A stretch of 31,853 nt of DNA, taken from positions 1 through 31,853 of the IMG/VR virus record IMGVR_UViG_3300031589_000012. The stretch is one strand, 5' to 3'. A program made the position numbers and the translations under genes. Positions 1 through 31,853 of this stretch are shown here, piece after piece. Under the pieces are notes generated by a model. That model searched no databases, was not told the origin of the DNA, and saw only the letters and a program-made list of their open reading frames with translations. The stretch is from a virus. Its lineage: Duplodnaviria > Caudoviricetes. Position 1 is the first letter of the stretch, and each line of letters starts with the position of its first letter.

Positions 1-2
1 TA

Positions 3-1022
3 TTAAATCCTTCCTATAATATTACTGTTATTAATTATGAGTCGTTACATAAGATAGATCAAAAAGGATGGGATATGATCATTCTTGATGAAGCTCATTG
101 TATGGGAGCATTTCCAAAACCAAGTAAAAGAGCCAAGCAAGTAAAAATTCTTATAGCTAAAAACAAATGCTATGTAATACTATTATCAGGAACACCAACA
201 CCTGAGTCTTACAGTCAAATGTATCATCAGGTATACGCAATACCTCAAAATCCTTTTAACGCATATAAAAGTTTCTATAAATTCTGTGAAGACTATGTAA
301 GAATAAAAATCAGACCAATAGGAGGGTTTAGTGTTAGAGACTATAGTGATGGTTCAGAAGAAATCATACGAAAAATGCAACCCCATACATTATCCTATAC
401 TCAAAAAGAAGCTGGTTTCAAAGTAGAGACTAAAGAACACGTATTAGAAGTAGAAATGAATCCTATCACATATCAATTAGCTGACAAATTAAAAAAAGAT
501 TTAGTGGTAGAGGGAAATGATGACGTAATACTGGCCGATACGGCAGTAAAACTAATGATGAAGCTACACCAAATGTATTCTGGAACAGTAAAGTTTGAAT
601 CTGGTAAGTCTATGATATTAGATCTAAGTAAAGCTGAGTTTATAAATGATAATTTTGGAGATGTAAAAGTTGGAATATTCTATAAATTTAAGCAAGAGCT
701 TAATGCATTAAAAGAAGTTTATGGAGATCAATTGTGTACGGAGCTGGAAGAATTTAATACCACAAAAAAAAGTATAGCTCTACAGATAGTAAGTGGTCGT
801 GAAGGTATAAGTTTAAAAAACGCTAAAGCTCTGGTCTATTACAATATAGATTTTTCGGCCACCAGTTACTGGCAATCCAGGGATCGAATGACAACTAAAG
901 AACGATTAAAAAGTGACGTATACTGGATATTTGCTAAAGGTGGTATTGAAAAAGATATTTACAAAGCTGTTACTAAAAAGAAAGATTATACATTAAGACA
1001 TTTTAAAAGAGATAACAAATGA
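3..1022 (+). CDS. SNF2/SF2-type helicase, 5'-truncated by the window edge
   Basis: Frame is open from base 3 (LNPSYNITVINYESLHK...). Walker B IILDEAH, motif III LLSGTP, motif V SGREGISL, motif VI-like YWQSRDRM. Confidence 0.9.
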   Translation, partial: LNPSYNITVINYESLHKIDQKGWDMIILDEAHCMGAFPKPSKRAKQVKILIAKNKCYVILLSGTPTPESYSQMYHQVYAIPQNPFNAYKSFYKFCEDYVRIKIRPIGGFSVRDYSDGSEEIIRKMQPHTLSYTQKEAGFKVETKEHVLEVEMNPITYQLADKLKKDLVVEGNDDVILADTAVKLMMKLHQMYSGTVKFESGKSMILDLSKAEFINDNFGDVKVGIFYKFKQELNALKEVYGDQLCTELEEFNTTKKSIALQIVSGREGISLKNAKALVYYNIDFSATSYWQSRDRMTTKERLKSDVYWIFAKGGIEKDIYKAVTKKKDYTLRHFKRDNK

Positions 1023-1207
1023 GGTTTGTGAAATTTTTTTTAATTTGGTACAGTCAACAAATGGCGATACCTTTTTGGATAATAGGACACGTACACTTAC
1101 ATTTTGCCACCTGGCATAATCTATACGAATACTCTTTATCTATTTTTTTGCACGTTATTGTAGGTGTGGGTTTTTGGATTGATTGGAAAAAAAACGGAAA
1201 AAAATGA
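1019..1207 (+). CDS. Small two-TM membrane protein, His-rich
   Basis: ATGA overlap with the helicase stop; two hydrophobic stretches and a basic C-terminal tail (KKNGKK). Confidence 0.65.
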   Translation: MRFVKFFLIWYSQQMAIPFWIIGHVHLHFATWHNLYEYSLSIFLHVIVGVGFWIDWKKNGKK

Positions 1208-1362
1208 CAGAAGAAACAAAAGAAACATTAGGAGAGACTCTTAAAACAATTTGGGTTTTTGGTAAGCCACAGTCAATGTGGATTCCAATGATGAATCCAG
1301 CATATTTAACAGAAAACAACTTATGGGATGACAGAGCAACAGATACAAAACAAAAGGATTAA
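1204..1362 (+). CDS. Hypothetical protein, 52 aa (MTEETKETLGETLKTIWVFGKPQSMWIPMMNPAY...), not in ORF track
   Basis: ATG at 1204 overlaps the upstream TGA (ATGA coupling); open to TAA at 1360-1362; fills the gap between neighbours. Confidence 0.6.
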   Translation: MTEETKETLGETLKTIWVFGKPQSMWIPMMNPAYLTENNLWDDRATDTKQKD

Positions 1363-1567
1363 AGAGTTAGAGTCTGAAGGATACTATGTAATAAAATTAA
1401 TTAAAACAAACAAAAATGGTATCCCAGATTTAATAGCAATTCCTCCAAACTGTGGAGTATTGTTTTCAGAAATTAAAAAACCAAAGGGTGTAGTATCAGA
1501 ACTTCAAAAGTATAGATTAAAAGAGTTGAAAAAGCATGGGGTTAAAACTGAAATATATAAAGGATAA
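1328..1567 (+). CDS. VRR-NUC family PD-(D/E)xK nuclease
   Basis: MTEQQIQ...GIPDL...FSEIKKPKG..SELQKYR pattern typical of stand-alone phage VRR-NUC proteins; lies near an SNF2-like helicase. Confidence 0.9.
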   Translation: MTEQQIQNKRIKELESEGYYVIKLIKTNKNGIPDLIAIPPNCGVLFSEIKKPKGVVSELQKYRLKELKKHGVKTEIYKG

Positions 1568-1571
1568 TACA

Positions 1572-2144
1572 ATGGAAGCTAAAAAAGAAAATGATGTTGA
1601 GGCTTTGAAATCTTCAAAAAAAACAAGACGAACACAAGTCATCCAGCAAATAATAAGCACAGTAGACGAAGAAATGGGACTTGATTTAAGAAATAGTAAA
1701 AAATCAAGAGTAAGAGAAATAGTAAATGGTCGCGCAATCGTATACATTATTTTAAGAAAACACCTTAAAATGTCTTACACAGATATATCAAAAGTTTTTA
1801 ACAAAAACCATGCTACTATAATACATAGTGTAAAACAGCTGCCACACATACTAAAATACGACTCTGATCTTGCTTATAGCTATCAAAATATTACATATAG
1901 ATGGCTTGGAGATGTTGATAACTACGTTAGGATATCAGATGTTGAGTTAAAAACAAGGATAAAGGATCTTATAAATGAAAATAAAATGCTAAATTTGAGA
2001 GTAACCAAATTACAATTAGATAATTATGATTACTCTGAAAAGTATAAGAAATACTTATTATTAGTAAAAGAGTGGGATTATAGAGTTGGAAATAAATTTG
2101 AGGAGTTTAAAAGAAAAGTAAATAGTATATTAAATGGAATGTAA
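1572..2144 (+). CDS. DnaA C-terminal (domain IV) HTH protein with coiled-coil tail
   Basis: KSRVREIVNGRAIVYIILRKHLKMSYTDISKVFNKNHATIIHSVK resembles DnaA domain IV (basic loop plus DHTTVLHA-like helix). Start placed at ATG 1572, just after the VRR-NUC stop, rather than 1536. Confidence 0.8.
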   Translation: MEAKKENDVEALKSSKKTRRTQVIQQIISTVDEEMGLDLRNSKKSRVREIVNGRAIVYIILRKHLKMSYTDISKVFNKNHATIIHSVKQLPHILKYDSDLAYSYQNITYRWLGDVDNYVRISDVELKTRIKDLINENKMLNLRVTKLQLDNYDYSEKYKKYLLLVKEWDYRVGNKFEEFKRKVNSILNGM

Positions 2145-2162
2145 ATTAAAATATAAAAACTA

Positions 2163-2357
2163 ATGTCAAACCCTATCTCGTCAGATGATGTTCAAGCTAT
2201 AAAGCATATAAATTTTGTATCTAATAATATGCATACATTAACCGATGATTTGTATGAAGATTTAATGGATAGGGATCATGAGAAAGCTAAAGAAAAAGCT
2301 AAAAACATTATCAATACAATGAGTGACTTAATAAAATCTTTGTCAGATGAAATCTAA
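2163..2357 (+). CDS. Hypothetical helical protein, 64 aa
   Basis: A-rich leader, ATG start, in operon orientation. Confidence 0.75.
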   Translation: MSNPISSDDVQAIKHINFVSNNMHTLTDDLYEDLMDRDHEKAKEKAKNIINTMSDLIKSLSDEI

Positions 2358-2460
2358 ATACTCCCAGAAAGAAACAATACAAGAAATACTAAGGCTTAAA
2401 AAATTACCTCAATCATCTAAGGTGTTATTGAAAATAAAAAAACTACAACAACTATTATGA
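2347..2460 (+). CDS. Small basic hypothetical protein, 37 aa (MKSKYSQKETIQEILRLKKLPQSSKVLLKIKKLQQLL), not in ORF track
   Basis: Overlaps the upstream gene end by 11 nt; its TGA overlaps the next ATG (ATGA at 2457-2460). Confidence 0.65.
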   Translation: MKSKYSQKETIQEILRLKKLPQSSKVLLKIKKLQQLL

Positions 2461-2777
2461 ATAAATTAATTGCCATAGAACTACAAGATTTTTGCAATAC
2501 AATTGCTGAACGATACTCTAATATAAAAAGAGTTGGAAACGTAAACAACGAAACATTTTCAGTTGAAGAAATTATACCAACTTCAGACCATACGGCTTGC
2601 GTAAACTTCGTGAAAACTGGCGGCAAAGTTGCTGTTGCTTTTTTCTATTACATTAATAAAGGAAGGTCAAAGGGTTGGAAATACTTTTTCCCAACCGACT
2701 CTCATGTTAATGGATTCCAGGCGTTTTTATACTACAAACTGGAAGCAGAGCGTAAAAATTATTCTAAAAACTTTTAA
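2457..2777 (+). CDS. Hypothetical phage protein, 106 aa
   Basis: Coupled start and globular-looking sequence; last gene of the + strand block. Confidence 0.8.
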   Translation: MNKLIAIELQDFCNTIAERYSNIKRVGNVNNETFSVEEIIPTSDHTACVNFVKTGGKVAVAFFYYINKGRSKGWKYFFPTDSHVNGFQAFLYYKLEAERKNYSKNF

Positions 2778-5700
2778 TCTTCAAATTTATCGTCATCATC
2801 TTCTTGAAATTCATTATCATCAAGCTCTTTTTTTTCAGCGGCATCTTGTTTAAGCTCATACCTATACTCCTCTGGATCACTCACCTTTAAAAATTCCATA
2901 TATTTTTTACGTTCCTTTTTTGCTTTTGCTTCTCTTCGCTCAATAACCCCATCTTCAAACATATCCTTCATAACAATTCTTCTAATATCCTTGTAAAATG
3001 GAATAAGTCCCATGTTTCCTAAAGATTCTAAAGCCATTCTACTTGTAAGTTCGTCCATGTTTTTCTCACGACTCTCCTTGGTTTTATTGTTTTGAGATCT
3101 ATATAATAAAGCTACACTACGCTCAACAGTATTTAATATCGGCCCCATTGGCCCAGCAAATATTTTTGCCATAGTGGCAATAAAACCTTTCTTAGCAATA
3201 TCATCTTCATTAAACTGAGAGAAACTTATTGAATGTTTAAAAGGATTATATTCTCCTTCTCTAAAGTCACCCAGCATTAATTCATTAAATTTCTCTATAC
3301 CGTATGATGGTATAAGGTTAGGAACATTACCTACACTTCTACGCGTCATTAATTGCAACATAGTCCCAATAGTCTGACGCATAATAATGTCTTCAATATC
3401 AGACTCATCCTCTTCAACCTCTGCGTTGCTGAAAAGTTCATCAAAGCCTTGTGAGAAAACACCATACAAAATAGGATACATAGTCATCCTTGCTGTTGCG
3501 GCAAGCAAAACTGCAGATGCTTGACTCCTGGACATATCACCACTTCTATATAACGCTCCAATAGCATTACGAACAGTACCATATTCAAACAAACTAAAAC
3601 TTGCCATGAATTTATTCACAGTTCGATACATATTAGATATATTACCAGAAGATTCACCAACTGATCTACTTTGATTTTTAATAACTCCTTTAAATGGATT
3701 ATTTGAACTACTAATCATAGTACCCATTTGATCAGCCTTACGAGTAGATCTCTCTACTGCTTTTTCATATTCTTTTTTAATACTTCCATCTTTATTCTGA
3801 ATCTTAGAAGTTCCTTCTCCAATAGCCTCCATATCTTTTTTAGAAAGATCTATACCTGTCTCATTTTTAAATGTTTGAGAAAAAGTACCATACCACATTG
3901 GTATTGATATCGCTTTATCTGGTGATTGTATCATTCCTGATGCCAAAGTATCTATAGCACCAACAGTTTGTTTTGGCCCTAACTTTAAAAGCTGGCCAAT
4001 AACATTCATAAAAGCACTCCTTGCTCTTTGTGATTTTGGAGATGTCTGCGCAAAATTACTCATATCTGTCATACGAGAAGATATACTCTTAGGATCAAAA
4101 AGCTTTGTTGTTTCTGTAGAGCCTAATGCGTTTAATATAGCCGCTCCTTTTTTCCTTCCTAAAAACGAAAGAGTAGCGTATTTAGTAAAACCTCGTGCTG
4201 CTGCTTTTGGATTAGTGGTCAAGTAAGTCATGTTTGAAACAAGCTCCGCTCCCATCCTTGGTAAAGATGCTAATATAGCCTGATAAGCAGTTCTCTTAAC
4301 TTTATTTGCAACCTCTTCTGCAAGAGTAACGTCTCGCATAGTTTCAGTAAAAGTTACTTTTAATATCTCAGTAAGAGACTTCTGTAGAGCTTTAGCAGCC
4401 TTAACTGAAGGAACAGTTCCTTCTGACGCCATGTTCTTTAAAACCTTGTTAGCAGTCTTCTGAACCTCACGAACTGTAGGTGTCATGTAGTAATCTAAAT
4501 TAGTTTCTTGAACACCTCTTTGTGCTGAAAGAGAAGGATCAAAACTTACTGGCCTAACACCTTTTTGTCTCTCTACCATTGTACCACCTTTAGTAGAAGC
4601 GTTTGCAAACGTATCTGCTTTTGCTTTTACATCTACTTCAGCATCTTTTGATGTGCTAAGAACAATTCTGTGAGAATATCCATTTAATAAATCAATTCTG
4701 TTAGATCGCAATACTGCGGATGTAAACTTGGCTTTTGATGCTAAACTTGCATTAACATCATCATAAATTTTTAAAGCTTTTTTCTCACCAGTAGTTAAAC
4801 TTTTTTCTAATTTATCTAAACTAATTTCTCCATCTACAGTAAACTCTTCAGCAATTTTATTAAGAATTTTAAAGTCATTCTCATAGCCTTCTGTATCTTT
4901 AAAAAACTTTAAAGTAGCGTCTATCATTTTCTTGGCCGAAGGAGCTACTGGGTTTTCTTTTCCGTTTTTGTCAATATTTAATATATGCTCCCTGGCTAAT
5001 TGAAGTAATCTAATTTTATACTTTTTAGCTACAATTTTATTTGCAGTTGTACCAACTCTTAGCTTACGTCTTAAAATATTCTTACCATCATATTCTAATA
5101 TTCTTTCAGCAGCTTCTATTTTTCCAAAATCTTTTTTAGTATCAACAGTAAATCGCTCATAAACTTGAGCCAGCTTACCGAAAGTATTTTCGTATATAGT
5201 CTTACTGTTAAAGTTTCCAAATGCATTATCAATATATGCAGCAGGCCCAGATCTCACTTTGTCTAATAAAATATTTTTTCCAGAAGGAGTATTGCTTTTA
5301 ATTGCAGTTTTAATAGATGAGGTTATGTTCCTAAGGTTTAACATAATACCTTTCAAGGTTACCTTTGATATCGGTACAGATACTTTTTTAGCAGCTTTAT
5401 TACTAATAACTTCAGTCAATAAATTCATAGCAGTAGGAGTTACAATACCCTGTGCTAAATTTTGCTTCACACCTCTTAATTGCTCTAACTGAGAGTAATC
5501 AAAAGTCCCATCTTCTTTTTCAATTATTAAACTTTCAATGTCTTCTTTTGTAAAATCATTAATTTGATCAGCTACTAATTTAGATTCTTTATCTGTAATA
5601 GCTTCTAAGTTAGCTTTTGTTGTTTGGATCTCTGTTATAGCCTCTACAAGATCATATTCTTTAGCTTCTTTCTCTTCTTTAGGAGCTACCTCTACTTCTT

Positions 5701-8700
5701 CTGTTTGCTCAAGACTGTTTAATATATCTAAACCTGTTTGAGTATCTGCTCCTATTGTCTTTATATTCAACGCTCCTCTCTTTGGCTTTACACCATAAGT
5801 GTTCATCAAAGACTCAAAAGCATCTAATTTATTTAAAGGAATAGAACTAAGATCAGTCTTACCTAATTCCTGTAAAACCTCTACAAGAGCAATGTTTTCA
5901 GAACCAATTAATCCCTTTTTTATATTCTTATCAATTTGAGACTGTTTCTTTTTGGCATTAAATAAACGCTCTGAAATAGAAGCATCAACAAGTACTTTTG
6001 TTAGATAAGTGTTTAGCTTCTCTACTTGTTTAGCATCTGTTAACTTAGTTCTTAATGTCTTCGCTAATAAAAGCTTCGCTTGTCTATTTGATATTTTACC
6101 TTTGGCTTTTATATCTTTAATATAAGCAGCAACTTTATTAGCAGCTTTTCTATAAGCATTTTCAGATTGCTTCGCTGCTTTAGCCTCTAATTTTATTTGA
6201 GATTTTAAAGCCGATGCCTCATCAACTTCAATCTTAGATTGTGTTTGTCCTGTAATTTTTTTAGGAGAAGGCCCTCTTTTTTTACCAAACTTCCCTGGTT
6301 CAGCAGCTGCTTTCTGGTTTGATTCTTTGTTTCTTTGCTTAGTAGCAACTAAAGGTTCTCTGTTAGGATCAATAGATAGTACTTTATTTATATTTCTTTT
6401 TGTTGGTTTTAAGCCAGTTAGATTTTCAAATTTAATTTCTAAATCTACCAACCCAAGAGGTTTTCCAGTCTGTACATCTAACTTACCAGTAGGATTTGCA
6501 GTAATAAAATCAATAACTTCCTGAATAAGTTCCTTAGAATTTTCCTGAGTATATCCATCAAGTTCCATTATCTGAACATCTAATTCAGATTTAGGACTTT
6601 GACCATATTTGTTTTTTTTCTTAAACCAAAAACGTCTCATTTGAGGATTAATATTAGTTCTATCTCCAAAACGAGCGTAATCTTCTTCGGTTATTTTTCC
6701 TATAATTCCTTTTATATCTAAAGGATCAGCTAAAGATTCTTGTTCTGACTTACTAAGTTCTTTTGATCTTTTTTTCTCTGCATCAATAGTCTCAGCAATT
6801 TCTTTTATGTTGTTAGAATTTTCTGCAATCTCAGCAGTGTATTGTTCTGGTGTTAAATTAGTAGACTCATCTAAATTTAAAGGAGCGCCATCATTAACAT
6901 CTATAATGTTTTCAAGGATATACTCTTGAACAGCTGGTTTAATTGGCCCATCTAAAGGTCTACCTGTTTTTCTTTCTACAGCACTAATTGTTCCATCAGA
7001 AGATACTTCAATATCTACCGAACGACTTCCAGGTACTCTATATCTTCCTGGTTGTTTTTGACGCTTAGTTGTAAATCCTTCTACTTTCTTTTCCTGCTCT
7101 TTAGTAGGGGTGTCCTGGGTTTGGCTTTCTTGACCAACTTCGGTAGTCTCTTGGTTGACGTTGCTTTCTCCCACTCCTTGGCCATCGCTGGTTTGTTCTT
7201 GTACATCCAGGCTCTCTGTTTCTGACTTTTGAACGGCATCTTCTTTGGTTTTAGTTGTTTCTGTTTCTATACCTAACTTCTGTTTCTGGTCAGTTGTTAA
7301 GCCTGCTGTCTTTTTAGGATTGTTTACTTCATTACCAGAAATTTCTGATGTCTTCTCAACAACATCACCATCATATTCAAAACCAGCTCTTACTTGTTGT
7401 TCAGCAGTTAATCCTTTTCTGATAATAATAGCATTGTCACCAAGTTTTGTATTTTGTTTGTTAACTTGATTTCCTTCTGCATCAAAAAACACAGATTCAG
7501 CTGGGCCAAGTGAACCATCTAAGTATGTGTTTACAGTTACCTCTACTCTGCCACCATCCTCAGTAGTTACAGTAAATAATTCTTTCTTGAAAACAACATT
7601 ATTATCTTGAAACTTTTTTGTTTCTTCTTCTGCGGCTATTGCGTTTTCAGCTTGCTGATCAGAGTTTTTAAGCTGCTCCATCATGGCTTGTTGCTTATCA
7701 CGTAAACTGTTGGGGTTGAAGGATGTTTCTCCTTCTAAAACAAGTTGGTCAATAGCGTCTTGTTCTGTTACAACTAAATTTTCAGTGAAAGTATTACCAT
7801 CTCTTTCAATAGTAACACTCTCACTTAATGCACCATCATACTTTTGAACCAGCGCTTTTATTTGTTCATTTATCTGGTCTCTTTTTAACCTTGTAGTCTC
7901 TGATCTTGAATCAGGAAGTTTGCTTTTTTCAATCTCTAATTTAATAAGAGCATCCATATCTGGCCCAACAGGAACATTAGTTGTCTCTGATATTTCTAAT
8001 TCAAACTGTGAAGTAGCTTTTAAGTCAGTTACAACTTTCTTAATATCAGAATCATTCTTAACAACAATATTCATCTCTGCAATTTGAGCAGGAGTAGCCG
8101 TACCTATCGTTGCTAAAATATAATTTTTAGTAACAAGATCGCCATTTAAACTGTATTGAGGAGTTGTATAAACACCTCTTGCTATAGATATTGGAGCATT
8201 ACCTGCTCCTGCAAAACCTTCAAGACCTATTTCAGCCACGTCCATTTTCTGACCAGCAGCAAGTCTTGCTACCGCTTCACCTGTACTACCTCCAACAATC
8301 TCAACACCTAAACCAGCTGATATCTCAATACCTTTGTTTACCATAGCTCTGGTAACAGTTCCTTTACCTCCAGTAGCTAACAATTTTTCTGTTGCGCTTG
8401 CTAAAACTGTACGTGTAGCTCCAACAGCTTTTCCAGCAAGACCAGCAGTCAAGGCGTCAATCATACCTATAGCAAGACCTCTCGCTGCGGCTCTATTTCT
8501 AATACTTTGAAGAGCTTCAGGATCATTTAAAACTTTTCGTATTCCTTCTTGATTAAATTTACCTCCTTTTTTTTCAACCTCTTCTTTCATAAACTCAGTA
8601 TAAGACATACCAAATTCCAAAGCAGACGAAGCGCCACCCATAGCTCCAGCTACACCACCTGCTCCTGCTCCAAATAAAGCTAAAGGCCCACCTGCTGCTG

Positions 8701-9625
8701 TTAGTGCAGCACCTGTACCTGCTCCCACCGCTGCTCCTGCTCCTGCTGCTGCAAGAGATCCTGGATTAAACATTGAAGCAAGTGAGTCAACAAGTAATTC
8801 TGGAGCTATAGAAAGGTTTGATCCAAAGCCAAGCATAAAACCAAGTACACCACCACCATTTGATTCGTAAATTTTCTGAAAGCTTTTCATTTCATCTGAA
8901 ACAGCAACATTTTCAGATTGTTTAACAGCAGCTATATAATTTTCTAATTCTTCTGGTGAGATATTTTTTCCTTTTGCAAATAAAGCAATAGAATCGTCTA
9001 CAGACTGTCCTTTAGTAAAACCATTACCAATAGCTCTATATATATCACCCCAGAAATCAGCACTTAAAACTCCTAAAATTGGAACATCATCAAACGCCCA
9101 ATCAGAAGCTTTTCCTAACCAGCTTTCTTCAAGCCAAGTCGTACCTTCTTCTAATTCTTTTTCTTCGTCAACTACATTACCTTGTTCGTCAAATTGAAAA
9201 ATATCAGTACCACCTTCCATCATTTCTGAAATTCTTTCAGTGGCAGTTGAATTAGGATTTTCTACTCCAGGAAGAGTATCTTGAGGAGTTTCAATGTTTT
9301 CCTCTACAATAGTTTCATTTGGGTTTTCAACTATTATGTCTGAAGAATCCGAAGATCCAACTGTCTCCACTGTAGGAGTTGAAGTATTTGATTCCGTATT
9401 TTCCGTTGGAGAAATAATAGGAGAATCTCCAGTTTCGATTTTTTTTTTTCGTGTAAAATTAACACCTTCTTTAAAGTCTTCGATTGAATCAAAAGAACCA
9501 TCTTTTAAAAGACCAAATATAGTTTCTGGATCAGCACCATCAGTAAAGTCTATAAATTCTTGTAAAGAATCGAACGCACCTTCTTGAAGTAAATCGTATT
9601 CAAATAAATCTTCTATTTCAAACAT
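2774..9625 (-). CDS. Giant internal virion/ejection protein (T7 gp16 position; large polyvalent-type), 2283 aa
   Basis: Last gene of the structural operon. Acidic N-terminus, Gly/Ala-rich hydrophobic segments (about 8240-8870), acidic linkers, long helical C-terminal half. No RNA polymerase DxDxD motif seen. Confidence 0.75.
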   Translation of the reverse strand: MFEIEDLFEYDLLQEGAFDSLQEFIDFTDGADPETIFGLLKDGSFDSIEDFKEGVNFTRKKKIETGDSPIISPTENTESNTSTPTVETVGSSDSSDIIVENPNETIVEENIETPQDTLPGVENPNSTATERISEMMEGGTDIFQFDEQGNVVDEEKELEEGTTWLEESWLGKASDWAFDDVPILGVLSADFWGDIYRAIGNGFTKGQSVDDSIALFAKGKNISPEELENYIAAVKQSENVAVSDEMKSFQKIYESNGGGVLGFMLGFGSNLSIAPELLVDSLASMFNPGSLAAAGAGAAVGAGTGAALTAAGGPLALFGAGAGGVAGAMGGASSALEFGMSYTEFMKEEVEKKGGKFNQEGIRKVLNDPEALQSIRNRAAARGLAIGMIDALTAGLAGKAVGATRTVLASATEKLLATGGKGTVTRAMVNKGIEISAGLGVEIVGGSTGEAVARLAAGQKMDVAEIGLEGFAGAGNAPISIARGVYTTPQYSLNGDLVTKNYILATIGTATPAQIAEMNIVVKNDSDIKKVVTDLKATSQFELEISETTNVPVGPDMDALIKLEIEKSKLPDSRSETTRLKRDQINEQIKALVQKYDGALSESVTIERDGNTFTENLVVTEQDAIDQLVLEGETSFNPNSLRDKQQAMMEQLKNSDQQAENAIAAEEETKKFQDNNVVFKKELFTVTTEDGGRVEVTVNTYLDGSLGPAESVFFDAEGNQVNKQNTKLGDNAIIIRKGLTAEQQVRAGFEYDGDVVEKTSEISGNEVNNPKKTAGLTTDQKQKLGIETETTKTKEDAVQKSETESLDVQEQTSDGQGVGESNVNQETTEVGQESQTQDTPTKEQEKKVEGFTTKRQKQPGRYRVPGSRSVDIEVSSDGTISAVERKTGRPLDGPIKPAVQEYILENIIDVNDGAPLNLDESTNLTPEQYTAEIAENSNNIKEIAETIDAEKKRSKELSKSEQESLADPLDIKGIIGKITEEDYARFGDRTNINPQMRRFWFKKKNKYGQSPKSELDVQIMELDGYTQENSKELIQEVIDFITANPTGKLDVQTGKPLGLVDLEIKFENLTGLKPTKRNINKVLSIDPNREPLVATKQRNKESNQKAAAEPGKFGKKRGPSPKKITGQTQSKIEVDEASALKSQIKLEAKAAKQSENAYRKAANKVAAYIKDIKAKGKISNRQAKLLLAKTLRTKLTDAKQVEKLNTYLTKVLVDASISERLFNAKKKQSQIDKNIKKGLIGSENIALVEVLQELGKTDLSSIPLNKLDAFESLMNTYGVKPKRGALNIKTIGADTQTGLDILNSLEQTEEVEVAPKEEKEAKEYDLVEAITEIQTTKANLEAITDKESKLVADQINDFTKEDIESLIIEKEDGTFDYSQLEQLRGVKQNLAQGIVTPTAMNLLTEVISNKAAKKVSVPISKVTLKGIMLNLRNITSSIKTAIKSNTPSGKNILLDKVRSGPAAYIDNAFGNFNSKTIYENTFGKLAQVYERFTVDTKKDFGKIEAAERILEYDGKNILRRKLRVGTTANKIVAKKYKIRLLQLAREHILNIDKNGKENPVAPSAKKMIDATLKFFKDTEGYENDFKILNKIAEEFTVDGEISLDKLEKSLTTGEKKALKIYDDVNASLASKAKFTSAVLRSNRIDLLNGYSHRIVLSTSKDAEVDVKAKADTFANASTKGGTMVERQKGVRPVSFDPSLSAQRGVQETNLDYYMTPTVREVQKTANKVLKNMASEGTVPSVKAAKALQKSLTEILKVTFTETMRDVTLAEEVANKVKRTAYQAILASLPRMGAELVSNMTYLTTNPKAAARGFTKYATLSFLGRKKGAAILNALGSTETTKLFDPKSISSRMTDMSNFAQTSPKSQRARSAFMNVIGQLLKLGPKQTVGAIDTLASGMIQSPDKAISIPMWYGTFSQTFKNETGIDLSKKDMEAIGEGTSKIQNKDGSIKKEYEKAVERSTRKADQMGTMISSSNNPFKGVIKNQSRSVGESSGNISNMYRTVNKFMASFSLFEYGTVRNAIGALYRSGDMSRSQASAVLLAATARMTMYPILYGVFSQGFDELFSNAEVEEDESDIEDIIMRQTIGTMLQLMTRRSVGNVPNLIPSYGIEKFNELMLGDFREGEYNPFKHSISFSQFNEDDIAKKGFIATMAKIFAGPMGPILNTVERSVALLYRSQNNKTKESREKNMDELTSRMALESLGNMGLIPFYKDIRRIVMKDMFEDGVIERREAKAKKERKKYMEFLKVSDPEEYRYELKQDAAEKKELDDNEFQEDDDDKFED
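7081..7239 (-). CDS. Nested overlapping gene in the +1 frame of the giant protein: 52-aa basic protein MPFKSQKQRAWMYKNKPAMAKEWEKATSTKRLPKLVKKAKPRTPLLKSRKRK
   Basis: ATG 7239-7237 to TAG 7083-7081, with A-rich leader (ACTAAAACCAAAGAAG-ATG). Local GC is about 48% by hand count (76/159), with many G/C-ending codons in the host frame. Confidence 0.75.
   Translation of the reverse strand: MPFKSQKQRAWMYKNKPAMAKEWEKATSTKRLPKLVKKAKPRTPLLKSRKRK
9439..9449 (-). other. A11 homopolymer, candidate slippage/frameshift site near codon 60 of the giant gene
   Basis: Minus strand reads ACA CGA AAA AAA AAA ATC. The -1 frame stays open to TGA 9329-9327 and the +1 frame to TAA 9336-9334. Confidence 0.55.
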
Positions 9626-9628
9626 ATC

Positions 9629-11833
9629 TTATGGTGTTGTTTTTTTATCTGTCCACATTTTCATAATCCTGGCCTTATAAAGAGCCGCGCTTTCGCCTGT
9701 CTTTTGAGGATTTTTAGCCTGTATCAAGTTTACTGAAGGTCTTCCTCCAGCCTTTCTTTTTGCGTCTGTACTTTCTCTTTCTTTATTAACAGCTTGAATA
9801 CCGTTATTTATTGCTTCAGTAATAAGCTCTGCCATTTTTTGTTTAGACAAGTTTTGATCAAGTAAAATAGGAGTTGACGTTCCTGCTATATTAATCATTA
9901 CTACTTCTTCTCCCACACCTCTATTTGCATATGGGCCTGTTTTAAAATCTTGGGATAATTTACCAGTCGGATCTTTTGCGTCAAGTTCTGCTATATATTC
10001 ATTTAAAATTTTGTCAGCGTCAGCATCAGCAAATAATTTTGTCTTAGCATTACCAAGGTTAGATCTTTTAATATTCTTTTTAACCCCTGACTTTAATGCT
10101 TTCTGCATTATTTCATTAATAGACTCTTCAGCAGCGTCATCACCTTTCAGCCAATCTACAACTCCTCCTGTAGTGCCATCAAAAGCATCATCTAATAAAC
10201 TTAAAACAGTGTCTCCACCTGCATTTACTTTTTGATTTTCTGTAATTAAATCATAAGCCGCTCTTGGAGCGCCTCCAGCAAGTCTACCTGATCGTTTCTT
10301 TTTACCACTCAAATCATATTTAACTTCTTTCAGACCTTCTTCAATTTGAGTCCTGTTAGCTGCTTCACCTGTTAAACTTTTATATAGACCTGTTATTTCA
10401 TTTATTAGATCAACATCATTATAAGCTTCGTTTTCTGGGGTAGTAGGATCGTCAATTTCTCCAGTAGTAGATCTACGAGGTACTGATATCGGATCTTCTC
10501 CATCCTTGTAAAATATAATAGTATCATCATTTATATCAAAATCAACAATATCTGAAGTATCGTCTTTTTTATTATCATTTATATCTATTATTAAACTTCT
10601 AACAATATTTTCTGCATTTGCCGTATCACCTGTAAGAACATCCGCAAGTTGCGCAGCATACCCACCAATTTTTGTATCAATTTTACTTGTAGTCTGTGAC
10701 GCTGCACTTAATTGCTGCCCACTAAGTCCTTTAGTTTTTGTTGTTTTTTGTCCAAATTGAATAAGAATTTTGTCTTCCACAAAACCTTCTGCCGCAGTTT
10801 TTTGCCCATCTTTTAATGTAACACTTGGAGGCTGAGAACTGTAATCTGCTTCAATCCATTTAGATAAATCCTTACCTCCTTTATCAACAAACTCTTGCTC
10901 TGTTTGAGCAATTATATATCCATCATCACCAAAACTCTCGTTTACTAAAATATTAGCTATAGATAAATTATCAGAAAGTATAGATCCCTTTAAGGTATCT
11001 ACCATTTTGGTAAAATTAGTACCTCCTTCTTTTCCTTTTAAAGCGTCTTCCATTTCTCTTGCACCTTCACGAGTAACAACGATATTACCACCAGCTTCAA
11101 TAGTGTATCCACTAATTGTAGAGGTAATAAAAGCACCAACATTCTTTTTTTCATTAGCAATTAAAGAAGTTAAATCATACTTGGAATTATCATCTTGGTA
11201 TAACAATAAGTTATTCATGTTGTTAAAACTACCATAACGATCTTTTTGAGTTTCAAAATCAGGCATACTACCATCCTCATTTAATCTTACTAAATAAGAA
11301 TTACCTGTAGCAGAAGTGAAAGGAACTACGTTATTTAAATTATTAAAAGCTAATGTAGATTCCTTTATAGCTGTCTCCATTCCTGAAGCTATAATTTTGT
11401 TTGTTTTTGGATCAAGCTTTTGTCTTGATTCCGAAACTTTAAATTTTTCATTCCAATCTTTAGCTGCAATACCCCAGTTAGCCATGTCGTCTTTAGCTGT
11501 TTGAAGTGTAGCCATAAAATCAGCAGGCTTAATCTTACCTTTTTTCATTAGTTTAGACTGCATTAAAAGAGTTTCTTTTAAACCTTTAGCTGCCAATAAA
11601 ACTGTTTGTCCTAATGTTTGATTTTGAAACGAATCCGCTTTCTCTAACTGAGCAATTACATCGTCTGTATCTGTTTGTATCTTTGCTTTTTTCCCCTCTC
11701 TTTCGGTTGCTATAGCATTTACACCAGTGACAATTTTAGATGCCTCTTCTTGAAAATTTAACTGAGATCCTTCACGACCTTGATATATTTCGTAATCAGA
11801 TACTGATTCTTTTCTTGAAAATTCGTTTGCCAT
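9629..11833 (-). CDS. Putative internal virion/ejection protein (T7 gp15 position), 734 aa
   Basis: Lies between the small Ala-rich ejection protein and the giant protein; helical N-terminal half. Confidence 0.6.
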   Translation of the reverse strand: MANEFSRKESVSDYEIYQGREGSQLNFQEEASKIVTGVNAIATEREGKKAKIQTDTDDVIAQLEKADSFQNQTLGQTVLLAAKGLKETLLMQSKLMKKGKIKPADFMATLQTAKDDMANWGIAAKDWNEKFKVSESRQKLDPKTNKIIASGMETAIKESTLAFNNLNNVVPFTSATGNSYLVRLNEDGSMPDFETQKDRYGSFNNMNNLLLYQDDNSKYDLTSLIANEKKNVGAFITSTISGYTIEAGGNIVVTREGAREMEDALKGKEGGTNFTKMVDTLKGSILSDNLSIANILVNESFGDDGYIIAQTEQEFVDKGGKDLSKWIEADYSSQPPSVTLKDGQKTAAEGFVEDKILIQFGQKTTKTKGLSGQQLSAASQTTSKIDTKIGGYAAQLADVLTGDTANAENIVRSLIIDINDNKKDDTSDIVDFDINDDTIIFYKDGEDPISVPRRSTTGEIDDPTTPENEAYNDVDLINEITGLYKSLTGEAANRTQIEEGLKEVKYDLSGKKKRSGRLAGGAPRAAYDLITENQKVNAGGDTVLSLLDDAFDGTTGGVVDWLKGDDAAEESINEIMQKALKSGVKKNIKRSNLGNAKTKLFADADADKILNEYIAELDAKDPTGKLSQDFKTGPYANRGVGEEVVMINIAGTSTPILLDQNLSKQKMAELITEAINNGIQAVNKERESTDAKRKAGGRPSVNLIQAKNPQKTGESAALYKARIMKMWTDKKTTP

Positions 11834-11843
11834 TTTTTATATT

Positions 11844-12464
11844 TTATAATCCTGCTGCTTTATCAGCGGCCATTCTATCTAAATACGCTTGTTCAGCTGC
11901 AGTTGTTGCTCCTCCACCAAATAAAGGAGCTAATTGAGCTGCTTGACCAGCTGTACTTACAACACCAGAAATTCCTTGAGACATAGCTTGTGCTGAAGCT
12001 GCTGCTGATTCTTTAGCCACCTTATCTTGATCTTTTGCGTATCCTAAATCTATTCTTTTTAAATCTTGGTTTATAGCGTCTTTAGCATCAGCTTTCATTT
12101 TTTCATTAGCCTCTAAATCTTTTTGTAAAGCTAAACGTGTAGTGTTTGTACTTGCATCAGAAGCTTGTTGAACTAAGCCAACACCTGCTGCTAAATTACG
12201 ACTATCACCTTCTTGTAAGGCCTGTATGTTTTGAGTTTGTGCTTGTAAATTGTTTTGAAACGCAGCATCATATGCCTCGGTTGAAACATTTAAACCAGCG
12301 TAGAAGTTCTTTTCAGCTTTAGCTTTTGCTGCCGCCATTGCTTTTTTTGCTGCCGCTTCAGCTTCTTCTGACTTTCGTCCTTGCTTAGCTGACTGACTAA
12401 AAGAATTTATCGCTCCTCCTGCTGATGCCGCTACACCAATTACTGCTGCTGTTGTTACTGCCAT
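11844..12464 (-). CDS. Putative small ejection protein (T7 gp14 / P22 gp7-like), 206 aa
   Basis: Hydrophobic Ala/Gly N-terminus (MAVTTAAVIGVAASAGGAI), Ala/Gln coiled coil, second Gly/Ala segment near the C-terminus. Confidence 0.7.
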   Translation of the reverse strand: MAVTTAAVIGVAASAGGAINSFSQSAKQGRKSEEAEAAAKKAMAAAKAKAEKNFYAGLNVSTEAYDAAFQNNLQAQTQNIQALQEGDSRNLAAGVGLVQQASDASTNTTRLALQKDLEANEKMKADAKDAINQDLKRIDLGYAKDQDKVAKESAAASAQAMSQGISGVVSTAGQAAQLAPLFGGGATTAAEQAYLDRMAADKAAGL

Positions 12465-12465
12465 G

Positions 12466-12876
12466 TTATAGTTTTTTAATCATTTCAATAGAATATGTAG
12501 AAGCTTCTTCATATCCTATTTTTTTATATACATTTATTAATGGTTTGTTTTTAATTAACGCATATACATATTTTTTATTTAAATTCTTAGCTTGTTCGGT
12601 TATTGTATTTACCAATAAGGCTAATCCATTTTTTCTGTTTTCACGATCTTTATAATGTATGTTAGATATAATCCAATCACACCAAACTGCTGTAGAGTTA
12701 GTTGTGTACATAAACCCTGCGCAAATAGGAATTTCTTGATCATAAACTATATAACCTCCAGTTCCATTTTCTGGAAGAAAATCTTTTGCAGGTGCAGTCC
12801 ATCTCCAATCATTCCACCAATCAACAAGTATACTGTCGTAATCGCCTGCTTCTAATGGTCGTATATTTAATTTCAT
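12466..12876 (-). CDS. GNAT-fold acetyltransferase-like protein (T7 gp13 position), 136 aa
   Basis: MKLNIRPL start, beta strands GGYIVY and ICAGFMY, and C-terminal N..LINVYKKIGY GNAT motif. Confidence 0.75.
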   Translation of the reverse strand: MKLNIRPLEAGDYDSILVDWWNDWRWTAPAKDFLPENGTGGYIVYDQEIPICAGFMYTTNSTAVWCDWIISNIHYKDRENRKNGLALLVNTITEQAKNLNKKYVYALIKNKPLINVYKKIGYEEASTYSIEMIKKL

Positions 12877-12882
12877 TTAATA

Positions 12883-12890
12883 CAAAGATA
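12883..12890 (-). promoter_or_regulatory. Bacteroidota sigma-A -7 element TATCTTTG
   Basis: Matches TAnnTTTG; intergenic, 6 nt upstream of the GNAT ATG; no clear -33 TTG. Confidence 0.6.
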
Positions 12891-12898
12891 ATAAAATT

Positions 12899-13729
12899 TT
12901 ATGGATAACTTTTCATCACACTACTACCGACAGAAAACAGTTCAACTGGATCAGTAGAGTCATTTTTTAAAGTGAATTGTAAGAAATATCCTCTTGCACC
13001 ATTAGACTCTGCAACCGCATTTTTTATAAACATAATAAACTGTCCAACTGTTGGAACTGTGCTTCCTCCTGAAGAAGCATCTACAGTAATACTTGTACTT
13101 AATTTTGCGGTAATTTCTCCTATTAGAAAAGGCTCTGTAGTTGCAACACCAGCCGCTAAAGTAGCTCCGTATGCTGTATCTCCAATATTTAATATTGATC
13201 CAATAGGGGTTGCAAAAACAATTTTAGTTGAGTTGGCTGCTCCACTTACTGCTATACACGCACCAATACCATTAGCGGAACGCATTTGCCAATTTACAGT
13301 TCCCTCATTTGTTCTAATATATGAAAACCACTCACCTTCTTTTTCTTGAAAATAAGTTTCCAACATAGATCCTGGATTACCATCAGTTAAATCTGTTAAT
13401 AAAGAAGTGCAGTTCCAACGAGCCTCATTTGTGTCTACTACTGTAGTATTGGATTCGTAAGATAAAGTTTTAAATAACTTAATAGATAAAGTTGGAATTG
13501 GATTAAACACACTTGTTATAGAAGAAGCTGTAAAAGTTCCGTAATAATTATTTCTTTGAGGATTGGTGTTATGTCTCCATAAATTACCTCCCTTAAAACT
13601 ATAAAAAAAACTATTCATTCCTATCATGAAATCAGGGAAAAAGGAATAAAAAGAAGGCCACCCACCTTGACCACCGTACTTAGGAAGTGATGAAGAATCT
13701 CTATTATATGTTAACGTGTAATTTGGCAT
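12899..13729 (-). CDS. C-terminal portion of the tail nozzle/stabilisation protein, encoded as a separate gene, 276 aa
   Basis: YTLTY...GWPSFYSFFPDFM..MNSFFYSFKGGNLWRHN, KLFKTLSYES, FQEKEGEWFSYI, GARGYFLQFTL and VELFSV are motifs I recognise from the C-terminus of crAss-type muzzle proteins. Confidence 0.65.
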   Translation of the reverse strand: MPNYTLTYNRDSSSLPKYGGQGGWPSFYSFFPDFMIGMNSFFYSFKGGNLWRHNTNPQRNNYYGTFTASSITSVFNPIPTLSIKLFKTLSYESNTTVVDTNEARWNCTSLLTDLTDGNPGSMLETYFQEKEGEWFSYIRTNEGTVNWQMRSANGIGACIAVSGAANSTKIVFATPIGSILNIGDTAYGATLAAGVATTEPFLIGEITAKLSTSITVDASSGGSTVPTVGQFIMFIKNAVAESNGARGYFLQFTLKNDSTDPVELFSVGSSVMKSYP

Positions 13730-13746
13730 AATGTTTTTTTAAAATG

Positions 13747-14769
13747 TTATATACATGGGGTTGATGAAACAACAACTCCGTTTCGTACTCCAAGCGCGGT
13801 TGTTCCTCCTATTATAAAATATTTAATAGTTGCAGCGTCACCTAAGTATGTTGATCCATTAGCATCACTAAAAACAAAGTTACCTACTTCTGGAACTGTA
13901 TTAGTTCTAATGCTATAAGGAACAGAAGTTCCTGTTGCATTTTGAATAAAATAATAAGTTTGTGTAGCGGCAGCACAAGTAGCTGCATTTTCTGGAGTTG
14001 AAGCTTGAAAACTCGGTAATGCTATAGGACAATCTACCTCCCAATTAAATGCAGTTCCACATAATGGTGCAAATATTTTTAAGTTTAAGGTCGTTGGTGT
14101 TACAGATGTTTTTGGAACAACCATAGTAAATACAGGAGAATTAGGATCTGAAGCATAACCTATAGCATTAGAAGCAACTGTTACATTTTGAGTTGTTCCT
14201 TGATCCACGTATGTACCAGACACTAAAGAAAAATTAGCTGGAGAAGTACCTTGAGTTGGACAAGATCCAGCACTATCGTAAGGACTGTTACTTAATAAGT
14301 CTGCATTTTGATTACCTACATATGTAGGAAGTGATGTCCCCTGGTTTCCAATTCCAGCATAGTCAACTTGAGTATTAGATCCATCAACTAACGATACTCC
14401 ATTGTGGTTATCTGCTGCTGTTAATCTATTATATCCAACACCATTTAATGTAGCAATAATACCATCTGGGACTGAGCCACCCATAAAGCAGCGTATTACT
14501 ACCGCTCCTAAATCATTTGCTAAATCAATATTAGCATCAAAAACTCCATTTTGATTACCGATAGATGCAGAAAGTCCTGATCCACATGGAACTAAACAAG
14601 CGCTGCATGGTTGAGCGTTAAGTAGTACGCCATTTAATTGTTGCCTTACTATTAATCCTTGACCATAATAACCATCATTAGCTAAAGTGCTTAATGTAGA
14701 GTCTGTGTATAAAGATGTTGCTGACGAAAAATTTACGCCATCGAAACAAAATGTTCCTAATGTTGCCAT
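13747..14769 (-). CDS. Cys-rich beta-structured tail accessory / putative receptor-binding protein, 340 aa
   Basis: 10 Cys; S/T/G/N-rich; shares two module types with the C-terminal extension of the 1608-aa protein. Confidence 0.6.
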   Translation of the reverse strand: MATLGTFCFDGVNFSSATSLYTDSTLSTLANDGYYGQGLIVRQQLNGVLLNAQPCSACLVPCGSGLSASIGNQNGVFDANIDLANDLGAVVIRCFMGGSVPDGIIATLNGVGYNRLTAADNHNGVSLVDGSNTQVDYAGIGNQGTSLPTYVGNQNADLLSNSPYDSAGSCPTQGTSPANFSLVSGTYVDQGTTQNVTVASNAIGYASDPNSPVFTMVVPKTSVTPTTLNLKIFAPLCGTAFNWEVDCPIALPSFQASTPENAATCAAATQTYYFIQNATGTSVPYSIRTNTVPEVGNFVFSDANGSTYLGDAATIKYFIIGGTTALGVRNGVVVSSTPCI

Positions 14770-14780
14770 ATTTTATTTAT

Positions 14781-17700
14781 TTAAGGACAAGTTACTAATT
14801 CTATTACTAATCCATTTGATGTAACTCTAATATATTTAGTAGCTTCTGATTTATAATAACCTGCTGTTAAAGGCACTGCTTGACTACTGGTACAAATAGA
14901 AGAAGAATAAACAAAATCATTTAAACCAGGATATGTTCCTGATCCAGTGTGATAATATGTTTGAGACAATGGTTGATTACATACATCCGAAACCTCTTGA
15001 CTTGTACTTGCTAAAAAAGCAACACAATTAACAACGCATTCGCAACAAGCATTATCAGCAGAAGTTGCATCGTAACAAAACTGTTGACACGATGTCGTTC
15101 TATAGTCGTATATCAAATATAAATATTGATTACTTAAAGGAATTGACAATGCGGTCAATGTAGCTTGATACAACCCTTCAGATGGACTAACAACGCTACT
15201 GTTTGGTATAGTGGTTGATGCAGTCAATAAAGACGCTATATCAGTCTGATTGTTTTGATACAAAGTATTGCTTGAAAGATATTTAAAATTATCGTTAGGA
15301 TAACCCCAATCATAATCGTCAAAATTTATTTTATTAGATCTAAGAGTTAAATCTACTCCATCAAGTGGAAACACCCCTAAAGATCTAATTCCAACTTGAG
15401 GATCATAGGTAGACGCTATTAAATGCGAATTACCAAATTGATTCAAATCACTATCTACAGGACTTATATTCGTAGAGTTTTCCCAGAAATATTCATTATG
15501 AATATATTTATTAGCATCAACATTTGAGTTCATAACCACCTTCACAACAGTAATATTTACTTGAGTAGGGCAATTATAATCTATAATAAAACTTGATGAT
15601 GAACCAATAGAATTAACAGTTACAACTGCATTAGTTGGTGTATTTAAAGACTTACTCCAAGAGTATGATCCTGAACCAGTTAAAGTGCCACTTGTAAATG
15701 TAGTTCCGTTCCATAATACTGATATTGTAATACTTCCTGAAGTTACATTATAGCCAATTAAAACATCTCCGATTACATTTCCAAAATTTACTGTAGAAGG
15801 AAAAGCTGTACCAACTGGTAGACCGCTTCTATTTATAGATGTACCACATGGTATTACTTGAGGGGGAATAGGCACTGGTATTTGATTCATAGCCAACACA
15901 TACTCATCCATATAAGGATCAAATGCTCCTAATTTTTGATTATTTAAATTGTTATAAAATTCATCTCTAAAAAAAGATCTCATTCCAGAATCGGAAATAA
16001 CAGTCAAACTTTCTCCTTGACCTCCTTGTGCGTTTCCTGACAGCAATAATACAGCTCCTCTTTTTGAATCTGTAAAGTAAGTATCAAACCCATGAGTTAT
16101 AAAGCTTTCTGGATTAAAACTAATACCATACTCTTCTATACGAGCTATTTGAGTTCCTAAGACTTGAGGGACAGATGTAACAACACCGCCTCCTGTAGAA
16201 TCAGTCAATAAATTTTTGCTTGCTAAAACATATGATATTTTATCTTCTTGTAAAACTAATATATCAGTTTTTCTTGCGTGCATTTTTTGAATAGGCCCAT
16301 AAGAAGTTTCTAAATCTTTAAAGTTTACTAAGCCTAAATTAAATTCATTTAAGTTATTTGTTCCACTATTACTACTATAAACTCCACTATAAGTCATTCC
16401 CTCAAATCTATCCGTTTCTTTATAGTCTTGATTAGATACAGCTAAAACCCTTTCGCCTAACTGAAAACTCTTAGCTGCTAATTGATCTTTTATCTTATAA
16501 CTTTCAACACCATTACCAAACGTATAAACATCTGCGAAATCTAACCCAATAACAGCATCTTGTGTAGAAGTTTGGTTTTGATCAAACTCTCCTGTTCCTG
16601 ACAAGTGATTTCCATTAGCATCAATATCAAACATTTGACTTGCATCATAATATAAATCTGGATTTGCGTCTAATGGTTCTGATTCAAATACCATTAAAGT
16701 GTTGGCTCTAAATACAATAATATCAGCCGATATACTTGATTTTCTTTGAGAAGCAAATTGTCTGTTTGCGCCAGGTATACCACTATTTATACCAAAGTAT
16801 AACGGAGAGGTTTCGTCACCTGGAACATCTTGAACAAAACCTAACCTTACTTTAAAACCTTCACAAGGAAGGTTTGAGGCAAACCCAAATTCATTTTGAG
16901 GTGGAGGTACTGATGCATTTACAAATCCTGCATCATAAGAAGCGACTACTTCGTCATCTCCAAAACCATTTACATTACCAGGAGATGCTAATGCTACATT
17001 TACATTATCTCCATCATACCATCTTTTTAAATCTAAAAAATCTCTACTTGCCACAAACTGCTGCTCCCATTCCCAAGTATATTCTTTAGCTCCACCTGGA
17101 AAACCAGTTGAAGATCTTTGCGCTCTAAATTTTAATTTAATAATTGAACCAGCTGGAACAGTATACTGTGTTGTTCCTGTAATAACTCCATCAGAATCAA
17201 ATTGAGTGGTAAAACAAGGATACCCTACATTTCTTCCCTCTGGACTACAACCTTGTCTTACAGAATTTGCTACTTGATCTCCATAATCTATAACAGAATC
17301 ATCAGGAATCGCAACATTAAAATTTTGATTTTTAACATTCATATATAAACCAGGCAATTGGCTTATTTCTTCAAAGCCAACCTCTCCAGCTATCTTTAAG
17401 AAATCCGTACCCTCTGCTGTTATATCTAAAACAGTAATTTTTTCTACCCTTGGTAAAGCTCCATCTACATCTGCTTTTACTATTAACGTCTGTCCCTTTG
17501 AAACCTTATTAGCATTATCACCTTCTAATTTAAAGAAAATCATATTGTCACTTGGTCTTACATAATAGAAATTTGTAAATATAGTTTCATATGTTCCTAA
17601 ACTTGGTTTGACAACAAACTTATATTTGCTTGCCCAATAAGGAGCTATACTACTTAATTGAACTAAAATTGAATTTACACTAACAGAATTAGCAGGTTCA

Positions 17701-19607
17701 ATATATATTGTATTATACTCTGAAACTAATACAGTAGAAGCTCGCGCATATTCATCCATGTAAACAATACCTGTCTCATAATCTCTATTACTATGTAAAC
17801 TTGTGGTATCATTATCAGAAGTAAAAGTAACTTCTCCAGAAACAAATCTAAAAAATTCAAAAATATTAGTTGTTATTGGTGCTGCTGGATCAGTAACATC
17901 TATGTTTTGATAGTTCATTGCGATTAACTGCAACTCAAGTGTATCAGATCCTGGAACTACAGCAGTTAAAGCAAATCCTTGCTGTGCAGTAGCATCAGTT
18001 ATACTACTATTAAATTTTATAAAAACACATTCTTCAGCAGGAACAGCTAAAATATTATTAAATAAATCAGTTAAAGAGCTTCCTGTATCCGCTAAAAGTA
18101 TAGACTTAAATCTACCATCTGTTAATATACCTGTTCCAATTGCGTCTTTAAATTGAGCAGAACTGGCAAAATCATAAACAGAAGAGTAATTTTCTTCTAA
18201 CGTAATAGATATTGATATAGCAAAATTTGCGTTTTTAAACTCTTCATTAGCAGCGTAACAAGTAGTAGTTGTTGTGCCAGTTAATTTAGAGTGTTCAAAA
18301 CGAAAAGAAAAACCTATTACAGATCCTTGTTTTAACTTAGAAGAAATTTCCGATAAGTTAATAGTGATTTTACTATTATCTATACTTTCAGTTGTTCCAG
18401 AAAGAGTATATGAAGCTCCATTTCCAACGCTTGGCTGAGACAAAGTTACAAAGTCTACATTTTTTGAAACATAAGATGTTGAAAAATCTAACGCTATGTT
18501 TGATCCTTCAGAACTATTTCTTTTAAAATCATATCCATCAACAAAGTTTCCATAAAACAATCTATTACTCATTACTGTTTGAGCTTTTGCTGTTCTTGGA
18601 ACATTGTCGTATTGTCTTAATAATTCATCTCCACCTATTGTGGTATAAATTTTACTATTTGTAAACGAATAAGTTTTAGACGTATCATCGGCCCATCCAT
18701 AGTCTTCTTTTTTGAATCTTTCTATTACAAAAATAGTGTTTGAAGTTGTTTCTTTGTATAATAAGTCTATTTCTAAAACACGCTTACTACCAGTATTAAA
18801 AGTTATAACCGCTCCGTTATACCTATTAACCATACCGCCATTTAAATAATTTCTTGGATCAAATGAAAAAGTACTTGCTGCAAAAGCTGGTTTTGTAAAT
18901 AAAGAAGTAGCGCTATATTGATTATCTTGATATCTATATCTATATGCAAAACAAACAAATCTTTCTTTTAAGTAATTTTCATTACCAGGTAATGTAACAA
19001 GTTCAACAGTTGGAGCTGGTAAAGTAATATTCCCTCCAACAACATCCTCAAAACCAGGAGGTTTAACTATTACAGATATATCTTCTTCAACAATCTGATC
19101 TGTGTTACCAATTGGATTAGGATAATTTCTACCTATATTAATCATTCTTGGAGGATTTATATCGTCTGTAAAAAACAATAATTCTCCATCCACTAAATCA
19201 ACTGCTGTTATTAAAAACTTAGGATCAAAATTTAATACTTGAGTAGAAACTACGTGATATTGAACAACTTGATTTTGAGTATTAAAAGAAACTATTAAAT
19301 CAATACCTTCAGCTTTTGAGGGAAAATCTTTGTCATGTATAAACCAATAGATGTTTTCTCTCATCCCATCCTCATAAGCTCCTATACATATTGCTGTTGA
19401 TGACAACGAGACACCTTCAAATTGAATTGTAGTTAACTGTTCATTACCTCTGGAGTTTTCTACAGCACCTATTTCAGTAGTTTCTGTAGCTCCTAAACGA
19501 ACATTTAAAGCATCAATATACTCCCCAGGAGGAAGTAATCTTTCATCGATAGATTTATTCATTCTACCTGCGGTAAAATTAGTTGTAACTATTTCTGATT
19601 TAGCCAT
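14781..19607 (-). CDS. Tail nozzle/stabilisation (muzzle) protein, P22 gp10 / T7 gp12 analogue, 1608 aa
   Basis: N-terminal NFTAGRMNKSIDERLLPPGEYIDALNVR, LFFTDDINPPRMIN, FAYRYRYQDNQYS, AKAQ...NRLFYGNF, YGPIQK...LVLQEDK, EYGISFNPESF. These fit crAss-like stabilisation proteins, as does its position. Confidence 0.85.
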   Translation of the reverse strand: MAKSEIVTTNFTAGRMNKSIDERLLPPGEYIDALNVRLGATETTEIGAVENSRGNEQLTTIQFEGVSLSSTAICIGAYEDGMRENIYWFIHDKDFPSKAEGIDLIVSFNTQNQVVQYHVVSTQVLNFDPKFLITAVDLVDGELLFFTDDINPPRMINIGRNYPNPIGNTDQIVEEDISVIVKPPGFEDVVGGNITLPAPTVELVTLPGNENYLKERFVCFAYRYRYQDNQYSATSLFTKPAFAASTFSFDPRNYLNGGMVNRYNGAVITFNTGSKRVLEIDLLYKETTSNTIFVIERFKKEDYGWADDTSKTYSFTNSKIYTTIGGDELLRQYDNVPRTAKAQTVMSNRLFYGNFVDGYDFKRNSSEGSNIALDFSTSYVSKNVDFVTLSQPSVGNGASYTLSGTTESIDNSKITINLSEISSKLKQGSVIGFSFRFEHSKLTGTTTTTCYAANEEFKNANFAISISITLEENYSSVYDFASSAQFKDAIGTGILTDGRFKSILLADTGSSLTDLFNNILAVPAEECVFIKFNSSITDATAQQGFALTAVVPGSDTLELQLIAMNYQNIDVTDPAAPITTNIFEFFRFVSGEVTFTSDNDTTSLHSNRDYETGIVYMDEYARASTVLVSEYNTIYIEPANSVSVNSILVQLSSIAPYWASKYKFVVKPSLGTYETIFTNFYYVRPSDNMIFFKLEGDNANKVSKGQTLIVKADVDGALPRVEKITVLDITAEGTDFLKIAGEVGFEEISQLPGLYMNVKNQNFNVAIPDDSVIDYGDQVANSVRQGCSPEGRNVGYPCFTTQFDSDGVITGTTQYTVPAGSIIKLKFRAQRSSTGFPGGAKEYTWEWEQQFVASRDFLDLKRWYDGDNVNVALASPGNVNGFGDDEVVASYDAGFVNASVPPPQNEFGFASNLPCEGFKVRLGFVQDVPGDETSPLYFGINSGIPGANRQFASQRKSSISADIIVFRANTLMVFESEPLDANPDLYYDASQMFDIDANGNHLSGTGEFDQNQTSTQDAVIGLDFADVYTFGNGVESYKIKDQLAAKSFQLGERVLAVSNQDYKETDRFEGMTYSGVYSSNSGTNNLNEFNLGLVNFKDLETSYGPIQKMHARKTDILVLQEDKISYVLASKNLLTDSTGGGVVTSVPQVLGTQIARIEEYGISFNPESFITHGFDTYFTDSKRGAVLLLSGNAQGGQGESLTVISDSGMRSFFRDEFYNNLNNQKLGAFDPYMDEYVLAMNQIPVPIPPQVIPCGTSINRSGLPVGTAFPSTVNFGNVIGDVLIGYNVTSGSITISVLWNGTTFTSGTLTGSGSYSWSKSLNTPTNAVVTVNSIGSSSSFIIDYNCPTQVNITVVKVVMNSNVDANKYIHNEYFWENSTNISPVDSDLNQFGNSHLIASTYDPQVGIRSLGVFPLDGVDLTLRSNKINFDDYDWGYPNDNFKYLSSNTLYQNNQTDIASLLTASTTIPNSSVVSPSEGLYQATLTALSIPLSNQYLYLIYDYRTTSCQQFCYDATSADNACCECVVNCVAFLASTSQEVSDVCNQPLSQTYYHTGSGTYPGLNDFVYSSSICTSSQAVPLTAGYYKSEATKYIRVTSNGLVIELVTCP

Positions 19608-19608
19608 A

Positions 19609-20532
19609 TTATTTTATCCATTTATTCTGACCTCTCAAGTTCATTAAAAGTCTGCCAGGGTGTATATTACTTAATCTAATTTTTGCATTTCGCAATAAAG
19701 AAGATCTGTCTTTTCTTGCTCTATTAATAACGTACTCTGAAACACCTACTCTTCCGTTTAAAATAGTATATCTAATGTACGCATAAATGTATTCCTCAAA
19801 GAGTTTATTTACGTGAACATCTGTGTCTACTCCATTTTCCATTCCATCCGAAACATATTCTAAAACAATAGAAGATGATGCTATAATATTACTAAAATTA
19901 ATAACACCTGCTTGTTTGTTTATTGTAAATGTTGGATTAGAATTTGCAGTCTCTGTATTTAAACCAAAACGCGCGCCTACAGCGTAATTAAAACACCATA
20001 CACCATCTATACACCATCCTTCAGAGTTGTTGTAAGGACTACTGGAGTTCAAGTATATACTTGGAGCTGTAGCTGACATTTGATTTAAATTCAACTCTGA
20101 CTCTTGAGGACTTAATGCATTACCATCTTGATCAAATAATACATTTGATTGATTGTCTTGTAAATATGCAGAAGACCAATTTGTCTGAATGTTTTCTGAC
20201 AATGGATGTAATATTCCATTTACAAATTGAGAAATACGAACCCAGTTAACATAATCTGGAGGTAATACAAAACGTAATTGATCTGTAATATCTAATTGAA
20301 GAATTTTTATCTCCTTCATTGCATCATAATTTAGTTCTTGTATTCCTCTTTTAGCATGAAACAAAACTTGATACCGTTCTAAGTTGTTTATTAATTCATG
20401 ATTACCTTGATACATCAACATAAAATTATTGACTATATCAGCTAAAGAAAGAAATTGATAAGAACCCCAGTTTGCATCAGTTGGAGCAGCACCTGAATTT
20501 TGATAATATGCGAAATCATTTATATATGCCAT
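19609..20532 (-). CDS. Tail ring / tubular adaptor protein, 307 aa
   Basis: FVLPPDYVNWVRI and IVLEYVSDG motifs of P22 gp4 / T7 gp11 / crAss ring type; directly before the nozzle gene. Confidence 0.7.
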   Translation of the reverse strand: MAYINDFAYYQNSGAAPTDANWGSYQFLSLADIVNNFMLMYQGNHELINNLERYQVLFHAKRGIQELNYDAMKEIKILQLDITDQLRFVLPPDYVNWVRISQFVNGILHPLSENIQTNWSSAYLQDNQSNVLFDQDGNALSPQESELNLNQMSATAPSIYLNSSSPYNNSEGWCIDGVWCFNYAVGARFGLNTETANSNPTFTINKQAGVINFSNIIASSSIVLEYVSDGMENGVDTDVHVNKLFEEYIYAYIRYTILNGRVGVSEYVINRARKDRSSLLRNAKIRLSNIHPGRLLMNLRGQNKWIK

Positions 20533-20537
20533 AATTA

Positions 20538-21518
20538 TTATTGTTGTTGTTGATTATCTGAAACCTCCATATCCTTCCCAAAAGCAACTACATCAGCTTC
20601 TCTTATTTCAAGACCTACGTATTGACAAATCTTAGCTATTAACATAGGTTCATCAGAAAGAGGTAATTCAAAGTCTTGATAATCAGCCGCTGAAGCGTCA
20701 AACAAAGGTTCTCCAGCCAATAAAACAGCATAAGTCCAGTTTGGAGCTAAAGGATATCTAATGTACTGTGATGTAAATCTTCCAGGTGTATTTATCGTAA
20801 TAGGAAAAGCTTCTGCTACGAGAGCATTTTGAGTGTATGCTGGATAGCTTATATTTGGTTTTGTTAAAACAGAGTTGTTTAACATTGTAATTTTACTTTG
20901 TGCTACTCTTTCTGCTTCAACAATATCATTGGCTGAATATATATTGTAACTTTTTCCTACATTATCCCAAACTGTTTCACCTGCTGTTGCAAAGACTAAA
21001 AGATTTGTTGCGTTTACAACTGTAGAAATTACGGTGTTATAAACCGCTCCATTTGAAATTGCAGAAACAATATCCCCAACAGCTACTCCTGCCGCAATAA
21101 AATCCGCTGTAGTGTCGTTTACCGCTGTAGCAGCGCCATTGGTCGAAGTTGTTACTCCTGAAGCCAATACTTTAGTAAACACCAACATCTTATTAATCAA
21201 ATAATAATCAGAAGGTAGTGTATATAGATTTGGTGCAATACTTGCAGCTCCTATAATCCCAGGATTATTTAATAAAGGAATATTTACATAAAAAGTATCT
21301 ATAACCTCTGCTAATCCTTTTGTAATATCCGCATAACCAGTACCTGAAATTCTTTGATTTTCTTTTACTATTTGATTGTTGTATTGATAAAAATAATCCT
21401 CAAACATATCCATTTGAGATTGTTGAGCATATAAATTAAAATCTTGAGGAGATATATATCCATAATTATTTTTATTTGCTATGGCTAATACAGTGTTTCG
21501 TACTTCGTTTATTGGCAT
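20538..21518 (-). CDS. Head-tail ring/adaptor protein, 326 aa
   Basis: NKNNYGYISPQDFNLYAQQSQ, YTLPSDYY, YIRYPLAP and DFELP ring-protein motifs. Confidence 0.7.
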   Translation of the reverse strand: MPINEVRNTVLAIANKNNYGYISPQDFNLYAQQSQMDMFEDYFYQYNNQIVKENQRISGTGYADITKGLAEVIDTFYVNIPLLNNPGIIGAASIAPNLYTLPSDYYLINKMLVFTKVLASGVTTSTNGAATAVNDTTADFIAAGVAVGDIVSAISNGAVYNTVISTVVNATNLLVFATAGETVWDNVGKSYNIYSANDIVEAERVAQSKITMLNNSVLTKPNISYPAYTQNALVAEAFPITINTPGRFTSQYIRYPLAPNWTYAVLLAGEPLFDASAADYQDFELPLSDEPMLIAKICQYVGLEIREADVVAFGKDMEVSDNQQQQ

Positions 21519-21533
21519 AATTAATTCTTTTTA

Positions 21534-21541
21534 CAAAGATA
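21534..21541 (-). promoter_or_regulatory. Bacteroidota -7 element TATCTTTG
   Basis: Directly after a terminator U-tract; 15 nt upstream of ATG 21518. Confidence 0.65.
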
Positions 21542-21543
21542 GC

Positions 21544-21578
21544 AAAAAAAAAGAGGTTACTTTTTTTTGTAACCTCTT
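21544..21578 (-). terminator. Rho-independent terminator
   Basis: Perfect 10-bp stem AAGAGGTTAC/GTAACCTCTT, 8-nt loop, followed by a U-tract on the minus strand. Confidence 0.85.
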
Positions 21579-21624
21579 GATTAATTAAAGTATGATTGTA
21601 TTGCTGTATTCTTAATTAATGCTG

Positions 21625-21903
21625 TTATGCATTAAGAATACTTGTCACAGCTTTTGGAAGACTTACCTCATAATAAGGCTTCTGCCAAGATGTAGCTAAT
21701 GCTACTTCTATATTCTCTAATATAGAGTTGTAAACATCATGAGCTACTTGAGCTGCTGTTGTAATTGTAGTAGTAGTTCCATCAACATAATCGATTGTAA
21801 CTGTTACTGCCGTAGCTGTTGCTGTAGCAACCGCTTTTACTCCATCAAGACTGATCAATTGACCAGTAATAGGAGCATTCGTAATTTTAAGAAATTTTAC
21901 CAT
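21625..21903 (-). CDS. Small Thr/Ala/Val-rich protein, 92 aa (possible virion decoration protein)
   Basis: Start placed at ATG 21903 (MVKFLKIT...) after an A-rich leader; the 21960 start in the track lies inside a terminator hairpin. Confidence 0.75.
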   Translation of the reverse strand: MVKFLKITNAPITGQLISLDGVKAVATATATAVTVTIDYVDGTTTTITTAAQVAHDVYNSILENIEVALATSWQKPYYEVSLPKAVTSILNA

Positions 21904-21936
21904 TTTATAAAAAGTTTTTAATGGGTTAATAAAGTA

Positions 21937-21944
21937 CAAATATA
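21937..21944 (-). promoter_or_regulatory. Bacteroidota -7 element TATATTTG
   Basis: Directly after a terminator U-tract; 33 nt upstream of ATG 21903. Confidence 0.65.
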
Positions 21945-21946
21945 GC

Positions 21947-21975
21947 AAAAAAAAAGCCACCCTTTTAAGGTAGCT
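21947..21975 (-). terminator. Rho-independent terminator
   Basis: Minus-strand stem AGCTACC/GGTGGCT (one G-U pair) running into a U9 tract. Confidence 0.75.
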
Positions 21976-21996
21976 ATTTTTCGGTTAGTTGATTTT

Positions 21997-22761
21997 TTAC
22001 TTTTTATTCTTTAATTTATTTTTTAAAAGTTTATAAACCTCAAGTCCTTCATCTGATTGTAAAAAAGAACCAACAATATAGTTTGGATCTTCTCCGTAAG
22101 GAACTGTTAGCATTTTCTTTTTATTGTTAGGTAAATTATAATAAACATCTTTATTGTTATTTCTAAACGCAATAAAACCTGCTATTACAAATTGATGGAT
22201 TGTATCCATTAATTCTAACATTGGATCATTTATGGTATTCATAAAATCTTCTGGTCTTGATTTAGCGTATAAAAGAATATCTCTTTTTAATTCTGGAATA
22301 GTCATATTGTCTACACCATTACCCATTAAAACTCTACATACTGAAGTTAATTTATTTACATCAGTAGTTATTTTTTTAGCTTCTATTTGAGCATTTAACT
22401 CCGCTTCAACGTATTCTAATTCAACAGACGCATCGCGAGAATTATTTATTTCTTCAAACACCATTCCATTACTTGGATGATAGTGTAAGAATTTTTGTAA
22501 TGATTGATTTTGTTTCTCAACCATTAACATACCATCTTCAAAAACAATAGGCTCTAAAATTGCATTACCATCTTGCTCATCCTCAAATGGGCTTCTCTGG
22601 TTTCTTGCATAACGAAGAGGTCTGTTAATACCTTGTTCTTCATCAAAATGTAATAAAGGAGATCTACTTGAATGCCTTGAAGCCAGCATATATGAAAGTG
22701 GATACTGGTTGCCTGAAAGTCTATAGGCTTTGTTTTCGTACTTTTCTTTTTGTTTTGACAT
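21997..22761 (-). CDS. Conserved head-associated structural protein downstream of the major capsid gene, 254 aa
   Basis: LRYARNQRSPF, IVFEDGMLMV and QKFLHYHP; position equivalent to the conserved post-capsid gene of crAss-like phages. Confidence 0.65.
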   Translation of the reverse strand: MSKQKEKYENKAYRLSGNQYPLSYMLASRHSSRSPLLHFDEEQGINRPLRYARNQRSPFEDEQDGNAILEPIVFEDGMLMVEKQNQSLQKFLHYHPSNGMVFEEINNSRDASVELEYVEAELNAQIEAKKITTDVNKLTSVCRVLMGNGVDNMTIPELKRDILLYAKSRPEDFMNTINDPMLELMDTIHQFVIAGFIAFRNNNKDVYYNLPNNKKKMLTVPYGEDPNYIVGSFLQSDEGLEVYKLLKNKLKNKK

Positions 22762-22786
22762 TATAATATAATTTAATTTGATTTAT

Positions 22787-22822
22787 AAAAAATAATTACC
22801 CTCGTCATTATAACGAGGGTAA
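22787..22822 (-). terminator. Rho-independent terminator after the major capsid gene
   Basis: Perfect 10-bp stem TTACCCTCGT/ACGAGGGTAA (22796-22822) followed by TTATTTTTT on the minus strand. Confidence 0.8.
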
Positions 22823-22838
22823 GTATTACTACTATTTA

Positions 22839-24332
22839 CTATGCATCTTGGAATAAGAAGAAGTTGTTTGCACCTAAAGTACATACAGCTCTTTCACTCA
22901 AGAAGTTTACTTCCATTGCATCAAGATCGCTATTTCTTGCACCACCAGCAGAACCAGTAATCCAAGTTTTGTAACGTCTATCTTCAGTTTCAGAAGCTCT
23001 ATAACGAACGTGTAAGAAAGGACGTTTTGCGTTCTTTCCTAAGATTTGGTCATATACAGTTGTTGAACCAGCTGGAACTAAAAGTCCATTGATTGCTCCT
23101 GCATTTACTCCACCTCTCATTGTAGGATCGTTTAAGTATTTCCAATCAGACTTGTAAAAGTCATAACCTCTACGGAATCCTGTGAAACCTAAGTTCAAAG
23201 CCATATCCTTATCATTGTCAAATAAACCATAAGAAGTACCACCTGCTCCATAAGAGTTTTGTGATGCCAACATATCATCAATATCAAATGAGAATTGTCT
23301 GTTTACAAAAATTACATTTTCTTCAATAGAACCTTGCTTGTCAAGTCTTTGAATAACATTGTCAAATTGAGCTAAAGCAACTGGGTTTCCACCACCGAAT
23401 ACATTACCTCTATTTCCTACCACGTAGAAGATACCATCAGATCCTGAAAGATTAGCTGCACCTGCACCTACTCCCACACCTTGTAAGAAATCTGCCGCAC
23501 CAGAAGCTGCGTCTGCTGGAACTGCTTCCACCATTGCTGTCTCTAAGTAATCTTCAAAACGTAATCTTGTATCATGTTCAGATTTCAAATACCATAAGTA
23601 TCCTGTTGCACCTGCTTCAGATGTAACTTCAATCCAACCAATCTGAGCCATATCAGAACCAGAAACAGAATATTTGTCTTTGATAATAATTGGCTTGTTG
23701 TCAAAAATAAAGTCATCAGACTCGTTAGAACCAACCATTCCGTTAGTACCTTTTGCAAATTCAGAACCATAGATAAAAATATCACATCCTGCTGCTGCTG
23801 CCATTGCTTGACCGCCTGCTTCATAATAAGCTACAGTAAATGTTCCTGGAGCTGCTGAAGTTGGAGCTACTTTGATAATTGCTTTATTCTGTAATGTTGA
23901 TCCAACTGTATTGTCAGAAATCATTACAGTTTGTCCAACTCTAAGTGTAGCTAAAATACCTGAATTAGCATTTAACTGTGGATTAAAGTTAGTAGGATTG
24001 TTAGCTCCAGCTCCTGGCGCTGCTCCTACTCCTGGAACTGTCCAAACACCATCTACTGCACCTGCTGCTGAAGCAGAAGTACATCCTTGATATTTTGTGT
24101 GTAATCTACCTTGTTCTGCCCATTTAATTAAATCCGAGTTAGAAGGCATTTCAGCTCCTACCATTCTCAAGAATGATGCTACTGATCTGTTTCCATAACG
24201 CTCAAATTCCTTTTCGTAAGTATCTGGAAGATACTGATTTAAGAAATCAAAGTTGTTTATGTAGTTTGTTGATAAAGGAGTTTGCTGCGCACTTGGTTGC
24301 AAGTCAAATCCTGGTGTTAAATTTACTGCCAT
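22839..24332 (-). CDS. Major capsid protein, 497 aa
   Basis: Follows portal and scaffold; IKWAEQGRLH, PIIIKDKYSVSGSD, LNLGFTGFRRGYDFYK, C-terminal FLSERAVCTLGANNF; own terminator; TAG-TAA double stop. Confidence 0.85.
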   Translation of the reverse strand: MAVNLTPGFDLQPSAQQTPLSTNYINNFDFLNQYLPDTYEKEFERYGNRSVASFLRMVGAEMPSNSDLIKWAEQGRLHTKYQGCTSASAAGAVDGVWTVPGVGAAPGAGANNPTNFNPQLNANSGILATLRVGQTVMISDNTVGSTLQNKAIIKVAPTSAAPGTFTVAYYEAGGQAMAAAAGCDIFIYGSEFAKGTNGMVGSNESDDFIFDNKPIIIKDKYSVSGSDMAQIGWIEVTSEAGATGYLWYLKSEHDTRLRFEDYLETAMVEAVPADAASGAADFLQGVGVGAGAANLSGSDGIFYVVGNRGNVFGGGNPVALAQFDNVIQRLDKQGSIEENVIFVNRQFSFDIDDMLASQNSYGAGGTSYGLFDNDKDMALNLGFTGFRRGYDFYKSDWKYLNDPTMRGGVNAGAINGLLVPAGSTTVYDQILGKNAKRPFLHVRYRASETEDRRYKTWITGSAGGARNSDLDAMEVNFLSERAVCTLGANNFFLFQDA

Positions 24333-24349
24333 TTTTTTATTATTTTAAA

Positions 24350-25501
24350 TTAATTATTTTTACTACTTCTAATTTTGAGTCCTCTTCCATGCTCATTACG
24401 ATTATTAGTAGTCACAGGGCGTATTTTCATTCCATCTTTTGAAACAGTTTGAGATTGTTGTCTAAGATCCATATTAATGTTTTTAGATTTTCTTGAAACA
24501 TCATCTACAGCGTTAGCTACACCTTGATCATAAAAATATTGAGCAAATTTATCAGGATTCATCGCTACCGATAAAGCCTTATGATAACCTACAGCGTCTT
24601 TAATTAATCCACTTTCATCTAAATATTTGCCGATAAAATTACCAACATTAGATTGAACATTTTTTAATTCTTCCGCAGTCCCTGGTTTAAAAGTAAGTTT
24701 ATTATCAGACACATTAAAATCAAAACCTTTGAAATCACTGTTAAACACATCATTTGTTCTGTCTGTAAAAAATTTAGCTTTTTTACCGTTTGCCTCTTCT
24801 AAACTTTTAGATTCCTCTATATAACTTTTATAAGCATTAATGTTTTTTTCTTGATCTTCAGATAATGCACCCCCACTTGACTCAAGAGGAATGTTGTACT
24901 TATCTTTCTGTTCATTTAAAAACTTCTTTGCCTTAGAAAGTTCACGTTTTTTAGCTAATTTTACCTTCTTAATTTCTCTTGGTTCATCCAGGTCTTCGTC
25001 AAAACTGAATTTATCCTCAATAATATCTTGAATATCTATTTCATCTAAACCTTCTTCAGTTGATGAATAGTAATTAGCCAGTACAGCATCATCATCCATA
25101 GAATCAAAATCCTTTTGTAAATTATAAAAGTCTTCAATTCCACGACCTGTTTCTTGCTTGTACTTAAAATACGCTGACACATCATCTGGTAAATCTACAT
25201 TTGCCTCTTTTTCCGCAAATAATTCATCAACAGATTCAATATCTTTGTCGTATCTATCTTTTATATATGAAAGAACATCTCTGTCATTTATCTCTGACGG
25301 TGTGTTTACTTCAACTTTTTCTTCAACTTTTTCTTCAACTTTTTCTTCGGTTGAATTAATATTAGATAAATTAATTTTATCTATTCCAGTTTCTTTATTT
25401 GCTGAATCGTCAAATTTTTCTTCATGTGCTTTTAGTAAATCATTCTCTACTTCAACACGAGACTTCTCTTCTTTTGTTACTTCTTTTACTTTAAATTCCA
25501 T
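24350..25501 (-). CDS. Capsid scaffolding protein, 383 aa
   Basis: Very acidic and helical, between portal and capsid genes, with a basic C-terminal tail. Confidence 0.7.
   Translation of the reverse strand: MEFKVKEVTKEEKSRVEVENDLLKAHEEKFDDSANKETGIDKINLSNINSTEEKVEEKVEEKVEVNTPSEINDRDVLSYIKDRYDKDIESVDELFAEKEANVDLPDDVSAYFKYKQETGRGIEDFYNLQKDFDSMDDDAVLANYYSSTEEGLDEIDIQDIIEDKFSFDEDLDEPREIKKVKLAKKRELSKAKKFLNEQKDKYNIPLESSGGALSEDQEKNINAYKSYIEESKSLEEANGKKAKFFTDRTNDVFNSDFKGFDFNVSDNKLTFKPGTAEELKNVQSNVGNFIGKYLDESGLIKDAVGYHKALSVAMNPDKFAQYFYDQGVANAVDDVSRKSKNINMDLRQQSQTVSKDGMKIRPVTTNNRNEHGRGLKIRSSKNN
25310..25345 (+). repeat. Three perfect 12-bp tandem repeats (TTCAACTTTTTC), encoding EKVE repeats in the scaffold linker
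   Basis: Read directly at 25310-25321, 25322-25333 and 25334-25345. Confidence 0.9.
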
Positions 25502-25517
25502 TTGATTTTATTTTTAA

Positions 25518-25525
25518 CAAAGTTA
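25518..25525 (-). promoter_or_regulatory. Bacteroidota -7 element TAACTTTG upstream of scaffold and capsid genes
   Basis: Intergenic; 16 nt upstream of ATG 25501. Confidence 0.65.
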
Positions 25526-25554
25526 ATACTAATTTAATTATAATTTTAAGTAGT

Positions 25555-27990
25555 TTATCTTGGATTAAATTCCGCAAAATCAAACCCATCTAAACTATCT
25601 TCATTAGATTCAAAATTAATAGAAGGTAGATTACGTTTTCTTTGTTCTATCATTCTTGATTGATTAGATGATTGATTATTTAATCTATCAGCTTTATTTG
25701 TTTCTCTACTTTTTTCTCTGTCTTCTAATTGAGATTGCTCAACACCTTGTAATTGCATTTGGTAGTTAAATTCTACCTCCATTAATTTAGTTTTTAACTG
25801 AGCCTCCATTTGCATTTTTTGAATTTGCATTTGATTTTGAGCAGTCATTGTTTCCATTTTAGCCGCAGAAGTGGCTTGAGCTATTTGCATTTGTTGTTGA
25901 GCAGCAGCTTCTTGTGCTTGCATTTGTTGTTGCGACTGCATCTCTTGCTGTTGCATTTGCATTTGCTGTTCTCTTTCTTCTTTTTGCTTACGTTTTAATT
26001 TTAATAGCTGATTTGCCATTTTTAAATTATGAATCTCTCTGATATCAATCGCGTCCTCTAAACTTATATTCTTCTGAGATAAAGCCATTTGAATGTTTTG
26101 TTCCAGCATAGCCTTCTCCTCTTCATCTGGAGACATTTCAATAAATATTCCGAAATCATATAAATACAAATCTTTTATTTCATCAATAATTTGCAAATTA
26201 TATTTTCCAATCTGCATAGCAAACTCATCTTTAAAATCAGCATATTCTAATATATCTGCCATTCTTATAGATAAACATTCAGCCAAACTTCTTGTCATAT
26301 ATAGACTCGCTTGTAATATATGCCTTGTAGCTGTATTTGAATTTAATGCAGCTAATTTATTAACCCCTACTAAAGAATTTGGATCAGGACTTGATCCATC
26401 ACGCGCTTCATTTAAGCCTGTTACAGCTCTTATCATATCTAAGTAATGATTATAGTTACCTATAAGCATTTGCATTTTACCTGCTCCACTTGAAGCTGTT
26501 AGCTGAGTAATTGGAACTTTTGCATTGTTAAATTCTCCATCTTGAGTATAGCTCCTACCGATAACACTACCTGTTTGAAAATACAAACGTAATGCGTCTT
26601 CAGGATTATATGCAGCTCCAGTACCTAAGTCAACCTCATTTAAACCATCAGCATCAATAAACACTCCATCAGGAACTACTCTTGAAACTACTTGTTGTAT
26701 TTTTAAGTGACTCATTTGAATTAAATCTGCAAATGGAATCATTCTACGAACTAAAGATTCTACAGAACCTTTGTACATTCTTGGCGCACACGCTATATAA
26801 TTTGGTCTTGCATATTGATTTGCAGATTTTGGCCTAACCATATTTTCGCTCAATTTCCATTTAAGCATAATGTTAGTACCCATAACCATTACACCATCAT
26901 ACCAAACATCAATTCGTTTAGTTACTTTCTCAAAATTACCCTCATCCATCATTTCTTGTGGAGGATTAAAAGAATCGTCTTTTTCTACAGTCTTAAAACT
27001 ACCATCTGGCATTCTTTTCTTTTTATAAACAAAAGAATGTGTAGACTTATAATTAAAATATAATAATGTAGCAGTATCTTTATTAAACATACTATTATTA
27101 AAAGCTTGCGCTCCATCATAATATTGCGCCCAATCTTGACTGTATTTAGAAATTTCTGATAAATCTGCAAGAGATAAATCTGGATCTATTTTTATTAACT
27201 CCCCAATCGGAACTGTTTTTATTTCACCCCAATAAAAGTTGTCCTTAAAATAAGGATCTTCAGTATAACTATAAACCACATTTGCTGGATCAACATAATC
27301 AATCTTAACTCCAGATCCAGGTAGAAACATATGTTTACACATTCCAATACCTATAACTGTTTGATCGTAATCAACTCGTTTTCTTATATCTTGATAATGA
27401 TTTTCATCTAACAAAGTATTAATACCTACCTCTTGAGCAATCTCAATAGCTGGCTTATATTTCATTTGCATATACAACTCCATCTCTTGATCATTCCCTG
27501 GAAGTTCTTCCTCTGCTACACTAAAAACAGGTACTCCAAAATCTTTTTCTAACTGCTGTAATACAGGAGCTGAAACCATGTCGGCTTGAATCATGTCTTG
27601 AAAAACATTTCTTTTTTCTGCTGACATAGCATCTTGAGCATATGTTTTTATTTTGAATAACCTATCAGACATTCCGTTAACAACTATATCAACAAATTTA
27701 GGAATAATTGGCACTGGAGTCCAGTCTAAGTTTAAGTGACTTAGATCACCATCTACTGAAATTTCATTTTTATATTTAGCAATAGATTGCTCTCCTCTGG
27801 CATAAAGCCTTAATCTATTAAAGTCTGCCCATTGATTATAGAACCTACATGAACCACTATCTCTCCTAAACCACTCATACTGTATTGCTTGTCCTACTTT
27901 CAATCCAAACTCCATTTGACCTTTTACGGAATCCGATTCAAATTGATCAGGAAAAGCAGCAGAGTTAACTTGTATATTTACATCTTTCAT
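25555..27990 (-). CDS. Portal protein, 811 aa
   Basis: Directly after TerL (ATGA overlap); PIIPKFVDIVVNG and VTGLNEARDG motifs; Gln/Met-rich C-terminal coiled-coil barrel as in P22/crAss portals. Confidence 0.88.
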   Translation of the reverse strand: MKDVNIQVNSAAFPDQFESDSVKGQMEFGLKVGQAIQYEWFRRDSGSCRFYNQWADFNRLRLYARGEQSIAKYKNEISVDGDLSHLNLDWTPVPIIPKFVDIVVNGMSDRLFKIKTYAQDAMSAEKRNVFQDMIQADMVSAPVLQQLEKDFGVPVFSVAEEELPGNDQEMELYMQMKYKPAIEIAQEVGINTLLDENHYQDIRKRVDYDQTVIGIGMCKHMFLPGSGVKIDYVDPANVVYSYTEDPYFKDNFYWGEIKTVPIGELIKIDPDLSLADLSEISKYSQDWAQYYDGAQAFNNSMFNKDTATLLYFNYKSTHSFVYKKKRMPDGSFKTVEKDDSFNPPQEMMDEGNFEKVTKRIDVWYDGVMVMGTNIMLKWKLSENMVRPKSANQYARPNYIACAPRMYKGSVESLVRRMIPFADLIQMSHLKIQQVVSRVVPDGVFIDADGLNEVDLGTGAAYNPEDALRLYFQTGSVIGRSYTQDGEFNNAKVPITQLTASSGAGKMQMLIGNYNHYLDMIRAVTGLNEARDGSSPDPNSLVGVNKLAALNSNTATRHILQASLYMTRSLAECLSIRMADILEYADFKDEFAMQIGKYNLQIIDEIKDLYLYDFGIFIEMSPDEEEKAMLEQNIQMALSQKNISLEDAIDIREIHNLKMANQLLKLKRKQKEEREQQMQMQQQEMQSQQQMQAQEAAAQQQMQIAQATSAAKMETMTAQNQMQIQKMQMEAQLKTKLMEVEFNYQMQLQGVEQSQLEDREKSRETNKADRLNNQSSNQSRMIEQRKRNLPSINFESNEDSLDGFDFAEFNPR

Positions 27991-30236
27991 TTGTTAAGTA
28001 ATTGACTAACCGAGGCTGTATTATTATATCTTGCAAAGTTAATGCTTATTTTTGATTTTTCTTTAGCAGGGGTGTACAAGTGCTTTTGATTCGCCATTAT
28101 AGCTAAACCTGAACTAATAGAAGCATCAAACTTGGTTCTGTTATTTATATCAAACTTGGCCCAGTCTTCTAAAGTTCTATGAAAATAACATATACCCATA
28201 TCATCTTTATCTCTATAACTCCCCTCCATATCTAAACCAACATATTTTTCTATGTATGATTCTATTGCAGAAGCGTGTGATTGTTTCACATCTTCACTTG
28301 AGTTGGGAATCCCACCTAATTCTTTTTCAGTTTTAGATAATTTATTAAATGTTTTATCAGGTCTATTTATACTAAAACCTCTGTAACCTCTATTTTTTAA
28401 ATGATACAATAAACGAGGTTTATTGTTTTCACATAATATTGGCATTCCGAAAAACACACAAGCCATAAGTACTTCTTCAAAAAATATTTCAGCAGTTTGA
28501 GGCCGAGCTATATATTCTAAAAAAAACTCATTACTTGGAGCGTTACCCATATTAAACTTTGTTAAGCCATGCAAAGAACCGTTAGATCCTTTTCCAACTA
28601 CAACTCCTGAAATATCATATGAATCACATCCAAATGTACCTAAGTGTTCATTACCTGGATATCGCTTTCCATTTTTAGTAATAACATTGTTTTGTAATGC
28701 CTTTTCTGGTAACCAAGATACAAAAAATCTTCCTCTTTTATTTGGTGACCAAATTACCCTTGTATCTTTAATTCCATTTTCCCAAGAAAAAGATCCTTGA
28801 GTAACATATCTGTCTATTATTAAAGAATCGTTGTAGTCTATTTGTTGATATATTTTAGTAAGATTAAATATTGACTGCTTACTTTCATCTCTAAATGCGT
28901 GAGACTCAGTTCTTGGAAACTGTCTATAAAATTCATTCAATGCATCTGGATCATTAGATAAAGAATCCACTTCGTTTTGCCAATAATTAATAGCTCCTTG
29001 ATTTATCATTTCACCATCTATTCCCTTTATAGGCTTTTCAGGAGTTTCAAAAACAGGCATTCCATACATATCAATAAATCCTTCCATATTCCATTCCATA
29101 GGAATAAACAGACTATACAATCCGCTTTTTGTTTGTCCGTTTGAGTTACGTTTAGTAACATCAGAGTCGTAATATAATTTTTTAAAATTAGATCCACCTT
29201 TATCTAATGCGTTTGATGTTGAACCCATCATGCATTTCCCAATAACCTTACTACCTAAACGTAAACACGTTTTCGTAACTCGCCAGTTGTTTAAGATATT
29301 GTCTGGTCGCTCCCATTTACCACTTTCATCATGAACTAATAATTTTAATTTTTCACCATCATAACTATTATCTCCTGTATTCTTCCAGTCAATTGTTGTA
29401 TCTAAACCTTCAAGCTCTTGATCTTCATTTAAATACATATTTTTTTTAGTAATCTTAGAAGCTGGAACTCTAAAAGCTAATTCAGTTTTTGGTTTATCCA
29501 TACCATCCTGAATAGGTTTAAAAAAGAAAGGATAATTATTTGATATAGGGACAACCTTATCGGTAAACATTTTTTTTGCGTCAGAACCAGTTTTAGACAA
29601 TATACCTATCCTTGCGTCTTTTGTAATCGTGCCTATATTTGCACACTCCTCGGAAGCCATAAACGAAAAACCTGAACGTCTAATTTTTAAATAATCATTA
29701 CCAAAACTTCTTTTATCGGCCTTGCAAGCTTCCCAATGTATATAAAAAATTCTATTTGCTTCCCTAAAGTCAGGTAGACCAACATCAATTTTAGTATGCT
29801 GTATGTACATCCAGTGAGAACCAGTTATGTATGTAGGTTTCCCATTATTCATAAACCAATAACCTTGTTCTCTATAATCAAATTGACTTTCTATGTAATC
29901 AACCCACTCATTTTTAAAACTTGCAGGAGCATCATGCCATTGAAAAATAGACTTTATTTTTTTTAAAGGTTTTGGTATTTCTTGAGGAGACCAGTGTTGT
30001 TCGTCTTTTTTTTCAGACCTCTTATATACTTCTTTAGATATTTTAGGAAGAGCAATGTTTAATCCTTGTATGTTTATTATTTGATCAATTTGACCTGTGC
30101 GTGAAATAACAACAAAATTATATTTTTCATTATAACCATAAGACCATGATTTAGCTTTGTTTTTTATAGACAAAACATTTTTTGGAACTATGTTAATAAG
30201 CTCAATATATAGTTTATTTTGACTTTCTTTCTGCAA
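27987..30236 (-). CDS. terL: Terminase large subunit, 749 aa (TTG start)
   Basis: Walker A-like LKIRRSGFS, Walker B LLVHDESGKW, coupling motif GSTSN, RNase H-like nuclease FGCDSYD...CENN...FDASI. Confidence 0.92.
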   Translation of the reverse strand: MQKESQNKLYIELINIVPKNVLSIKNKAKSWSYGYNEKYNFVVISRTGQIDQIINIQGLNIALPKISKEVYKRSEKKDEQHWSPQEIPKPLKKIKSIFQWHDAPASFKNEWVDYIESQFDYREQGYWFMNNGKPTYITGSHWMYIQHTKIDVGLPDFREANRIFYIHWEACKADKRSFGNDYLKIRRSGFSFMASEECANIGTITKDARIGILSKTGSDAKKMFTDKVVPISNNYPFFFKPIQDGMDKPKTELAFRVPASKITKKNMYLNEDQELEGLDTTIDWKNTGDNSYDGEKLKLLVHDESGKWERPDNILNNWRVTKTCLRLGSKVIGKCMMGSTSNALDKGGSNFKKLYYDSDVTKRNSNGQTKSGLYSLFIPMEWNMEGFIDMYGMPVFETPEKPIKGIDGEMINQGAINYWQNEVDSLSNDPDALNEFYRQFPRTESHAFRDESKQSIFNLTKIYQQIDYNDSLIIDRYVTQGSFSWENGIKDTRVIWSPNKRGRFFVSWLPEKALQNNVITKNGKRYPGNEHLGTFGCDSYDISGVVVGKGSNGSLHGLTKFNMGNAPSNEFFLEYIARPQTAEIFFEEVLMACVFFGMPILCENNKPRLLYHLKNRGYRGFSINRPDKTFNKLSKTEKELGGIPNSSEDVKQSHASAIESYIEKYVGLDMEGSYRDKDDMGICYFHRTLEDWAKFDINNRTKFDASISSGLAIMANQKHLYTPAKEKSKISINFARYNNTASVSQLLNK
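28034..28041 (-). promoter_or_regulatory. Candidate -7 element TAACTTTG(CA) inside the terL 3' end, upstream of the portal gene
   Basis: Matches TAnnTTTG; 43 nt upstream of the portal ATG. Confidence 0.5.
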
Positions 30237-30489
30237 ATCCCTTTGGTGTGTTATTTACTTTAGTATCAACTCCTTCTAATAAATCTTTTTCTTCTTGTAT
30301 TCTTTTTAATATTTCAAACGAATCAAATATTGCTAATTTTTTTGTTGCCGCTGCGTTTTTTAATTTATCTGCCGCAAGGTCATCTTCACTATCATATTTA
30401 ATAATATCTGCCTTTGCCACTTTAATTAATTGCTGTACAGCTAACTCACCAGCTTTTATAATCTCTCTTTTTATGTTTTTTATATCCAT
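30214..30489 (-). CDS. Putative terminase small subunit, 91 aa
   Basis: Helical protein immediately upstream of and overlapping terL; assignment is positional only. Confidence 0.5.
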   Translation of the reverse strand: MDIKNIKREIIKAGELAVQQLIKVAKADIIKYDSEDDLAADKLKNAAATKKLAIFDSFEILKRIQEEKDLLEGVDTKVNNTPKGFAERKSK

Positions 30490-30574
30490 CTTGATTTCGA
30501 TTATATTTAAGTTTTAGTTTATCTGCTTTATCCTCCCAATCAGATTTTTATTTATTAATATTTTTTTTATTCAT
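30446..30574 (-). pseudogene. Small ORF interrupted by an in-frame TAA (MNKKNINK*KSDWEDKADKLKLKYNRNQDGYKKHKKRDYKSW)
   Basis: ATG coupled to the upstream stop (ATGAATAA); TAA at codon 9 (30550-30548); frame then continues 33 codons to TGA. Confidence 0.35.
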
Positions 30575-31148
30575 AATCAGAAACTTTGTAAAACATTACA
30601 AAAACCTTTCTACCTTCTTCCCAAGATACATTAGGATATTTGCTATGAAAATAACTTGAAGGATATGAAACCAATCTATTTTCTTCATAACCAACAACCG
30701 TACTTAATCTCCATCTATCTAAATTATTAGCATCTACTTTTATTATTTTATCATAATCAGTATCACTAATATCTTTAGGTAACTCTCTACCATAAACATC
30801 ATGTTCCCATAATGCTGTACCATGCAAATTTTCTTTTTCTCTGGGCGATAAATAAAGAACTAAAGCTCTATCAGGTTTCTCACCTTTAATATTTAAATCA
30901 GAATGAATACGCCAAGAAACGTCTAATTTATCTGTAGCAATTCTAAAAAAACTTAAAATATTTTTAATTTCCTTACCCTCAATAATAGATATTTTTTGTG
31001 TTATGTATTTATCAAACTCTTCATTTGATTGTTGAATATGAAAATCTTTGTTTCCAGCTTCAGTTTTTTTAAACTCATTACTGTCTAAATGTTTATTGGC
31101 TATTTCAAAAAGATTTTTTTGCACAAAATCATCTACAATATATATCAT
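30567..31148 (-). CDS. 2OG-Fe(II) dioxygenase superfamily protein, 193 aa
   Basis: IYIVDDF start, HxD (IHSD), ALVLYLS, GT.LW, NRLVSYPSSYFHS (distal His) and the 2OG-binding Arg in RKVFVMF. Confidence 0.85.
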   Translation of the reverse strand: MIYIVDDFVQKNLFEIANKHLDSNEFKKTEAGNKDFHIQQSNEEFDKYITQKISIIEGKEIKNILSFFRIATDKLDVSWRIHSDLNIKGEKPDRALVLYLSPREKENLHGTALWEHDVYGRELPKDISDTDYDKIIKVDANNLDRWRLSTVVGYEENRLVSYPSSYFHSKYPNVSWEEGRKVFVMFYKVSDYE

Positions 31149-31708
31149 AAAGAAAAAGTTATATTGTTGGTAAACATCCTATAAAGTCTTTCTCCATCAA
31201 CATTAAATTCATATTCACTTTCTGGTTGATAAGAAATCTCATCACCAACTTTTAAACCCATACTTAAAAGCTGATCGTTAATGTATTTAATAGTTCCGAA
31301 CAAAGGTTCTTCTGTAATAGATTTTTTAATAAAAGAATCTTTTGAAGCAGATGGTTTTATAAAACAATATTTATTATAACCTTTCCATTCTTTATTTTGT
31401 TTGTATAAAAAGAATTGATCAGGATCAACAAAAAACAAGTCATCTTTAAAATAACTTTTACCGCTTTTTCTTCGGCCCTGCATATCGTTATAAAACTTAA
31501 ATACATTATGATGAACTAAAAGGGTGTCTCCTTCTTTTACAGGCCCTGAGTAATCTATAGGTGTTGATACTACAACAGCATAACGATTAGACGCGCTATG
31601 GTCTTCTTCTGAAGTACTTATGATAAAATCAGTTTCACCATATTTTTTTGTATTATCGTATCTCTTATTATTATAAGGTTTTACAATAAACGAGTAAGGA
31701 GATTTCAT
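31145..31708 (-). CDS. GroES/Cpn10-like co-chaperonin with two tandem domains, 187 aa
   Basis: Domain 1: FIVKP...AVVVSTP...VKEGDTLLVHH. Domain 2: CFIKP...GTIKY...LKVGDEISY...EFNVDGERLYRM...I. Both follow the GroES strand pattern. Confidence 0.7.
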   Translation of the reverse strand: MKSPYSFIVKPYNNKRYDNTKKYGETDFIISTSEEDHSASNRYAVVVSTPIDYSGPVKEGDTLLVHHNVFKFYNDMQGRRKSGKSYFKDDLFFVDPDQFFLYKQNKEWKGYNKYCFIKPSASKDSFIKKSITEEPLFGTIKYINDQLLSMGLKVGDEISYQPESEYEFNVDGERLYRMFTNNITFSL

Positions 31709-31718
31709 TTTATTTAAT

Positions 31719-31844
31719 TTAGACTAAATTATTTTCAGTTTTTAAAACTGTTTTTTTATCAAATACACTTGGTTTTTCTTTTTCGTCTTTTGACATTTTT
31801 TCCCAAAGTATATCTTTCCAATCTTTTTTAATAATTTTTTTCAT
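31719..31844 (-). CDS. Small hypothetical protein, 41 aa (MKKIIKKDWKDILWEKMSKDEKEKPSVFDKKTVLKTENNLV), not in ORF track
   Basis: ATG follows an upstream TAA by 1 nt; its stop lies 10 nt before the GroES-like start. Confidence 0.55.
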   Translation of the reverse strand: MKKIIKKDWKDILWEKMSKDEKEKPSVFDKKTVLKTENNLV

Positions 31845-31853
31845 ATTAAAAAT

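Follow-up and report, generated by a model that had tools for sequence, protein, structure and literature searches.

A small basic gene nested in a giant phage gene is conserved in its own frame and likely older than the segment that covers it

A small ORF in the +1 frame of a giant marine-phage gene is conserved across most of the related phages and shows the substitution pattern of a gene selected in its own right. It was found in a 31,853-nucleotide stretch of viral DNA (hereafter the window). We consider it moderately probable, taking all parts of the statement together, that this is a selected gene that is likely translated, that it is older than the host segment covering it, and that its product is a DNA binder packed in the phage head. 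Comparison of sequences supports a real nested gene, and the direction of origin given in a preliminary description of this DNA is likely reversed. This family likely represents an ancient phage protein that went unnoticed and whose gene larger genes have engulfed time and again.

Table 1 Features of the window that bear on the nested gene and its host.
Feature	Position	Strand	Basis or remark
Giant host gene, 2283 aa, phrog_32588, last in the virion operon; putative ejection/cargo role	2774..9625	-	
Conserved Gly/Ala-rich hydrophobic N-terminal domain of the giant; query of the peptide-independent survey	8006..9070	-	
Shuffled giant module 'M'	7250..7624	-	upstream of the nested gene here, downstream in other phages
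Initiation region: A-rich, SD-free, unstructured, AAA at -13..-11	7240..7255	-	leader analysis; pattern in the available part of PMC6847099
Nested gene, 52 aa, +1 frame of the giant gene	7081..7239	-	translation, family, selection
Conserved core, codons 1-27; predicted helices 6-15 and 17-26	7159..7239	-	alignment, structure model
Variable K/R-rich tail; no predicted secondary structure	7084..7158	-	alignment, structure model
Acidic host-frame segment D796-V848, the -1 reading of the small gene	7082..7240	-	composition
Scaffold-like gene between portal and probable major capsid gene; no nested copy here, homologues with one	24350..25501	-	
Crassvirus muzzle-like tail protein, PF25731, E 3e-11; crAss-like virion context	14781..19607	-	

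The nested ORF lies on the minus strand, which the preliminary description had not stated, and its translation is identical to the one quoted there. The small basic ORF proposed in the +1 frame of the giant gene is present, and its reported composition is reproduced: 13 Asp/Glu in the host segment, 19 Lys/Arg and two Glu in the peptide, and a GC content of 47.8% over the nested span compared with 34.9% for the whole giant gene. The G/C-ending host codons are likewise found (host GC3 of 43% in the span vs 19%), and the span is the top 53-codon window of the giant gene, other windows reaching 40% at most. Residues M1, P2, F3, S5, Q8, P17 and A20 of the core are invariant in 34 aligned copies. 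The structure model of the peptide (mean pLDDT 80) predicts two short helices followed by an unstructured basic tail. The length of the ORF by itself is within chance, the stop-free run being 61 codons and the next longest in the same frame 56. The case for a nested gene therefore rests on homology and on the substitution pattern, not on length. The ORF lies wholly inside another ORF in a different frame, and the second frame is under purifying selection.

Selection on the two frames was assessed in 16 disjoint pairs from the giant set collected independently of the peptide, with the first 25 nested codons taken as the core. Differences at host codon positions 1, 2 and 3 were.147,.090 and.277 in the flanks,.070,.052 and.040 in the core and.206,.100 and.124 in the tail (p=1.6e-4 and 5e-11), and host synonymous variation drops about 7-fold over the core. 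In 21 pairs from the set found through the peptide, 20 of them with an aligned core, the core values were.072,.028 and.018. Host position 1 is the wobble position of the peptide. Position 3 varied more than position 1 in the flanks of 16/16 pairs; over the nested span, position 1 exceeded position 3 in only 11/16. Changes in the host codons of the core comprise 40 non-synonymous and 9 synonymous ones, and the amino acids are 74% identical when the +1 frame is read vs 52% for the host frame, which bears out the expectation of a stronger constraint on the +1 frame.

As judged from its composition, the host frame is under constraint too, and its acidity is selected. It contains 27% Asp/Glu and 6% Lys/Arg in 72 nested copies, vs 10% and 22% in the corresponding frame of 29 AT-rich free copies. 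The acidity is reached through G and C at the wobble sites of the peptide; at two-fold sites of the tail preceding AA/AG codons, nested copies have 78 G:19 A and free copies 27 G:36 A, although the nested copies share kinship and these composition counts are not independent events. The preliminary description had proposed a charge-complementary pair of products. The acidity it pointed to is selected, but a polyanion-polycation pair is not needed to account for it, since the linker resembles the N-terminal half of the giant in acidity, equals its first 200 residues in this respect and is absent where the gene is free.

Direct matches to the window peptide comprise 13 called proteins, and relatives are encoded in 157 viral stretches. 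A profile search reached 3,783 clusters at 50% identity, a large family without a name, and a pattern scan of metagenomes gave an estimate of ~10,000 stretches, with 378 of the 598 examined confirmed. A separate collection of 157 copies from several searches, which includes near-duplicates, falls into 66 inside a -1 frame ORF of at least 800 aa, 41 free, 32 partly overlapped and 18 other. All six whole records with a match had exactly one copy. Stand-alone homologues, which had been anticipated, occur as annotated genes in Streptomyces phage FlowerPower (gp48) and phage 023Pt_psg01, and the family reaches Streptomyces and marine phage isolates, bacterial genomes and T4-like fusions. A nested Elemovirus copy (MT497075.1, 3582-3710), which bears Cys and is matched in 68 records, carries no annotation in its record, in line with the earlier remark that gene callers would miss the gene. 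Matches in phage C75C1 and Prochlorococcus phage P-RSP2 (L090:6001, L164:8001; L and P numbers are our handles for loci and proteins) lie where a same-frame gene annotation is missing, so free copies are overlooked too. The gene was not found in the cultured relatives phi18:3, phi46:3, Gundel_1 and Panino.

Several variants of the family can be observed. A two-Cys subfamily (C...W[DN]C), with a possible disulfide or metal site, is nested in giant and scaffold-like genes (L091:3582-3710, L244, L154, L377, L380, L402, L407). Divergent members from Acidobacteria and other bacteria (L139-L162) have an insertion of 6-10 residues between the helices and an apparently non-phage context; one of the divergent members (L151:8001-8165) is located 75 nt ahead of a Ku gene. 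At L018:4712-5083 and ~20 like loci, the last 24-30 codons of a conserved, unnamed ~125-aa gene overlap the core in the -1 frame, which is a stable state of partial overlap.

No match to the window peptide was obtained in Pfam, PHROG or NCBIfam. PHROG_1375 is matched by 20 of 34 aligned family members at E <=0.05 (best 1.3e-5), the window peptide (P0001) not being among them. Membership in DUF3008 (PF11450) was rejected, as none of the 34 + 28 aligned members matched its Pfam profile and the likeness consists of an Atlas feature score of 0.84 only. Foldseek returned nothing from the PDB and only uncharacterised relatives from BFVD, none at E<=0.001; PDB sequence-search matches to SH3BGRL and designed propellers are due to chance. 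An IF3-C fusion (P0033) was discounted as a fusion of a family member; it is probably an assembly chimera, as residues 1-42 are identical to the peptide nested in L098. Neither the family nor its nesting is described in the literature searched, which consists mainly of articles outside subscription journals; small-gene catalogues could list free members. The available part of PMC7077304 does not mention elemo phages, and the hit in the available part of PMC12919940 is a chance string match.

The window is half of the virus record and encodes GroES, terminase, portal, a 383-aa gene, a 497-aa virion protein and ring-like genes; the order continues with the crassvirus muzzle homologue and then genes of 734 and 2283 aa. 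Among cultured phages, the closest relatives belong to Elemovirus and infect Flavobacterium sp. BAL314; Panino and Pachyviridae come next. The giant matches only phrog_32588 and, weakly, an Elemovirus 'structural protein' (23% over 356 aa); its similarity to the MS-detected gp123 of phi18:3 was not significant (E 0.036 over 1364 aa compared). Its position, its hydrophobic domain and the analogy to crAss001 cargo proteins suggest that it may be an ejection or cargo protein. The product of the 383-aa gene is putatively scaffold-like, a label based on its place between the portal and the probable capsid gene and on its phi18:3 homologue not being marked as MS-detected. The position of module 'M' (125 aa) with respect to the nested gene differs from phage to phage, and L001, the closest relative, has two copies of the module. 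Two giants (L198:11551, L203:12892) are split by single frameshifts relative to close relatives, probably as a result of assembly errors.

The nested gene would be read from its own ATG on the late virion-operon mRNA. Its product would be a two-helix mini-protein with a basic tail, probably packed in the phage head and binding DNA there. For head-internal DNA binding, to which the neighbours, the fusions and the Lys/Arg content point, we see the balance as even. Of the 139 neighbours of free or partly overlapped copies, 114 were scanned, 25 near-duplicates being left out. Of 26 neighbours with a named family, 15 are portal, terminase or head protease; the 11 that are not head genes include two GroES. 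Copies in Acidobacteria genomes adjoin Ku and FabG-like genes. The module is nearly always found at the extreme N-terminus, also in long proteins. Eight of 70 matches of at least 100 aa have a Pfam match, including a MuF head protein and an InPase-bearing protein. Its occurrence across unrelated head types, together with the polybasic tail, would make DNA the common partner.

In T4-like contigs, the module opens long proteins whose genes begin 3-6 nt after that of a head maturation protease. Twelve of these proteins contain an ESVNE-type motif 18 times, vs 0.05 in shuffles, with a pattern that was chosen after seeing the sequences. Such Glu motifs may be gp21-type cut sites. The long MPFKS-headed proteins are possibly protease-processed head polyproteins. 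They are modular, with shared and shuffled internal modules (L320:1026-3038, L333:1476-3623, L322, L316, L331).

It is conceivable, though doubtful, that the 27-residue MPFKS module is a pan-Caudoviricetes tag for head loading or DNA docking. It would then serve either by itself, followed by a polybasic tail, or as the N-terminal part of head cargo proteins. Its gene would move between virion genes hidden in the +1 frame of acidic linkers of its own making. If this were true, a whole hidden layer of one of the most common small phage proteins would be missing from annotations.

A real nested gene could also encode a non-virion product. This might be a factor, made late or injected, that targets the nucleic acid, ribosomes or defence of the host, or else a general small stress protein that binds nucleic acid. 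Such a role would fit the Acidobacteria copies beside a Ku gene, copies near ribonucleotide reductase genes and the lack of the gene in several relatives with the same virion gene order; the feature-level likeness to DUF3008 clusters is a lead only. However, both recurrent nesting hosts belong to the virion operon, and the prevalence of head genes among the named neighbours as well as the fusions to head-type proteins speak for the head. We consider a non-virion product unlikely.

The distribution of the nested state was surveyed from the side of the host genes. We fetched 80 loci with the N-terminal domain of the giant, the peptide not being a criterion, and nine of them were cut before the site. 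Among the 71 informative giants, drawn from a clade biased by a seed alignment built from peptide-bearing giants, 66 contain the gene nested in +1, three have it free downstream, 1-7 nt past the giant's stop, and two have no gene there. The 66 comprise 64 detected by profile, one cut copy detected by motif, and L198, in which the giant is split by a single-base break shortly before the nested gene. A search with the C-terminal domain found five full giants, four with a nested copy and one (L085) with a free copy 9 nt past the stop. The linker left no trace in the four free-copy giants (0/4 with a positive-scoring match). In L225, whose giant is without a copy, the gene is instead nested in the +1 frame of the scaffold-like gene. 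The other locus without a copy in the giant, the complete genome L232, gave no match with a narrow profile.

In the corresponding survey of scaffold-like proteins, a nested copy was present in 27/80 genes, all of them among the 45 more distant genes and none among the 35 close ones. The copy-bearing scaffold-like protein is 34% identical to that of the window. Three contigs common to both surveys have the copy in the giant only. The gene is also nested in a giant of the phrog_616 type and in the terminal part of a sigma/HTH gene. Nested copies are also present in giants outside the cluster of the window's giant (L050:1028-8251, L134:5378-13108); the L134 giant matches phrog_616/14770, and the L050 group has no PHROG match. 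In L077-L080 (L077:1552-2178), the small gene is overlain by a sigma/LuxR-type HTH gene read in the -1 frame; a close relative (P0131) has an in-frame fusion of the two.

The preliminary description regarded the peptide as overprinted on the linker. This view is not supported: free copies of the peptide gene are spread over many unrelated phages, nested ones lie in hosts that are not homologous to each other, and the peptide is likely the older frame. By the distribution criterion, as given in the available part of PMC8227390, the more widely distributed frame is the ancestral one; the peptide is distributed more widely than the host segment and is taken as ancestral accordingly. A de novo overprinted frame would be the narrower one and would lack outside homologues, which is not what we found. 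The acidic linker is likely a recoded shadow of the older peptide frame, and embedding of free copies, as opposed to de novo birth, appears probable from these comparisons.

Embedding of free copies would have happened repeatedly, with the giant and the unrelated scaffold-like gene as hosts. The -1 frame would have been kept open in the process, at a cost of wobble changes only. In 51 free copies, that frame is interrupted by a median of 4 stops, each of which a wobble change could in principle remove. Driving the wobble choices to G/C would let the host read Glu/Gln instead of stop/Lys, resulting in a tolerated acidic linker. The partial overlaps, in which the upstream gene enters the core by ~27 codons in the same -1 frame, look like intermediates of embedding. 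A quick tree of the giant domain (51 rows) places the three free-downstream rows at two places among nested rows, requiring two changes, so that the tree is equally compatible with exits from nesting and with repeated entries; individual moves inside the giant family may have gone either way. A 64-aa gap in L085 is weakened as a clean proof of insertion or deletion, because the modules around the cassette are shuffled.

It was considered whether the peptide could instead have been born in the +1 frame of an acidic linker, with the free copies as escapes and the two products as a charge pair. The predominance of the nested state in the giant family, the free-downstream copies among nested rows and the selected host acidity are compatible with such a birth, and births in +1 are the commonest class of internal overlaps according to the available part of PMC8227390. 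Nevertheless, the family of the peptide extends far beyond the distribution of the host segment, nesting in non-homologous hosts is unexplained by one birth, and the giants with free copies carry no trace of the linker. De novo overprinting is therefore improbable, and we retain embedding as the preferred account.

All 56 non-redundant nested copies start with ATG, as had been predicted, and in 18 of the 56 at most one codon separates the ATG from an in-frame stop before it, an arrangement that speaks against a frameshifted entry. The A-rich leader with A at -3 noted earlier is present in the window, but A at -3 is not enriched in the family (11/26 vs 608/1927, p=0.29). In the 26 family leaders, A is found at -13, -12 and -11 at frequencies of 0.92, 0.92 and 0.85 vs ~0.37, and there is no SD-like word. 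Adenines at -3, -6, -12 and -13 are positive determinants of initiation in Flavobacterium (available part of PMC6847099). The 26 nested leaders score above other +1 ATGs (p=5e-11) and below ordinary starts; the window's own leader reaches only the 86th percentile of the background. The start region of the window has a folding energy of 0 (median -4.9), equalled by 1/83 other +1 ATGs. A sigma-70 promoter and terminator scan of 6900-7700, whose models do not cover Bacteroidota promoters, found none. Contigs from RNA libraries span the nested region with flat depth and small word shares, as contigs and not as a readout of transcription or translation. The nested ORF is very probably translated. 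The GAT to GAC change suggested earlier is valid, as it removes the ATG silently in the host frame.

A programmed +1 frameshift could in principle add the basic tail to a truncated giant protein. Frameshifts are often used in phage structural genes, and codons 2-4 of the nested frame are conserved (CCN TTC AAR). Given the invariant ATG, the close upstream stops, the start-like leader and the free copies that start at the same Met, we find this highly improbable. The weakest reading, a +1 ORF that is merely the by-product of a conserved host motif, would suit the unremarkable ORF length but is refuted at the sequence level by host synonymous sites that are almost frozen while host residues change, by the higher identity in +1 and by the annotated free homologues, and is barely tenable.

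To our knowledge, most examples of fully nested genes in tailed phages come from lysis cassettes. The present family takes free, partly overlapped and fully embedded forms, the hosts being at least two unrelated virion genes, and apparently has one copy per genome. It would constitute a natural series for nesting without de novo birth, a route that the survey of spanins discussed below could only propose. The acidic segment of many giant phage proteins would be the shadow of another gene, and abundant aquatic Bacteroidota phages would carry a conserved protein missing from annotation. Because a nested copy is present in a cultured Elemovirus (host Flavobacterium sp. BAL314), the idea is open to direct test.

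Parallels exist among head components. The crassvirus cargo proteins gp45-gp50 are large, encoded after the muzzle and hydrophobic in their N-terminal region (available part of PMC10172136). The giant resembles them in size, in its place after the muzzle homologue and in its hydrophobic N-terminal region, a likeness of layout; its sequence matches are the two named above. PHROG_1375, to which no function is assigned, receives weak matches from family members, and nesting is not part of its definition. T4 has small non-essential internal proteins of the head core, and an N-terminal targeting sequence can carry cargo into the prohead and is processed by the protease (available part of PMC9958956). 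The analogy is one of working principle: the module described here is also N-terminal in long proteins encoded behind a head protease. Unlike the T4 targeting sequence, it comprises ~27 aa and also occurs in podo-like and crAss-like phages, and the comparison does not draw on sequence similarity.

Gene E within D of phiX174 (available part of PMC8227390) is, as here, a same-strand +1 internal overlap with suppressed synonymous variation in the host gene. In contrast to that pair, the nested frame is here the widely distributed one, and by the Keese-Gibbs criterion the host segment is new. An embedded o-spanin of the Rz1 type was rejected for the window peptide, which has no Cys or hydrophobic signal and whose host is the 2283-aa virion-operon gene. 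The lambda spanin genes Rz/Rz1 nevertheless share with this family a small gene inside a larger one, in another frame, in a tolerant linker and missed by gene callers. In contrast to spanins, this family has no lipoprotein signal or lysis context, and its host gene varies between giant, scaffold-like and others. Two-component spanins occur in embedded, overlapped and separated architectures, for which an origin from separated genes is favoured (available part of PMC6139136). While the available part of that survey contains no family that mixes the embedded architecture with others, the family described here has all three.

Follow-up and report, generated by a model that had tools for sequence, protein, structure and literature searches.

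Phage recoding known so far is mostly ribosomal and takes place where genes for tail chaperones or capsid proteins end. In lambda gpG/gpGT and in the T7 or Kuravirus capsid extensions, ribosomal −1 heptamers near the end of a short morphogenesis gene give rise to a longer second product, the two proteins having a common N-terminus and a set ratio (PMC5009743, PMC9965538). Slippage of the RNA polymerase has been described in bacteria. The tssM1 gene of Citrobacter rodentium undergoes transcriptional frameshifting on an A11 run without ribosomal stimulators, and its mRNA carried 10–15 A's (PMC4256274); the slippage, demonstrated in mRNA, runs in both directions and rescues the long one of two length variants of a protein that is part of an envelope-spanning injection machine. 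In Thermus thermophilus dnaX (tau/gamma), A's are added to a nine-base run in falling proportion, the short and long forms have the N-terminus in common, and nearby stops in both shifted frames lead to truncation only, whereas in paramyxovirus P/V editing, with both alternative ORFs, and in potyvirus P3N-PIPO, polymerase slippage opens embedded ORFs behind one common N-domain (PMC5009743). The same review gives 9 A's as the in vivo threshold of efficient RNA polymerase slippage, 9–10 bp as the size of the RNA–DNA hybrid, and the addition of one or several A's, in falling proportions, as its outcome (PMC5009743).

The locus described here belongs to the window, i.e., the whole analyzed stretch of 31,853 nucleotides (IMG/VR record IMGVR_UViG_3300031589_000012), which represents the virion module of a marine Flavobacteria-type podovirus akin to Elemovirus, Pervagoviridae and Pachyviridae. 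The minus strand contained genes for terminase, portal, structural proteins in the capsid and ring positions and a crAss-like muzzle, followed by a GNAT-like gene and three further genes encoding proteins of 206, 734 and 2283 aa (Table 1). The protein in the capsid position matched 85 phage records, namely, 68 Flavobacterium elemo records, 15 Cellulophaga records, Maribacter phage Panino and one spring-water genome. Cultured relatives were found in Elemovirus, Callevirus, Baltivirus, Bacelvirus and Gundelvirus. The small–medium–giant order after the tail genes is that of T7 gp14, gp15 and gp16, for which recoding is not mentioned in the accessible text of PMC8954989. The giant gene, like gp16, was the largest and the last of a three-gene ejection-type operon behind the tail genes; unlike gp16, its product had no sequence match to gp16 or to any solved chain, and searches against PDB sequences, Pfam and the named PHROGs also gave no match to it, the match to an elemo structural protein being weak (E-value = 4e-6). 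In phage phi18:3, the gene at the same position (gp123) carries an annotation of MS/MS detection in virions. Gene position, a Gly/Ala-rich segment and this annotation suggest that the giant protein is an ejection or cargo protein.

Table 1. Features of the candidate recoding locus and of the neighboring genes in the window.
Feature	Coordinates	Strand	Remarks
Giant virion gene, 2283 aa	2774..9625	-	last of three, T7 gp16 position; phrog_32588 (no named function)
Shared N-terminal acidic domain, codons 1–59	9450..9625	-	two short repeats, predicted helical; alignment
Candidate A11 slip site	9439..9449	-	giant ORF codons 59–63 (CGA AAA AAA AAA ATC)
Overlapping −1-frame ORF, 37-residue basic-aromatic tail (99-aa putative product via one extra A)	9327..9438	-	stop TGA 9329–9327
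+1-frame extension, 34 residues (96- or 97-aa putative product; two extra A's or one fewer)	9334..9438	-	stop TAA 9336–9334
Separate 52-aa basic gene nested in the giant gene's +1 frame, outside the slip element	7081..7239	-	
734-aa gene, gp15 position	9629..11833	-	position and size only; no family match
206-aa gene, gp14 position, virion structural protein family	11844..12464	-	phrog_13764, E-value = 2.4e-6
GNAT-like gene, run-independent anchor for fetching relatives	12466..12876	-	family search

The A11 run near the start of the giant gene is probably a conserved recoding site, at which RNA polymerase slippage would yield proteins of 2283 and 99 aa from one gene. In the proposed mechanism, the host RNA polymerase would stutter on the run; unslipped mRNA would be translated into the 2283-aa virion protein, and mRNA with one extra A into the 99-aa protein, in which the acidic N-domain is joined to a basic-aromatic tail. 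The +1 frame would be entered by transcripts that have gained two A's or lost one, giving a third form of 96–97 aa; this would explain why stops are avoided in that frame as well.

The candidate locus resembles tssM1 in the A11 run, in the apparent lack of ribosomal stimulators, in the two predicted length variants and in the kind of machine to which the product would belong; in tssM1, however, the slip rescues the long form, whereas here the long form would be the default and the slip, close to the start of the gene, would give access to a concealed C-terminal domain that is under selection. With Thermus dnaX it would share the common N-terminus of the short and long forms, but both shifted frames are open for about 35 codons, and one of them holds a conserved peptide. 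Membership in this tssM1/Thermus dnaX type of slippage is probable. In comparison with the ribosomal sites of lambda, T7 and Kuravirus, the site here, ten A's shortly after the start of a giant gene, would make a shorter product. Paramyxoviruses and potyviruses are RNA viruses that bring their own polymerase and slip on different motifs, and the likeness to them is one of logic and not of descent. No published description of the element was found in the largely non-subscription literature searched; what would be new about it is that a conserved site of slippage, located early in an ejection-type gene, gives access to a selected domain lying within a gene for a phage virion protein.

Conservation of the run and of the two shifted frames

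The A11 run (9449–9439) was the longest homopolymer in the window; the initial annotation had noted it as the longest coding one. The −1 frame was closed upstream of the run by a TAA (9461–9459) and contained no start codon of its own; the addition of one A gave the 99-aa product and the removal of one A a product of 96 aa, also in agreement with that annotation. According to synonymous shuffling, 0.97 A11 runs are expected anywhere in the 20 genes of the window; the run by itself was therefore not significant, since about one per window is expected by chance. The −1 frame, open for 33 codons, had a probability of about 5e-4 under synonymous shuffling and was the least likely open 33-codon stretch of the giant gene. 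The openness of the +1 frame was not significant in the window genome alone (P 0.09–0.13) and was significant across relatives. The five disfavored codon endings previously pointed out before GA were all present (codons 63, 74, 77, 86 and 92), and the codons concerned were rare in the giant gene (ATC, 6 of 150 Ile; ACG, 7 of 169 Thr; GTG, 9 of 132 Val; TCG, 6 of 163 Ser).

The first set of relatives, gathered by similarity of the N-domain, comprised 51 sequences; 29 of these differed from one another within their first 300 bases, and 28 reached the site. A run of A9–A13 was found in 28/28, with the giant gene in frame in 26/28, the exceptions being the short contigs L052 and L063. Since one of the N-domain search words contained the lysines, a second set, blind to the run, was fetched through the GNAT-like gene. 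This anchor was present in at least 567 IMG/VR stretches, and the best 80 of these were examined: 26 ended before the giant gene and 54 reached it, 48 of which were non-identical and formed the test set. All 48 loci contained a run of A9–A11 (A10 in 44, A11 in three and A9 in one), compared with an expectation of 22 for the same residues; in all of them the giant gene was in frame. The run was practically unbroken by AAG: its lysine codons were 129 AAA to 2 AAG, compared with 2377 to 909 in the downstream part of these genes. The run length was fixed across five start/end codon phases. An in-frame A10 followed by an open −1 frame rich in Arg, Gly and aromatic residues was likewise present in elemoE, phi38:1, Calle_1 and Gundel_1. 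The element occurs in several named genera of Flavobacteria phages as well as in a large uncultured group. The N-domains had a length of 55–70 aa in 47/48 relatives and a mean net charge of −8.9, and they diverged widely, down to unrelated-looking repeat types; consequently, the run together with the tail is a more conserved unit than the N-domain. Judging by the lysine codons and by the 48 runs observed against 22 expected, the run is maintained at the nucleotide level beyond the need of the protein.

The −1 frame was open for at least 24 codons in 47/48 loci versus 5.8 expected. In 22 disjoint close pairs, the −1 frame had a pN/pS of 0.51, compared with 0.97 for frame 0 and 1.15 for the +1 frame; it should be noted that this test leans somewhat towards the −1 peptide, to which the alignment had been fitted, and that the related loci are not fully independent. 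For the N-domain, used as a control, the value was 0.31 (13 pairs). The 66 distinct tails revealed a pattern of three short hydrophobic strands, a mean charge of +6 and 24% aromatic residues, and the previously suggested motif, in the form W-x-(F/I)-G, was retained. Glycine was near-invariant at two sites (64/65 and 65/66 tails), with all four Gly codons used, whereas the frame-0 residues overlapping these glycines varied (S/L and D/E/A/V/G). The pattern of substitutions thus indicates that the −1-frame peptide is under purifying selection. The comparison of homologues, which the initial annotation had named as a possible refutation, therefore supported its interpretation as regards both the unbroken run and the open −1 frame.

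The +1 frame was also open for at least 24 codons in 47/48 loci, versus 9.3 to 9.7 expected. Among Ile, Val and Leu codons, the ending TA was found in 1/119 before a purine, where it would create a +1 stop, and in 24/62 before a pyrimidine. In two-fold codons of the −1 frame, T-endings, which would create a +1 stop before AA or AG, were found there in 0/50 cases versus 88/258 elsewhere (0/24 versus 47/129 in 23 dereplicated loci, P 7e-5), and in control ordinary coding sequence no such bias was detected. In the nested gene, a control without a slip site, the third frame was nevertheless open for at least 24 codons in 14/29 loci versus 2.5 expected; dual coding alone thus inflates third-frame openness, which weakens the argument drawn from it. 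The +1 frame was closed within 1–10 codons in 6/71 loci and within about 16 codons in phi38:1 and Calle_1. Among the +1 residues, no column was 80% conserved, and Arg and Trp swapped freely. The initial annotation's view that both alternative frames are kept open therefore holds for the avoidance of stops in both, but conservation of residues is limited to the −1 peptide.

Probable polymerase slippage and ribosomal alternatives

Polymerase slippage predicts a run length near ten at any codon phase, the absence of stimulators and the use of both shifted frames. It was favored over ribosomal shifting because the run length was fixed, the phase varied, no hairpin was found and two frames were open; on these sequence criteria, slippage of the polymerase is the likely mechanism, ribosomal shifting of either kind being a distinctly less probable one. 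A gene of the RpoB family was not matched in 5/5 complete relatives (the control was positive in 14/14), in a Pfam test that a diverged phage polymerase would escape, and no polymerase is listed in the elemoE annotation. The motif D-x-D-x-D, catalytic in crAss-type virion RNA polymerases, was absent from the 2283 aa of the giant protein. These three negative results point to the host RNA polymerase as the enzyme that would slip. A promoter scan remained at the chance level. Contigs from four RNA runs over positions 8500–10500 left 9170–9503, run included, uncovered.

Programmed −1 ribosomal frameshifting on A_AAA_AAA would give the same 99 aa from a uniform mRNA, with the open +1 frame as a side effect of dual coding. 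An in-frame A_AAA_AAA, which is a valid −1 heptamer, was present in 48/48 loci, and the nested-gene control indicated that such a side effect does occur. A −1 heptamer, however, needs only seven bases, and the run measured 9–11 in all 48 loci. A_AAA_AAG is the strongest −1 shift site in E. coli; it is one synonymous change away, yet it was found in 2/48 loci. The site of E. coli dnaX is highly shift-prone, and certain shifts in tailed phages do without a stimulator (PMC5009743). Downstream of the run, no conserved 3′ hairpin was detected within 60 nt (mean z = −0.13, 3/48 loci below −2, pseudoknots being outside the model). Upstream, SD-like words were found in only 6/48 loci; Bacteroidota rely little on SD pairing. 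The specific avoidance of +1 stops is not predicted by a ribosomal −1 shift, and this explanation was judged unlikely, although it was the strongest of those competing with polymerase slippage.

Sliding of the ribosome in both directions on poly(A) would reach both frames from a uniform mRNA and would account for the two open frames and for the AAA-only codons. In a purified E. coli system, sliding was robust at A11, the length present in the window, but gave little product at A9 or A10 (PMC4363877), and 45/48 relatives carried A9 or A10 and only 3/48 carried A11. In addition, 14/48 loci were in a phase with just two whole AAA codons, and such sliding was considered improbable.

Run-length variants in public records

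Alternatively, the short protein could be expressed, without recoding, from A+1 genomes made by replication slippage, the run being a phase-variable site in the DNA. Rare public records in which frame 0 runs into the tail would agree with this: in addition to contig L052, a search of 1.84 billion proteins with the tail profile revealed 25 proteins of 78–127 aa, four of which were identical in every residue to what an A10 locus would give with +1A, and many elemo records opened at the run or shortly before it. However, the giant gene was in frame in all 48 GNAT-fetched loci, and 60/60 site-spanning elemo records matched an A10 query at ≥99% over 81 bases, which argues against phase variation in DNA. 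The ten tail-in-frame proteins that were looked up were single-contig singletons, as homopolymer noise would give, and switching off a virion gene would probably be lethal. Phase variation was accordingly rated as very improbable, and the 25 proteins were read as rare run-length variants or assembly noise and not as separate genes. Each of them had the N-domain in front, with KK at the joint in 24 of the 25; among the 1.84 billion proteins, the tail domain was thus found solely behind such an N-domain, i.e., as a domain of the shifted frame only. The reading that there is no second product, the KKK and a low-complexity linker being open by chance or the run being an assembly artefact, agrees with the chance level of A11 in the window and with the paucity of stops in other frames of linkers, but is contradicted by the run in 48/48 loci and in cultured phages, the openness of the −1 frame, the frame-specific pN/pS and the invariant glycines, and is extremely improbable.

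Genomes with the long ORF out of frame with its start, envisaged in the initial annotation, were found in five cases. Phages phi13:2, phi18:3, phi19:3 and phi46:3 (Pachyviridae records) and Panino had A9, with the giant ORF one A short, and their records annotate the N-domain separately from the giant gene. These genomes were considered as proof of obligatory slippage and rejected as such, being probable homopolymer under-calls. The Panino genome is a Canu assembly of Nanopore Flongle reads (PMC11590407), whereas Gundel_1, a family member sequenced with Illumina (PMC8776804), had A10 in frame. Adding one A to the A9 genomes restored the two commonest run contexts. The four Cellulophaga genomes, which were presumably pyrosequenced, may carry real A9 alleles; phi38:1 of the same series had A10. 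The element accounts for these five deposited genomes, in which the giant gene is split from its start.

Predicted structure and possible roles of the putative products

The −1 peptide is predicted to form a three-strand beta-meander. AlphaFold gave three strands for the tail of the window (pLDDT 80) and, for the natural in-frame relative P0001, four helices and three strands without fixed packing (pLDDT 77, pTM 0.41). No family or fold match to the short protein or its tail was found in Pfam, PHROG, PDB sequences, the ESM Atlas or Foldseek against PDB, and in the VIA wide structure search the best Z values were 3.0 and 3.6, with nothing matched.

Based on position and chemistry, the short protein might, tentatively, be a minor component of virion assembly, made in constant proportion to the giant protein. 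The two would have the N-terminal handle in common, the basic-aromatic sheet of the short protein could grip DNA, a membrane or the beta-edge of a partner, and the short protein could help to load or place the ejection proteins, pairwise like gpG/gpGT or the two TssM1 forms. Reduced output of the giant protein would follow from any slip, but would leave the selection on the tail sequence unexplained.

As for the third form, the +1 frame is rather probably translated at a level that matters, and it is doubtful that its product has a function of its own. The +1 peptides had a helical hydrophobic moment of 0.47, compared with 0.34 and 0.38 in controls, the sequences being related. A family-wide three-product switch, in which a beta-meander and an amphipathic-helix isoform would be made at set ratios alongside the giant protein and all three used in assembly or entry, seems rather unlikely; if true, together with the nested basic microgene, it would mean four proteins from one gene, and the switch would represent the phage equivalent of P-gene editing in paramyxoviruses, one that had escaped notice in an abundant group of Bacteroidota podoviruses.

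A TTCG motif in the tail was also considered as an RNA hairpin and was dropped: folding revealed no shared structure, and the variation at the motif was synonymous for Phe-Gly in the −1 frame.

N-terminal domains ahead of the poly-A run

Several unrelated-looking types of the N-terminal domain of the giant gene were found ahead of the run, usually consisting of a short motif present twice, and the run and the tail encoded behind it in the -1 frame were unchanged across these differing types (proteins P0018, P0023, P0027, P0029 and P0031; loci L035:30571 and L136). In protein P0012, the tail was preceded by an N-terminal part unlike all others; this is possibly a chimeric contig.

Run length in deposited genomes and sequence records

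In the deposited genomes phi13:2, phi46:3, phi18:3, phi19:3 and Panino, the run reads as A9, and the giant gene was therefore annotated from a downstream start, with the N-terminal domain split off as a separate small gene in the first four. Among the listed full-span records of the elemo group of Flavobacterium phages, 25 of 53 begin 56-57 bases ahead of the query, i.e., ~90 bases ahead of the run, and seven of the listed elemo records start within the run itself. Elemo assembly graphs appear to be interrupted at this homopolymer, a pattern suggesting that DNA reads of these phages are heterogeneous in run length, whether really or technically.

Nested gene and other homopolymers

Coordinates of the features
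Feature	Coordinates	Strand	Location
Locus reading A9, L036	35504-35767		deposited genome
Locus reading A9, L037	35475-35783		deposited genome
Locus reading A9, L072	5310-5621		deposited genome
Locus reading A9, L073	6056-6364		deposited genome
Locus reading A9, L034	31592-31774		deposited genome
Nested basic gene, 52 aa, start MPFKSQ	7239-7081	minus	window; second linker of the giant gene, in the +1 frame
A9, T8, A9 runs	21544-21568 and 21947-21955		window; outside long ORFs

The nested gene lay again in the +1 frame in every locus with a tblastn match among the relatives fetched via the GNAT-like neighbour gene (offsets 1.8-3.6 kb). Searches of Pfam, PHROG and PDB with its product returned no matches; its Atlas neighbours were hypothetical viral proteins (0.95), and the nearest named cluster was DUF3008 (0.84). 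The A9, T8 and A9 runs fall in the interval separating the ring-position gene from the 254-aa gene, and amid them lies a doubtful 111-aa ORF with a GTG start.
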